64,000 bases of DNA from NCBI GenBank assembly GCA_963662795.1, contig OY759746.1, positions 3,584,001 through 3,648,000 of the forward strand. Reading direction: 5' to 3'. The stretch comes from Spirochaetia bacterium (lineage in GTDB: Bacteria > Spirochaetota > Spirochaetia > CADAEX01). This document shows, piece after piece, positions 1 to 64,000 of the stretch (position 1 is its first letter; the number at the start of each line of letters is the position of its first letter). The position numbers and the translations under genes were made by a program. The notes under the pieces were generated by a model that was not told where the DNA came from, made no database searches, and saw only the letters and a list, made by a program, of their open reading frames with translations.

Positions 1-1
1 A

Positions 2-199
2 TCAATAATTATCATATCTTTTTTGAAAAGTTTTCTGTTTGGAGTAATTATTTCTTTTGCCGCGACCTATAACGGCTTTAAAGTTAATGGGGCTACAACA
101 GAAATTCCGCAGGCTGTTATAAAATCTGTCGGACAGGGTTTTTCACTATGTATTATTGCAGATGCTATTATTACATCACTGGGGTATCTATGGTTTTGA
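2..199 (+). CDS. mlaE: MlaE-family ABC permease, 3' end (runs off window)
   Basis: Frame 2 reads ...SFLKSFLFGVIISFAATYNGFKVNGATTEIPQAVIKSV...LWF*, a typical MlaE C-terminus; upstream of MlaF/MlaD-like genes. Confidence 0.8.
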   Translation, partial: SIIIISFLKSFLFGVIISFAATYNGFKVNGATTEIPQAVIKSVGQGFSLCIIADAIITSLGYLWF

Positions 200-220
200 T
201 ATCCATCACATGGGGTATTT

Positions 221-1021
221 ATGCCTGATATCAGATATAAAATTGAGCTTAAAAATGTGTCAATAATAAGAAATAATTCAAAAATTCTTGATGATGTTTC
301 ATTTAAGGTACCTGAAGGATTGACAACTGTAATTCTGGGACCGCTTGGGTGCGGTAAAAGCACTTTTTTAAAAACACTTGCCTCTATTTACCTGCCGGAA
401 GAGGGAAAACTGATTATAAATGATAAACCTTATAATAATATGTCTCTGGAAAAAATTATGCAGTTCAGAAGGGATACAGGTTTTGTCTTTCAGGACAGCG
501 CACTATGGTCAAACAAATCGCTGTATCAGAACCTCGAACTTCCTCTAATATACCATTATCCTGATTTGACAGCTGATGATGTCAGAAAAAAAATTCAAGG
601 AATACTTGATTCTCTTGGATTTGATGATGATATGAATAAAAGACCTTCGGATATTTCAGCAGGAAACCGTAAACTGATTTCATTTGCCCGTGCTTTTGTA
701 ACTGACCCTGCTATACTGATGATTGACGGGCCGGAATCATCTCTGGATTTTTCATCACTTGAAAAGATCAGATCAATAATCAAGGATCTCAAGGAAAAAG
801 GTAAAGCACTTCTGATCTGCACATATGATGAGACAATTACTTCCATGCTTGCTGATTATCTGGTTATTCTTTATAAAAACCGCATATATACACACGGCCC
901 CTACAGGGATATTATCAAGTCAAGCGATCCTGTAATAAAGAAAATATTATCACATGTACTGGATAAAATTTCAAATTTTGATGATGAAATACTGGATTTA
1001 ATAAATCCTGATTTTTCGTGA
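221..1021 (+). CDS. mlaF: MlaF-like ABC transporter ATP-binding protein (degenerate Walker B and H-loop)
   Basis: Walker A GPLGCGKST, Q-loop GFVFQDSAL, signature ISAGNRK; context between mlaE and MCE gene. Confidence 0.8.
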   Translation: MPDIRYKIELKNVSIIRNNSKILDDVSFKVPEGLTTVILGPLGCGKSTFLKTLASIYLPEEGKLIINDKPYNNMSLEKIMQFRRDTGFVFQDSALWSNKSLYQNLELPLIYHYPDLTADDVRKKIQGILDSLGFDDDMNKRPSDISAGNRKLISFARAFVTDPAILMIDGPESSLDFSSLEKIRSIIKDLKEKGKALLICTYDETITSMLADYLVILYKNRIYTHGPYRDIIKSSDPVIKKILSHVLDKISNFDDEILDLINPDFS

Positions 1022-1051
1022 TTGACAATAAAATTTCAAGAAGGATAGAAT
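1022..1051 (+). promoter_or_regulatory. Putative sigma70 promoter for MCE gene
   Basis: TTGACA-N18-TAGAAT, 8 nt upstream of ATG 1060. Confidence 0.4.
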
Positions 1052-1059
1052 AAAAGTAT

Positions 1060-2115
1060 ATGAAATTTAAAATTAAATATGCGGATCAGATTGTAGGAGT
1101 ATTTGTTATTCTTGCATTTGTTTCTATATCGGTCCTCCTGATATTTATGGGCGCAAATCAGAGATGGTTCTCAAAAACCTATTATTTCAATACAAGATTT
1201 TTATCGGCAGACGGCCTGAAAGTCGGAATGGCTATCAAGCTGAAAGGTTTTCAGATAGGACAGATAGATAAAATAAGTCTCAGCAACAAGAACGAAGTTG
1301 AAGCTGTTTTTTATATTTACAGTGAATATATCGATAAAATACTGCCAAATACAATAATTCAGAAAACTACAAATCCTGTAGGTATCGGCAGTGATCTTCT
1401 TATTCACCCGGGCAAAGGGGCTGGAGACCCGCTTCCAGAAAACAGTTTTATTCCATCTTATAACCTTCCCGAAGCAAGAGAGCTGATTAATTCCGGTGCT
1501 GTTGATATTCCGCAGGGGGACAGTACGGTAACAAGAATAATCAATCAGATCGATCCCCTGCTGTTCAAGATAAACCTTCTGCTTGATACAATTACAGAAC
1601 TCTCTTCAACAGTCAACAAAACCATTAAGGGCGAAGATAAGGGACCGGCAGGAAAAATTGTAAAAAATGTTGAAGGAATTACATTTGAGCTGGATAAGAT
1701 ACTTGAAGAAACTTCAAAACAGATTGCAGACCTTCTGGCTAATCTGAAAAACATGTCAGGTAATTTCAGCCTCATGTCAGATCATCTGGCAGATCCCACC
1801 GGTATTATTCCCAAGCTTATGGGGCCTGACGGATCTGTGGCAGCCATTCTGAATGACGACAGACAGCTTTATTATCAGCTTACATCAATTCTTGAAAATC
1901 TTGACAGGACAATGATTGAACTTAATAATTTTACCGCCTACCTTAATCAGTCAACACCACAGATTACAGGTATTCTTGAAGAAAGCAGGGGGGCTCTTAA
2001 GGAGGGGACTGCAGTTCTTGAAGGCCTTAAAAACAATCCCCTTTTGAGAAAAGGGATAACACAGCAGCGGGTACAGGCTGATACGCTGCAAAGTACAAGG
2101 GAAGAGGATTTCTGA
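1060..2115 (+). CDS. mlaD: MlaD/MCE family protein
   Basis: N-terminal TM, MCE motif F.SADGLKVGMAIKLKGFQIGQI, long helical C-terminus ending NNPLL. Confidence 0.85.
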   Translation: MKFKIKYADQIVGVFVILAFVSISVLLIFMGANQRWFSKTYYFNTRFLSADGLKVGMAIKLKGFQIGQIDKISLSNKNEVEAVFYIYSEYIDKILPNTIIQKTTNPVGIGSDLLIHPGKGAGDPLPENSFIPSYNLPEARELINSGAVDIPQGDSTVTRIINQIDPLLFKINLLLDTITELSSTVNKTIKGEDKGPAGKIVKNVEGITFELDKILEETSKQIADLLANLKNMSGNFSLMSDHLADPTGIIPKLMGPDGSVAAILNDDRQLYYQLTSILENLDRTMIELNNFTAYLNQSTPQITGILEESRGALKEGTAVLEGLKNNPLLRKGITQQRVQADTLQSTREEDF

Positions 2116-3068
2116 TGAAAAGTAAACATATTTACATTTCCCTGCTCTGTTCATTCTGTATTTCATTTTTTCTCTCATGTTCATCAGCACCGGCAAAGCC
2201 TGATGCCGTAACTTCAAGAAAAAACAGGGCTGCCGATATTACAGGATTCGGCAATAATTATTTCATACAGGGACAGTACAATCAGGCTCTTGTGTTCTTT
2301 AACCTCGCACTTGATGAAAATACAGCTGTGGATTATGAACCCGGGATATCACGGACAAGCAATTCCATAGGGAAAGTATATCTTGTTACCGGGGAATATG
2401 ACAAAGCGGAACAATACCTTAATGAAGCATATGAAATTGCAAAGAAACTTGAAAACAGGGAACTGACAGCAATTTCCGCACGGAATATGGCAGAACTTTA
2501 CATTGAACAGGGGAAAACTGAGGAATCAGATGCTCTGCTGAATGAAGCACTTTCAAATTCAGAATCATATCCTTTGATAAAAGCGGAAGTCTATCATACT
2601 GTCGCGATATCGATGAGAAAAAAAGGCAATTTCAGTGAAGCAATTTCATATATTGACAGGGCTTCTGAAATCAACCTCAGGGAAAAAGCACACTCCAGTC
2701 TTGCTGCCAACTATTATCTTGCAGCCTCTGTTTATTCAAGACAGAACAATTTCAGCAAATCTGTTGAAATGCTTAAAAAAGCCGTTGATGAAGACAGAAT
2801 AGTAGAAAACAGCTATGGACTCGCAAAAGACTACAAAGCGTTGGGCATTGTACACCTTAAAAACAACAAACCTGAAGAAGCATACCCTTTTTTCATTAAA
2901 TCAATCAAAATTTTTGACATAACAGATAATAAATCAGAGATAAAAAGCGTACTCGAATATCTGATTGAAATTTCAACACTTCTTGACCGCCCTCTCGACT
3001 CCGCTTATTTCAACGAAAGGCTGACTGAAATAACAGATAAAAAAGATACTTACAAGGCAGCAAGATGA
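2115..3068 (+). CDS. TPR-repeat lipoprotein
   Basis: Lipobox-like FLSC; repeated TPR consensus (NSIGKVY..GEYDKAEQYL..A). Confidence 0.8.
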   Translation: MKSKHIYISLLCSFCISFFLSCSSAPAKPDAVTSRKNRAADITGFGNNYFIQGQYNQALVFFNLALDENTAVDYEPGISRTSNSIGKVYLVTGEYDKAEQYLNEAYEIAKKLENRELTAISARNMAELYIEQGKTEESDALLNEALSNSESYPLIKAEVYHTVAISMRKKGNFSEAISYIDRASEINLREKAHSSLAANYYLAASVYSRQNNFSKSVEMLKKAVDEDRIVENSYGLAKDYKALGIVHLKNNKPEEAYPFFIKSIKIFDITDNKSEIKSVLEYLIEISTLLDRPLDSAYFNERLTEITDKKDTYKAAR

Positions 3069-3457
3069 AAACAAGAAAAATAACAGATGCATATAAGGAA
3101 ATATTATATATACTTTTTTTTATTTTTCTTTCAGCAGGAATAATAACAGCCTCGTCATTTGCAATAGTTACGCCTCTCTGGATAGTTGCAACACGCTTCA
3201 AGGGAGCCTTTACGATCCTTTTATTTACAGGAGCTGCAGGCTATATTGTTTATAATGCAGTCACAGGAATAAGAAAAAAAAGATTTTTATTAAAATCTTT
3301 CGGAATTTTCATTACAAAATTATTACTCCTGATATCCGCAGCCGTACTTCTTTTATCTTCAATACTACTCCTTGAAAACGGAATTTATCTCCAGGGATTT
3401 CTGATTATCGGAACACTTTTTTTAATTTCCGGCTTATTCAGATTTTTTAATATTTAA
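3065..3457 (+). CDS. Small integral membrane protein, unknown function
   Basis: About 4 hydrophobic helices; ATGA overlap with upstream gene. Confidence 0.7.
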   Translation: MKTRKITDAYKEILYILFFIFLSAGIITASSFAIVTPLWIVATRFKGAFTILLFTGAAGYIVYNAVTGIRKKRFLLKSFGIFITKLLLLISAAVLLLSSILLLENGIYLQGFLIIGTLFLISGLFRFFNI

Positions 3458-3458
3458 A

Positions 3459-4355
3459 ATGTTTTCTTCCAGATTTTATATAATAGTTTTAGTATTATTT
3501 ATAACACCATTTTCTGCATATTCCGAATACCCGTTAATTATTAATCTTGGCAGCGATGATTATATTTTCAGACAAATAACTTCCGACATTACAACATCCT
3601 ATGTTTTAAATTCTTCAGGCACAGGAGAGGTCCCTCTTGCTTTATACAGCTACAAACCGGAAAGTAATGAAAATCTATTCATGATCGCTTCCCGCCTGAA
3701 TCTGCCGTATGAAGCTATCACCACTTTAAACAGAATTTCTTCTGTAAGTGAATTCACAAATAAAAAAGAAATATTAATACCAAATCAGCCTGTTTTATTT
3801 GTACCTGAAAAGCCGTCTGGCGATGTAGAATATCTTCTTTCAGCCAGAGTGTATGACCGTTCAAATGAAATTCTTGTAAACTACAGAGAAAAAAAAGAAA
3901 AATTCACATACATTGTTGACGGAAGATTCAACAATACGGAAAGGGCATTTTTTCTTGATGCTTTTTTCCGTTTTCCGCTGGATAAAGGGAGAATTACATC
4001 ATATTACGGGATGAGATTGTCCCCGATTACAGGAGAACCGTCTTTTCATTCCGGAATTGACATTGCCGCCCCCGGAGGTACACCGGTTATTGCAGCCGGA
4101 AAGGGAATTGTGACTGCATCAGGCTTTGACAAAGTACTTGGCAATTATATTATTATCAAACATCCCGGTACTTACCAAAGTGTATATGGACACTTGAAAA
4201 AATCTTTTGTAAAATCAGGCAGTTCTGTTAATGCAGGCACAATTATCGGAGAAGTCGGCAATACGGGATATTCAACAGGACCTCACCTTCATTTTGAAGT
4301 AAGGGGCAGAGATAAAGCTGAAGATCCGCTTATACTTATTAATAGGAAAAAGTAA
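3459..4355 (+). CDS. LysM/M23 family metallopeptidase
   Basis: HSGID (HxxxD), YGHL and GPHLHFE motifs; LysM-like segment upstream. Confidence 0.9.
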   Translation: MFSSRFYIIVLVLFITPFSAYSEYPLIINLGSDDYIFRQITSDITTSYVLNSSGTGEVPLALYSYKPESNENLFMIASRLNLPYEAITTLNRISSVSEFTNKKEILIPNQPVLFVPEKPSGDVEYLLSARVYDRSNEILVNYREKKEKFTYIVDGRFNNTERAFFLDAFFRFPLDKGRITSYYGMRLSPITGEPSFHSGIDIAAPGGTPVIAAGKGIVTASGFDKVLGNYIIIKHPGTYQSVYGHLKKSFVKSGSSVNAGTIIGEVGNTGYSTGPHLHFEVRGRDKAEDPLILINRKK

Positions 4356-4359
4356 TAAT

Positions 4360-5346
4360 ATGAGAATTAATACTTTATTTTTAACACTTTTACTATTGTT
4401 ATCCAGTCAGGTCTTTTCTGAGAATATCCGCGGGCCAGTCAGGAATATTACAGTAATTAATCAGGAATTGTCGAAAACTGATGAAATCAGCATATCTCCT
4501 GAAGATATTATTGCCTTCCAGCTTGATAATAACAACAGCCTGCCTGTAAAAATACAGATGGAAATAAGGCTCTCTGAAACACTCAGGGAATATCCCAGTA
4601 CTTTTGCACTTTTTGTATATAACAATATTTCCCCCGCACCTTCAAATGAAGTATCAAGCTATATTGGAAATACAGTAAAATATTTCGTATTGCCTGATAA
4701 AAGCAGATTTTATGTTGAATTCTATTTTACAGCAAACCCATCCAGAAATGAAATAATACCTGGAACTCAAATACTGGCCCCTGATGATTTTAAAAAATCT
4801 TTTTTCCCGCTATTACTGACAGTCCTGCCCGTAATGAAAGGTATTCCTGATATGCTTCTTGATGAAACTATCAAAATTAAAACAGTTTTTTTCTATCCTG
4901 ATAAAGGAGATCTTCTTGTAAGTGTTTTTGAAGGCAAAAAAAACGGATCTGAAAAAACAAAAGATTTCAACTTATTTATTGATAATAAATCCTATGATAA
5001 TGCTGAATATATCAGTCTTTCTACAGGTGTTAAAAAAATACGGATAGAAAAAGAAGGATATATCCCTTTTGAGCAATCAGTTGTAATCAACAGAAATGAA
5101 AAAAGTACATTTTCAGCTGTTCTGGTTAAGAAAATGCCTCATATTGTAATTCTTGCCCCTACTGAGGCAGAAGTTTTTATTGACGGTAATTTGACATCAC
5201 AAAAAGAACTTACCAATCTTAATGAAGGAGAACATACAATTATTTTCAAGCTGGGACAATACAGCCTCAGCAGGAAAATGACCCTGGAAAACGGTAAAAA
5301 ATATACCGTAAATTTATTGCTCGATATTGATGTCGCTGTAGAATAA
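4360..5346 (+). CDS. Exported PEGA-domain protein
   Basis: Signal peptide; PEGA-like repeats (IRIEKEGYIPF; APTEAEVFIDG..L.EGEHTI). Confidence 0.7.
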   Translation: MRINTLFLTLLLLLSSQVFSENIRGPVRNITVINQELSKTDEISISPEDIIAFQLDNNNSLPVKIQMEIRLSETLREYPSTFALFVYNNISPAPSNEVSSYIGNTVKYFVLPDKSRFYVEFYFTANPSRNEIIPGTQILAPDDFKKSFFPLLLTVLPVMKGIPDMLLDETIKIKTVFFYPDKGDLLVSVFEGKKNGSEKTKDFNLFIDNKSYDNAEYISLSTGVKKIRIEKEGYIPFEQSVVINRNEKSTFSAVLVKKMPHIVILAPTEAEVFIDGNLTSQKELTNLNEGEHTIIFKLGQYSLSRKMTLENGKKYTVNLLLDIDVAVE

Positions 5347-5352
5347 AAAGTA

Positions 5353-5379
5353 TTAAGCTTATATTCATCAGGCCGATAA
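5353..5379 (+). promoter_or_regulatory. Sigma28 (FliA/SigD)-type promoter
   Basis: TTAAGCTT-N11-GCCGATAA; -10 matches the consensus exactly, -35 is 6/8 to TAAAGTTT. Confidence 0.65.
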
Positions 5380-5385
5380 TAAAAG

Positions 5386-5477
5386 TGTCGTGATAATATA
5401 GTTCCCCTCCCAGTTAACTATATTATACTCGATACCTCGAGGTAGACCGGTTCTTTTACAGGGCCGGTCTGTTTTTT
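5386..5477 (+). ncRNA. Candidate ~90-nt small RNA with C-rich (anti-SD-like) loop
   Basis: Lies between sigma28 promoter and intrinsic terminator; 11-bp stem ATAATATAGTT/AACTATATTAT with loop CCCCTCCCAGTT; no ORF. Confidence 0.5.
5444..5477 (+). terminator. Intrinsic terminator
   Basis: AGACCGGTTC/GGGCCGGTCT stem (2 G-U) followed by GTTTTTT. Confidence 0.75.
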
Positions 5478-5480
5478 ATC

Positions 5481-5509
5481 TTGACAAAGGGCCCCTCTGT
5501 TTTTAACCT
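5481..5509 (+). promoter_or_regulatory. Sigma70 promoter for PBP1A (likely leaderless transcript)
   Basis: TTGACA-N17-TAACCT; ATG at 5516 follows 6 nt later. Confidence 0.55.
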
Positions 5510-5515
5510 ATGTGC

Positions 5516-8047
5516 ATGTTATTCACTAAAAAACAAAAATTACTTCTTCAGATATTTGTCGGTTTAATCACTTTGTTAACCCTGTTATCAGGTATAACGT
5601 TTGGAGTAATATTTGCCCTTACGCGTAATATTTCCGAGTCCAATTCGATCGGGGAATATCACCCTTCGCTTCCATCCCAGATACTTGATATACACGGAAA
5701 TCTTATAACAGAATTTTTTTCTGATGAGAAAAGGGAGATCATCCCCATAGATGAACTTCCAAGACACCTGATTCAGGCTCTTATTACAAGGGAAGACAGA
5801 GATTTTTTTCAGCATAACGGATTCAGCCTTAAAGGGATAATCCGGGCAGCATGGAAAATAATGACACGCCAATATGTATCAGGAGGCAGCACTATAACGC
5901 AGCAGGTAGCAGGAAAACATTATGCTGACCGTTCGCAGAAAACCATAAAAAGAAAAATAATTGAATTATGGTGGGCACTTCAGCTTGAAAAGACCCTGAG
6001 CAAGTACGAGATTCTTGAATTATACCTTAATGAATCATATTTCGGTCATAACACATACGGAGTAGAAGCTGCATCGCAGTTTTACTTCCGCCATTCTGCA
6101 AGAGACCTTACAATAGCTGAATCTGCAATTCTGGTTATACAGCTTGCCAATCCGGCACGTTATTCCCCGATAAAATACCCGGCAAGAGCGCGTGTTATCC
6201 AGAAAGAAGTCATTAATCAGATGGTTGACCTGAATTACATAACACGCGAGGAGGCTGAGTTTTCTTTTAATGAATACTGGAATAAAACCTATGATCCGCT
6301 CCGTTCTTCTTCCGAAACTGCCTACCTTGTAAAGGATGATAAAGCTCCCTACTTCAGTGAATATATAAGGCAGGAACTGGAAGATATTTTATACGGGTCT
6401 CTTGATTATTTCAGAGACGGACTAGTAGTACATACAACACTGGATCTTAAATATCAGCAGAAAGCAGATAAATACATGCAGGATGGTTTTATTTCAATGA
6501 ATAAAACATATCTTGAAAACGCCGGAACCCGTACAAATTTTGCAGATAAGGAATTTTTACCAATAATTGAAGCACTTGCCTTATTTTTTGATCTTGACAG
6601 TATAAGATCAGCCGGTTCACAGGATAAAAAACTTGCTTATGATAATTATTATGATGTAGTTAACCCTGCCCTTAATGCATTCTCATTTCTTTTTGATTCT
6701 TCGGATTTAAGATTTATTGCCAGAATGGGACAGGCAAATCAGGCAGGAAAAATAAAACGGAACACTGTTGAAGGTGCTCTTATTTCCATAGATAACGAAA
6801 CCGGCTATATAAAGGCAATGGTAGGAGGAAGCGATTTCGAAACCAAAAAACTGAACAGGGCTGTACAGGCAAAGGTTATGCCTGGTTCTGCGTTCAAGCC
6901 ATTGTATTATTCTGCTGCAATATCATCAAAACTGCTTACCCCTTCCTCAATGCTTTATGACAAACCTGTAATGTTCCGAAATGATGACGGTACACCCTAT
7001 GCACCTAATAATTTTCTTGGAGAATGGAAAGGGCCTGTTTCAGTCAGGTATGCACTTGCAAACTCCATGAATATTCCCTCAATTCAGGTGCTTGATTTTA
7101 TAGGATTTGACGCAGCAATCAACAGGGCGGCACGCCTTTTGGGAATAAAAGATCCTGATGATATTGCAAATACATTTCCAAGGAAATACCCTCTGGCGTT
7201 AGGCATTATAGGGGTAGCGCCCATTCAGATGGCTAAAGCATTTGCCACATTTCCAAATCAGGGCAAAGAAGTTACACCGATTGGAATCCGCTATATTGAA
7301 GACAGAAGCGGAAAAATAATTCTTGAGCCGGAAAGGGAATTAAGGGCAAATCAAAAACGCGAAGGCGAACGGATACAGATTATGAGCCAGCAGGCTGCCT
7401 ATATTATGGTTGACATGCTGAAAAGCACTGTAGAATACGGAACACTTGCCAACAGAAGGAGGCTTGTTAACGGTTTTCCAATGGCTTTTGGAGGGAAAAC
7501 CGGCACAACTCAAAACTGGTCCGATGCGTGGACAGTCGGGTTTTCACCTTATATGACTACAGCAATATGGTTCGGTTTTGATATGCCTGGAAACTCTCTG
7601 GGTCTGAATCAGACTGGTGCTCAGGCGGCTGGGCCTGTCTGGGCAAGATATATGAAAGATGTTCATGAAAACAATCCCGAAATGCCGCCAGTGGAGTTTA
7701 AAAAACCTGGCGGCCTTGTAGAACTTTCTGTATGTTCTGTATCAGGGATGCTGCCGACAGAATACTGTAATGAAGGAACAAAATCAGAAATATTCATTGC
7801 CGGAACTGAACCAAGAAAATTTTGTACACTGCATCAGTTTAAATCTGACAGAAATGAAGAACTTATCAAAAAAATGCAGAACAATTTTTACACAGGATCT
7901 GTTGATCTTGAAAATCTGGAAAAAGAAATACTTAATTTACAGGATTATGAGACACTGAAGTCAATGTCGGAAATGGACAATAAACCATCCGGGGTAGAGA
8001 CTAACTCTGATAATTCAGGTAATATAAGTACGGATTTGCTTGATTGA
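5516..8047 (+). CDS. Class A penicillin-binding protein (PBP1A family)
   Basis: Transglycosylase motifs EDRDF, GGSTITQQ, RKIIE; transpeptidase SAFK, SMN, KTG; start could be 5510 or 5516. Confidence 0.93.
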   Translation: MLFTKKQKLLLQIFVGLITLLTLLSGITFGVIFALTRNISESNSIGEYHPSLPSQILDIHGNLITEFFSDEKREIIPIDELPRHLIQALITREDRDFFQHNGFSLKGIIRAAWKIMTRQYVSGGSTITQQVAGKHYADRSQKTIKRKIIELWWALQLEKTLSKYEILELYLNESYFGHNTYGVEAASQFYFRHSARDLTIAESAILVIQLANPARYSPIKYPARARVIQKEVINQMVDLNYITREEAEFSFNEYWNKTYDPLRSSSETAYLVKDDKAPYFSEYIRQELEDILYGSLDYFRDGLVVHTTLDLKYQQKADKYMQDGFISMNKTYLENAGTRTNFADKEFLPIIEALALFFDLDSIRSAGSQDKKLAYDNYYDVVNPALNAFSFLFDSSDLRFIARMGQANQAGKIKRNTVEGALISIDNETGYIKAMVGGSDFETKKLNRAVQAKVMPGSAFKPLYYSAAISSKLLTPSSMLYDKPVMFRNDDGTPYAPNNFLGEWKGPVSVRYALANSMNIPSIQVLDFIGFDAAINRAARLLGIKDPDDIANTFPRKYPLALGIIGVAPIQMAKAFATFPNQGKEVTPIGIRYIEDRSGKIILEPERELRANQKREGERIQIMSQQAAYIMVDMLKSTVEYGTLANRRRLVNGFPMAFGGKTGTTQNWSDAWTVGFSPYMTTAIWFGFDMPGNSLGLNQTGAQAAGPVWARYMKDVHENNPEMPPVEFKKPGGLVELSVCSVSGMLPTEYCNEGTKSEIFIAGTEPRKFCTLHQFKSDRNEELIKKMQNNFYTGSVDLENLEKEILNLQDYETLKSMSEMDNKPSGVETNSDNSGNISTDLLD

Positions 8048-8066
8048 TGATACAGGGTGGCTGTTT

Positions 8067-8486
8067 ATGGAAGTAAAAATTGAAGATATCATCCTGAAAA
8101 AAAGGATTAGAAAAAACCTTGGAGACCTTCAGCCGCTTATGGACAGCATGGGTAAATTCGGCCAGTTGAACTCCATTGTGCTGAATTCCAAAATGCACCT
8201 TATAGCTGGACAGAGAAGATATGAATCAGCGAAGCGCCTGGGCTGGAAATATATAAATGCTGTTATTATTGAAGTCAACAGCAAAGCAGATCTTCTTGAA
8301 ATGGAAATCGAAGAAAACATACAAAGAAAAGATTTTACTGCGGATGAAATTTCAGATGCTTACAAAAAACTTTCAAGGCTGAAAAGCAAAAATATATTCA
8401 GACGCATCATGGGATTTTTATCCGATCTTATCAGTAAATTATTTTTTAAACTCAAGAAAAAAAGACAAAATAAAAAATTCAAATAA
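8067..8486 (+). CDS. Short ParB/Srx N-terminal domain protein
   Basis: LIAGQRRYESAK (GxRR) and EIEENIQRKD motifs; start MEVKI preferred over 8040. Confidence 0.8.
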   Translation: MEVKIEDIILKKRIRKNLGDLQPLMDSMGKFGQLNSIVLNSKMHLIAGQRRYESAKRLGWKYINAVIIEVNSKADLLEMEIEENIQRKDFTADEISDAYKKLSRLKSKNIFRRIMGFLSDLISKLFFKLKKKRQNKKFK

Positions 8487-8502
8487 ACTTACTGGCAAGG
8501 TT

Positions 8503-9495
8503 TTAACGGTATTTTTTAAAATCATCAATAATTGACATCTTTTTAAGCTTAAGAAGCGCTTTTTCCTGGATCTGTCTTACTCTTTCCCTTGTTATCCCCA
8601 GTATCTCTCCTGTTTCCTGGAGAGTGTGAGGGCCGTCACCTTCAAAACCGTATCTGAGCATTATAATCATTTTTTCTCTGTCAGAAAGCTGTTCAAGTAT
8701 TTTGACCATTGTTTCATGAAGCATTTTTTGAAAAACTGTTTCGAGAGGGCTTAGGGTCTTTTCATCCCTCAGAAAATCTCCCAGTTTTGTTGTACTGCCG
8801 TCATCAATTATTGTATCAAGTGAAGATGTCTCATTGGAATACTGCATGACTTCCTCAACCCTTTCAGGAGTCATATTTACGTATTTGCTGATTTCATGAT
8901 AATCAGGTTCTTTTCCATTTTCTTTTGTAAGCTGTTTTGCAACAAGATAGCATTTTTTTATTGTATTCAGCATATGTATGGGTAGTCTTATTGTCCGTCC
9001 TTTATTTGCAAGAGCTTTAATTATTGCCTGTTTTATCCACCATGTTCCATATGTTGAAAACCTGCAGCCCCGTGTATAATCGAATCGCTCCACAGCTTCA
9101 ATAAGGCCTATATTTCCTTCATCTATCAGATCAAGAAGAGTAAGGCCCCTGTACTGGTATTTCTTGGCAATAGAGACAACAAGTCGCAGATTAGCTCTGA
9201 TCATTCTGGACTTGGAATGATTAAGCTTTTCTTTTGTTTTGAGAATCAGATTATTGTCATCCGGGGTTTTGCTGTATATCTCTTCAAGGGCATTTTTATA
9301 ATTTACAATTTCCTTGCCAAGTTCATATTCTTCGGAAATTGTGAGGAGTTTGATTTTTGAAATTTGTTTCAGATAAAGAAGTAACGGATCCGGGTTTTTA
9401 GTTCTCTCTTTTTTTATGTTATTAAACTTCCCGCTGCCGTTATTATTGTCATTTTCATTATTGAGTATATTTTTCCCGGCTTCTATTTTTTTCAT
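8503..9495 (-). CDS. Group 2-like sigma70 factor (RpoS-like)
   Basis: Regions 1.2 (DPLLLYLKQI), 2 (ANLRLVVSIAKKY, RFSTYGTWWIKQ), 4 (ITRERVRQIQ); no region 1.1. Confidence 0.88.
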   Translation of the reverse strand: MKKIEAGKNILNNENDNNNGSGKFNNIKKERTKNPDPLLLYLKQISKIKLLTISEEYELGKEIVNYKNALEEIYSKTPDDNNLILKTKEKLNHSKSRMIRANLRLVVSIAKKYQYRGLTLLDLIDEGNIGLIEAVERFDYTRGCRFSTYGTWWIKQAIIKALANKGRTIRLPIHMLNTIKKCYLVAKQLTKENGKEPDYHEISKYVNMTPERVEEVMQYSNETSSLDTIIDDGSTTKLGDFLRDEKTLSPLETVFQKMLHETMVKILEQLSDREKMIIMLRYGFEGDGPHTLQETGEILGITRERVRQIQEKALLKLKKMSIIDDFKKYR

Positions 9496-9515
9496 TTATT
9501 GTACCTGTAAAAAAA

Positions 9516-10322
9516 TCAAAGTCTGGGAGCTTTCTCCACATCAATAGGCTGACCATCTTTATAAACTGAGAAAAACATTGCCGGCTTATTGTCATAAACA
9601 TTAAACCCTATTATGCCTAATTCCGAGCCTGGCGCAACCGAATCTCCGACAGTCACATTTGTTTTTTCACTTCCACCGTAAACATACACATATCCTGAAA
9701 CAGATTCAACAAAAATTACTCTGCCGAATCCCCTGTAAGGCCCTTCCCATACAACTTTCCCCGAAGATACAGAATATACAACATCTCCGATTTTAGCAGA
9801 AATACGGGATCCCTGAAGTTTTCCTGACATTTTTTTCATCTCGCCGTTTACTGGCCAGTAATATCCGTTTTTTCCGTTCTCGATTTTTTTCCCTTCAGCA
9901 ATGCCTGATTCAGTATTGTTTTTTTCGATAGTATTCGGGATATTTTTATCATCCGGAACAGGTATCTTTATTTTCTGTCCGATCTTAATTACTGTTTTGT
10001 TTGTAAAACTGTTCTCTGACAGAAGAGTCTCGATTTCAATTTTGTTTTCTCTTGCGATACTGTAAAGTGTATCTCCCTTGGATACAACATATTCCTTACT
10101 ATCCAGAGTTTTTGTTTCGGGTATTATAAGTTTGTATCCGGCTTTAATTCTTGATGGATCATCAATCTTGTTTTCTATAAGTATTTTATCAAGTGAAACA
10201 TTGTACAATCTTGATATACTGTATAATGTTTCCCCTTTTTTAACAGGATGAATCCTCTCTCCTGCATAAACTGAAATATTTGCAATATGTATCAGAATTA
10301 AAGCAAAAATCCATTTCTGCAT
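9516..10322 (-). CDS. Two-LysM plus degenerate M23 protein (NlpD-like)
   Basis: Two LysM repeats (VKKGETLYSISR; VSKGDTLYSIAR); M23-like domain without HxxxD/HxH zinc ligands. Confidence 0.82.
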   Translation of the reverse strand: MQKWIFALILIHIANISVYAGERIHPVKKGETLYSISRLYNVSLDKILIENKIDDPSRIKAGYKLIIPETKTLDSKEYVVSKGDTLYSIARENKIEIETLLSENSFTNKTVIKIGQKIKIPVPDDKNIPNTIEKNNTESGIAEGKKIENGKNGYYWPVNGEMKKMSGKLQGSRISAKIGDVVYSVSSGKVVWEGPYRGFGRVIFVESVSGYVYVYGGSEKTNVTVGDSVAPGSELGIIGFNVYDNKPAMFFSVYKDGQPIDVEKAPRL

Positions 10323-10505
10323 TAATGTTCCTTGTATTTAAGATATATATGATATAAACGTATTAATAGAATCGGAAAAGGTCCGCTTAAACTGAAGTCA
10401 ATATCCCTGCATGATGAAATTTACAAATATCAGAAAATCAATAATCTGTCATATTCCCTCCGGCAGATTTTTTAATCCTTTAGGACGAACCCTCCATTTT
10501 ATACG

Positions 10506-10537
10506 AAAAAGACCGCACCTGACGGTGCAGTCCTTTT
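10506..10537 (-). terminator. Intrinsic terminator after tRNA-Pro
   Basis: Minus strand GACTGCACC-GTCA-GGTGCGGTC-TTTTT. Confidence 0.75.
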
Positions 10538-10610
10538 TCGGGCTGGCCGGATTCGAACCGGCGGCCTCTTGGTCCCGAACCAAGCGCGCTACCAACTGCG
10601 CTACAGCCCG
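10538..10610 (-). tRNA. tRNA-Pro(CGG), CCA not encoded
   Basis: CGGGCTG acceptor stem, anticodon arm CTTGG-TTCGGGA-CCAAG, T-loop GGTTCGAATCC. Confidence 0.95.
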
Positions 10611-10803
10611 TAGTTTACATTTAATTTATTTCAGGTTGAATATTGACAGTAAGGTATTCAACAAATGAAAAGCTGAGTCAATATACATAAAATATTATTT
10701 TTTGTCTATTTTGATTGCTTCATTTTAATAAAATAATTACCAAAATAAACATCGATCTGTTTAATTTAAGTCATAAACACAGGACAGGAACTTTCAATAC
10801 TTT

Positions 10804-11187
10804 TTATTTTTCCCTTGATTGTTTATTAAGAATATCAAGAATGTCATTCCGGTCAGGCGCATTAAATGAACTCATTGATACTTTAATTTTTTTCCCGTTA
10901 TCCAATAATATAATTAAAAGGTTTTTTTCGCTGTATACCTTCAGGATTTCGTTATAATTTACATTAAGTATGCTCTGAAACGGAGCAATTCTGATTTCGC
11001 ATCTGTCTTCAAATGTTTTCAGCACTGTCATATTTCTGTAAATAAAATATAAAAACATGGGAATAAATAAAACTACAGCAATTTTTTTCTCCGGGAAAAA
11101 AAAGGAAATCAGTAATATTCCTGTGGCGGCAAATGACAGCCACAAATAAAATTTTATCAACAGACTGTTGTATTTGAATTCCCTCAT
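10804..11187 (-). CDS. Hypothetical membrane protein (2 TM plus small beta-rich domain)
   Basis: RBS AGGAG upstream; two hydrophobic helices. Confidence 0.65.
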   Translation of the reverse strand: MREFKYNSLLIKFYLWLSFAATGILLISFFFPEKKIAVVLFIPMFLYFIYRNMTVLKTFEDRCEIRIAPFQSILNVNYNEILKVYSEKNLLIILLDNGKKIKVSMSSFNAPDRNDILDILNKQSREK

Positions 11188-11339
11188 TTATACTCCTGAA
11201 AATATATACCTTATAAAAACCTGAATATCCCATAAATTTGATAATATCAGAAACATTATAACCATTTTACCGGTATAATCAACATTTTACATGATGAATA
11301 ATGACTATCCCGGTTAAACAGTAAAGATCAGAAACCCGG

Positions 11340-11667
11340 AAAGCTCTGCGTTTATAAAATTTTATTATACTCAGATGAAAACCAGTAATTTTTCAGATGG
11401 AACCAGACAATTGTTACTTTTACAGATTAAAGTTCATTTAATTCATCACTCGATGGTAAAAACCAGGCAGTTAGATCACCCCCGGTTTAGTCTCCGTTTA
11501 ATTCTGCTCCGCTTTCTGTATATTCGGATGTAATGTAAGAATAAATATGCCAGCTCTGTGGGATCCGGTCTTACCAATGGCATATAATTTTACCGCTTTG
11601 TGCGTTGATAAACCCTTACCAGAGAAATATCAAATGCTTTCAATCTTTTTGAGATATTTTTAATCAT
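11340..11667 (-). pseudogene. Decayed DUF1566 (Lcl C-terminal)-like gene
   Basis: Broken frames give YAIGKTG, GGDLTAWFLPSSDELNEL* and NYWFSSEY, resembling DUF1566 motifs W.LPS.DEL and YWSS. Confidence 0.5.
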
Positions 11668-11827
11668 TGATTATTTATTGTTTTGCAATCAGTTTTGCAA
11701 ACTGGCTTTTTTAGACTCTATCTGGCAAAACAGGCAGTATCTCAGATAAAAAAGGACAAAACACTATCCGTTCTGATCTTTAGAAACAGAATAAATATCC
11801 AGTTCATTATTATTCAAGATACATATT

Positions 11828-14296
11828 TTAAATTTCCTGAGAAGAATCTTTCTTATCAAATATTTTTCTGATAATCAAAACCAGATCATTTTTATATAAA
11901 GGTTTCATTATTATGTTCTTGATACCCAGTTTTTTCGCTTCTGCCATATCAATTACAGAACTGTATCCGGTAGTAATGATAACAGGCATTTCAGGACGGA
12001 CAGCCAGTATTTTTGCAGATAACTCCAGTCCGGTCATTTTAGGCATTGTTTGATCAGTAATCAGCAGGTCAAATGAATATGGATCCCGCCGGAATAAACT
12101 GAAAGCCTCCTCAGATATGAGAACTGAGGATACCCGGTATCCCAATGATTCAAGATTTTTCTTCAGTACGTTTAAAAGCTCTTTTTCATCATCAACAATC
12201 AGGATACGCTCATTACCTCTAAGGTCAGAATCATTATTCATTATCCAATTATTATCTTCCGGTTCATCCCCAACAACAGGTAACAGTACCTCAAATATTG
12301 TACCTTTACCGACATCGCTTCTCACCTTCACTCCACCATGATGATTAAGCAGAATTCCGTGAACAACAGATAAACCAAGACCGGTGCCCTTCCCTTTCTC
12401 CTTGGTTGTAAAAAAGGGTTCAAATATTCGTGAAATAATTTCCTTATCAATTCCACTTCCCGTATCTTTTATTGTCAGGCACGCATACAATCCGGGAGAT
12501 AAATCAGGATAATCTACTTTATGCTCCTGTGACAAGAGAATTGGGGCAAGTGAAACAATTATTTCTCCTTTTTCTTCAAATAGAGCATGAAATGAGTTGG
12601 TTATAAGATTCATGATAATTTGATGTATTTGAGTCTTATCTGCCAGAACAATTCCAGTTTTATTATCAATATGTGTAACAAGACGCACAGTTGCAGGCAG
12701 TGTTTGTTTAAGAAGATCAAGTGCCTCCTGAACTACTTTATCACTGGACAGTCTTTTTTTCTCTGTTTGCATTTTCCGGCTGAAAGTCAGAATTTGATCT
12801 GTAAGATCTTTACCCCTATCAATTGCCGAAAGAGTCGCATCTAAATAAATCTGCAGGTCTGAATCATTTTTAACGGAATCTTTCACAAGTTCCGTGTATC
12901 CAAGAATCACACCGAGTATGTTATTATAATCATGGGCAATACCGCCGGCAAGCGTTCCAATTGATTCCATTTTCTGAGACTGTATGAGCTGATCTTCTGT
13001 CCTTCTGATAGATTTAATCATATTACCCAGTATAATACCTAATTCACGGGTTTCCTGAGTTCCGCTTACAGGTATTTCAGTACTGAAAATACCCTCATTT
13101 TTGATCTTCAGCGCAGCCTGCATTAGTTTTCCAAGCGGCAAGGCAAGATTTCTGGACAATATAAGTGACAACATAATAGCGGCAAACAGATAAACAAGTG
13201 ATAAAAGAAATATCTGACGGCCAATAGCTCTTACTGGTTCCTTAACATCGTCAAGATATAAAGAAGTTGCAATATACCAATCCAAAGGTTCAAAATATAC
13301 GATATATGACTGTTTTTTTAAATAATTCTTGTCTTCAGATGATATTCTGTTCCAATAATACTCGTATGGGATATCCGGAGTTTTCGATGCGAGCATCATT
13401 TCATCCATAATCAGTTTTCCGGTTACAGGATCAATGATAGACGAGCCGTTGATTCCTGAAAGTGTAGGATGAATCAGAATGTTTTTTTCTCCGTCAAAAA
13501 CAAACATGTAGCCACTTTCTGCAAATTCAACCTTTGAAAAAGCGACTTTCAGCTCTTCAAGAATATTTTCAACCAGTCTTTGTGCATCTACTTCAACATC
13601 ATCAAGATAGACACCTGTCCCAATTATCCAGTTCCATTCATTAAAAAGCTTTACATAGGATAACTTGGGCTGCGGTTTTGAAAGAGTTTTTTCATCTAAA
13701 GGTTTAGGCCAAAAATAATCTGTATATCCATCACCTGATTCGTTGCATATATCGACAAATGAAACAAATAGGTTTTTTCCATTTACAGCCGTATAATAGG
13801 CATTACTGTCCAATACGGTCCCTTCCAGTTTCGGTAATAACGGATGCATTATCATTTTCGGAAATGGTTTACCTGTATCATTAATCCAGAAGTATCCAGT
13901 CCCATTGTCATATCTGAAATTTCTTATTTCTTCAATCGCCAGCTTTTTTGCTTCGCTTTCTGACAATAATCCCTTTGAATATTTCCTGTAATAACCTGAT
14001 AAAACAGAATCACAAATATTTATCATATTTTTCAGTTCAGATTTGCGCATATCAAGCGAAATATTTTTATGATACTGAATACTCTCATATGCAATATCTA
14101 TATAGCTCTTCACGGTTTTTATCATATTTTTGGAGTTGTCATTCTGCCAAATTAAAAATTCTTTTTCTGTCAATACCATGATGAGGTACATGTATGAAAG
14201 AGTTGTCATTATCACTATTGTCAAAATACCAAACAGGATTCTGGATTTAAGAGATTTAAGAGATTTAAGAGATTTAAGAGATTTAAGCATTTTCAC
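11828..14296 (-). CDS. Hybrid sensor histidine kinase (tandem Cache_2, HAMP, HisKA, HATPase, REC)
   Basis: Cache motifs GYFWIND..MHP and WNWIIGTG; H-box AGGIAHDYNN; G-boxes DTGSG, GTGLGL; REC ITDQTMP. Confidence 0.92.
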   Translation of the reverse strand: MKMLKSLKSLKSLKSLKSRILFGILTIVIMTTLSYMYLIMVLTEKEFLIWQNDNSKNMIKTVKSYIDIAYESIQYHKNISLDMRKSELKNMINICDSVLSGYYRKYSKGLLSESEAKKLAIEEIRNFRYDNGTGYFWINDTGKPFPKMIMHPLLPKLEGTVLDSNAYYTAVNGKNLFVSFVDICNESGDGYTDYFWPKPLDEKTLSKPQPKLSYVKLFNEWNWIIGTGVYLDDVEVDAQRLVENILEELKVAFSKVEFAESGYMFVFDGEKNILIHPTLSGINGSSIIDPVTGKLIMDEMMLASKTPDIPYEYYWNRISSEDKNYLKKQSYIVYFEPLDWYIATSLYLDDVKEPVRAIGRQIFLLSLVYLFAAIMLSLILSRNLALPLGKLMQAALKIKNEGIFSTEIPVSGTQETRELGIILGNMIKSIRRTEDQLIQSQKMESIGTLAGGIAHDYNNILGVILGYTELVKDSVKNDSDLQIYLDATLSAIDRGKDLTDQILTFSRKMQTEKKRLSSDKVVQEALDLLKQTLPATVRLVTHIDNKTGIVLADKTQIHQIIMNLITNSFHALFEEKGEIIVSLAPILLSQEHKVDYPDLSPGLYACLTIKDTGSGIDKEIISRIFEPFFTTKEKGKGTGLGLSVVHGILLNHHGGVKVRSDVGKGTIFEVLLPVVGDEPEDNNWIMNNDSDLRGNERILIVDDEKELLNVLKKNLESLGYRVSSVLISEEAFSLFRRDPYSFDLLITDQTMPKMTGLELSAKILAVRPEMPVIITTGYSSVIDMAEAKKLGIKNIIMKPLYKNDLVLIIRKIFDKKDSSQEI
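14244..14287. repeat. 9-bp tandem repeat (GATTTAAGA) x~4.9 in kinase N-terminus
   Basis: Four full copies plus 8 nt; encodes LKS repeats. Confidence 0.9.
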
Positions 14297-14469
14297 CTCT
14301 TTAATTATCTTACATAATAATGATAGACAAAGGTATTTTCAAATACAAATAATTATATTAAAATCTTTTTATCTTACAAATTATCAAGCATCCAATGATA
14401 CACAAGATCTTTTTTTATCAGATAGCAAATAACGCCTATAAAAGTAAGCAGATTTGACAATTATCACAT

Positions 14470-15093
14470 CTAAAATAAAAATAATTGTGATTCTTCTGGA
14501 TGACTTATTTTTTCCTGCCAGTATTTTCTTTCATCCCTCTCCACGGCTTTTGTCTTATGGGAATGAATGTAACGCAGAATAACATCCATATTTTTTGTAT
14601 TGAAATAGATAATCCGCCCCCTGTTCCCTCCCAAGTCCACAGCGTCTAAAAATATTTTCTCAGTTTTCAGAAATTCAATAATGAATTTCTGATTAATATC
14701 AGATATTTTAAAAAAATCATCTTTTTCATCAAAATCAAGGACTGCAGCTCCTCCGAAAACTTTTGCCCTTATCTGTGAGCGTATGGCTCCCTTCTTCATC
14801 ATATCATTGATTAAAAGCTCCATTGAATTAATGCCGTACCTTCCCGCTTCGGAAAGCAGAAGAGGAGGATGAGCCTTTGGATAGCGGGGAGCTGCCAGCA
14901 GAAAATGATTCATACCTGCCACTGAATTTTCCCGATCATAAAGACAGGCTGAAACGCAGGAACCCAAAAGAGTCTGGATTATTAAAGGCTTTGATGAACA
15001 ATAGAATTCTCCTGGGTGAATTACAAAAAGATCAAGATCTGAAGGCAGATGTTTAAGTGAATGTTTTAAAAAATTACTTCGATTAATAATCAT
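14470..15093 (-). CDS. cheD: Chemoreceptor glutamine deamidase CheD
   Basis: TLLGSCVSACL, GMNHFLL, AKVFGGA, DLGG. Confidence 0.92.
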   Translation of the reverse strand: MIINRSNFLKHSLKHLPSDLDLFVIHPGEFYCSSKPLIIQTLLGSCVSACLYDRENSVAGMNHFLLAAPRYPKAHPPLLLSEAGRYGINSMELLINDMMKKGAIRSQIRAKVFGGAAVLDFDEKDDFFKISDINQKFIIEFLKTEKIFLDAVDLGGNRGRIIYFNTKNMDVILRYIHSHKTKAVERDERKYWQEKISHPEESQLFLF

Positions 15094-15103
15094 GTATTAA
15101 TTA

Positions 15104-16165
15104 TTACGTACTTGATAATTTATTACGAACATATTCAGGTATATCTTTTAGTGGGAGGACACAATCAGATGCTCCCAGATTAATTGCTTCCTTTGGCATT
15201 CCCCATACAATAGAGGAAGCCTCATCCTGCGCAATTGTATAACCGCCGGCATTCTTTATCTTAAGCAATCCCTGTGCCCCATCCTTTCCCATTCCCGTGA
15301 GAAGAATGCCAATACAGTTCCGTCCAGCCTGCATGGCAACGGATTCAAACATGGTATCTACTGCAGGCCGCTGGTTGCATACTTTCGGGCCGGAAACGAT
15401 TCTTAAAGTTCTTTCAGTACCTTGAGTCCTGAGAAGCATATGGTAATTCCCAGGAGCGATGTAAATTGTTCCTGAAAGAAGTCGTTCCCCGTTTTCTGCT
15501 TCTTTCACCATCACCTGACATATATCATTCAACCGGGACGCAAAAGTCGCGGTAAACCTTTCTGGCATATGTATCACTACCAGAGTGGGAGGGAAATCCT
15601 GATACCAGTTTTTAAATATTTCTTCGAGGGCAATAGTTCCCCCTGTGGAAGCTCCAACCGCAATCAGTTGATTAGTTGTTTTAAGTGTTGCCAGATAACT
15701 CTTTTGTCCCTTTTTCCCTGTTATAGCTGTTTCCTGCAGTTTTTTTGAATTGGCCTGGAGTTTCGAAAGATCAACTTCATTGGCAGAGATGATTCGATCT
15801 ATTAGAATATCAACTACTTCCTCTATACTGAAAGGTCCACCCGGTTTGGGAACCACGTCCACAGCTCCCAATTCCAGGGCTTCCATGGCAGCCTTACTGG
15901 AAGATTTTGCCAGTGAAGAGACAATTATGACCGGTTTGGGATAATATTTCATTAACTGCCGGAGAAATGTCAATCCGTCCATTCTGGGCATTTCAATATC
16001 AAGAGTAATAACATCAACATCAGTTTTTTCAAGCTTATCCCGCGCAACATAGGGATCAATTGCGCTTCCCACAACTTCGATTCTTGGATCCCTGGAAAGC
16101 TTTTCCGTAAGGATCTCACGGACAATTGCTGAGTCATCCACTATCAGCACTTTAATTTTACTCAT
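15104..16165 (-). CDS. cheB: Chemotaxis methylesterase CheB
   Basis: REC (TLDIEMP) plus GASTGG, HMP, LTGMGKDG. Confidence 0.95.
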   Translation of the reverse strand: MSKIKVLIVDDSAIVREILTEKLSRDPRIEVVGSAIDPYVARDKLEKTDVDVITLDIEMPRMDGLTFLRQLMKYYPKPVIIVSSLAKSSSKAAMEALELGAVDVVPKPGGPFSIEEVVDILIDRIISANEVDLSKLQANSKKLQETAITGKKGQKSYLATLKTTNQLIAVGASTGGTIALEEIFKNWYQDFPPTLVVIHMPERFTATFASRLNDICQVMVKEAENGERLLSGTIYIAPGNYHMLLRTQGTERTLRIVSGPKVCNQRPAVDTMFESVAMQAGRNCIGILLTGMGKDGAQGLLKIKNAGGYTIAQDEASSIVWGMPKEAINLGASDCVLPLKDIPEYVRNKLSST

Positions 16166-16169
16166 AAAT

Positions 16170-16973
16170 TCAAACCGTCCTTATAAACATGGAATGGCCC
16201 ATTTTCTTAAGCTGTGGAGGGGGATTTAAAAGTGCTTCCGTATGTCCCACAAACAATAGCCCGCCAATTTTTAAATTATGAACCAGATTATCAATGACCT
16301 GTTGTCGACCCGAATCATCAAAATAAATCATTACATTGCGGCAAAAAATATAGTCAAATAATTCACTGAACCTTATATCTTCAAATAAATTCAGCTTTTT
16401 AATCCTGAGGTATTGCCTGAGTTCTTTTCTTATTTGATAGGAATCATTATCACGTTTCTGAAAATATTTGAGGATATGGGCACGTGAGGTATTTGAAAAC
16501 TTACCGGAAGAATAAACTCCCTTGTTCATTACCTTGAGGACCTGAGCATTCACATCAGAGCTGACTATCGTAAAATCCTCGATTCCCTTCTCCAGAAGCG
16601 TGATGGCAATGGAATAAGGTTCCTCTCCAGTAGAACTTGCAGCGCACCAGATTAATGGTGCCTCAGTCTTTTTCTTAGTTATTTCTTCAGAGAGAATTTC
16701 AAAATGAGATTCTTCCCGGAAAAAAAATGTATGACCTACCGTAATCGTTTTAAGCAACAGGTCCACTGCTGGCGGATAACCTCTTGAAACCTGATCATAA
16801 AAGTCCCACAGATTCCCTGTAATAGCAGATAGCTTGTCGAGTTTGGCTTTTAAAAGGTAAAGCTTTAACGAGTCATAGTATATACCATAGTTGCGGTAAA
16901 TCAGTTCGCTATACTTTGAAAGAAGCTCCCTATTTACAGGTTCTGATTTATTGTTTTCAGGAGCTTTAAACAT
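16170..16973 (-). CDS. cheR: Chemotaxis methyltransferase CheR
   Basis: TFFFRE, IWCAASSTGEEPYS, IFCRNVMIYF. Confidence 0.95.
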   Translation of the reverse strand: MFKAPENNKSEPVNRELLSKYSELIYRNYGIYYDSLKLYLLKAKLDKLSAITGNLWDFYDQVSRGYPPAVDLLLKTITVGHTFFFREESHFEILSEEITKKKTEAPLIWCAASSTGEEPYSIAITLLEKGIEDFTIVSSDVNAQVLKVMNKGVYSSGKFSNTSRAHILKYFQKRDNDSYQIRKELRQYLRIKKLNLFEDIRFSELFDYIFCRNVMIYFDDSGRQQVIDNLVHNLKIGGLLFVGHTEALLNPPPQLKKMGHSMFIRTV

Positions 16974-18652
16974 TATTTATCATCCACATCCTGAAATTCT
17001 TCATCGTCATCCAGCGGGATTCTGTAATTCTTACTTTCATTATTAGCCGAAATAGCCAGCCTCTCCTGATTTTTAGGTAACTGATACATACGGCCTCCTT
17101 TGGAAATTAACCCCTGAGTGTTCCTTATTTTATCAGATTCACTCCGTTTGGATTTAGGAGCGGATTTCTTCATTGAAACTGCAGACTGGTTAACAGCTCC
17201 CATCACCAGAACAGACAGTTCTGTAACCATCTCATTCAGGCCTTCCACCTGGGATTTAAGCTCTTCCGCTGCGCTGGCTGTCTCTTCAGAACTTGCCGCA
17301 TTCTGCTGAACAACAGTGTCAAACTGGATAATTGCAGTGTTTGTCTGGCTGATTCCCATGTCCTGCTGACGGCTTGCCGTCTCAACCTCTTTAGTCATCT
17401 CGTTTACCTTTTTGGAGTTGGTAGTAATTTCCTTAAAAACTTCAGCCAGTTCGTTTGCAAGATTGAGGCCTTCCTGGCTTTTCTGCAGTGAAGTCTTGAT
17501 CATCTGGGCAGTCTCCTTGGCGCTGGAAGCACTCCTGTTGGCCAGATTTTTTACCTCATCGGCAACAACTGCAAATCCCAGGCCCGCTTCCCCGGCCCGC
17601 GCTGCTTCAACCGCGGCGTTTAATGCCAGCATATTTGTCTGAAAGGCAATGTCATCAATCACATCGATAACAGCGCTGATATCGTCAGCAGATTTACCAA
17701 TCTCGGTCATTGCTATCAGCATTTTATCCATCTGCTCCGATCCCTGAACTGAAGCATCAGAACTCTTGGCTGCAAGAAGACTTGCCTCCTTGGCGTTTTC
17801 CACATTCTGTTTTACCATGGATGCCAATTCCTCCATGGAACTTGTAGTCTCTTCGATTCCGGAGGCCTGTTCTGTTGCCCCGCTTGCTATCTGCTGGGCA
17901 CTGACCGAAAGCTGATTGGAAGCGTTTCCTATCTGATCCGATCCGTTGGTCAAAGAATCAACTATCCGCAATATCGGCTTTGTTATAGACCGGGAAAGGA
18001 TAATCCCGAGAATTATAGCCAGAAGAAAGCCGGCTGCAACTGTTATGAGAATTATTATATTCATCAGGTCAGAGTTAGCGACCTTTTTGCTCACTACCTG
18101 ATTGCCATAGTAATCCTCTACATATTCTGCTAATACATGCAGGCTCAGAACGGCATCATCAAGTGCTTTGGGCCTCTCACCACGCAAAAAACCCTCCGCC
18201 ATGATATTGCCATAGGTAACATCATCAAGCCCCTGAGCTTTGTACTGCCTTGCCTGTTCCACATAAATATCATCCAGTTTGGCAGCTAAAGCCACCTTCT
18301 GAAGAAAATCCTGATATAGCTCAGCTTCTTTCGCTGTTTTTGGGATCTGATCATATACTGCAAGTAATTTTTTCCGTTCATCCCGCTGCTTATCAATACC
18401 TTCCAGCTCTGCCTCAAATTCCTTTTGACTCAGCTGCGGCAATGCCAAAATACACAGGTTTTCACTAATCTTTTCCACACTGAGAAGAATCCTGTTCAGA
18501 CCTACGATGGACGGAATATCCACGGTTTTTATACCTGTCAGTGAAGAGGAAGCGCTCCTTAATCCCCAGACACCTACAGAACCCACCACCAGTGTTATTA
18601 ATCCTATCGCAATAAAACCGGTTATCAATTTAACTGATAAACTTATTTTCAT
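16973..18652 (-). CDS. Methyl-accepting chemotaxis protein (4HB sensor)
   Basis: Two TM; [33 protein letters not shown] hairpin tip. Confidence 0.95.
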
Positions 18653-19170
18653 TTTTCACTCCTTTCATTTGTCGCGCATTTAGATGCGACTTTTTTTATT
18701 TGTACAAACTCTTCATCATTGAGAATCTTGATGACATCAAGTATGATTTTCATTCCCTCAGGAGTATCAGCAACTCCTTTTATGTACTCTGCCTTGACCT
18801 TGGAATTGATGTACGGCAAAGGATTAATCTTCTCTTCCGGTATGGGAATTACTTCATGGATTGCATCAACCACAAGTCCCATAAGCATCATGTCTCCATC
18901 CAGATTAACTTCAACAACTATAATGGTTGTCCTCTTGTGGTATTCATTAAACGGAAGGCCGAATTTAAGTCTCAGATCAATAATAGGAATAATCTGTCCC
19001 CTGAGGTTGATCACCCCACGTATAAAATCCGGGGTCTGGGGCAAGGGTGTGATATCTGTCATACCCATCAGTTCCTTGACCTTAAGAATCTCCATGCAGT
19101 AACTTTCACCAGCCAGGGTAAAGTTCATAAAACGCGAACCTGCTGAAGTTCTTCTTCTGCTGTTCTCCAT
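18649..19170 (-). CDS. cheW: CheW coupling protein
   Basis: [21 protein letters not shown]; start moved to ATG 19170 behind AAGGAG. Confidence 0.93.
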
Positions 19171-19192
19171 AATTTTCTCCTTATTCAATTTT

Positions 19193-19549
19193 TCAGATAA
19201 GCTTTTTGATTGCCCCCAGAAGCCTATCAGGCTCACATGGCTTAACAATCCAGCCGGATGCCCCCAACTCCCGTCCTTTTTGCTTTAGTTCTTCCTTTGT
19301 CTCAGTTGTGAGCATAAGTATCGGTGTGGATGTGTAAGAAGGTAATTGCCTGATTTCATCAAGCAGGGTTATACCATCCATTTCAGGCATATTGACATCC
19401 AGCAAAAAAAGATCAACCTGCTGAGAGTTCAGTTTTTCCAGTGCCCTGACTCCATTTTCTGCCTCAATAACAGTATATTCTCCAACTAAAGCGTTTTTTA
19501 ATATGTTTCTTATAGAAGTAGAATCATCAACGAGCATTATGGTTTTCAT
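19193..19549 (-). CDS. cheY: CheY response regulator
   Basis: VDD, LDVNMPEMDG, MLTTE, GWIVKP. Confidence 0.92.
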   Translation of the reverse strand: MKTIMLVDDSTSIRNILKNALVGEYTVIEAENGVRALEKLNSQQVDLFLLDVNMPEMDGITLLDEIRQLPSYTSTPILMLTTETKEELKQKGRELGASGWIVKPCEPDRLLGAIKKLI

Positions 19550-19561
19550 AAAAATCCCTCC

Positions 19562-20815
19562 TTAAAATAACTCAAAATCGTTATTACTCCTCTGCAGGTC
19601 AATTTTTTCAGCTAGCCCCAGACTTTTAATGGCAACTTCCAAAGCGTCTAACTCCCTGGAAGTTGTAAGCCGTTTGCGAAACCGTTCTATACTGTCAGTT
19701 TCCCTGAATTCAACATTTGATTCCTGGTGGTTTCGGATGAGTTCTGTTAACATTTTTAAAAAATCTTCCGTGACAAGATCAAGATTTTCCACTTCCTGAA
19801 TAATTATTGCATGAAGCATTGACAGGGGAAAAAGATCATTCATGTTTCCTTCCAGTCCTTTAATAAACTGAAGTATTCCTGAATACAGATTCTTGAATTG
19901 ACTGTAATGTCTGATAATGATTTCATTAAGATCATTAAAGGTTTCTTTTTCTTCATGGACCATGGTGGTAAGGCTGTTTTTATTATCCTCAAGTTCCAGG
20001 TAGACAGAGCTGAATATCCCCTTGCTTGAATCCGCAGTGACTCTGATATCCTTGAGAAATTTCTGAGTCTCGTGAGCCAGTTTCTGTATTTCGTTGGCTA
20101 TTACTTTAAAACCATTGCCCTTAACTCCAGCCCGGGCCGACTCAATTGAAGCATTAATGGATAAAATATGAACACGCTCTGCTATGTCGGAAATATCACC
20201 TGTGAGTTTAAAAATGGAATCAAGGACAGCTTTGAGGCTTTTAAATTTATTTTCAAAAACAGTAAAAGCATCAACAGATTTTTGGGCAACCAGATTTATA
20301 TCAACCTGTAATTTATCTACATTGCCCGTCATTATATCAAGAGAGGATGAATTTATGATCTCCTGATCATGTTCCTGAACCTGTGCTATAAAATCTTTCA
20401 TACCTGTTTTAATGACAACAAGACTCTCAGACATGGGTTCAGTGGTTTTATTCAGGTAGTCAACAATGCTTTTGAAAAGTGAGGGTATTGCTTTTTCATA
20501 AACCCCTATTTCCCCGATTAATACAGGACTTATTTTTTCAAGTTCCTCACTGTATCCGTTTCCCTGGATTGGTATTTTTTCGGTTACAGGTGGAGCTATC
20601 TCCTGTTTAATTGATGACACCTCTGTTTGATTAGTCTGTGGAATATATCCAGGTAAAGGTATGCGGATTAACAAAAAAATACCCGTAATGCCTGTAATGA
20701 ACGATAAAACAGACAGAACCAGAGCAAATGTATTAATAGTCCCTAAATAAAAAACAACAAGCGCTTCAAGTCCGGTTAGCCCTGTTACAGCTAATAATAT
20801 CGCCCAATTTTTCAA
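19562..20815 (-). CDS. Atypical short MCP-like protein
   Basis: Two adjacent TM, no periplasmic domain; tip ILSINASIESARAG..G.GFKVIA.EI; ends DFELF. Confidence 0.8.
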   Translation of the reverse strand: MKNWAILLAVTGLTGLEALVVFYLGTINTFALVLSVLSFITGITGIFLLIRIPLPGYIPQTNQTEVSSIKQEIAPPVTEKIPIQGNGYSEELEKISPVLIGEIGVYEKAIPSLFKSIVDYLNKTTEPMSESLVVIKTGMKDFIAQVQEHDQEIINSSSLDIMTGNVDKLQVDINLVAQKSVDAFTVFENKFKSLKAVLDSIFKLTGDISDIAERVHILSINASIESARAGVKGNGFKVIANEIQKLAHETQKFLKDIRVTADSSKGIFSSVYLELEDNKNSLTTMVHEEKETFNDLNEIIIRHYSQFKNLYSGILQFIKGLEGNMNDLFPLSMLHAIIIQEVENLDLVTEDFLKMLTELIRNHQESNVEFRETDSIERFRKRLTTSRELDALEVAIKSLGLAEKIDLQRSNNDFELF

Positions 20816-22908
20816 TTATCAGCCTCCAGTAAGCTGAGTTCTATTATCTGGTCCACATCCAGAACAAGACCTATCTTTCCTCCACCCAGAACTGTCCCTG
20901 AAGTTACTCCTTTCATTTTTTTGAACCGGGAGCCCAACGATTTTATGACAACTTCCCTTTTGGCAATAATCTCATCCACCAGAAGAAGAAATTTTCTTTT
21001 ATCGGAACTTTCAGTTAATATTCCAATTACATTTTGCTCCGGAGGTGGGGGACTCATCCCTAATACCTGATGCATCCGCAGTACCAAGACAACACCTCCC
21101 CTCATGTCTATCATTTCTACTTTTCCATTTATTGTGTAAATCCTGGAGGTATTTACTTTAAATGCCTCAATTACAGAGCTGATAGGAAAAATAAAGAGAT
21201 TTTCCCCAATCCGTGAAATCATCCCATCAATAATTGCTGTGCTTAAGGGAAAAGAAAGGTGAAAATAGGTGTAATTTCCCGGTTTGGTTTCAATTTCAAT
21301 CTTTCCGCGATTATTTGCGATTGCCGAACGGACAATATCCATACCTACACCGCGCCCTGATATAAGATCAATATTTTCACGGGTACTGAATCCTGAGGTA
21401 AATATTAGCCCGTGTACCTGGGAATCACTCATTGATTCAGCTGCTTCGGGCCGTATAAATCCCTTGGCAATTGCTTTTGCAAGGATTTTTTCCCGGCTCA
21501 GTCCTGCTCCATCATCACCTATGGTTATAACAATAATATTCCCCAGCCTTTTAGCTCCAAGAAATATTGTACCCTGGGGATCCTTTCCAGCCTGTTGTCT
21601 GATTTCCGTTGTTTCAATTCCATGATCCAAAGAGTTCCGAATCAGGTGGATCAGCGGTTCTTCTAGTTTTTCAATAAGATTCCTGTCAATTTCCAGATCC
21701 TCTCCAAATATTTCCAGTTTGACCGGTTTATTGAGTTTTTTACTTAAATCCCTGATAACCCGCTTGATGTTACTGAACAGGGTCTGAACTGTTTCTGTAC
21801 GCAATTCCATTGCACCGAACTGGATGCTGCGGGTGATTTTTCTCATCTGAACAAGCGCAGGAGTATTTTCTGTTATCTGTCCCATGGAAATCAGAAGCTC
21901 TCCAATCATATCTACCAGAAAGTTGACCTTGGATGCCCGAACCTTAATAATCGGGTCTGTGGTTGCAATTTCGGAACGGCTCTGAACCGGTGCCTCTGTT
22001 TTTTGTTTTCCAAGGGTTTCCTGAAGTTCCTGGGATGTAAGATAATTCTCTACTACGGCTATTTCTCCGAATTTTTTTGTATATGCCGATTCTTTCTGTT
22101 TTTGAAGAATCTGCTCCTTATCTGTTTCATTCAGTTTACCTTCCTGGACCAGGATATTGCCAAGGGCTGATTTTGTCTGGTATGAGAGTTTCTCCAGTTT
22201 CTGAAAGTATAAATCCATTGAAACATTGCTGGAAACAAGATAGTCCCCGGTTTTAAGTTTATTGACAATCTGCAGGGACATATCCAGTCCTTCAAGGAGC
22301 ATTTCTATTATTTCAGAATTCGGTTCCAGTTTTTTACTTCTGAGAGAGTCAAGCAAATTTTCAATGTTGTGTGTTAATTCTCCCAGAGAAGCAATTTTAA
22401 GAAAACCGCATTCACCTTTAATTGTATGAAACACACGGAAAAGCTTATTTATCAGATCAAGATTTGTAAAATCCTGTTCAAGATCAAGTATCAGTGTCTG
22501 GGCCTGAACCAGCCGGTCAGACGCTTCGGCGATAAATATCTGAAATGATTCATCATCATGATAAATACCTGAAGCCTGTATACCCTCCCTTATTGTGCTG
22601 CCAATTAATTTTTTCATCCGCTCTTTTAAATCCTTAACAGCGTCAGATGAGCTGTCTGGATCCATACACTGGAGAAGATCAATACCCTGGGTTAAATTAT
22701 CCATAAAACCGGGTTGTCCTGCCTTGTTCATCTCGGCTCTGATTAAATTCAGAAGCCATTGAATCAATTCATAGGGCTCTTCCTGTTCAAGATAAAAATC
22801 TGTTAGAAGAGCGACGGAATCCTCAATGTCTGAAAGAAGCAAAAAATCTCCTGTGTCATAATTCAATAAAGCATTGGTGACAACATTAAACTGTTCTTCT
22901 AGTGTCAT
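20812..22908 (-). CDS. cheA: CheA histidine kinase with MshEN-like insert
   Basis: Hpt FRVFHTIKG, HLIRNSLDHGIE, DDGAG, SGRGVGMD, C-terminal CheW domain. Confidence 0.95.
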   Translation of the reverse strand: MTLEEQFNVVTNALLNYDTGDFLLLSDIEDSVALLTDFYLEQEEPYELIQWLLNLIRAEMNKAGQPGFMDNLTQGIDLLQCMDPDSSSDAVKDLKERMKKLIGSTIREGIQASGIYHDDESFQIFIAEASDRLVQAQTLILDLEQDFTNLDLINKLFRVFHTIKGECGFLKIASLGELTHNIENLLDSLRSKKLEPNSEIIEMLLEGLDMSLQIVNKLKTGDYLVSSNVSMDLYFQKLEKLSYQTKSALGNILVQEGKLNETDKEQILQKQKESAYTKKFGEIAVVENYLTSQELQETLGKQKTEAPVQSRSEIATTDPIIKVRASKVNFLVDMIGELLISMGQITENTPALVQMRKITRSIQFGAMELRTETVQTLFSNIKRVIRDLSKKLNKPVKLEIFGEDLEIDRNLIEKLEEPLIHLIRNSLDHGIETTEIRQQAGKDPQGTIFLGAKRLGNIIVITIGDDGAGLSREKILAKAIAKGFIRPEAAESMSDSQVHGLIFTSGFSTRENIDLISGRGVGMDIVRSAIANNRGKIEIETKPGNYTYFHLSFPLSTAIIDGMISRIGENLFIFPISSVIEAFKVNTSRIYTINGKVEMIDMRGGVVLVLRMHQVLGMSPPPPEQNVIGILTESSDKRKFLLLVDEIIAKREVVIKSLGSRFKKMKGVTSGTVLGGGKIGLVLDVDQIIELSLLEADN

Positions 22909-23215
22909 GGATAATCCTTATTTTTGGTAAAATATGCATTTTATTTAAATGTATACTACCAATATTTTTTATATATAAAATTTATTAACATTTTGTGTGA
23001 TATAGTAATTTGCGAAGGGATGAAATAGATTTATTCATTTTTTAAATTTTTTATCTCCTTTTATTTAAAAATATCTCAAATTATGTATATATTTTAATAT
23101 GTAATATTTCAAATATAAACTACAAAATATACATTAAAAACCTATAAAGTCAATATGATTAAAAACTTATTTAAATATATTTTCATACAACTATTAATAA
23201 TTATACGAAAAATAA

Positions 23216-23638
23216 TTAAAAAATGTGTTTTGTATTATATATTTTTCTGAAATTTTCTGGATTTAACGGTTCCCCCAGAAAGAACCCTTGATATTGTGAA
23301 CAGCCTTTTCTTTTAAGAATCTTGAATTGCTTCTCTGACTCTATTCCTTTTGCTGCCACATCCAGGGATAATGTCTGAGCTAACGAAATAATCATTTCGA
23401 TTATTGCTAAAGTTTTCTTGCTTTCTCCTAAATAAGTAATAAATGATTTATCTATTTTTAAAATGTCTACTGGATAATCTTTTAACTTGGAGAGAGAAGA
23501 AGAACCAGTTCCAAAATCATCAATGGCAATTCGAATTCCCATCGCCTGCAGAATCTTTAAATTCTTGATTGTTATCCTAATGTTCTTCACTGATCTCCTT
23601 CCTAAAAACCAGGGTATTCTAAATTGGGATATCTTCAA
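23216..23638 (-). pseudogene. C-terminal fragment of EAL c-di-GMP phosphodiesterase
   Basis: IAIDDFGTG.SSL, LKIDKSF, QGF; AEGVE altered to AKGIE; N-terminal half with EAL motif absent. Confidence 0.8.
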
Positions 23639-23687
23639 AAATCAGTTGATCACTAACATCGATTTGGATAATTACGGGGTACAGTTA

Positions 23688-24000
23688 CCCCCACTTCACG
23701 TCTCCTGAGCATTTTTCCGCTTTTTGTCAAGTGCAGTCAATATTGAAGTATCGGCCTTCAAGCTGTTCCCATTTGAGCGCAAGTATTTCAAATGCCCGTC
23801 GCCCGTTAAAAACTGCAAACCTGAAAAGCTGTTATACAAGAAATGACAGTCATTTATCCGGAGATGAAAACAGGGACGAGATTACTTCAGAGGTAAAAAT
23901 TCTTTTTTTTTAGCAGTGTATTTTATATCAACTATATGTGTTGTTGGATTGTTTATAATATCTCCACGGTAATGTGCTACTGAAAAACAGAAGACACTGC
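23688..24000 (-). pseudogene. Decayed internal fragment of tyrosine integrase, paralog of the tRNA-Val integrase
   Basis: AHYRGDIINNPTTHI...QLFRFAVFNGRRAFEILALKWEQLEG...EKCSGDVKWG with stops and frameshifts; aligns by eye to 49145-50272. Confidence 0.85.
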
Positions 24001-24165
24001 TGTTAAAACTTTCTCAACAGTCTAATCTGGGATATATTGAAAACTCATGTTTTACCAGTCTGACTCCAATCATCTTTTTATTCTCCAGGAATACCAGACA
24101 TCTATTGGAATAATTTATAAATAACATCATGAATTTACGATCTTTTTTTCACTCAACTAGCTGTT

Positions 24166-25398
24166 GAGGCTGTAGATAAAGTGTAAATTTTCAACAATTG
24201 CTTTATATCCAGATATTCCCATGATAAAATTCTATCAGACTGGGAGATTACAAAATGGGTAAATACAAAGAGTATTCTTATGAACAAAAAGTGCTGCTGC
24301 CGATAGATTTTTCCGAGCAGGTTCTTCCCGGAACCTTTGAACACACACTCAATTTTCTCATTGACCGGGAAATTGATTTAACCATGTTTTATGAAAAACA
24401 TAAAAATGATGAAAATGGAGTTCCCGCCTACGATCCGGCGATCTTACTGAAGATAATTCTTTTTGCTTATTCACGGGGAATTATTTCCAGCAGAAGAATT
24501 GCCCGATTATGTCGGGAAAATGTCGTTTGCATGTCCCTCTCCGCAGATACCCGGCCGCACTTTAGCACCATAGCTGATTTTATTTCTACGATGGATAAAG
24601 AAATCGCTCCCCTGTTTACCCGGATTCTCTCGGTCTGTTACGCCAATAACGTCATCGATAAAAACATGTTTGCCATCGACGGCTGCAAGATTTCTTCCAA
24701 TTGCTCAAAGGAATGGAGCGGAACGAAAAAAGAACTGCTAAAAAAAGCGGGAAAGATAGAGGAATCTATCAAATACCTGTTGGAAAAACATAAACAGGAA
24801 GATAAAAGCCGGTATAGTCAAAGTCAGGAAGAGAAAGAAAAGGCTTCGATAGAGAAACTGAAAGCTAAATCCCAAAAGATCCATGACTGGCTGAACTCAA
24901 ATGACGATAGAATGGGAAGCCAGGGGAAACCAATAAAAAGCAATATTACCGACAATGAAAGCGCGAAGATGTCCACCTCCCATGGAGTTATCCAGGGTTA
25001 TAACGGAATTGCGGCGGTTGATGAAAAGAACCAATTAATCGTTTGGGCGGAAGCATTTGGCGACAGCAATGAATCCAAACATTTCCCCGAGATTCTGGAT
25101 GGAATAAAAAACAATTTTAAATCGATTCAGGCATCGGAAGATATCTTGAAAGAAACAGTGATTACCGCCGACAGCGGTTTTCATAATGATAATAATATGA
25201 AGCTGATTGTGGAAAATAACCTGACAGCCTTTGTCGCGGACAACCAGTTTCGAAAGAGGGATGTGAGATTTGCATCAGCCCAGAAACATAAACAAAAACC
25301 TGTCACGAATTGGGAACCTGCCAAAGGGAAAAAATATTACTCAGTAGATGATTTTATCTATGATGAAAATACAAAGAAATTAATGTGCCCAGCTGGTT
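24166..25398 (+). mobile_element. IS1182-family element, 3'-truncated (transposase from 24255)
   Basis: YDPAILLKIILFAY..SSRRI, AIDGCKI, TDNESAKM, QGYNG, ADSGF; left end GAGGCTGTAGATAAAGT; an oppositely oriented similar end at 24008-24024 (13/17). Confidence 0.85.
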
Positions 25399-25739
25399 TC
25401 GAACGGTATTTAATATATGAATCTGTACCTAATTATCCTATCAAAATTACTTTTGATATAGATAATTCCACAATGATCTCAAAATGGATTTTCAGAAGCT
25501 TGGGAAGAATAATTATTCACTTTCTTAGTACTATAATAATTATTTACCTTATAAGAAAATTTCTGTATATGCTGAACGATTTAATTAAGACCCAGAAAGA
25601 ACTTGAGATATTAGCAAGATTTGACAGTCTTACAGGAGTTATGAACAGAAGATATTTTTTTGAAAGATTACAAGAAGAAATAATAAGAACGATCAGGTAT
25701 AAGCATGACATGGCTGTATTGTCATTAGATATTGATTAT

Positions 25740-27014
25740 CATAGGTGTCCAAAACAAGGACTATTAATTGCCTGAAATCCCAACTATAATGAATTAAGCT
25801 TGGACGGCTAATTCTTTACAGGAAAAGGAAATCAGGCAATGAGTTACAATAATACCATTTTAAAACAAATTCTACAAATAATTCCGAGACATGAATTTGA
25901 AAAATCTGTAAAAAAACATAAAGGGGACTTTGCTTCCAAAGGTTTTACCTGTTGGCAGCATTTTGTCTCCATGCTCTTTGCACAACTTTCAGGACAGACC
26001 GGGTTAAGAGGCATTGAAAACTCTTTTGAATCAATCAGTAACCACCTTTATCATATGGGTGTAAAAAAGGTAAAACGCTCTACATTATCTTACGCAAATA
26101 ATAATAGAAGCTGTGAAGTTTATGAAAATGTTTTCACTGATCTTCTTGATAAGATATTATCCATGAAGAGAGCGCATAAACATAAATTTAAAAATCCTCT
26201 TTACAGTGTTGATGCATCAACTATTGACTTGTGTTTAAATCTCTTTCCATGGGCAAATTTCAGAAAATATAAAGGCGGAATAAAACTTAATGTAAAACTT
26301 GACCATAGTGGATATATTCCAGCTTTTGTATCAGTTACAACTGCAAAAACACATGAAGTCAATTCCTTGAAAAAAATGGCTTTCAACAAAGGCGATGTCA
26401 TCACGTTTGATCGTGGTTATACTGACTTTAAATTATTCGCAAATTATTGTAATACCGGTATTTATTTTGTTACCAGGTTAAAAAAGAATGCTGATTATAA
26501 AATTGTCCAGAGAAAAGATACCTCCTCCTTTAAAAATATTACATCTGATCAGATCATAGAAATGAAAGGATTTTACACCAGTAAAAAATGCCCGTTAAAA
26601 TTAAGACGAATCAGAAGCAGAGATCCTGAAACCGGTAAATATATTGTAATTCTTACCAATAATTTCCTTTGGTCTCCAACAACAATTGCTGCTGTTTACA
26701 AAGACAGATGGCAGATTGAAATATTTTTTAAAACTATCAAACAGAACCTCAAGATCAAGAAATTCTTTGGTACTTCCAGAAATGCTGTAATGACACAAAT
26801 CTGGATTGCCCTAATTGCTTTTCTGTTACTTCAGTTCCTTAAAATGTTTTCATGTAGAAAATGGACTCATTTTTCACTGATGAAATTGATTCCTGTAATA
26901 CTGACATCAAGAAAAGATATCTGGACTGTTCTCAATAAACCGCCTTCAGAACAGACTAAAAAAACTAGTTTCAATCTTCAACTGGAGCTGTTATGATTGT
27001 TTTGGACACCTATG
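25740..27014 (+). mobile_element. IS4-family element A, 1275 bp, intact
   Basis: Perfect 18-bp IR CATAGGTGTCCAAAACAA; 9-bp TSD ATTGATTAT at 25731-25739 and 27015-27023. Confidence 0.95.
25839..26996 (+). CDS. IS4-family transposase (DUF4372 plus DDE)
   Basis: VDASTI, FDRGY, Y(K)DRWQIEIFFK (YREK motif). Confidence 0.93.
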   Translation: MSYNNTILKQILQIIPRHEFEKSVKKHKGDFASKGFTCWQHFVSMLFAQLSGQTGLRGIENSFESISNHLYHMGVKKVKRSTLSYANNNRSCEVYENVFTDLLDKILSMKRAHKHKFKNPLYSVDASTIDLCLNLFPWANFRKYKGGIKLNVKLDHSGYIPAFVSVTTAKTHEVNSLKKMAFNKGDVITFDRGYTDFKLFANYCNTGIYFVTRLKKNADYKIVQRKDTSSFKNITSDQIIEMKGFYTSKKCPLKLRRIRSRDPETGKYIVILTNNFLWSPTTIAAVYKDRWQIEIFFKTIKQNLKIKKFFGTSRNAVMTQIWIALIAFLLLQFLKMFSCRKWTHFSLMKLIPVILTSRKDIWTVLNKPPSEQTKKTSFNLQLELL

Positions 27015-27475
27015 ATTGATTATTTTAAAAAAATTAATGATACCTACGGACACCCTGAGGGAGACCTTGTGCTTACAAAACTTGGAAAAATATTAAAAAA
27101 AAATATGCGTATTATAGATTTTATCGGTAGAACCGGAGGAGAGGAATTTATTATTGTTCTTACAGAAACAACAAGCGATGAAGCATCTTTAATAGCAGAA
27201 AGGCTCAGACAGGAAATTCATTCAATAATTCTTCCGGAAGGGTATTTGACAGTAAGTATAGGTATCTCAGTGCTTAAAGAAAAAGACACATGGGAAACAA
27301 TTATAGGCCGAACAGATCGCGCGCTTTATATGGCAAAAAACAATGGGCGTGACTGTGTTGTTGCGCAATTGACAGACTAAACCATTGATTCTTTTTTATA
27401 AAGATTTTTTCTGGATATGCTTCAATAATCCACAACCTTTTTCACTCCCTTCTCTTCCACCGTCTAAAGAATACA

Positions 27476-27513
27476 AAACCGCTTTTCCGTTTATGATAAC
27501 AGGTGTAGAATTA
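27476..27513 (+). repeat. Dispersed promoter-like repeat, copy B1
   Basis: AAAACCGCTTTTCC-N17-TAGAATTA; similar to 33017-33055. Confidence 0.55.
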
Positions 27514-27786
27514 TATTATTAGGAATATCTACCGAAAGAGTTATATAAATCAAGATATTAGTTCGGATCTTCGGTTGACGGGTGATAAAATGCAGAATAC
27601 TATTTTTAAAAAAACTTTTCGCAAAAAATAAACATAATGATGATATGAGAAAAAAATTTATGCACTTTTAATGGAGTCTGGATCCCTACCGTCTCTAAAG
27701 TACTATCTACTATTAATCCTTAAAAATATGCAGTTATTGATATAAGATTCTTAAATCAACTTAATAATAAGTAATATAATATTAAT

Positions 27787-29061
27787 CACAGCTGTCCAAA
27801 ATAATCATAGCAATACTAACTGACCAGGAATTTCCCTTTGAATTGAATCACGTTCCAAAGGTTCATTTAACCAAAGCCAAAGATCTTTCCTTGAAAATAG
27901 AACTGTCGGAAGCAGAGATGCTAAGCTGTATATTGTCCATCCTAATGTAGATAAAAATCTCATATAGCTCAGTAACAAGTAGGTAATGAGTGCAGATGCA
28001 ATTTGGATCATTAGAGCATTTCTGGAAGTACCCACAAAGCTTTTTATTTTCAGTTTTTGTTTCATTGCCTTAAAAAATATTTCAATCTGCCATCGATCTT
28101 TATAAATAGCACCAACGATATCAGGAGGCCATTCAAAATTATTTGTCAAAATAACAATATATTTACCGGATTCCGAATCTTTTATGCTGATCCTTCGTAG
28201 TTTCAGAGAACACTTTTTAATTGAGTAAAAACCGGTAAAACTGATTATCTGATCAGATGCAACATCTTTAAAATCTTTCACTTTTTTTCTTTCAAGTATT
28301 CTATACTTTGCATTTTTCTTTAGTCTCGTGACAAAGTAAGTACCTTTAGTACAAAGACTTGCAAAGAAGGAGTAATCATTGTAACCACGATCAAAGGTTA
28401 CTACATCTCCTTTTTTGAAAGGTATTTCGGAAACTGCAGTTAGATCATTAGCCTTTGCATCAGAGAGAACAGCAAATACAGGAATATATCCTGTATGATC
28501 AAACTTCACATGTAATTTAATTCCACCTTTGGTCTTTCTAAACTTTCCCCAGTTGAATACAGAAAGACATAAATCTATAGTTGTGGAATCAATACTGTAG
28601 AGTGGATTCTTGAACTTGAATTTATGCCTGGGTGCTGCGGGCAGTATTTTATTCAGGAGAAAATAGAAAATATCTCCGAACATTTTGGAGCTTCTGTTTT
28701 TATTAGCATAACTTAATGTTGATCTGCTAACATGCTGGATACCAAGATGATAATGACTTTTTGCCTGAGAGTTTAATGCATTAGTAATACTCCGGAGATT
28801 ATCCAACCCTGATAACTGGGCAAAAATCATTGCTACAAAATGGGTCCATGAAGAAAATCCCTTTGCTGATTTTTCTGCTTGATGACGATTTACAAAATTC
28901 TGAAATTCAAGTCTCGGTATTATTTGAAGAATTTGATTTAATATGGTAGATTTATAACTCACTGCCTGATCTCCTTTGTTTATAATGATTTAGCTGGCAA
29001 GGCTTGTTTCATTATAGACGGGATTTCAGGCAATTAATAGTATTTGTTTTGGACAGCTATG
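27787..29061 (-). mobile_element. IS4-family element B, 1275 bp, intact
   Basis: 18-bp IR with 16 matches (CATAGCTGTCCAAAACAA); 9-bp TSD AATATTAAT at 27778-27786 and 29062-29070. Confidence 0.95.
27805..28962 (-). CDS. IS4-family transposase, divergent paralog of 25839-26996
   Basis: IDSTTI, FDRGY, YKDRWQIEIFFK; GTG start. Confidence 0.93.
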   Translation of the reverse strand: MSYKSTILNQILQIIPRLEFQNFVNRHQAEKSAKGFSSWTHFVAMIFAQLSGLDNLRSITNALNSQAKSHYHLGIQHVSRSTLSYANKNRSSKMFGDIFYFLLNKILPAAPRHKFKFKNPLYSIDSTTIDLCLSVFNWGKFRKTKGGIKLHVKFDHTGYIPVFAVLSDAKANDLTAVSEIPFKKGDVVTFDRGYNDYSFFASLCTKGTYFVTRLKKNAKYRILERKKVKDFKDVASDQIISFTGFYSIKKCSLKLRRISIKDSESGKYIVILTNNFEWPPDIVGAIYKDRWQIEIFFKAMKQKLKIKSFVGTSRNALMIQIASALITYLLLSYMRFLSTLGWTIYSLASLLPTVLFSRKDLWLWLNEPLERDSIQREIPGQLVLL

Positions 29062-29322
29062 AATATTAATACATATTTTATAAATACTAGAACATGATTC
29101 AATTATTTTAAAATAAGGAGATGTTTGGGAAATAAAAAAGAACTCAACTCCAAGAACAATAGATCAAGATTTATTTGCTATAAAATATTATGTGTAAATA
29201 GATTTATAAACTGCACAGTTAGAATTACTTAACAAAAAAAAGAATTTTAGCCGCGACTCCTCCCTTTCAGGCAGGAAATAAAGTCAGGGCACGCCTGTCC
29301 AGGCTTTACAATTCTTAACCCC

Positions 29323-29363
29323 AAGAAATTCCTCTTTTCTGATCTGCCGCGCGGGTGTAGAAT
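29323..29363 (+). repeat. Dispersed promoter-like repeat, copy A1
   Basis: AAGAAATTCCTCTTTTCT-GATCTGCCGCGCGGGTG-TAGAAT; similar to 42147-42187. Confidence 0.6.
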
Positions 29364-29404
29364 AATATTTAATTATAGTATTGTGGAGAACATGAGTTAT
29401 AAGG

Positions 29405-29454
29405 ATTACAGCTGAAACTGTTTATAAATTGATTTTAACAGTTTCAGCTGTAAT
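29405..29454. repeat. Perfect 18-bp inverted repeat
   Basis: ATTACAGCTGAAACTGTT-N14-AACAGTTTCAGCTGTAAT. Confidence 0.85.
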
Positions 29455-29604
29455 TGATTTCTATAATCTATATTAATATAATAAAAACTGAATTAAAACT
29501 ATAATTTGTTATTTTTTTAAATAATTATGGCTTGATTTCAATTAAGGAAGAAATACTTAATCATCATAGCTTTAATCTTCATTCTTTCAAGGAAGGGTAT
29601 TATT

Positions 29605-29964
29605 ATGGAAAAATATTCAGAGGAAAAGATAAACAGTAGTATATCTGATCGGAAAAAATTAAATGCAAGATTTATGAAAAATTGCAAAACATATGAAATT
29701 TTTCTCAATCTTGAGGAGAAAGCCTTTTCGGATGGAGCTTTATCACGAAAAGTAAAAGAATTAATGGCTCTTTCAATTTCCATTGTAACTAAATGTGAAC
29801 CCTGTATGGAGTGGCATGTCCAACAGGCCTTATTGCAAGGTGCTACAGATTCAGAAATTTATGAAACAATTGATGTTGCAATTGAAATGGGAGGAGGACA
29901 AGCAGGAGCGTATGCAAGATATGCTTTAAATGCAATGGACTATCATAAAACAAATAACAGATAA
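29605..29964 (+). CDS. Carboxymuconolactone decarboxylase/AhpD-like protein
   Basis: GALSRKVKELMALSIS, CEPCMEWH (CxxCxxxH), GAT..EI.E. Confidence 0.85.
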   Translation: MEKYSEEKINSSISDRKKLNARFMKNCKTYEIFLNLEEKAFSDGALSRKVKELMALSISIVTKCEPCMEWHVQQALLQGATDSEIYETIDVAIEMGGGQAGAYARYALNAMDYHKTNNR

Positions 29965-30239
29965 AAAATTATTTAGTATTATTAATATTGATCCCGTTTT
30001 CGCCATCCTGGTTCCGACGAGAATATGATATGTGAAAAGAGTGAATGGTAAACAGAAAAAAAGATAAAGCCCATAATAATAACGCTTAAAGCATTGCGCT
30101 CGAAGCAGCTCCCCTGGGCCTGGCCATATTTTGTTTTTATATAAATATGATTAGTTTTTGTTTTATTCTTTTCCAGTTTATTAAAACCAAATATAAGTAT
30201 TTTGAGTTTAGTCATAAAGCATTTTTCACCTGTAAGACG

Positions 30240-31249
30240 TTAGATGCAATTTCTATCTTGGTTAAAAATCTTTAACCAAGAACCCACTGTTCAAGGTTGG
30301 TATTAGAAGTACTGGATAATAATTATATCAAATTCCTGATCATGATAAATTAAATACACTGAATTTTTGTTTTTGTAAATACAATAATTATGTTAGAATT
30401 ATAGAGAAAAAATAAAATCTCCTTAAAGGCTGTACCAGTTGCTTTGCATGCAAATTAAAAGAGAACTTGGTAAGTAAATGTGCAATGAAAGACGATATGG
30501 AACAAATATTACAAAAAATTTGCGAGTGTAATGCTCTTGTATTAGGCTCACCAATTTATTTTGCTGCCGTTTCAGGAGGAATGAAGTCATTTATGGAACG
30601 TCTAATTTTTCCATATACTTCCTATGAAGGCAAACCCTCATCTTTTGGAAAAAAAATTAATACAGCTTTTCTTTATACAATGAATGCCCCTTCTTTTGCC
30701 TTACCACTTACTGGGTACCCTAAACTTTTTAAATATAATCAAAAGTTACTGAAACGCACTTTTGGTTATAGTGAATTTTTAACTTCAGCCTCAACATACC
30801 AATTTGATGATTATAGCAAATATAATATGACATATTTTGACGGGAAAAAAGGCTAAAGAGAAGGGAAACAGTATTTATAAAAGATTGTGAAAAGGCATTT
30901 GAATTAGGCAGAAAACTTTGTGGAAATAATTAAAAACTATAAATTAAAGTACTTTTACCTTACAAGAGGGGTGAATGTCATTTTTTATGTTGGAAAAAAT
31001 GATGAAGTCTAATGAAGAATTGCCATATTATAAAAATCAGTATAGTTCAGAGATATCGTTATGATTATAGCGGAGAAAAAGAAAGGAAATAAAAAGAAAC
31101 TGATTGAGTTATCAAATACATCCATCTATTTGTCATATTTATTCTTAAACCTACCACAAAAGAAACGGCATCTAACCCAAGAATATGATATTACGACCAT
31201 TCGACCTTTTGCTAGTCGCATCCCTCAGAACATCGAATATTCCGGAACT
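30240..31249 (+). mobile_element. Putative decayed integron gene cassette
   Basis: Begins G|TTAGATGC (30239) and ends in an attC-like site whose R'' flank GCATCTAAC is the exact 9-nt complement. Confidence 0.5.
30423..30933 (+). pseudogene. Iron-sulfur flavoprotein/flavodoxin family, 5'-truncated and frameshifted
   Basis: KGCTSCFACK..C, GSPIYF, KSFMERL; C-terminus RETVFIKDCEKAFELG in another frame. Confidence 0.75.
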
Positions 31250-31255
31250 TTATAA
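31170..31255 (+). other. attC-like recombination site (degenerate R')
   Basis: ATCTAAC...GAATATGAT...ATCGAATATTC...TTTATAA (expected GTTATAA). Confidence 0.5.
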
Positions 31256-31350
31256 GCAATATTCCTACAAGAAAGAATCTCCCGGACAGCCTGCCTGTGT
31301 GTGCAGATTTAGAAACAGCAAATACATGTTAAAAAATATAAAGGGTAAAG

Positions 31351-32129
31351 ATGAAAAGAATCAAAACATCAGAATATAGAAAATTATCAATTTATGGATT
31401 TCAAATTAGTGAGAACAGTCATAATTTCTATGCATTGTTAGAATATGATATTACAAATTTAAGAAAAAGTCTCAAACAAAGGCGTAAAGAAGGAAAAAGT
31501 GGATCATTATTTGCCTTTTTCCTAAAAGCTATTGCGGAATGCTTAAAAACATATCCAATATTCAATTCAATGATTGATTTACGAAGGACAACAACTTTTA
31601 CAGATGTTGATATCAGCATACCAATTGAAATAATGAATAAAAATAAAATATTCAATAAACAGTTAATCATAAGAAATATTGAGAAAAAGAATATTTTAGA
31701 AATTGAAAAAGAAATAAGCGTTAGCAAAAATGATTATGACAAAGGTAAGACTTATTTACCATCACCTATAATACAAAAAACCATGTCTCTTTTACCGTTT
31801 TTTTTAATTAAGGCTTTTATTAAATTTTTAATAATAATCATGATCTGGTAAAAAAACTATCAGGGACAGTTTTCGTAACAAGTGTATCAATGTATACAAA
31901 TATACCAGGATTCATAATTCCTTATATCGGAAAACCAAAAGCTTCTTCATTTGCAATAGGAAGTATTTATAAAAAACCAGTAGTTAAAAATAATGAAATT
32001 GTCATTAGAGAAATTGTAAATATAACGGCAATATTCAATCATGATATTCTAGATGGCGCACCTGCTGCGAGATTAATGAATAAACTAAGGAATATTTTGG
32101 AGGTAGAATATAAAAAATTGCTTGATTAA
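31351..32129 (+). pseudogene. 2-oxoacid dehydrogenase acyltransferase catalytic-domain-like protein, frameshifted
   Basis: SLFAFFLKAIA..L..YP.FN; NHDILDGAPAAR (HxxxDG); frameshift near 31830 joins the two ORFs through NNHDLVKKLSGTVFVTSVSM. Confidence 0.75.
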
Positions 32130-32147
32130 AAACATTAAGGAGAAATA

Positions 32148-32922
32148 ATGAAGGTAGCAACATTTATAGGAAGTGTGCGTAAGAAAAACACTTATGATGC
32201 CTGTAAAATGTTTCTCAATGAAATTACGACTTTTGGAAATGTAGAATCAGAAATGGTATATCTTGATGACTATAATTTAAAGGTATGTACTGGTTGTAAA
32301 ATGTGTTTAGATAAAGGAGAAGAGTATTGTCCTCTCGAAGATGACAGGAACACACTTATTAGAAAAATGATTGAATCAGATGGAGTAATTTTTGCTTCCC
32401 CAAATTATTGCTTTAATGTATCAGCCTTAATGAAATTGTTCTTAGACCGGCTTGCATATTTCGGACATAGACCAGCATTTTTTGGTAAAACCTTTTCCAG
32501 TATAATTTATAGTTGTACAGGGAATATATGGAGGCGATAAAATAGTAAAATATTTTGATTTTTTTGGAAATACAATTGGTTATAACATTGTTAAAGGGGG
32601 CATTAATAAATTCTCTTGAACCAATGACAGAAAAAATTAAGGAAAGAAACGAGAAAATAATAAAAGAACATGCAAAAAATTATTATAGACAGCTGGTGAA
32701 AAATGAATTTAAAAAATCAAGTTTGATAGAATTGCTTATTTTCAGAATGTCCAGAACAAGTATAAAAACGATACTTGATAAGAGTTACAGAGATTATGAG
32801 TATTATAATAGAAATGGCTGGTTTGAATCGGATTTTTATTATCGGTAAAGATTAGCAAGATTAAAAAATCACTTGGAAAAGTGTTTGATAATATATCAGT
32901 AACAATTTCTAAAAATCGATAA
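32148..32922 (+). pseudogene. NADPH-dependent FMN reductase/flavodoxin family, multiple frameshifts
   Basis: GSVRKKNT, CTGCKMC..GEEYC, FASPNY; continuation VVQGIYGG... in shifted frames. Confidence 0.78.
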
Positions 32923-33016
32923 TGATAAGTATGAAAACGAAGGACTCTGCCTTGGCGTTGCCAGGTGAGGCTCGACACCCCTCAGCTCGATAATATACCC
33001 CTCCATGAAAGTGATA

Positions 33017-33055
33017 AAAACTGCTTCCACGCGCAAGAAAACAGGTTTAGAATTA
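33017..33055 (+). repeat. Dispersed promoter-like repeat, copy B2
   Basis: AAAACTGCTTCCAC-GCGCAAGAAAACAGGTT-TAGAATTA. Confidence 0.55.
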
Positions 33056-33242
33056 CGATATTAAAAATCTTACTGCTGGGTATTCACATCAATAGAATCA
33101 CCGGGACCTCATGCAGACACGGATGAGAAATACATGATCTTTTAAAATAATATCCTTTTTTAGTAAATATAAATAAAATATTTGAAATATATGGTTTCGC
33201 ATAATAAAATTCAAACTATCAACTATTGATAAGGAGTTAAAA

Positions 33243-33458
33243 ATGCCAGATTGCGAATGCCTGCCAAAGTGTCCGTTTTTCAATGACCGAATGCAGAACA
33301 TGCCAGGATTGTCAGCTGTATACAAGAAAAGATACTGTAAAACCGATTCCTCAAAGTGTGCCAGATATATTGTCTTTAAAAAATTGGGAAGATATGAAGT
33401 TCCTTCAAATTTATTTCCAAATCAAATTGAAATTGCTCAATCGTTAATATATAAATAA
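33243..33458 (+). CDS. Small cysteine-rich protein, putative metal or Fe-S binding
   Basis: RBS AAGGAG; C-E-C-x3-C-P-F-F...YC-x6-CAR...P..LFPN. Confidence 0.75.
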   Translation: MPDCECLPKCPFFNDRMQNMPGLSAVYKKRYCKTDSSKCARYIVFKKLGRYEVPSNLFPNQIEIAQSLIYK

Positions 33459-33773
33459 TATTGAACACAATTATAATAAAGTACGATTTTTAAAAGTATT
33501 TCAGTATATATATCATCAGTTAAAAAGTTATTTATACTGGCTAAATGTATGGATTCAACTCTGTCTCTAATTATACTAATTATAATTGAAACGCCAAATT
33601 ATACAGGTAGAGCAACTACCTGACAATTGCTATTCAAATATCCCATCTTTTGTACAGGACTATAAATTCTTCAAATATTCCTGGCATCTTGTTGAAAATG
33701 TGAAACCTTAAAGGATACGGGAGCTTCTGTGATGCCCTAATGATCGCTTTTTTATTAGTTTCTATTATTATAA

Positions 33774-33956
33774 TTATAAAAACTGATCAAGTTTTTCCTG
33801 GGTAATCAATCCAAGCTTAACACCAATTTGACCAAACAATAAATCAGAATGATCTTTTTGATAATCTAAAATCTTTTTTACATCTTGATCTGTTATAGCT
33901 CCGAGTCTTACTAATAACTCCCCAAAACGCTCTGTAGAATCATTCATTTTATACAT
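33774..33956 (-). CDS. Stand-alone MshEN-like (putative c-di-GMP-binding) protein
   Basis: RFGELLVRLGAITDQDVKKILDYQ plus LFGQIGVKLGLITQEKLDQFL tandem motif; RBS AAGGA. Confidence 0.7.
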   Translation of the reverse strand: MYKMNDSTERFGELLVRLGAITDQDVKKILDYQKDHSDLLFGQIGVKLGLITQEKLDQFL

Positions 33957-34352
33957 AGTCCTTTTAAATTAATTTATGCCTAAAATATTTATAATTCAAA
34001 TTATAATCATATAATCTTTCATAATTTTACTGAGTTTATCATTACTCATATCATTGATATATTTATTTGATATCATCTCGGCTATCAGGTCCTTTATCCT
34101 TTTCATCCGTATTTTCATCCACCCCTCCACTGCCCCATCTTTCATCTGTTCAAGAAAATCATTTTCCCCATACCCGGGTGTATGTATGATTAATGTTATT
34201 TCTTTTCTAAACAGTAGATTAATGGTTACAATATTTTAAAAATTTTAGTTACACTTAATCCTTTATTGCTTTAATCAAAAATATCTTAAAAATGTATTTT
34301 ATTTGATTAATTGATAATTCTGTGGTTAAATATAATTACACTATCAAAAGAA

Positions 34353-36092
34353 ATGACTGATACAAATGGTATTTTAAACAATAAATTACATGACTTCCGC
34401 AAGCTTTCACTCGAATTAATCAGTCTTGCAGATAAAGGTACTTTAATATCAGAATATTTAAGAAATGCTTCTCAAAAAATTATAAATTTATCAAAAGCAT
34501 CTAAACTTAACATTATAGTAAGCGACATCAGTAACTATTACAGATTCACTCTTGATAATCAGGATCAATGGGGTATTTTTCCTTTATCACGTAATGTAAT
34601 TGACTCTGTTCAATTGTCAAATAAGGAAAATGTAATTACTACTTCTGATCTTGAGAAAACTGTTTTTACCAATATAATAATCAGCTCTCCTGATTTTACT
34701 GAAGCAAACGGTCTTTATATCAAGGATACATCAAAAATACTATTATTGGTAATTAAAAATGATAACAACGAAAATGGAATATCTGTTAAAATAAAAACGA
34801 ATTATTCTTCAATTTTAATATTACCAATTCGTAATGATAACGAAATTATTGGCGTCATTTCATTAGAATGGTCAAAAATTATAAATTTATTAGATGAAGA
34901 TATATCTTTTTTTCAATATATTTTTGATATTGTTGGTTCTGCCAGGTCGCATAGACAGGCAAAATTCCATCTTGGAGAAAGAATAAAAGAACTCACTACT
35001 ATATATCAAATTACACGTTTAGGAGCAGAAATAAACAAATCCCTTGACGATGTGCTATCTGGAGCTGTGGATATAATCCCCCCAGGGTTTTTAAGACCTG
35101 AATTAGCCTGCTGTAAAATATTATATTCAAACGAAGTGTTTAAAAGTAAAAATTATCAAATCCCCAAACATACTTTGAAGGAAGATATTATTGTTGGGGG
35201 GAAAAACATTGGATTTATCGAAGTTGGATACACTGAAGAGCCAAACAACCTGGACAAAGGACCATTTTTAAAAGAAGAACAACCTATGCTCATGACAGTT
35301 GCCAGAGAATTAAGTCTTATCGCAGAAAGAAAACAGTTTGTTGATGAAAGAGAACGTCTTCAACAACAACTACTTCATGCAGACAGATTGGTCACTGTTG
35401 GCCAATTAACAGCTGGAGTTGCGCATGAACTGAATGAACCCCTGGGAGGTATACTTGGCTTTGCGCAGCTGATTAAAAAATATGGTGATATTAATAAAGA
35501 TGTGGAAAAAGATATTGATAAAATAATCAAGGCTTCCCTACACGCTCGTGAAATTATACGTAAACTTATGCTATTTAGCAGGCAAACACCTCCTGAGAAA
35601 AAACTTTTTAATATTAATGAACGAATTAACGATGGTTTATATTTATTGGAAAGTAGAATTAATAAAAGTAATATAAACCTCATCAAGGATTTTTCAAATG
35701 ACTTACCCGATATAAAAATTGATCCTTCCCAAATAAATCAGGTACTTGTAAATCTTGTTGTAAATGCCATTCAGGCAATGCCTGATGGTGGAACTCTTAC
35801 AATAAAAACCGATAAATTAATAAATAATATTGTTTTAACTGTTAAAGATACCGGAATCGGAATGACCCTTGATCAAATTGATAAAATATTTATTCCATTT
35901 TTCACTACAAAGGACATCAATGAAGGAACTGGTTTAGGATTACCAGTTGCTTTGGGTATAGTTCAATCTCATGGCGGAACAATCAGTGTTAATAGTTTCC
36001 CTGGAAAAGGTTCAGAGTTTGTTGTAAAATTTCCGATAGACACAGAAAATAATTTGAATGAAGGAATATCGAATGACAAGCAAGAAAAGTAA
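34353..36092 (+). CDS. Cytoplasmic GAF-containing sensor histidine kinase (NtrB-like core)
   Basis: AGVAHELNEPL, QVLVNLVVNA, DTGIG, GTGLGL; no TM; start could be 34311. Confidence 0.88.
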   Translation: MTDTNGILNNKLHDFRKLSLELISLADKGTLISEYLRNASQKIINLSKASKLNIIVSDISNYYRFTLDNQDQWGIFPLSRNVIDSVQLSNKENVITTSDLEKTVFTNIIISSPDFTEANGLYIKDTSKILLLVIKNDNNENGISVKIKTNYSSILILPIRNDNEIIGVISLEWSKIINLLDEDISFFQYIFDIVGSARSHRQAKFHLGERIKELTTIYQITRLGAEINKSLDDVLSGAVDIIPPGFLRPELACCKILYSNEVFKSKNYQIPKHTLKEDIIVGGKNIGFIEVGYTEEPNNLDKGPFLKEEQPMLMTVARELSLIAERKQFVDERERLQQQLLHADRLVTVGQLTAGVAHELNEPLGGILGFAQLIKKYGDINKDVEKDIDKIIKASLHAREIIRKLMLFSRQTPPEKKLFNINERINDGLYLLESRINKSNINLIKDFSNDLPDIKIDPSQINQVLVNLVVNAIQAMPDGGTLTIKTDKLINNIVLTVKDTGIGMTLDQIDKIFIPFFTTKDINEGTGLGLPVALGIVQSHGGTISVNSFPGKGSEFVVKFPIDTENNLNEGISNDKQEK

Positions 36093-37422
36093 ATCGGAAA
36101 TAATATTAGTAGTTGATGATTCTCCGGATACTCTTGAAATGCTGCATCGCAGCATTGAATATATGGGATATAAAGTCTTTTCCTGTGATAGTGCACAAGA
36201 AGCTATCGATATATTAAAAAATACACATATTGATCTTGTTATTACTGATTATCATATGCCCTTTATCGGTGGAATCAATGTAATTAGGCATGTTCGCGAA
36301 AATTATAAAAATACTGAGGTAATGATGATAACTGGCTATGCTTCTGTTGAGGGTGCAGTAGAGGCAATAAAAGCCGGAGCTGAAGAATATCTGGCTAAAC
36401 CATTTACGGATGAAGAACTTGAACAGGCTATAGAGCGCTCCCTCGCTAAACTTGCAATCAGAGCAGTACGAAATGCCATACCGACAAAGAATATCTCAAA
36501 ACAATACTCAATTATTGCAGAATCAGTTAAAATGCAAAAAGTCTTTGATAGTATTAGAAGAGCTGCATCAGGAAACTTACCAGTTCTTATTTCGGGTGAA
36601 AATGGAACTGGAAGACAACTGATAGCAAAAGCAATTCATTTTGAAAGTGCAAATTCAACATATCCCTTTATTCATGTTAATATCAGAGGTATACCGGAAA
36701 GTAATCTTGAAAGTCAGTTATTCGGACATATCAAAACCGGGGATAATATATCAGATAAAATATCTCAAAAAGGTTTACTGGAATTGGCAGAAGAAGGAAC
36801 AGTTTTTTTCGATGGAATCAGTTTAGCACCACCGGCAACACAAATTAAACTTTTAAGGGCATTATCAAGTAATGAAATTACATATACAGGAGACAATACA
36901 GCCAGAAAGATAAAATGCAGAATTATAGCTTCAACTTCAAAAGATTTACTTTCTCTTGTCAGAAAAGGACTATTCCGGGAAGATCTTTTTTTCCGAATTA
37001 ATGTTGTTAATATTACCCTCCCACCGTTGAGAGAAAGAGGTAAAGATATTTTACTTCTGGCAAATCATTTCATTACCGAAGTCTGCAATGAAATCGGTAG
37101 GAATAAAATACCTATAATTAATGAAGGAGCTTCTCGCTGTCTAATGAACTACTATTGGTCGGGAAATATAAGGGAGCTTGAAATCCTTATCCGCCAAATT
37201 ATCCAAAAAATACATGGAGATATTATTGAAATTTCAGATTTACCATCATATATGCGATATAATCTTTCAGAAGAAACAAGGTTAAGCAAATCGCTTCTGG
37301 AAGTAGAAAAGGACCATATAAAAGATGTATTGCTGAAAGTTGATGGAAATAAAACAAAGGCAGCTGAACTTCTTGGAATTGATAGAAAAACTTTACGGGA
37401 AAAACTCACAAAACAGACATGA
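36058..37422 (+). CDS. NtrC-like response regulator (REC-AAA+-Fis HTH) with degenerate AAA+
   Basis: ITDYHMP; GENGTGRQ; no GAFTGA; FREDLFFRI; GNKTKAAELLGIDRKTL; start may be 36073. Confidence 0.88.
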   Translation: MKEYRMTSKKSKSEIILVVDDSPDTLEMLHRSIEYMGYKVFSCDSAQEAIDILKNTHIDLVITDYHMPFIGGINVIRHVRENYKNTEVMMITGYASVEGAVEAIKAGAEEYLAKPFTDEELEQAIERSLAKLAIRAVRNAIPTKNISKQYSIIAESVKMQKVFDSIRRAASGNLPVLISGENGTGRQLIAKAIHFESANSTYPFIHVNIRGIPESNLESQLFGHIKTGDNISDKISQKGLLELAEEGTVFFDGISLAPPATQIKLLRALSSNEITYTGDNTARKIKCRIIASTSKDLLSLVRKGLFREDLFFRINVVNITLPPLRERGKDILLLANHFITEVCNEIGRNKIPIINEGASRCLMNYYWSGNIRELEILIRQIIQKIHGDIIEISDLPSYMRYNLSEETRLSKSLLEVEKDHIKDVLLKVDGNKTKAAELLGIDRKTLREKLTKQT

Positions 37423-37485
37423 TGTTAAATAGTATTCATTTGATTCAAAAATATTGATTAAAACTTACTTAGTCCTTAAAAACAT

Positions 37486-37515
37486 TCAAGGCAGTCATAT
37501 TTCAGACTGCCTTGA
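37486..37515. terminator. Hairpin terminator between convergent genes
   Basis: TCAAGGCAGTC-N8-GACTGCCTTGA. Confidence 0.65.
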
Positions 37516-37527
37516 CATCAATCTTTA

Positions 37528-38889
37528 TTATACAATTCCATAAGCCAGCATTGCTTTTGCTACTTTAAGAAAACCAGCAATATTAGCACCAGCCATATAA
37601 TTTCTTTCATTAAAACCATACGCTGATGAAGCATGGCGACAGGAATCATGTATATTCTTCATTATTATTCGAAGTCTGTGATCAACTTCTTCTTTTTCCC
37701 ATAGAAGCTTCATACTGTTCTGACTCATCTCTAATCCAGAAACAGATACACCACCTGCATTAGCAGCCTTACCAGGTGCATACAGTATATTATGATCAAT
37801 GAAAATATTTATTGCTTTAGGAGTTGATGGCATATTAGCACCTTCAGATACACAATTGCATCCATTTTTTATAAGGGCAAGAGCATTTTCCTCGTCAATT
37901 TCATTTTGAGTTGCACATGGCAAAGCAATGTCAACTTTTAATGATTGTTCTTTTATAATATCCCAAACAGCTTTTCCCTCATAATATACCGCATCTGGAA
38001 AATGTTCCGCATATTCCTTTATACGTCCTCTCCTGTTATTTTTCAGATCCATTACAAAGTCCAGTTTTACTTTGTTTATTCCGTGAGTATCTATGATGGT
38101 TCCTGTACTGTCAGATAGAGAAATTACCTTACCTTTCAATTGATTAATTTTTTCAACTGAATACTGGGCAACATTTCCAGATCCCGATATAGCTACAACC
38201 TTATCATCAATAGTTTCATGATCTGTTGCCAGCATTTCTGCCGCGAAATAAACAGCCCCATATCCTGTAGCTTCAGGTCTTATAAGACTTCCTCCAAATT
38301 CCATACCCTTTCCAGTAAGAACACCTGTATGCTCATTTCGTAATTTTTTATAATAACCATAAAGATAACCAATCTCTCTACCACCAACACCAATATCCCC
38401 GGCTGGTACATCCGTATCAGGACCAATATGTCGATATAATTCTCTCATGAACGCCTGACAAAATCTCATTACTTCAGCATCACTTTTTCCTTTAGGATCA
38501 AAATCGCTACCACCTTTCCCTCCCCCCATTGGAAGAGTTGTTAGTGAATTTTTAAATATTTGTTCAAACCCTAAAAATTTTATTATACTCAAGTTAACAG
38601 ATGGGTGAAACCTGAGCCCTCCTTTATAAGGACCAATTGCATTATTGAATTGAATCCTAAACCCGCGGTTAACGCGTACATTTCCAGAATCATCAACCCA
38701 TGGGACTCTGAACATAATTTGTCGATCAGGTTCAACAATTCTTTCATAAATTGCTGCTTCAACAAACTCCGGATGCTTTTCAACAGTTGGTTCAAGTGAA
38801 AGCATTACTTCTTCGACAGCCTGTATAAATTCAGGTTGAGACGGGTTTTTTACTTCAGTTTTTTCGATTACTTCTTTTAAGTAGCTCAT
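37528..38889 (-). CDS. gdhA: Glutamate dehydrogenase (GdhA, NADP-type family)
   Basis: GPYKGGLRFHP, GGGKGGSDFDPK, DVPAGDIGVG, RPEATGYG, GSGNVA, KAANAGGV. Confidence 0.96.
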   Translation of the reverse strand: MSYLKEVIEKTEVKNPSQPEFIQAVEEVMLSLEPTVEKHPEFVEAAIYERIVEPDRQIMFRVPWVDDSGNVRVNRGFRIQFNNAIGPYKGGLRFHPSVNLSIIKFLGFEQIFKNSLTTLPMGGGKGGSDFDPKGKSDAEVMRFCQAFMRELYRHIGPDTDVPAGDIGVGGREIGYLYGYYKKLRNEHTGVLTGKGMEFGGSLIRPEATGYGAVYFAAEMLATDHETIDDKVVAISGSGNVAQYSVEKINQLKGKVISLSDSTGTIIDTHGINKVKLDFVMDLKNNRRGRIKEYAEHFPDAVYYEGKAVWDIIKEQSLKVDIALPCATQNEIDEENALALIKNGCNCVSEGANMPSTPKAINIFIDHNILYAPGKAANAGGVSVSGLEMSQNSMKLLWEKEEVDHRLRIIMKNIHDSCRHASSAYGFNERNYMAGANIAGFLKVAKAMLAYGIV

Positions 38890-39119
38890 TGGAAACTCCT
38901 TTTATTGTTCTTTGGCAGTCACCTTTTAGCAAATACTCGCAAGTGGGGATTATATGACCGTTTTTTGGTGATTTATTCACCATTTATGTTATTTTCTATC
39001 ATATAATAATTATATGTCAAGTAATATTTTATATTCTTTATAAATAAATCAGTTATTTATCATTTTAATATGTTTGAAAACTGAATATTTAAATAATAAA
39101 ATTATGGGAAAGGTGTCGT

Positions 39120-42107
39120 ATGAATGATTTAAAACATTATTGGCTTTTTAAACCCCAAAAATCTAATCTTTCAATATTTCATGATCTAATGCGGTTTAAA
39201 GTTAAAGAAATACTTCTTGTTGCTACGGTATATGATGCCTATATTCTTGAGCGCGAGGGACAGTTATTTGAACAAATTTATGGAGAATATTATCAATTAA
39301 ATATATCAAGTGCCCCAAGGATTACTTCTGTATTTTCAGATATTGATGCACTTGAAATCATAGAAATAGAACAATTCGATCTGGTTATAATTGTTACAGG
39401 AATTGATAAAAATATGCCTCTCGTACTAAGTCAAAAAATAAAGGAAGCAACTCCGGATATACCAATACTACTCTTAATAAATAATAATAACCAAATAATA
39501 TTATACGAAAAAATGGCAAAAGACCTGATTAATTTTGAAAAACTGTTTGTCTGGAACGGTGACAGCAATATCTTTCTTGCAATGATAAAATACATTGAGG
39601 ACTCTATAAATGCACAACAAGATACGTTATCAGGTGATGTCAGAATTATTCTTTTAGTTGAAGATTCTATACGCTATTATTCAAGATATCTTCCAACTCT
39701 TTATAGCGTAATAATGAGGGAAGTACAAAGATTAATCAGTGGTGAGGATATCGATGCGCGATATAAGCTTCTTAAAATGAGAGCCCGTCCAAAAGTTCTT
39801 CTCACCTCAAGTTATGAAAATGCAGTCGAATTATTTGAAAAATACAAAGATTATCTGCTATGTATAATAACTGATGTAAAATACTATATGAATGGGAAAA
39901 TCAATGTTTCAGCTGGAAAATATCTTGTTAAATATGTTCAAAGCAGAGTTAATATTCCGATTCTTTTACAATCATCTGATCCAGTAAATAATAATTTCGC
40001 TAAAGAAAATAAAATTAACTATATTGATAAAAATTCTCAAAATTTATCGAAAGAATTAATTGATTTTTTTAAACAAAATCTTGGATTTGGCAATTTTATT
40101 TTCAGGGATAGCAATGGGAAGAACATTGCCGAAGCAAGATATCTAAAAGAATTCGAATCACTAATTGATAAAATACCAGGTGAATCCATTATTTATCATA
40201 GTAATAGAAATGATTTTTCAACCTGGTTTATGGCAAAAGGAGAGATTAAAAGTGCATTGAAATTGAAAAAAGCGAAAACCGAAGATTTTAATGGACCAGA
40301 AGAAATAAGAAATTTTATAAAAAACACATTGTTTGAACGCTGGCTTGAGAAAAAAAGAGATTCAATATCGAATTTTTCTGAACCAGTGTTAGATGAAACT
40401 TCATACCTCATGAGAATTTCAAATGGCTCTGTAGGAGGAAAAGGAAGAGGTATTGCCTTTACAGAATCACTTCTCCAAAAATCTGAATTTAAAAATATTA
40501 TTAATGGGATAAATATCACCATACCAAAGACTATTATAATCGGTACGGATGAATTTGAATATTTTATGGATAATATTGATATCAGTAATTTAATGCAGAA
40601 TGAAGAGAATATTTTAAAGATAAAGGAACTTTTTTCTAAAATTAAGCTATCCTCTCTATTATCTCAAAGATTGAAGAAAATACTTAATAATACAACTGCT
40701 CCTCTAGCAGTAAGAAGTTCTGGCCTTTTTGAAGATAGTCTTTCGCAACCATTCGCGGGTATATATGATACTTATTATCTACCTAATAATCATCCTGATC
40801 CAAATGAAAGATTACATCAACTTGAGACTGCCGTAAAAATGGTATATGCATCAGTTTTTACACCACTTGCAAAAAGCTATTTTGACTCAGTAAATCACTC
40901 TATTGAAGAAGAAAAAATGGCTGTTATCATTCAAGAACTTGTAGGTCATGCTTATGGTGAATATTTCTATCCACATCTAAGTGGCGTTGCCCAATCATAT
41001 AATTACTATCCTATTTCTCATATGAAATCAGAAGATGGTATTGGGTTAATAGCTATTGGACTAGGTAAAACCGTAGTAGATGGAGAATCTTCCTACAGGT
41101 TTTGTCCCAAATATCCAAAAATGAAAATATTTACAATTAAAGATATGCTTGAAAATTCACAAAGATATTTTTATGCTTTAAATCTTAAAAAAACCAAAAT
41201 CGATTTAATGGAAGGTGTTGATGCAACACTTGATAAAATACCAGTTTCTTTTGCTGAAAAACATGGGAATCTTGATCATTGTGCTTCAGTATATGATGTT
41301 AATTCAAATACTATCAGACCGGGACTTCATATAGAAGGTCCCAGAATTATTGATTTCAGTTATATACTTCAATATAACTATATCCCTCTTTCAAACACTA
41401 TATCAACTGTACTTGATGTTATGAGAAGTGCATTGGGTACACCAGTTGAAATCGAATTTGCCATTGATCTTAAAAAAGACAGTACGGGAAAAAGCTGTTT
41501 TTACATTCTTCAGGTCAAACCTTTGATAAGAACACTCGACACATCATTAAGTGAAGAAATACGTGTTGACAGAAATGATCTTATCCTAAGAACAAAAAAT
41601 GGAATGGGTAATGGAATTATAGAAGGCATTCATGATATTATTTATGTAATCCCCGATAGATTTAATAATCTCAAAACTGCATTTATTGCAAAAGAAATCA
41701 GTCAATTGAACAAAGAGATGAAAAGGATTTCAACAAATTATATACTAATTGGTCCTGGCCGATGGGGATCAAGTGACTCATTTCTTGGAATTCCAGTAGA
41801 TTGGGCATCTATCAGTGAAGCTAAAGTAATCGTTGAAACATCAATAAAAGATTTTCAAGTCGATGCATCACTTGGAAGTCATTTTTTTCATAATATTACA
41901 TCAATGAATATTGGATATTTTACAGTTCCTTTTGGAATTGAAGATTCATTTATTGATTATAATTTCATTGAATCAATTAAGCCTGTAAATGAAACAACAT
42001 ATTTGCGACATATTCATTTACCCACACCTGTTACTGTAATAATGGATGGAAGAAGATCTGTTTCTTTAATTACTAAAAATGGTTGGAAGTTGAAAAAATC
42101 TTTGTAG
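39120..42107 (+). CDS. Receiver-domain-fused PEP synthase/PPDK nucleotide-binding-domain protein
   Basis: Pseudo-REC, REC (VED, ITD, QSS, DK), GGKGRG, AVRSS..ED...FAG.Y.T, IEFA..YILQVKP, C-terminal GSHFFHN. Confidence 0.85.
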   Translation: MNDLKHYWLFKPQKSNLSIFHDLMRFKVKEILLVATVYDAYILEREGQLFEQIYGEYYQLNISSAPRITSVFSDIDALEIIEIEQFDLVIIVTGIDKNMPLVLSQKIKEATPDIPILLLINNNNQIILYEKMAKDLINFEKLFVWNGDSNIFLAMIKYIEDSINAQQDTLSGDVRIILLVEDSIRYYSRYLPTLYSVIMREVQRLISGEDIDARYKLLKMRARPKVLLTSSYENAVELFEKYKDYLLCIITDVKYYMNGKINVSAGKYLVKYVQSRVNIPILLQSSDPVNNNFAKENKINYIDKNSQNLSKELIDFFKQNLGFGNFIFRDSNGKNIAEARYLKEFESLIDKIPGESIIYHSNRNDFSTWFMAKGEIKSALKLKKAKTEDFNGPEEIRNFIKNTLFERWLEKKRDSISNFSEPVLDETSYLMRISNGSVGGKGRGIAFTESLLQKSEFKNIINGINITIPKTIIIGTDEFEYFMDNIDISNLMQNEENILKIKELFSKIKLSSLLSQRLKKILNNTTAPLAVRSSGLFEDSLSQPFAGIYDTYYLPNNHPDPNERLHQLETAVKMVYASVFTPLAKSYFDSVNHSIEEEKMAVIIQELVGHAYGEYFYPHLSGVAQSYNYYPISHMKSEDGIGLIAIGLGKTVVDGESSYRFCPKYPKMKIFTIKDMLENSQRYFYALNLKKTKIDLMEGVDATLDKIPVSFAEKHGNLDHCASVYDVNSNTIRPGLHIEGPRIIDFSYILQYNYIPLSNTISTVLDVMRSALGTPVEIEFAIDLKKDSTGKSCFYILQVKPLIRTLDTSLSEEIRVDRNDLILRTKNGMGNGIIEGIHDIIYVIPDRFNNLKTAFIAKEISQLNKEMKRISTNYILIGPGRWGSSDSFLGIPVDWASISEAKVIVETSIKDFQVDASLGSHFFHNITSMNIGYFTVPFGIEDSFIDYNFIESIKPVNETTYLRHIHLPTPVTVIMDGRRSVSLITKNGWKLKKSL

Positions 42108-42146
42108 TGAACCTGTAAGTAAGTTTCCGAAAATCGCTTTGCCAAC

Positions 42147-42187
42147 AAAGGAATCCTCTTCCCATATCACCGGCGCGGGTGTAGAAT
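42147..42187 (+). repeat. Dispersed promoter-like repeat, copy A2
   Basis: AAAGGAATCCTCTTCCCA-TATCACCGGCGCGGGTG-TAGAAT. Confidence 0.6.
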
Positions 42188-42299
42188 TACTTACTCAAGA
42201 GTATCTGCAGCTGATTCATATCTACAAAATATTTTTATTCATAATTCAGAATAGTCGAAATTGTGTGACGAATAATGGTAAGATGCTATTTGTTTATAA

Positions 42300-43331
42300 G
42301 ATGTGCACAGAAATTCCTAGCGCAAATTGGCAATAGCTTCTTTAGGTGTTATGAAGTCAAGAGTTTTTCTTGGCCTCTCATTCAATAGCCTTGCTACTCG
42401 TGATACATCATACTGCGAAAGCTTTCTGAAATCATCTACTTCATCAAGCATATCACGAATCAAGCCATTTGTGTTTTCACATGTTCCCTTTTCCCAGGGA
42501 GATGCCGGATGGCAAAAGTATACATCAATATTAAGATTTTCTTTGAGTTTTTTGAACTCACTGTTCTCTTTACCCTGATCAAGAGTCAGAGATTTTCTTA
42601 GAAGAGGAGATATCTTCTTAAACCTTTTCTCTATTGTTTTTCTTACTGTATTTGCATCATATGTTTTTAACAGATCAAGCTGGATAAACCTAGTTTTACG
42701 TTCAACTATTACGCAGATTGCTGATTTATGGTCCTTTCCAATGAGAAGATCTCCTTCCCAGTGTCCTGGAACTTTCCGTGAGTTAATTTCAGCAGGCCTT
42801 TCGTCTATAAGGGTAATATCTTTTAATTTACCCCGTTTTTCGTCCTTATTTGCACTCTTTCTTTTCTTTCCTTTGAGTCTTAAATCTTTAAGCGCTAGTT
42901 TTTTAAGCTCTCCCCTCATGTGGAAATGGACATAGTTATAAATTGTTTTATCACTCACTTTATCTGAAGGATAATTTATTTCCAGCCATTTGGCAATTTG
43001 CTGTGGGGACCACCGGAGTTGGAGTTTGGGTTTTATAAGCTGCCATGACTTGTTGTCTATTTTTAATTTGGGGCTCTGATTTTTTCTTTGCCTTAAATGC
43101 TCATACTCTGCAATTAAAGGATTGTAATATCCTTCATCAGTACCGCGTTTTATTTCTCTTGTAATACTTGAAGCTCTTCGGCCAAGATTACTTGCTATTT
43201 GTGATAGCTTTAATCTTTTGGTGTAAATCATCTGAAAAATGGCCATTCTTTCATTGAGATTCATTCTTTTGTAACTCACTTAAAACTCCTGTCACAATAT
43301 TAGTTTATTGCGCTAGGAATTTCTGGCCGTC
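42300..43331 (-). mobile_element. IS30-family element (outer ends approximate)
   Basis: Perfect 18-bp IR CAGAAATTCCTAGCGCAA at 42308-42325 and 43308-43325. Confidence 0.88.
42317..43279 (-). CDS. IS30-family transposase
   Basis: GHWEGDL, TLDQGKE, PWEKGTCENTNGLIR, LNERPRKTL. Confidence 0.93.
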   Translation of the reverse strand: MSYKRMNLNERMAIFQMIYTKRLKLSQIASNLGRRASSITREIKRGTDEGYYNPLIAEYEHLRQRKNQSPKLKIDNKSWQLIKPKLQLRWSPQQIAKWLEINYPSDKVSDKTIYNYVHFHMRGELKKLALKDLRLKGKKRKSANKDEKRGKLKDITLIDERPAEINSRKVPGHWEGDLLIGKDHKSAICVIVERKTRFIQLDLLKTYDANTVRKTIEKRFKKISPLLRKSLTLDQGKENSEFKKLKENLNIDVYFCHPASPWEKGTCENTNGLIRDMLDEVDDFRKLSQYDVSRVARLLNERPRKTLDFITPKEAIANLR

Positions 43332-43429
43332 AGAATTTATAAATACTAAAAGACTATTATTACTACCTGTCAATTCAGATAATATTCCATTCTTTTCCTG
43401 ATTAAATAACAATCCTAAATATTATAATA

Positions 43430-43457
43430 ATTATGAGTCCCCGTAGGGACTCATAAT
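43430..43457 (-). terminator. Hairpin terminator downstream of amtB
   Basis: ATTATGAGTCCC-CGTA-GGGACTCATAAT perfect 12-bp stem. Confidence 0.7.
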
Positions 43458-43497
43458 AAATTACAGGTTTTATTAGAGAGCTTATAATTAATCAATT

Positions 43498-44700
43498 CTA
43501 ATTATAAGCATCTTCATCGTGTATTGATTTATCAAGGCCGGCGCCTTCTTCTACTTCAGATACTCTTACCCGTACAATTAGATTTATTGCCCATAGCATT
43601 AGATATGTAAATAAAAACGCATAAACTGAAGCGATTACAACAGTTACAGTCTGTATTAGAAAAAAAGTAGTATTTCCATAAAAAAGTCCACTGTCACCGG
43701 CTGGATTGATAACTGTACTTGCAAAAACTCCAAGAAGAACAGTTCCAGTGAAACCACCAAAGCCATGAACACCCCAGACATCAAGGGCATCATCCCATTT
43801 TAATTTATTTTTTAGTGCAACAGCATAGTAACAGCCCATTCCTGCTATAATACCAATCAATGCAGCTGACCAAGTCGGAACAAAACCGGCAGCAGGCGTT
43901 ATTGTAGCCAGACCGGCTACAGCTCCTGTCATTAATCCTACAAATTTAGGTTTTTTTTCTTTATGCCATTCAATGATCAGCCAAGTAACAGTTGCAAAAG
44001 AAGCAGCAACATCAGTATTAACAAAAGCAAGTGCAGTTATATGATCGACCTGTAATTCACTTCCTGCATTAAATCCATACCAACCAAACCATAACAAGCC
44101 AGTACCGATAGCAACCAGTGGAATACTATTTGGTTTTGATTTCTTATCTTTCCGCTCTCCAACATACAAAACTGATGCCAGAGCGGCAAACCCTGCAGTA
44201 GTATGAACAACAATTCCCCCTGCGAAATCCTTAACTCCCCATGAGGCAAGTATACCACCACCCCAGATCATATGAACAAAAGGATAATATACAAACAACT
44301 GCCACAAAACGAGGAAAAACAAGTATGCCTTAAAAGATACTCTTCCCGTAAACGCACCAGTGATAAGCGCTGGAGTAATAATTGCAAACATCATCTGGTA
44401 GGCAAAAAATACAAATTCAGGAATTGAGCCTTCTCCAAATGGTGTTAGGGCATCTACTCCTTTCAGAAACATTTTATCTATGTTTCCAATTATTGGCCCG
44501 CTACCACTAAAGCATAATGAATAACCAATGGCATACCAAAGCATTGTGGTTATTCCCAAAGATACAAAACTCTGTATCATAATCCCCAGAATATTACGTT
44601 TGGATGTTAATCCACCATAAAAAAATGCTAATCCCGGGGTCATTAGCATTACCAGGCTAGTTGCTACAAGCATAAAACCTGTTGATCCAGTGTTGAACAT
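43498..44700 (-). CDS. amtB: Ammonium transporter Amt
   Basis: MTPGLAFFYGG, DFAGGIVVH, WFGWYGFNAGS, DDALDVWGVHG (both pore histidines). Confidence 0.95.
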   Translation of the reverse strand: MFNTGSTGFMLVATSLVMLMTPGLAFFYGGLTSKRNILGIMIQSFVSLGITTMLWYAIGYSLCFSGSGPIIGNIDKMFLKGVDALTPFGEGSIPEFVFFAYQMMFAIITPALITGAFTGRVSFKAYLFFLVLWQLFVYYPFVHMIWGGGILASWGVKDFAGGIVVHTTAGFAALASVLYVGERKDKKSKPNSIPLVAIGTGLLWFGWYGFNAGSELQVDHITALAFVNTDVAASFATVTWLIIEWHKEKKPKFVGLMTGAVAGLATITPAAGFVPTWSAALIGIIAGMGCYYAVALKNKLKWDDALDVWGVHGFGGFTGTVLLGVFASTVINPAGDSGLFYGNTTFFLIQTVTVVIASVYAFLFTYLMLWAINLIVRVRVSEVEEGAGLDKSIHDEDAYN

Positions 44701-45082
44701 AAAGTTCCCTCCTTAAATTGACTCAGAAAATCACATGGATCTTTTTTTATCATACGGTATGCGGGAGATAAAAAAATCAGATTTATGCTTTTATTGCAAT
44801 TTGAATTTATTAGCTCATTAATCTATTGTATACTTTGACTCAATTAATGTATTTATAAAATCATTTATTGAAAATATCAGAATAAACCCTATCAAAAAGA
44901 AATCCTATTGATTTTCTGAGTGTTTTTAAAATCACAGTTTGCATACTTTGGCTTGTGATTTTAAACACTTCAATATAACCAACGAATTATTTTAAATCTG
45001 TTTAATATGACCGTCAAGCTAATAAATATATTTTTTCTTTACTTAAGTATTTTTGACTGTACCCTGTAATTTCCCATCAAGG

Positions 45083-46077
45083 TGGGATTACCCCAAAACA
45101 GTAGACACTTGATATACTTAGAAACTAAGGAGTATTAAAGTGCCAAAGAGTCCCTGCACAGAAGAATTTAAAGACGAAATATTGAAGCAAATAAAGAAAG
45201 AAGGACACAGTGTTCTTGAAGTATCAAAAGCAGCAGGAGTAAGTGACGTTACTCTTTATACCTGGCTTAGAAAGGCAGGATGGAAATCTGGTGAGTTCAG
45301 GGATAAGAGGAAATTAATAGAAACAGAAAAAAAATAGAGAATTAAAAGCAGAGATTCGAAAGCTGAAAATGGAGCGTGATATCTTAAAAAAAGCCGCAGC
45401 GTACTTTGCGAAAGAATCCCGGTAAAGTACGCTTTCATTGGGATAACAGGAAAGTGTTTCCAATCCCGCCCTATGTGCAGGATATTTAAAATTAATCCAT
45501 CGGGATTTTACAGATGGTTAAAAACACCAGAATCTCCCAGAATAAAAGAAAATAAAAAACTGACAGAACTAATACGTTTTTATTGGAAAGATAGCGGTCA
45601 AGTATATGGAAGTCCAAATATACATGAAGATCTAAAAGAAGCCGGTTATACCTGTAGTGTTAACAGGGTTGCTCGTTTAATGAAAGAAGCTGGAATAAAA
45701 GGTGCTTACAGGCGGAAACGACATCAAGTTCAATGGGTACCTGGAGAAGTTTATCAAGAAAATACTTTAAGATAGAAAGTTTGCTGTTGATAAACCGAAT
45801 CAAGCCTGGTGTACAGACATCACATATATCCGAACCTATGAAGGCTGGCTTTATCTGGCAGTAGTAATTGATCTATTCAACAGGGGTGTTGTTGGCTGGT
45901 CGATGAAAAGCCATCAGAAAGCAATTATTGTTATGGATACTTTATTTATGGCTGTAAAAAGAAGAAGACCTACAAAGTCTGTTCTTATCCATTCTGATCA
46001 GGGATGCCAATTTACCAGTAAGGATTGGGAAAATTTCTGCGAATCCCATTCTTTAGAAATTAGTATGAGTCGCGAAG
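45083..46077 (+). pseudogene. IS3-family element, frameshifted and 3'-truncated
   Basis: Left end TGGGATTACCCCAAAACAGTAGACA; orfA ends ERDILKKAAAYFA in a shifted frame; orfB WCTDITYIRTYEGWLYLA, HSDQGCQF; cut by next IS. Confidence 0.85.
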
Positions 46078-47356
46078 TATAATGAGCCCGGAAATCAAGA
46101 CACAAAAAACGGTATGATTAAGGTGTAAAACCCGCTATACTTTAAGGAGCGGAAAACACAATGAATAAACGACAGAGATTTGACAAGGCATTCAAGGCAA
46201 AAGTAACACAGGATGCTCTTCGCGAGGAACTTACAATTCAGGAAATTGCAAAAAAGTACAACGTTCATCCTAACCAGATCAGCTTATGGAAAAACCAGGC
46301 AATAGAAAGCTTGCCGGAGATTTTTGAAAGACCAAATAAAAAAAGTGAAACAGAGCGAGAAGCCGAGGAAAAATACGATGATGCACTCAAAACGCTTGGC
46401 AAGATGAAGATCGAAAACGAATTTCTAAAAAAAAGTACAAACAACTTTACGGGAGCGATCCCTTCTGATTGAAAGGGCACATGAAAAAATGAGTGTGAAA
46501 AATCAATGTAAAGCTCTCGGCCTGTCAAGGAGTGCAGCTTATTACAGAAAACGATGCTCTCTTGTAGAGAGAGATATTGAGATACTGAAAAAGATAAGAG
46601 AAGTTCTTATCCTCTTGCCTTTTTATGGTTATAGAAAAGTTGCTCTTGAAATTAGAAGCAAAGACTCCTGTGTTTCTCGCGAACAGGTGCGCAGGATAAT
46701 GACAAAAGCAGGACTCAAAGCGATATTCCCTGGAAGGAATATGTCAAAAGCAAGGCATGAACACAAAAAGTATCCATATCTGCTTGCAGGAAAGATTATA
46801 AGATATCCGAATCAGGTTTGGGCGACTGATCTTACATATATCAAAATGCCAAAAGGTCATGTATATCTCATGGCGATTATCGATCTGTATTCAAGAAAGG
46901 TACTTAACTGGATAGTAACTAATACACTTGATGCACAGATATTCGCCAACTGCTTACATGAAACAATTGAAAAGTATGGAGCGCCTGCAATTTTTAATAC
47001 GGATCAGGGATGTCAGTTTACTTCTGAATGCTGGACTGCCGTTCTCCATGAATATGGCATAAGAATAAGCATGGACGGGAAAAATCGCGCAATAGATAAT
47101 ATCTTTGTTGAAAGACTTTGGCGGTCACTTAAGTATGAAGATATTTATATCAAGCGCTATGAGACAGTCCGGGATCTCAAAGAAGGAGTCGCACAATACT
47201 TCAAGTTTTATAACACTGAGCGTTTTCATCAGAATCTCTCTTACAGGACTCCTGATGAAATACATGAATCATTTCAGGCTGTCAGCCTGGCAGAACAGGC
47301 GGCGTGATACACCTTAAACACTCGTCAAAAGTGTGTTGACATAAGGGCGCAGTTTA
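46078..47356 (+). mobile_element. IS3-family element (orfA 46161, orfB to 47307)
   Basis: 26-bp IR with 18 matches; orfB WATDLTYI, NTDQGCQF, DNIFVERLWRSLKYE; A8G tract at 46427-46435; no TSD. Confidence 0.88.
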
Positions 47357-47357
47357 A

Positions 47358-47510
47358 ACAGCTGCATCAAGTCATAATCAGATTTTTTCAATTGATACAT
47401 TTAATGCATATGTCCATAATAAAGATTTATCTCCTATATCAACTGATCTAAAAATAACCTGGGATAATTTACAAAATGCTATTATTAATTTATGGATTTT
47501 AATTAAATGA
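47358..47510 (+). pseudogene. C-terminal 50 codons of the methylase's upstream partner gene (IS-truncated)
   Basis: TAASSHNQIFSIDTFNAYVHNKDLSPISTDLKITWDNLQNAIINLWILIK*; TGA overlaps methylase ATG (ATGA). Confidence 0.6.
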
Positions 47511-48349
47511 AATACTACTCACCTCTTAGATATCCAGGGGGGAAAGGTAAACTTTTTCCATATATCAAGAATTTATTTGAAAAAAATAATCTTTATAAAA
47601 CTATTTATGTTGAACCTTTTGCTGGTGGTTCATCTTTGGCATTATCGTTATTAATGGAAGAATATACTCCAGAAGTTTATATAAATGATATTGATTTTCA
47701 TATTTATGCATTTTGGTATAACGTAGTTCATGAACCCGATAAATTAATAAAGAATATTTTAAATTGCAAAATAAATATAGAAACATGGTTAAAAGAAAAA
47801 AATATATACTCAAACTATAAGAAACACTCAATAATTGATGTAGGATTTGCTACTTTTTTTTTAAACAGAACAAATCGATCAGGAATTCTAAATGGAGGCA
47901 TTATTGGTGGTAAAAATCAAAATAGTAAATGGAATATTGCAGCTCGCTTTAATAAAAAAGATTTAATTAACCGAATCGAAAGGATAGCTTTATATAGTGA
48001 TCGTATCAATGTTTCCAATTATGATGCATTGCATTTATTCGATCTTGTAGAAAAAAAACAAGATAAATATTTTTATTTTATTGATCCACCGTATTTTATA
48101 AATGGCAAAGATTTGTATTTAAATTTCTACAAAAAAGACGATCATGAGTTATTATGTAAAAAAATATTTACCTTGAATAATAAATGGATTGTAACATATG
48201 ATAATGTACCTGAAATAAATAATATTTATCGTAAATGCAAAAATAAAATTGAATATTCTTTGAACTATAGCGCAAATACAAACAGGAAAGGTAAAGAATT
48301 AATGTTTTTTTCGCCAAAAATGTTAATACCAGATTTTGAATTATTTTAA
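47507..48349 (+). CDS. D12-class N6-adenine DNA methyltransferase (Dam-like)
   Basis: SPLRYPGGK, YVEPFAGG, IDPPY, WIVTYD. Confidence 0.9.
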   Translation: MKYYSPLRYPGGKGKLFPYIKNLFEKNNLYKTIYVEPFAGGSSLALSLLMEEYTPEVYINDIDFHIYAFWYNVVHEPDKLIKNILNCKINIETWLKEKNIYSNYKKHSIIDVGFATFFLNRTNRSGILNGGIIGGKNQNSKWNIAARFNKKDLINRIERIALYSDRINVSNYDALHLFDLVEKKQDKYFYFIDPPYFINGKDLYLNFYKKDDHELLCKKIFTLNNKWIVTYDNVPEINNIYRKCKNKIEYSLNYSANTNRKGKELMFFSPKMLIPDFELF

Positions 48350-48372
48350 CAGAAAAGCTTTTTCAACTATTC

Positions 48373-48808
48373 TTATCGATTAAAATATTTATGTTCTCTT
48401 TCTTTTCTTTTACTTCTTGTCCCATAAATAAAAGCACCCGCAATACCTGCAATACCTGTAATTATTGTAGTAAGGCCCTGCGCACTTTTACCAGTATAAA
48501 TTAAAAAAGTTCCACAAATTATTGCAGTTAAAACTATCAATACAGCACAAAATTGACCGCGAGAAGAATTTTTAATTTCACCAACTATGGCCATTTTTTC
48601 GATTTCCTGACGATGATCACTTTGTGCTTCTGCCATCTTTAATATCCTATCGTGCTGCACCTGGTAATATATCTTCATATTTTCCGAATTCGGCTGATGG
48701 AGGTAAAGGACCTTGATATTGCATACTTACATTTCGCTGTGATGTGTTTTGCATTCTTTCCAATTTAATTGTTCTATCAATTTGTTTTTGAATCTTATTT
48801 TTTGGCAT
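48373..48808 (-). pseudogene. DUF2335 membrane protein, +1 frameshift
   Basis: YQGPLPPSAEF.KYE.ILPGAA, one extra C, then DRILKMAE.Q..HR and two TM. Confidence 0.78.
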
Positions 48809-49005
48809 TAAGCTTTAGAAAATTCTTTAAAAGCCTTCTCTATATCATTACCTATAGCTTTAAAATCATTCTCAATTGCAATTCTATCAGCAATTTCCGG
48901 TGATATACTATAATTTCTTTCTATCAAAGTAGCACCTATGTCAAATACAGATGCTATTCCACTTAAATAACTTGGCATTGAGAATAAAAAATCTGTATTC
49001 CCCAT
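48808..49005 (-). CDS. Small conserved-looking hypothetical protein coupled to DUF2335
   Basis: RBS AAGGGG; TAATG overlap with DUF2335 start; TTGACA-N16-TATATT upstream. Confidence 0.7.
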   Translation of the reverse strand: MGNTDFLFSMPSYLSGIASVFDIGATLIERNYSISPEIADRIAIENDFKAIGNDIEKAFKEFSKA

Positions 49006-49144
49006 TTATTTACCCCTTAAATAGTTCTAATATAAATATAATCCTCTGAATATTATTGTCAAGAGATTACGATTAAACAGTATATCTTAATAATCGGTTC
49101 AATTAAACACTTAAAGAACATTTTTACAAGGGATATTTTAATTT

Positions 49145-50272
49145 TTACCCTGTTTTCACGAATTCAAGCACATTACTCTTCCCGCTGTAAATCTCATCAA
49201 TCTTGTCAGCAACAACTAAAAGATTCTCCGGGTTAATATGAGTATAAAGCGCCTGTGTATCCCTGTTTTTATCTGTTCAGCCCAGATATTTCTTGACATA
49301 GAGTTCCGGACTGCCGGCAAGCAGGAGATTTGTATTAAGGGAGTGCCGGAAGCTGTGAGGAGAGATATTTCGACCGTCAATATCAATCTCGAAAGCGGCC
49401 ATGGAGCGCCTGAAATTATTCCTCCACCAAGTCTCCCCTGTCCGCCGGGTGTTATCATGGAATATATACCTGAAGGACCCTTTCTCCGGAAGATTTAATA
49501 AAACAGATGCAGCAAGAGGAATTTCAACCGACATCCCCCATTTAACGTCTCCGGAGCATTTTTCCGACTTCTTCCAGGCACGGTCGATATTGCAGTATTT
49601 TCCCTCAATCTGTTCCCATTCGAGAGCGAGGATCTCCGATGCGCGTCGGACGGTAAAGGCTGCAAAACGGAAAAGCTGATATGCAATACGTGACGGCCAT
49701 TTATCCGGATCCGAAAACAGGTGTAAAATCTCTTCAGAAAAGAAAAATCCTCGTTCTTTGGCATTATATTTTATATCACTGATATGTGTCGCCGGATTAT
49801 TCTTAATATCTCCTCGGTAATGTGCTTCAGAAAAAATTGAAGAAACAGCTTTTATAACTTTATTTACAGTATTATGTTTTCCAGCATTTTTTGAAATAAG
49901 AATGTCGCGCAGATCAATAATATCTCCCCTGGTTATTTCCCCCATGCTAAAATCAGCAAATTTCTCCGGATAGACATATTTTTTAATCAATCTGGCAAGA
50001 TCTTCACAATAACGCAGTCCATATTTTTTACCTTCTGCAGAATATCTTTTTCGCCTGGGATTTGTTTCATATACCAGATATTGCGCTGAATATGCCTTGA
50101 AATTGATTATAGAACACTTTGTAAGAGAATTTATAAATTCAATAATAAAATCATTTGCTTTACCTTTTTTTGAAGTTCCGCATGATTTCTTTCTTCTTTT
50201 ACCAGAAGCTGGATCTACATAATAAAAGAATAAGTTTGAAGAGCCTTCTCGACAGATTGGTCTGGGATACAT
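49145..50272 (-). pseudogene. Tyrosine recombinase/phage integrase with in-frame TGA before catalytic Tyr
   Basis: RASE, HSFRHS, YLG*TDKNRDTQALYTH continuing in frame to TAA at 49145. Confidence 0.88.
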
Positions 50273-50333
50273 TTAAAATTCCTTGATACCACTTTGATAC
50301 CAGTCCAACTCCCATGACCATTATATAAAAAAA

Positions 50334-50358
50334 TAAGTCATTGCATTGCAATGACTTA
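50334..50358. repeat. 12-bp inverted repeat just 3' of tRNA-Val (terminator or att arm)
   Basis: TAAGTCATTGCA-T-TGCAATGACTTA. Confidence 0.7.
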
Positions 50359-50359
50359 G

Positions 50360-50434
<75 letters not shown>

Positions 50435-50445
50435 TTACAAAATGG

Positions 50446-50474
50446 ACAATATCATATTGTTTTTTCGATGTCAA
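50446..50474 (-). promoter_or_regulatory. Sigma70 promoter of tRNA-Val
   Basis: TTGACA-N17-TATTGT with TG extension, 11 nt before tRNA. Confidence 0.6.
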
Positions 50475-51327
50475 TAATATCGTTAAAAATATTTTTTTGT
50501 TTTTCAATATCCTTAAGCCGTGCGTTTATGTCATTGAGTTTCCGGTTTAATGTCTCGATTGTTTTCATTATCTTCTTTTTCTCTGAAACAAGTCTTGCAG
50601 AAACATCGTTAGATGGATCTTCAGATTCTCCTGCAGATAAACCGCCGGGAAATTCATCCCGGTTCCCCGCAAGAACTGATTTTACATAATCAGGACTCTC
50701 TCTGTTTATAAAAAGTTTTTCAGCTTCAGTCCTTTTTTCCGGAATTTTAACTGCTGCTACGGTTTTCATGTTTTCAAAACCGATTTCAGGGGATATATCA
50801 AGTCCGTATACGCTTATAAGGGCTGATGCGATATGCCGGTGAATGCCAAGTTCCCTGTCTGTATAGTCGTCAAAGCTCAGGTGCCGTTCAATACACATGT
50901 TTTTGGCTTTTGAAAGAAGCCCGCCCAGTTCTTTCATCAGTTCCCCGTTTTTTTTAATGTATTCTTCCCTTATTTTTCTGGTAAATAATGTAAATTCTTC
51001 GTCACTTTTAAAAGCGTTTCTGTAAATATTCTTTTCTTCTGCTTTTTTAAGCAGATTATGAAGAATTGCCCAGAACTCTCTTGTATGGCACCGGCCGGAA
51101 ACAGGAGTTCCAGTACTTGAACAATGAACATGGTGGGCAAATTCATGTATTGCAGTATACATGGTGTCGTTATCCCCTTTCATATTCCTGTTGTGGATTA
51201 TAATTTCCCGTGACTGAGGTTTATAAAGTCCGTCAACCTTGCGGCTTTGTTTGCCTGACAGAATAACTGTAAAATCAGGTGTATCTGCCAGCTTCTGAAG
51301 ATTTTCCTTTATCTGTTGCTGATTCAT
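50452..51327 (-). CDS. HEXXH (zincin/SprT-like) motif protein with coiled-coil tail
   Basis: TAIHEFAHH...H.REFW. Confidence 0.7.
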   Translation of the reverse strand: MNQQQIKENLQKLADTPDFTVILSGKQSRKVDGLYKPQSREIIIHNRNMKGDNDTMYTAIHEFAHHVHCSSTGTPVSGRCHTREFWAILHNLLKKAEEKNIYRNAFKSDEEFTLFTRKIREEYIKKNGELMKELGGLLSKAKNMCIERHLSFDDYTDRELGIHRHIASALISVYGLDISPEIGFENMKTVAAVKIPEKRTEAEKLFINRESPDYVKSVLAGNRDEFPGGLSAGESEDPSNDVSARLVSEKKKIMKTIETLNRKLNDINARLKDIEKQKNIFNDIIDIEKTI

Positions 51328-51333
51328 AAATAT

Positions 51334-52731
51334 CTAATTATCAAGTGAAAGCCCGGAATAGACAGCCTTATGAAGCCCTGTGATAAAGATATCATCATTG
51401 TTGATATCCCTTAAAAGCTTGATAGAAGCCCGCTCCTGAGCCTGGTCCCAGGTAAGCCCTACCTCCCTGTATTCCTTAGTTTCATATGAATAAATATTAC
51501 TTCCTTCCTTCATCAGGGATATTGAAGCTTTTACATTTGTTATATATAGGCCATGGGTGTTTTCAGGAAGATTTCTGAAATACATGGTAAAAATTATTGA
51601 GTGTTTTTCTTCTCCTGTCCCTGATGAAAGACGAAGAGCAAGTTCTTTCCTGGAAAAAAGCGCTTTAACTGAATCGGGAAGACTTTCTATTTCAGCATCG
51701 CCAATAACAACAAGTTTAAGTAAAACACTTACCTGATTCATTATTGCTGACAATTCTTTCCTTGGAACTGATACCTTTTTCCTGAATCCTTCCGGATTTA
51801 TACCTGCATTTTGCATGGAAATTACAGCATATATTGTGTTTTTACCTGCCGGCAGAAGATTAAAACCGGCTTTTCCGGAAAATTTACCATCCTTATCTGT
51901 CGTAACCTCAGTAAGCCTGACACCGTCAGTCTTGTTGATAAAATCAATTGTAAGCGGTCCCGGAGTGCGTCCGTTTTTATCAACTACAGTTATTGCAATA
52001 TCTTCAAGTCTTCCCGGTTCAGTTACAATTACCTCCGGTTCAACATGGAGAACGATTCCTGACAATACTTTTGAAATATTTTCTTCAAGCAGATCTATTA
52101 AAATACCCTCTTCGCCATTGACAGTTGTATTTATTGTCCCTTCGTATGGGGATTCTGCAACAAGCTGCCAGCCTTTTCCTAAAGACGAGAGGATTTCAAA
52201 ATCACTTGAATCCGGTGATAAAAGGACAGGCGATATAACACCAATTACACGGGTGGCAATTTCTTCCTTTTCCTTCCTCTGTATTTCTGCCCATCTTGCT
52301 TTCGAGATTCTGTAATAAAACCAGGAACCTGAAACTTCAGAAAACCAGGAATCAAAAACCTCGATCTCCTTGAAATTCCTGCTTACAGACTGATTTATCT
52401 GCAGTTCTGTTGATTGAAAGGATTTTCCCTCAGAATCTTCTTTTACGGTAAAATCCTGAGTGCTTTTAATATTAACAGATATTGCTGCTGCAAGAGCGTT
52501 TAATGCCTTTGATTTGGCCAATTCATAGTCTGCTGACTGATTACCTGTATTTGAAGATCCTATCCCTATAAAATATTCACTATCAACAGGATAGTTGTCG
52601 ATCCATACAGGGCGGGCTTCCTGATCGGCAGGTTTTTTGGAAACCCCTGACGTTGTCACAATACAACTGTTTAATAAAAAGGCTGTTGAAATGAGTATTC
52701 CAAAAAAGTAAGCAGTTTTTCCTGAAAACAT
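51334..52731 (-). CDS. LPP20-domain lipoprotein
   Basis: Lipobox LNSC; RPVWI..YFIGIG..A.SKAL..LA..ISV.IKS. Confidence 0.75.
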   Translation of the reverse strand: MFSGKTAYFFGILISTAFLLNSCIVTTSGVSKKPADQEARPVWIDNYPVDSEYFIGIGSSNTGNQSADYELAKSKALNALAAAISVNIKSTQDFTVKEDSEGKSFQSTELQINQSVSRNFKEIEVFDSWFSEVSGSWFYYRISKARWAEIQRKEKEEIATRVIGVISPVLLSPDSSDFEILSSLGKGWQLVAESPYEGTINTTVNGEEGILIDLLEENISKVLSGIVLHVEPEVIVTEPGRLEDIAITVVDKNGRTPGPLTIDFINKTDGVRLTEVTTDKDGKFSGKAGFNLLPAGKNTIYAVISMQNAGINPEGFRKKVSVPRKELSAIMNQVSVLLKLVVIGDAEIESLPDSVKALFSRKELALRLSSGTGEEKHSIIFTMYFRNLPENTHGLYITNVKASISLMKEGSNIYSYETKEYREVGLTWDQAQERASIKLLRDINNDDIFITGLHKAVYSGLSLDN

Positions 52732-52755
52732 ATAATTCCCCTTTAAATCATGGAG

Positions 52756-53613
52756 TTATTCAGCTGATGAAACACCGAGAGAATAATAGTTTCTCATGTC
52801 CGGGTCCCACCATCTTCTGATTATATAAAAACCTTTTATTACAGCTGCAGAATGTTCTGTTGCATTTCTTCCGTAATAACCTTTATCTGTTTTTGATACA
52901 ACAGATACCGATTTCTGCTTAATCATCTCCTCAATGGAATTCAGATCAGCATGTCTTATGGATTCTGATATCCGGCTGTACCGTTCTGAAACACCGACAC
53001 TGAAATTATAATCTCTAATTTCCGGTACAAGATTAATCCATGACGGTTTTTTCTCTCTTACAGATATCTCAATACCTGTAAAATTATAAAAATCATCAGG
53101 AACAGTGTTTGTTAAATCATTTTGTTCCATCTCAAACAATGCGCCTGAAATATTTCTGTTTCTGAAATTATAGCGCAGTTTAAGTTTTTCCTTAATGTTT
53201 TCTTTATCCAATATTTCAGTTTCAATAAATAATTTTTTCGATATACCCTGAAAAGCAGCGCCTGATTCAAGGTAAAAGCCGAAGTAACTGACATCAATGT
53301 CATGGAACAGCATTACAGACTCAAAAGCGCTTTCCAGTATAGCATCTTTCTCTTTTTCTATATCAGTATAATGTGGAGAAAATCCGTAAAAAAACAGGCT
53401 GCCTCTGCTGTAAGGAGTATTGCATACACTGTCAAAAAAAATGTCTTCTGATTTAATTGCCTGATCAGTATTATGAGAGCCGGAATGATGATCCGCTCTT
53501 TGTTCTCCCGCACAGGATAGCAGGATTAGTACTGAAACAACGATTAGTAACCTTTTCAAGATATTTTCTAGCGCCAATTTTTTAATTTTCCCGAATTTCA
53601 TAACCAGGGGCAC
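52756..53613 (-). CDS. Lipoprotein with LPP20-like C-terminal part
   Basis: Lipobox LLSC; KPSWI..P....FSVGVS; exact start uncertain. Confidence 0.6.
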   Translation of the reverse strand: MPLVMKFGKIKKLALENILKRLLIVVSVLILLSCAGEQRADHHSGSHNTDQAIKSEDIFFDSVCNTPYSRGSLFFYGFSPHYTDIEKEKDAILESAFESVMLFHDIDVSYFGFYLESGAAFQGISKKLFIETEILDKENIKEKLKLRYNFRNRNISGALFEMEQNDLTNTVPDDFYNFTGIEISVREKKPSWINLVPEIRDYNFSVGVSERYSRISESIRHADLNSIEEMIKQKSVSVVSKTDKGYYGRNATEHSAAVIKGFYIIRRWWDPDMRNYYSLGVSSAE

Positions 53614-53678
53614 CTTGCAGCAGGAAATCCTGGAATAGCCTTTGCCCCAGGTATTACTATACTTTTTTCAAGGTGCCC
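53608..53678. repeat. MITE/REP-like palindromic element
   Basis: GGGCACCTTG...CAAGGTGCCC terminal IR with inner CCTGG/CCAGG stem. Confidence 0.45.
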
Positions 53679-53683
53679 GCAGG

Positions 53684-53723
53684 AAAAACCCCGGCAGAAC
53701 CAATAACCTAACTTGCCGGGGTT
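53684..53723 (-). terminator. Intrinsic terminator
   Basis: Minus strand CCCCGGCA...TGCCGGGG-TTTTT. Confidence 0.6.
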
Positions 53724-53778
53724 TGTATTTATCTTTTACAGATTAAAGATTCATACGAAATAATATCAAGGTTAAAGA

Positions 53779-54366
53779 TTATTCCTTGACAGGATTTGAT
53801 TTCGTCGGATTGCTCTTTAATTCATAATTAAGCTTTTCAAGCGCCTGAGCTGCCTTGAATTCAGAAAAAGCGGCTTCTTCATTTCTCTTGAATACTTCTG
53901 CTGCATCAGCTTTAAAATTGGATGTTTTATATTCAATCAAGGCATAAATTGTACCGTCTTTTGCAGCAAACATCTCTTTAGGTTTTGCGCCCTGAAGTTT
54001 TGTATCTGCGATCTGTCTTGAAACAGTTTCCACGAATTTAATAGTCTGTGTACTGTCTACCCCTGATTCCTGAGCATAATCAGTTATGGCATTTTTTATC
54101 TGAAGGCTTGTTTGTCTTGCAATATCATCCCTTGCTCTTGCAAGAGCCATTGTTCTCGACATATCAAGAGAAGACATTTTCGCGACACCTACTCCGTAAA
54201 GAGCATCCTCTGCTGTAGGGGGCATGAGAAAAAACTGGGGGACATCAGACATAGTCTCTTTAACAGCCTTTTCCTCCGCCTTTTTTTCTTTTGTCTGTTT
54301 GGAAGCACACCCGAATGCAGAAAGTACAGACAACAATGTAAAGATAATCAGTAATTTTTTTAACAT
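53779..54366 (-). CDS. LPP20-family lipoprotein
   Basis: Lipobox FGC; VPQFF..PP..ALYGVG.AK..A.ARARDDIARQ. Confidence 0.78.
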   Translation of the reverse strand: MLKKLLIIFTLLSVLSAFGCASKQTKEKKAEEKAVKETMSDVPQFFLMPPTAEDALYGVGVAKMSSLDMSRTMALARARDDIARQTSLQIKNAITDYAQESGVDSTQTIKFVETVSRQIADTKLQGAKPKEMFAAKDGTIYALIEYKTSNFKADAAEVFKRNEEAAFSEFKAAQALEKLNYELKSNPTKSNPVKE

Positions 54367-54548
54367 CTCTTACTCCTTGAATAAAAAAAGCTTTTTAATT
54401 TATCAATCAGGTTTATTCTGCCAAAAGCTGAACCTATAAAACATTAAAGAATCTTGATTGCTTTTTTGTTACATAAATTATAAACATTTTTGTTAATATT
54501 GTCATCTGTGGTAATCAAAAGATATTTAATATCCATTTTTTGACAGAC

Positions 54549-54578
54549 AAAAAAAGGGACTTGATTCAAGTCCCTTTT
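54549..54578 (-). terminator. Terminator after rpsU
   Basis: AAAAGGGACTTGA-T-TCAAGTCCCTTTT with U-tract on minus strand. Confidence 0.75.
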
Positions 54579-54583
54579 CGTTA

Positions 54584-54793
54584 TCAGTAACCTTTTGTCG
54601 ACTGCATTTTTCTCAGTTTCTTCTGTTGTTTTCTGATGATTGCTTTTTTCTTTCTATTGTTGACTGTGGAAGGTTTTTCGAAAAACTCTCTTTTTTTCCA
54701 TTCCCTGATTATACCTTCTTTCTCAACCATTCGCTTAAATCTTTTAAGAGCTTTTTCGAGCGGTTCTGTATCATCTATTCTCACAAAAGCGAT
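54584..54793 (-). CDS. rpsU: 30S ribosomal protein S21 (probable ATC start)
   Basis: [31 protein letters not shown]; SD GGAGGTGAT upstream of ATC-GCT-TTT-GTG. Confidence 0.92.
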
Positions 54794-54798
54794 AAAAA

Positions 54799-55788
54799 TC
54801 ACCTCCCTTTGGCCAAATCCGAAAAATCAGAATTAATAATACTTAAAATTTCATCTTTGTCAATCAGCGGATTGACTGTAAAATATTCAGGATCAACAGG
54901 TATCATCTGGTTTCTCATCTCCCAGTGAAGATGGGGGCCTGTAGAGAGTCCTGTGCTACCGACAAGACCTAATACCGCACCCTTGGAAAGAAATTGATCT
55001 GTCTCAACATAAATTTTTTCAAGATGATAATAAATAGTAAATACCCCTGGAAGATGTTCAATTATTACACTGTTCCCTGTAAGAAGACGGTTGCCGCAAT
55101 ATATAACGCGGCCGGACGCGCTGCAGTGAACAGGTGTACCTGGTTCTAGTGCAAGATCTATCCCGTTATGAACAGAATTGACAGATTCACCGCTTTTATA
55201 TACAAAATTCCTGATATCACCGAAAAATGAAGTGGTAACAGGATTATTCATTAGCGGTTTCATGATATTCGTATCAGCAAGAATATTATCACTGTTAAAG
55301 GAATTCAAATATCCGACAAGTTCACGGGTTTCTGTTTTTCGTCTTTCAGAGTCATCTGCACGTAAATCAGAAAGGTTTTCGTTTAATGAGATAGTCTCTT
55401 TTCTATATGCTCTCTCATTCAGGAACACAGGAAAATCCCTCTTTTCAGTATATTCTCCCTCAATATTTACAGATATCAGATATTTACCACTCCCTAGAGC
55501 AGGGTCGAAACTGATAAAGATGATAAAACAGTCAAGTCTGTTATTACTTTTTGATGAAAGCTCCTGAATCAAATCAGTTTTATACCTGAATCCCTGAAAC
55601 CGTTTGATTAGAATCCCTTTTTCATTCTTAAGTTCAGCAGTAATTTTATTTACACTATCAGAAGAAACTGCAGTTACCCTGACTATTGCCCCTGGAGAAG
55701 ATTCTTCCTGACATTTTATTACAGTCTCGGCATTGGCACAGAATGATAAGAAAAGGAACAGGAACGAAAAAAATATACGGGAAGACAT
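54799..55788 (-). CDS. M23 family metallopeptidase
   Basis: [18 protein letters not shown]; signal peptide. Confidence 0.9.
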
Positions 55789-57914
55789 CAGATGATTCTT
55801 TCCAGGTCAATAATGTCAAGCTGGGGTATATTATTGTTTATGAAATAATTATTCCTCAACCTGAAAATTATATCTACCGTATCATCAATTGAAACATCCT
55901 TTCCTGCCTTTTCAGCTCCGTTCCAGAAAACAGCCGGCCAGGGCATATTGCCTGATTCAAGGACAAGCTTGAGATGACCGGCGGCTTTATTACCCATTAT
56001 TTCAATATTTTTTACCTTTAATGATCTGGCAAGAAATAAAAGCGCAGGATTTCCCTCTCCGAAAGGCATCATTGCGCTTACCACATCAACTATTTCCTGA
56101 TTAAGGTATCCAGGCGGCAGTTCCGCATCTATTTCAATAATACGGTCTTCCCTGTTAATTTTGGTACTGTTTTTTATATAATCCAGAAGTCTCTTTTTCA
56201 ACGTATCAAGATTTTCTTTTTCCATGGAAAAACCGCCGGCAAAATCATGGCCACCGAAATCAAGGAATAGATCACTGCAGAAATTCAGCATAGCCATAAT
56301 GGAATAACTGCTCATACTCCTTACAGAACCGACAATCCGCTCATCCATAACAGTGAAAACAATAGCAGGTACCTTGAAATAAGATGCAAACCTGGCAGAC
56401 AGTATCCCTGTGATCCCCCTGTTAACTTTGCTTCCTCCGGTAACGACAAGTGATTCATCCATCTCTTCGTAGCTTTTTTTCGCAGAATTAAACAGAAGAT
56501 CCCAGAGGTTGTCACCCAGCTTTTTTCTTTCCTTGTTAAGTGAAATGATTTCATCAGCAAGGGACCTTATTTCTTCAAGATCTTCAGAAAAAAACAATTT
56601 TGCAGCTTTTTCAGGTACACCCATTCTTCCAGTCGCATTAATGAGCGGCGTAATATTCCATGCGATATCTGATGTTGAAATATTTTTATCAAGCAGTTTT
56701 TGTCTGAAAAGAAGCTCGTGAAGCCCTTTGTTTGCGGTCTTCTGTATATTTTTTAGTCCGTGCCTCACTATTATCCTGTTTTCATTGACGAGAGGCATCA
56801 TATCTGCGATCGATCCGATTGTAACCATATCCATTATATTTTCAATTCTGTCATTCAGGATCTGGTTTTGCTTTAAAATAACTGCGGTAAATAAATTCAG
56901 AAGTATATCAAGCTCTGTCAGCTGATTTTCGCTGTATCTTGCGCTCCTGCTTACTTCTTTCATTTTCAGCAGACTCATCCCTTTAAGCCGGGGGAAAAGT
57001 TCTGTTGCCTGATCAGCAATATCAAAGGCATTGAGCTCCATACTGCTGCCGAATATCTCACTGAAAAGTCTTTTCTGCTGGGGAAGCGAATAAACTATAA
57101 TAATTGAATCCCGCATATATTTAATCAGGCCGGTTCTGCCTGGATCGTTTATGACACCCGGGACAAAAACCTCTCTCACCGGGTCGCTGGTGTTAACAAG
57201 GTTAAACATCCTTTGCGCTTCTGCAGTAAAAGACCCCCCTCCGGCCGGAATTATATTCAGGATGCATATATTTTTTTTATAAAGCTCGGTATCAGAAAAT
57301 GTCAGCGCCCAGATAACCTTGGAAACTACTCCGCATCCTGCAAGGTCGCGGAAAGGATAGCCTGTATCCTCAAGTTTAGGATTTATGATCGCAAATGCCT
57401 CAGGGATGGATTCCCCCGGAGTATGATGGTCGATAATGATTGTATCTATGCCGAGAGAAGCGGCGTATTTTATCTCTTTGGTACTTGATATACCGCAATC
57501 GACTGTAATAATCAGCGTTCCGTCATTCTCCGCAAACTCCCTCACCTTCTCTTCTGTAATACCGTATGGTTCATCACCGGAAGGAAGCGACCAGCTGACA
57601 TCAATACCCATCTCATTCATTTTTTTAACAATCAGGACTGTTGATGTAATTCCGTCCGCATCCCTGTCGCCGAATACAATCACCTTTTCACCTTCATCAG
57701 CTGCAGCATGAATACGGTCAACAACATCTTCCATTTCGTGAAACAGAAAAGGATTATGAATATATTTGAGATCTTCCTCAAGGACAAAAACGATGTCTTC
57801 CGGCTTTGTTATTCCCCTTCTCACAAGTATGGAAGACAGGAGAAGGCTTATGTTATATCTTGACGATATTTCTTTGACTGAATCCGAATCAATCGGTTTT
57901 TTATTATATTTCAT
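55788..57914 (-). CDS. recJ: ssDNA exonuclease RecJ
   Basis: GDRDADG, TVDCG, DHH, INATGR, GSVRS, GGHDFAGG; start 57914 preferred, 57950 possible. Confidence 0.93.
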   Translation of the reverse strand: MKYNKKPIDSDSVKEISSRYNISLLLSSILVRRGITKPEDIVFVLEEDLKYIHNPFLFHEMEDVVDRIHAAADEGEKVIVFGDRDADGITSTVLIVKKMNEMGIDVSWSLPSGDEPYGITEEKVREFAENDGTLIITVDCGISSTKEIKYAASLGIDTIIIDHHTPGESIPEAFAIINPKLEDTGYPFRDLAGCGVVSKVIWALTFSDTELYKKNICILNIIPAGGGSFTAEAQRMFNLVNTSDPVREVFVPGVINDPGRTGLIKYMRDSIIIVYSLPQQKRLFSEIFGSSMELNAFDIADQATELFPRLKGMSLLKMKEVSRSARYSENQLTELDILLNLFTAVILKQNQILNDRIENIMDMVTIGSIADMMPLVNENRIIVRHGLKNIQKTANKGLHELLFRQKLLDKNISTSDIAWNITPLINATGRMGVPEKAAKLFFSEDLEEIRSLADEIISLNKERKKLGDNLWDLLFNSAKKSYEEMDESLVVTGGSKVNRGITGILSARFASYFKVPAIVFTVMDERIVGSVRSMSSYSIMAMLNFCSDLFLDFGGHDFAGGFSMEKENLDTLKKRLLDYIKNSTKINREDRIIEIDAELPPGYLNQEIVDVVSAMMPFGEGNPALLFLARSLKVKNIEIMGNKAAGHLKLVLESGNMPWPAVFWNGAEKAGKDVSIDDTVDIIFRLRNNYFINNNIPQLDIIDLERII

Positions 57915-57965
57915 TAAGTGTATTATTACCTGTTTTACCTGGTCCAGCATGAGCTGGCGGAAAAA

Positions 57966-58730
57966 TCAGCCGAGATATTCTTTACCTGTCCGCAGGGTTG
58001 AAAGACTGTCTTCCAGATATTCCTGTATTATACTATATAATATAGACTTCAGGTATTTCAATAAATTATTTTCAATTCCTGCCTTTAATGAGTGCCCGAT
58101 TTCATTTTTTAATGAATATGCGATATATTTCCTTATTCCCGGGACAATTTTTATCCGGGAGTTATTCAAATCAGCGCAATCAGTACAGATAAAACAGCTG
58201 TGATGATGATTATAAAACATTGTCTCATTATCTATTATGCTGCGGCTGCAGAACCCGCACTCATCGAAAATGAAGTTTCCGCCCATCAGGACCGTGCTCC
58301 TCAGCAGGTATTGAACCATCATTTTATCATCAAGCTCTGAAGGACATTTTTCAAGAAGATCAAGCGATGATGAGAGCAGCTGATAAAGTTCCAGAGTCCC
58401 CTCCCCTCCTCCGTGAGCCTTGACAGCTATCTCAAGCCAGCACAAGGCCGTATAATATTTTTTCAGATTATTTTTTATGGAATCATAAAATTCTTCCGGC
58501 GCATAATCAATAATCTTGATGCTCCTGCTCAAAGGATCATTATAGATATCAAAATGTCCCCTTGTAAGGGGCTGGACTGCCGGACCCAGTTTACTTTTCC
58601 CCTTATAACCTCCATATGAAATTGTATTAATAATTCCTTTCTGGGGCGAGAAAACAACACTTCCCTTGTGATAATCATGTATCCTGTAATTCCGTATAAC
58701 TATTCCATCTATTTTTAGGTTTCTGTTCAT
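57966..58730 (-). CDS. recO: DNA repair protein RecO
   Basis: N-terminal OB fold (GIVIR...FSPQKGII), zinc finger CGFC...CTDC; adjacent to recJ. Confidence 0.82.
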   Translation of the reverse strand: MNRNLKIDGIVIRNYRIHDYHKGSVVFSPQKGIINTISYGGYKGKSKLGPAVQPLTRGHFDIYNDPLSRSIKIIDYAPEEFYDSIKNNLKKYYTALCWLEIAVKAHGGGEGTLELYQLLSSSLDLLEKCPSELDDKMMVQYLLRSTVLMGGNFIFDECGFCSRSIIDNETMFYNHHHSCFICTDCADLNNSRIKIVPGIRKYIAYSLKNEIGHSLKAGIENNLLKYLKSILYSIIQEYLEDSLSTLRTGKEYLG

Positions 58731-58832
58731 CCTGAAAGTTCTTTTTCCTTGACAACATTATACAATAATAATTAGCTTTAATATAATTATTGAATAATTA
58801 TTTAACTTATTATTTTATCAGGAGTTTTTATA

Positions 58833-61172
58833 ATGTCTCAAAAGGAAATAATACCTGCTGGTCAGCATCTGCCGGACAAACTATATATTATTCCCCTTTC
58901 TGGCAAACCGATATTTCCGGGTATATTTACACCGCTGATGATTATGTCAAAAAAAGATATTGCGGTTGTTGAACAATCCCTTATAAATGACAGTATGCTC
59001 GGCCTTGTTTTGCTGAAAGATGAAGAATCATCAGAAGTTTCACCGGAAGAACTTTATACAGTCGGCACAGCTGCAAAAATTGTAAAAAAGATCAATCTGC
59101 CGGACGGCGGAATGAATATTTTTATATCCACAATAAAAAGATTCAGAATAAAGCATTATATATCGGAAATTCAGCCTTTGACAGCGGAAGTGGATTTTAT
59201 GAATGATGAAGCTGAAAAAACAATGGAAGTCAAGGCACTTACCCGCTCCATTATTTCCGAGATGAAACAGGTTTCAGAGAACAATCCCCTGTTTTCTGAA
59301 GAAATGAGGCTGAATATGGTAAACATCGATCAGCCGGGGAAAATTGCCGATTTCATAGCATCAATTTTAAATATTGACAGGACTGAGCAGCAGAAAATAC
59401 TTGAAACACTTAACGTAAGAAAAAGAATGGAACAGGTTCTTGTTTTTATAAAAAAGGAACAGGAACTTCTGCGGATACAGAAAAAAATCCAGCTACAGAT
59501 TAACGAAAAAATCGAAAAGAACCAGAGGGATTATTTTCTGAGGGAAGAATTAAAAGCTATAAAAAAAGAACTTGGTATGCCTGTTGATTCAAAAAGCAGT
59601 GAATACATAAGGTTCAAGGAAGCAATCGAAAAACTGGAACTTGAAGGGGAAGCAAAAGAACAGGTAGAACAGGAATTGCAGAAATTCTCGCTTATGGAAC
59701 CTGTATCAGCTGAATTCGGCGTTACAAGAAATTATCTTGACACTATAGTGTCGCTGCCATGGAACAGACCTGAACCGGAAAATCTTGATATAATAGCAGC
59801 CAAGGAGATCCTGGACAAAGACCACTATGGGCTTGAGGATGTAAAGGAAAGGATAATTGAATACCTTTCTGTAAGAAAGTTAAAACAGGATACCAAGGGT
59901 TCTATTATCTGCCTTGTAGGACCTCCGGGAGTCGGAAAAACATCAATAGGAAAATCAATTGCAAGGGCTATGGGGAAAAAATTCTTCAGATTTTCTGTCG
60001 GAGGGATGAGAGATGAGGCTGAGATCAAGGGACACAGGAGAACCTATATCGGAGCAATGCCCGGGAAAATCATACAGGGCCTTAAAATAGTAAAAACAAA
60101 AAACCCTGTATTCATGATAGATGAAATTGATAAACTCGGCGTCTCTTACCAGGGCGACCCTTCATCGGCTTTGCTTGAAGTCCTTGACCCTGAGCAGAAT
60201 ATAAGTTTCAGGGACCACTATCTTGATCTGCCGTTTGATATATCGCATGTTCTTTTTATCACAACTGCAAACACTCTCGATACCATACCGCCGCCCCTGA
60301 GGGACAGAATGGAGATTATAAGGCTCGCCGGCTACATAAAAGAGGAAAAAATTGCAATTGCAAGAAAATACCTTATTCCCAAGAGCCTTTCATCAAGCGG
60401 AATAAAAAAGCAGCAGGTAAAATACGATTCTGCAGCCCTTACAGTAATAGCAGACCAGTATGCACGCGAGGCGGGAGTGAGAAACTATGAGAAATCACTC
60501 GACAGGATACACAGGAAAATAGCAAAACAGTTTGTACTTGATGGTTTAAAGCCTCCTGTTAAAATCACATCAGAGAGTATTGAAAAATATCTTGGGAAAC
60601 CCAGCTTCAGGCCTGAAGAAATCAAGAAGGTGATAAAACCCGGAATGGTAATTGGTCTTGCATGGACTAATTTCGGAGGGGATACCCTGATGATAGAAAC
60701 TGTATACACAGAAGGGAAAGAAGGGTTCAAGCTGACCGGACAGATGGGTGATGTAATGAAGGAATCTGCCAATATAGCCTATACCTATGTGAGAACTCTT
60801 GCCCCTCAATACGGTATAAAAAAGGATTTTTTCGAAAATAATATTTTTCATCTTCATATACCGGAAGGAGCAACGCCCAAGGACGGACCATCTGCCGGTA
60901 TAACAATGGCTTCAGCATTATTCTCCCTGATGAGAAATAAAATAATAAAAAAGAATTTTGCCATGACAGGAGAACTCTCTCTTTCCGGAGCTGTGCTGCC
61001 GATTGGCGGACTTAAAGAAAAAACAATTGCAGCAAGAAGAAATAACATTAAAAACATAATAATTCCGCGCCAAAATGAGAAAGATCTTGAGGAGATTCCC
61101 AGCCACATAAAAAAGGGAATAAAATTTTATCCTGTGGATTATTTTGAAGATGTTATCAGGATAATATTTTGA
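58833..61172 (+). CDS. lon: Lon protease
   Basis: GPPGVGKTS, HRRTYIGAMPG, IDEIDK, PKDGPSAG, GGLKEK. Confidence 0.96.
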   Translation: MSQKEIIPAGQHLPDKLYIIPLSGKPIFPGIFTPLMIMSKKDIAVVEQSLINDSMLGLVLLKDEESSEVSPEELYTVGTAAKIVKKINLPDGGMNIFISTIKRFRIKHYISEIQPLTAEVDFMNDEAEKTMEVKALTRSIISEMKQVSENNPLFSEEMRLNMVNIDQPGKIADFIASILNIDRTEQQKILETLNVRKRMEQVLVFIKKEQELLRIQKKIQLQINEKIEKNQRDYFLREELKAIKKELGMPVDSKSSEYIRFKEAIEKLELEGEAKEQVEQELQKFSLMEPVSAEFGVTRNYLDTIVSLPWNRPEPENLDIIAAKEILDKDHYGLEDVKERIIEYLSVRKLKQDTKGSIICLVGPPGVGKTSIGKSIARAMGKKFFRFSVGGMRDEAEIKGHRRTYIGAMPGKIIQGLKIVKTKNPVFMIDEIDKLGVSYQGDPSSALLEVLDPEQNISFRDHYLDLPFDISHVLFITTANTLDTIPPPLRDRMEIIRLAGYIKEEKIAIARKYLIPKSLSSSGIKKQQVKYDSAALTVIADQYAREAGVRNYEKSLDRIHRKIAKQFVLDGLKPPVKITSESIEKYLGKPSFRPEEIKKVIKPGMVIGLAWTNFGGDTLMIETVYTEGKEGFKLTGQMGDVMKESANIAYTYVRTLAPQYGIKKDFFENNIFHLHIPEGATPKDGPSAGITMASALFSLMRNKIIKKNFAMTGELSLSGAVLPIGGLKEKTIAARRNNIKNIIIPRQNEKDLEEIPSHIKKGIKFYPVDYFEDVIRIIF

Positions 61173-62014
61173 AAAAATCTGTCAGGCATTTGTATTCCGG
61201 CATCCATTACTTAATATTACTTTTTTGCCTGCTTTTTATTTTTATATCCTGTGTGAAAAGTGAAAGTTTATATATTGATGGCGTTGTAAAAATAACTGAG
61301 AAGGAATTTCTTTTAACTTTAGAGAAGCTGCCTGATGATATAAGGGAAAATATTCTTAAAGAAAAAAAAACTTTTATCTCACTGTTATCGGAAGTTCTGG
61401 AATTGGAAGCAGCAGACGGGGAGGACAATCTTCTGTTCTTTCCGGCAGATAAAAAAAATCTTTTACATGAAGATTTTGAACCTTCAGATCTTTTACCGCT
61501 TGATAAAGAAGGGTTTCTGCTTAACAAAGAAGGGATGAAAATAAGAAAAGCTGTCATGAATGATCTCAAGGAAATGATAACAGAAGCATCAAAAGCCGGA
61601 CTGAAAATTGTAATTTCATCAGCATACAGATCCTATAGTTATCAGAAAAACCTTTATAATTATTACATCGGTATTTACGGAGAAAAAGAGACTGCCCGTT
61701 TTTCCGCCCCTCCCGGTGCTTCGCAGCATCAGCTTGGAACTTCTATGGATTTCGGAAGTATAACAAAAGATTTCATGGACACGGATGAAGGGAAATGGAT
61801 TAAGGAAAACGGCTGGAAGTACGGTTTTTCACTCTCATATCCTGAAGGATATGAAAATATTACGGGATATGAATTTGAGCCCTGGCATTACAGATATATT
61901 ACAAAACCGGGGGCTGCTCTTGAAAGAGATTTTTTTGGAGGACTTCAATACCTTTTTATTGAATATCTCACAGACAACAGGGAAATGATGCTTTCAAAAA
62001 AATCTCATAAATAA
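61169..62014 (+). CDS. M15B (VanY-like) D,D-carboxypeptidase lipoprotein
   Basis: SAYRSY, SQHQLG..D, EPWHYRY; lipobox FISC. Confidence 0.88.
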   Translation: MKKSVRHLYSGIHYLILLFCLLFIFISCVKSESLYIDGVVKITEKEFLLTLEKLPDDIRENILKEKKTFISLLSEVLELEAADGEDNLLFFPADKKNLLHEDFEPSDLLPLDKEGFLLNKEGMKIRKAVMNDLKEMITEASKAGLKIVISSAYRSYSYQKNLYNYYIGIYGEKETARFSAPPGASQHQLGTSMDFGSITKDFMDTDEGKWIKENGWKYGFSLSYPEGYENITGYEFEPWHYRYITKPGAALERDFFGGLQYLFIEYLTDNREMMLSKKSHK

Positions 62015-62043
62015 TTACCAATATCTGAAGTCTTAAAACGTCC

Positions 62044-63051
62044 TTATCCTCTCTTCCGTCTTTCAACAGCAAGCAGACATATTTTCTCGCAAAGATCAGG
62101 AAAGCTGATATTCATCACCCCGGCAGACTGAGGCAGCAGGCTTGAGGCAGTCATTCCCGGAAGTGCATTGACTTCAAGGCACCACAGATTGCCGTCAGGA
62201 GCCATCCTGAAGTCTACCCTGCTGTAGTCTTCCATTTTCAGGGCTTTATGCGCTTTTAGAGCTGTATCCATAACATATTTTGTCTGTTCAGCAGTAAGGT
62301 CAGCAGGGAATATTTCATCAGCCCCTCCCTTCTGATATTTGCATTTATAGTCAAATATATCAGACATCTTTGGAATAATCTCGCCGACCCCGAGAGGGAT
62401 ATCATCAAGAACACCGATGGTAAGTTCCCTTCCCGGAATAAATTTTTCAATAATAACTTCCCTGTCGTGATAAGAAGCTGTATCAATGGCCTTATCAAAT
62501 TCATCAATTGATTTAACAATGGAAAGACCGACAGTTGATCCTTCACGGTTAGGTTTTACAACCAAAGGCAACCCAAGACTCCTTACAGCTTCTTCTGCAT
62601 TGACCGGAGCCATAAACCAATCCGGTGTCGGAACATTATTATGACGAAAAAGGGTTTTTGCTACATGCTTATCCATTGCAAAGCAGCAGGGCATGTGTGT
62701 GCTTCCAGTATAGGGTATCCCTTCGATATCAAGATACCCCTGGATTGTACCGTCTTCACCTGAACCTCCGTGAAGAGCAAGGAAGCAGATATCAAACTCT
62801 GAAAGTCTGTCTGAACGAATAAGACTCGCAAGCCCTTTCATAAGCGATTTTTTGTCTGAATCCGGCGGTAACTCTTTGACTTTTGTATCAAGAAAACTCA
62901 ACTCTGCTTTTTTGTCAAGAATTCCGGATGCGGTATCTACTGCAATAACATCATGATTTTTTAATTTAAGAGCCTTAAATATCTGAGCACCGCTTGCAAT
63001 CGAAACATCCCGCTCTGAACTCATCCCTCCGAATATTACTGCAATTTTCAT
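62044..63051 (-). CDS. ddl: D-alanine--D-alanine ligase
   Basis: GGMSSERDVS, LHGGSGEDG, FDYKCKY, RVDF, EVNALPG. Confidence 0.93.
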   Translation of the reverse strand: MKIAVIFGGMSSERDVSIASGAQIFKALKLKNHDVIAVDTASGILDKKAELSFLDTKVKELPPDSDKKSLMKGLASLIRSDRLSEFDICFLALHGGSGEDGTIQGYLDIEGIPYTGSTHMPCCFAMDKHVAKTLFRHNNVPTPDWFMAPVNAEEAVRSLGLPLVVKPNREGSTVGLSIVKSIDEFDKAIDTASYHDREVIIEKFIPGRELTIGVLDDIPLGVGEIIPKMSDIFDYKCKYQKGGADEIFPADLTAEQTKYVMDTALKAHKALKMEDYSRVDFRMAPDGNLWCLEVNALPGMTASSLLPQSAGVMNISFPDLCEKICLLAVERRKRG

Positions 63052-63162
63052 AAATTCTCCAGTTTAAATACAATTTTCTGATTTTAGCAAAGCATGATTA
63101 TAATGTCAAAATAAATATAGAGAAATCTGTAATTGTTTTGATTTTACTGATAAAATGTTAAT

Positions 63163-63579
63163 ATGAGAATTCATTATGATTTTCAAAACAGACGGAAATA
63201 CAGATATTTTTTATTGCTGCTTTTATATATTTTAATTATGGCAGCAGGCCAAATATCAGCGAAATACGGTTCACTTCAGTCATCAGCATATGAAGTGCCG
63301 GTAAAGACAGGTCTTAATATTTTTCATATATTAAGTTATTTTTTTCTGATCTTAAGGGCTCCTTTATGGTTTTATATTCTTAAAAAATCGGATATTTCAA
63401 CTGCCTATCCTGTTTTGTCTTTAAATTATATACTTATTTTATTGTTTTCAGTAATAATATTCGCAGAAGCTGTCACGCCGGGTAAACTGGCAGGTTCTTT
63501 ACTGATAACCGCAGGGGTGCTGCTGGTGCTGTCCAGTTCAGAAATACCGGTAATAAAAACAAAAAAACAGGAAGTGTAA
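63163..63579 (+). CDS. EamA/SMR-like small membrane protein
   Basis: Four TM; ISTAYPVLSLNY...F.E.VT..K..G. Confidence 0.78.
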   Translation: MRIHYDFQNRRKYRYFLLLLLYILIMAAGQISAKYGSLQSSAYEVPVKTGLNIFHILSYFFLILRAPLWFYILKKSDISTAYPVLSLNYILILLFSVIIFAEAVTPGKLAGSLLITAGVLLVLSSSEIPVIKTKKQEV

Positions 63580-63580
63580 T

Positions 63581-63931
63581 TTGGCAATCGGTTATTTGCC
63601 TGCTCTGGTAATGGTGATTTTTACTGCGGCAGGGCATCTGATTTTTAAGTATTTTGCTTTAGAAGTTAAACTGCAGAAACCTTATACAAGAGCAATTGGA
63701 AGTCTGATTAATCCCTTTTTTGCTGCGGGAATACTCTTTACGGCAGTCGCTCCCCTTTTTTACTTCAAGGCGCTTGAGACACTTGAACTTTCAAAGGCAT
63801 TCAGCTTAACAGCTTTAAATCAAATAATTATTCCAGTATCAGGATTAATTCTTTTTAAAGAAAAATTTAACATAAAAAAAACATCAGGGATTATTCTTAT
63901 TGCTGCAGGCATAATTGTATGGAATACATGA
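63581..63931 (+). CDS. EamA/SMR-like small membrane protein (partner)
   Basis: Four TM; LELSKAFSL..L...FKEK..KK..GI. Confidence 0.78.
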   Translation: MAIGYLPALVMVIFTAAGHLIFKYFALEVKLQKPYTRAIGSLINPFFAAGILFTAVAPLFYFKALETLELSKAFSLTALNQIIIPVSGLILFKEKFNIKKTSGIILIAAGIIVWNT

Positions 63932-64000
63932 ACAGCAGCACCAGGGCGGACAAGAACATTTATCAAAGTAAAGCCGCCGGTAATGGGATGGAAAAACAGA
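63928..64000 (+). CDS. Start of next ORF (runs off window)
   Basis: ATGA overlap; open frame MNSSTRADKNIYQ... Confidence 0.35.
   Translation, partial: MNSSTRADKNIYQSKAAGNGMEKQ

Follow-up and report, generated by a model that had tools for sequence, protein, structure and literature searches.

What does the 163-bp gap between the genes for a PEGA-domain protein and a class A penicillin-binding protein (PBP1A) encode in this spirochaete? The gap lies in a window of 64,000 nt, the whole stretch of DNA analyzed here, and the original prediction placed in it a sigma28-dependent small RNA (sRNA) that displays an anti-Shine-Dalgarno (anti-SD) loop. Our comparative analysis supports this proposal through conservation, covariation, the sigma28 spacing of the promoter and a FliA encoded in the genome, and suggests that the gap houses an sRNA locus. 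Positions 5386-5478 of the plus strand are probably an independent sRNA gene, whose product would exert a sigma28-timed, anti-SD repression of ribosome-binding sites (RBSs) of the fliF and ftsZ type. The features on which this reading draws are collected in Table 1.

Table 1. Features of the sRNA locus, its neighbors and one distant RBS, in window positions
Feature	Position	Strand	Basis or remark
PEGA-domain protein gene, upstream	4360..5346	+	Pfam PEGA, E 8.9e-10
-35-like element TTAAGCTT	5353..5360	+	sequence
-10 element GCCGATAA, sigma28 consensus	5372..5379	+	sequence
Predicted small RNA, about 92 nt	5386..5478	+	fold, covariance-model match, no ORF of 20 aa or more
Stem P1, UGUCG (5386-5390) paired with CGAUA (5430-5434), hairpin inside	5386..5434	+	covariation
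Hairpin, perfect 11-bp stem and loop	5393..5426	+	sequence, covariation
Palindrome TACCTCGAGGTA, in the linker	5433..5444	+	small hairpin or terminator-stem extension
Intrinsic terminator, GC-rich stem and U-run	5445..5477	+	sequence, terminator scan
PBP1A own promoter, TTGACA-N17-TAACCT	5481..5509	+	read in sequence; adjoins the PBP1A ATG
PBP1A, downstream gene	5510..8047	+	Pfam Transgly and Transpeptidase
amtB RBS GGAGGGAACT, before an ammonium-transporter ORF	44703..44712	-	outside the proposed system

The PEGA-domain gene is the final member of a cell-envelope cluster (ABC ATPase, MlaD, TPR, M23 peptidase), and its stop codon stands 7 nt ahead of the -35 box. The product of the downstream gene scores 602.9 bits with the NCBIfam model PBP_1a_fam, against a cut-off of 508.75. 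Between the two, an ORF search found no frame of 20 aa or more within 5369-5480. As originally predicted, PBP1A has a promoter of its own, read here from the sequence, with TTGACA at 5481-5486 and, 17 nt further on, TAACCT at 5504-5509, which directly precedes the ATG; it is missing from the output of our promoter scan because the second hexamer is weak. Three nucleotides separate the end of the terminator U-run (5477) from this TTGACA, and a TTGACA immediately 3' of the terminator is also seen in relatives. The full-length element is single-copy in the 3.93-Mb genome, where the remaining matches are 28 nt or shorter, and each genome has one matched position among the loci listed; the multiple copies expected of a repeat or mobile element of the REP or MITE kind are not seen.

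The RNA would begin 6-8 nt past the -10 box and end within the U-run. Its predicted fold (5386-5478) reaches -32.1 kcal/mol (z = -5.09), and none of 200 shuffles is equally stable. Every part that had been described for it, from the perfect 11-bp stem with its C-rich loop to the palindrome, the intrinsic terminator and the absence of an ORF, is found in the sequence. The hairpin arms, ATAATATAGTT (5393-5403) and AACTATATTAT (5416-5426), enclose the loop CCCCTCCCAGTT (5404-5415), and the core that is invariant across the family, UUCCCCUCCCA, occupies 5402-5412 in this window. In both the minimum free energy and the centroid fold the C-rich loop CCCCUCCCAGUU is open, save for one predicted internal pair; CCCCUCCC is a stretch within this loop. 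The palindrome TACCTCGAGGTA is limited to close relatives, the linker elsewhere differing in both sequence and length. The terminator stem, GACCGGTTC and GGGCCGGTC, spans 5445-5469 and is followed by the T-run at 5472-5477, with the terminator scan placing the same terminator at 5439-5475. The search of Rfam proposed as a check on the original prediction matched no known family: a covariance-model scan of 5000-5900 against Rfam 15, with E values up to 10, produced only hits at noise level. The best overlapping matches, L20_leader at 18.4 bits (gathering threshold 58.7) and suhB at 14.4 bits (gathering threshold 41), touch the terminator only, and neither E. coli FliX, MotR, UhpU and FlgO nor the other sRNA families of Rfam 15 gave a covariance-model match.

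Conservation is the decisive evidence that this is an RNA above chance. Of 41 related genomes searched at the DNA level, 31 gave a match. The most alike part, query positions 174-226 (window 5373-5425, from the -10 box to the hairpin), keeps 79-94% identity even in genomes of other families whose flanking genes cease to align. In an alignment of 20 relatives found by BLAST, the 28 nt round the loop are invariant save for one change at one locus, and all 20 loci follow a common plan of -35 box, -10 box, P1, hairpin, linker and terminator. An exact 22-mer scan of one genome per species located at least 119 loci; all 80 titles among the matches listed are Spirochaetota assemblies, and the taxa among the matches listed are Spirochaetia, Sediminispirochaeta, Alkalispirochaeta, Marispirochaeta, Treponema and one metagenome-assembled genome labelled Borreliella. 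Promoter, loop and architecture are kept across many spirochaete families, the opposite of the nonconservation that had been named as speaking against the original prediction.

For covariation, 139 loci were reduced to 113 distinct RNAs by removing 14 duplicates, 3 loci that had no recognizable -10 box, 4 whose flanks were short and 5 that lacked a clear terminator, and 111 of these were aligned, 2 with mis-set ends being left out. The consensus fold of an alignment made with MAFFT alone has 19 pairs, 14 of them with compensatory changes. A covariance model of 98 positions and 21 pairs, built from the 111-RNA alignment, matches the window at 5380-5477 with 77 bits. In the alignment fitted to this model, a procedure that favors structure and with which the MAFFT-only alignment agrees in direction, 93.2% of cells are paired versus 76.5% in shuffles (none of 500 as high) and at most 42.6% in slid controls. 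Compensatory changes occur in 20 of the 21 pairs, so that the covariation which relatives had been expected to show is indeed there. All six pairs of P1 carry such changes (97% of cells paired), as do all nine of the terminator stem, and the two sides of the hairpin stem change in step, as in UAUAG/CUAUA, GAUGG/CCAUC and GGCGG/CCGUC.

The same model matches 29 of 151 genomes of the phylum, representing 20 of 88 genera, and its hits range by family from 13 of 14 genomes in one to 0 of 16, 0 of 15 and 0 of 6 in three large ones. All 29 matches, which are independent of the 22-mer, carry UUCCCCUCCCA in the loop. Looser searches and reading by eye added more diverged copies (9 + 4 + 3), and sRNA carriers overall amount to 40 of 59 genomes, the set that was also examined for fliF. 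The element in the window is, on this comparative evidence, one copy of a predicted RNA family that is widespread in Spirochaetota.

TAAA-N15-GCCGATAA is the layout of sigma28 promoters, and the FliA-type promoter TTAAGCTT-N11-GCCGATAA reported in the original prediction is present at 5353-5379, with its 11-nt spacer, and kept in homologues. Of the 113 loci, 52 have GACGATAA as the -10 octamer, 26 have GTCGATAA, 7 have TCCGATAA and 4 have GCCGATAA, the others being similar; extraction of these loci demanded CGA.A in the -10 box and left the other positions free. The upstream motif [CT]TAA[AG], which was not a condition of extraction, lies 14-17 nt 5' of the octamer in 70 of the 113 loci and at exactly 15 nt in 50, compared with 21% of shuffled controls having it at any position of a 26-nt window. 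Sigma28-like boxes precede all 29 covariance-model matches, the model itself starting 3' of the promoter. The family as a whole keeps TAA(A/G)-N15-CGATAA, with the boxes at fixed spacing even where no upstream PEGA gene is detected. Pairing of the -10 box with P1 as part of the RNA was considered and rejected: the box stays CGATAA while P1 changes, and it therefore lies outside any pairing. In two lineages the element has a short form: its terminator hairpin carries the same loop, and the promoter ahead of it is sigma70-like.

The genome encodes FliA (293.3 bits, cut-off 189.6; WhiG equivalog 431.1 bits, cut-off 343), and sigma28-like boxes stand at two of the three flaB genes it has. Since 149 of the 151 phylum genomes have FliA, co-occurrence of the sRNA with FliA has no test power. 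Taken alone in a single genome, the promoter motif has no significance, since a relaxed pattern ([CT]TAA[AG]-N14-16-N[ACT]CGATA[AT]) has 49 matches in 3.93 Mb, 7 of them intergenic, and is less frequent per Mb than in shuffles. The boxes match those of the Treponema denticola flaB2 promoter, given as -35 TTAA and -10 CCGATAA by RACE mapping in the available text of that study (PMC9481697). With a sigma28-type promoter directly 5' of the predicted RNA end, the locus has the promoter expected of sigma28-dependent sRNAs, and it is from this arrangement and its conservation that we infer transcription of the locus and its dependence on sigma28.

Expression data touch the locus in two settings. Of 9 public runs, 3 are recorded as RNA, all of them metatranscriptomes (5-7% of sampled words). 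Over 5200-5700, contigs cover 5420-5589 in one and 5576-5700 in another, with none in the third; nothing lies over 5386-5420, and the ends and strand of the contigs are unreadable. In Treponema pallidum Nichols, the element lies between the genes for PBP1A (TPANIC_0705) and TPANIC_0706, as located from the supplement of a published transcriptome (PMC12223175). According to the available data of that study, minus-strand cover of the gap is low (mean 18.8, median 5, third quartile 39), compared with 47.7 in the gene upstream and 192 in PBP1A, in a library depleted of small RNAs, from which 8 of 45 tRNAs are missing (PMC12223175). The gap is outside the 10 intergenic transcripts listed from this same small-RNA-depleted library (PMC12223175).

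Which mRNAs might such a loop meet? We scored the loop region against positions -30 to +12 of each start in 3809 crude gene calls of the window's genome, assigning target identities by Pfam and setting aside full-length duplex energies, which are blind to the RNA's own fold. By loop-duplex energy, ftsZ ranks 1, fliP 2, fliI 3, fliF 7 and fliO 17 among the 3809 starts, with the RBSs CACUGGGGGGGGGA|AUG, UUUUGGGGGGGGA|AUG, CCGGGGGAGGGGA|AUG, CACUGGGGAGGGGAA|AUG and CCGGGGAGGGGGG|AUG. These five predicted targets share rare, G-rich RBSs that adjoin the ATG, in a genome whose usual SD is AAGGAG and whose 16S 3' end is canonical. Just 18 of the 3809 starts have a G3+[AG]G3+ tract no more than 16 nt away, comprising 4 of 28 flagellar-cluster genes versus 14 of 3781 elsewhere (Fisher p = 6.7e-6); the other 13 tract genes include mreB, two ribonucleotide reductases, a lipoate ligase and a cyclase. 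Flagellin or che RBSs, against which the original prediction proposed to check the RNA, do not emerge as the main targets, the best predicted ones being early flagellar genes and ftsZ; flagellin RBSs are ordinary AAGGAGG, and none is among the top 45. The amtB RBS to which near-complementarity had also been pointed out does exist on the minus strand, but a special link to it is not supported, amtB ranking only 99th of 3809 at -17.0 kcal/mol.

Across genomes, UGGGAGGGGAA, which is exactly complementary to the invariant core of the loop, widely adjoins the fliF start, and complementarity reaches past the SD core to (C)UGGGAGGGGAA. A fliF duplex of -19 kcal/mol or better is found in 19 of the 24 genomes that pass a strict model search and, with later-found copies reclassified, in 29 of 40 sRNA carriers versus 6 of 19 non-carriers, genomes that are related and whose counts are not independent. 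A strong fliF match is absent in 11 of the 40 carriers, and the site occurs without a detected sRNA in 6 genomes. Starts for ftsZ, fliP and fliI were taken as the best-pairing in-frame candidate, a rule that favors matches and was applied equally to non-carriers; on this basis, an ftsZ site is present in 10 of 16 carriers versus 0 of 4 non-carriers (20 genomes), a fliP site in 6 of 15 versus 0 of 4 and a fliI site in 5 of 15 versus 0 of 4. As a control from the same operon, fliG, the gene next after fliF, reaches -19 kcal/mol in 0 of 18 cases (median -11.1), its RBSs being ordinary GGAGGA.

How selective the loop would be depends on the genome. One carrier genome of 1.1 Mb has only 9 GGGAGGGG-N0-5-ATG sites (6 for the control motif); of these, 5 stand before a real ORF, ftsZ being one, and the fliF site precedes a GTG start. 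The GC-rich carrier G024 has 105 such sites (control 56), and the motif is therefore a general SD there. Target specificity is not universal across carriers. At target sites GGGAGGGG is often replaced by poly-G, and the A-to-G variants still pair with the loop U, a replacement that fits the ability of this U to pair with either A or G. The loop is invariant, and loop-target covariation therefore gives no test. By computation, the element has both marks of the C-rich-loop anti-SD class, namely a single-stranded C-rich loop and conserved SD complementarity.

Sequence features, conservation, covariation, promoter conservation and conserved complementarity are what we observe, and the following mechanism is consistent with them. 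Driven by a sigma28 (FliA)-type promoter, the sRNA gene would be expressed during the late phase of flagellar assembly, once FliA has become active. In its product, P1 would serve as a 5' clamp stem below a hairpin whose loop shows single-stranded UUCCCCUCCCA(G), followed by the variable linker and the intrinsic terminator. This loop would pair with rare G-rich RBSs, (C)UGGG(A/G)GGGGAA, lying immediately before the start codon. Of the predicted targets, the most consistent are fliF, which encodes the MS ring, the first flagellar part assembled, and ftsZ; part of the family has matches at fliI, fliO and fliP as well. We infer pairing in vivo and its direction from the position of these sites: it would exclude the ribosome and lower translation, leaving fewer FliF and FtsZ molecules and, in some lineages, less FliI, FliO and FliP. 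Late flagellar genes would thereby feed back negatively on early ones, possibly with a tie to cell division.

A more ambitious version, which we put forward tentatively and hold to be somewhat doubtful, is that of a phylum-wide riboregulator, timed by the release of FliA, that shuts down FliF and FtsZ translation, fixes the number of periplasmic flagella per cell end and couples it to division. The sRNA would then be made only once hook-basal bodies are complete, and the export-gate proteins FliO and FliP and the ATPase FliI would also be repressed in some lineages. The element is present in the T. pallidum Nichols record, so this version would cover the agent of syphilis.

The main rival to the anti-SD mechanism, in our judgment an unlikely one, accepts that the RNA is real and proposes that it binds or titrates a protein through its C-rich loop and stem, as a sponge or scaffold that pairs with no mRNA, the G-rich RBSs being just strong SDs. 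A protein ligand would help to explain why 28 nt that include the upper stem are nearly invariant in the 20 BLAST relatives, beyond what a stem needs, and it is compatible with the general use of G-rich SDs in G024 and with the fliF site missing from 11 of 40 carriers. In distant lineages, however, the stem covaries freely and the loop alone is fixed, the complementarity extends past the SD core and is kept at fliF and ftsZ yet absent at fliG, and the analysis turned up no candidate protein.

Less probable still is a cis-acting role in the expression of PBP1A, either as a leader transcribed from the sigma28-type promoter, its terminator being conditional, or through interference with the PBP1A promoter. 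Linkage to this gene is deep, PBP1A lying downstream on the same strand at 101 of 164 loci with the RNA core and at 27 of 41 diverse loci, and the U-run that ends at 5477 nearly touches the TTGACA that starts at 5481. Against such a role, PBP1A is not downstream in 14 of the 41 diverse loci, and in one genome (G093) it lies upstream of the RNA on the opposite strand; in the window, it has its own promoter at 5481-5509. Terminators are strong and canonical throughout, and the computed folds contain no conserved anti-terminator pairing or alternative fold, so that the locus shows no sign of the read-through and mutually exclusive folds of a leader or attenuator. In T. pallidum, too, the drop of cover to a median of 5 in the gap, below both the upstream neighbor (47.7) and PBP1A (192) in the available data (PMC12223175), does not suggest a leader, and a cis role would leave the invariant loop unexplained. 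Finally, it is highly improbable that the stretch is nothing but the end of the PEGA operon, its 3' UTR and terminator, with sigma28-like boxes arisen by chance. Such a reading can draw on the lack of genomic enrichment of the promoter motif by itself, on the -35 box that starts 7 nt past the PEGA stop codon and on the PEGA C-terminus encoded upstream, in the same orientation, at 83 of the 164 RNA-core loci. Against it, fixed-spacing boxes are kept even without a detected upstream PEGA, termination needs neither P1 nor the invariant loop, and the element occurs in other gene contexts too.

An independent sRNA gene with an anti-SD loop, the reading we prefer, would bear on questions that are little explored in this phylum. 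To our knowledge, the number and timing of spirochaete periplasmic flagella and their tie to division are poorly understood, and beyond CsrA-FliW almost nothing is known of post-transcriptional control in spirochaetes outside Borrelia. The family offers a concrete candidate that extends from free-living spirochaetes to treponemes, whose seed spans 11 nt, whose promoter is defined and whose predicted targets are named, and each step of the hypothesis is open to standard genetics. It would give Rfam a new family; if the mechanism is true, feedback by sigma28-made sRNAs on early flagellar genes extends from Proteobacteria to a distant phylum, and the predicted link to ftsZ would be new. We found no prior description of this RNA in a search of openly accessible full-text literature. 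As for sRNAs already described in spirochaetes, the Borrelia sRNAs LdsR, MtrR and OspR are plasmid-borne and unrelated, as far as the available text describes them (PMC13734083), and the accessible part of a review mentions only 11 miRNA-sized RNAs for T. denticola (PMC8551640).

The kind of regulator proposed here is known, both as sRNAs made by sigma28 and as sRNAs with C-rich anti-SD loops; the family is previously undescribed, unusually broad in its conservation and new in its pair of predicted targets. Among the former are Campylobacter jejuni CJnc170 and CJnc230, which we take to be comparable sigma28-dependent flagellar sRNAs. The E. coli flagellar sRNAs UhpU, MotR, FliX and FlgO are likewise sigma28-dependent and, in the account available to us, share with the spirochaete element a FliA-type promoter, a position at or beside UTRs, late-stage timing and feedback by base-pairing, the last two being predicted here (PMC10578931). 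The two sets have no relation in sequence or structure, as judged from the lack of an Rfam match with E up to 10, and the spirochaete RNA is conserved across a phylum rather than in a few genera, with one invariant C-rich loop as its seed and fliF and ftsZ as main predicted targets. The closest likeness in the loop itself is to the Gram-positive sRNAs RsaE/RoxS (PMC2790875, PMC6158497) and 6C (PMC6486639), whose published descriptions, so far as available, also feature unpaired C-rich loop motifs directed at the G-rich SDs of several mRNAs (a pairing predicted in our case), high conservation over a large taxon and a likely independence from Hfq-type chaperones. Unlike these, the spirochaete RNA belongs to another phylum, has a single C-rich loop, matches no Rfam model and stands behind a flagellar sigma promoter, and its predicted targets lie in flagellar assembly and division, whereas those given for RsaE/RoxS and 6C in these sources are metabolic. 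Finally, the proposed sRNA resembles the CsrA-FliW system, which, in the available text, controls flagellin translation in spirochaetes and Bacillus (PMC9481697), in that both would exert post-transcriptional flagellar control at the RBS, timed by the state of assembly. CsrA-FliW does so with a protein on GGA motifs of flagellin mRNA, whereas the regulator proposed here would be an RNA that acts on the G-rich sites of early genes.

The sRNA lies in a neighbourhood of cell-wall remodelling and division, which takes in the upstream M23 peptidase, the class A penicillin-binding protein gene PBP1A and, 3-5 kb downstream, genes for a sigma factor and a LysM/M23 protein (see table). PBP1A itself, directly 3' of the sRNA, seems to be expressed from a leaderless or near-leaderless mRNA. 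No Shine-Dalgarno (SD) sequence precedes its start within window positions 5481-5518, 6 nt downstream of the -10 box there is a second ATG, at 5516, and it is this ATG with the codons that follow (ATG-TTA/ATA-TTC-AC) that is conserved at the PBP1A start among relatives.

Features in the sRNA neighbourhood and elsewhere in the genome (C1, contig of the window's genome, G000)
Feature	Location	Strand	Remark
PBP1A promoter	window 5481-, end at 5509		TTGACA-N17-TAACCT
Group-2 RpoD/RpoS-like sigma factor	window 8506-9495	-	scores under all equivalog cut-offs
LysM/M23 ActS/DipM-like protein	window 9519-10322	-	
Sigma28-type box	G000:C1 2880261-2880287	+	TTAAAG-N13-TGCCGATAA
G-tract target site	G000:C1 3075631-3075647		
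G-tract target site	G000:C1 3100538-3100553		

Several variants of the RNA locus were found. At L271 (genome G045) and L257 (G061), a short form consists of a sigma70-like promoter (TTGCAT...TGGTATACT) followed directly by a hairpin, which presents the loop UUCCCCUCCCAG of the full-length RNA and also serves as the terminator. In G061, fliF lacks a G-rich site. Two genomes belonging to one family (G173, locus L180, and G119, locus L181) contain an additional GC-rich hairpin of 20-30 nt within the loop's 3' half, immediately 3' of UUCCCCUCCCAA, and the loop core remains exposed. Genome G108 may carry two RNA copies (L441 and L448), with the second locus sharing the loop and next 18 nt with the promoter-bearing copy and differing on the 5' side. 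Separately, a sigma28-type box sits in the flaB upstream region on the opposite strand, directed away from flaB, with no gene start called within 400 nt.

In G000 and relatives, several target ribosome-binding sites (ftsZ, fliP, fliI, nrdD and lipoate ligase) take the form of homopolymeric G tracts, each 8-11 nt long. Because tracts of this length are slippage-prone, their length at target sites could differ among cells or strains, and such changes could alter both SD spacing and sRNA pairing. In the GC-rich carrier G024, GGGAGGGG-N0-5-ATG occurs 105 times, vs 56 for the control, and these occurrences track gene orientation; in this genome the sRNA loop would find matches in a large proportion of ribosome-binding sites.
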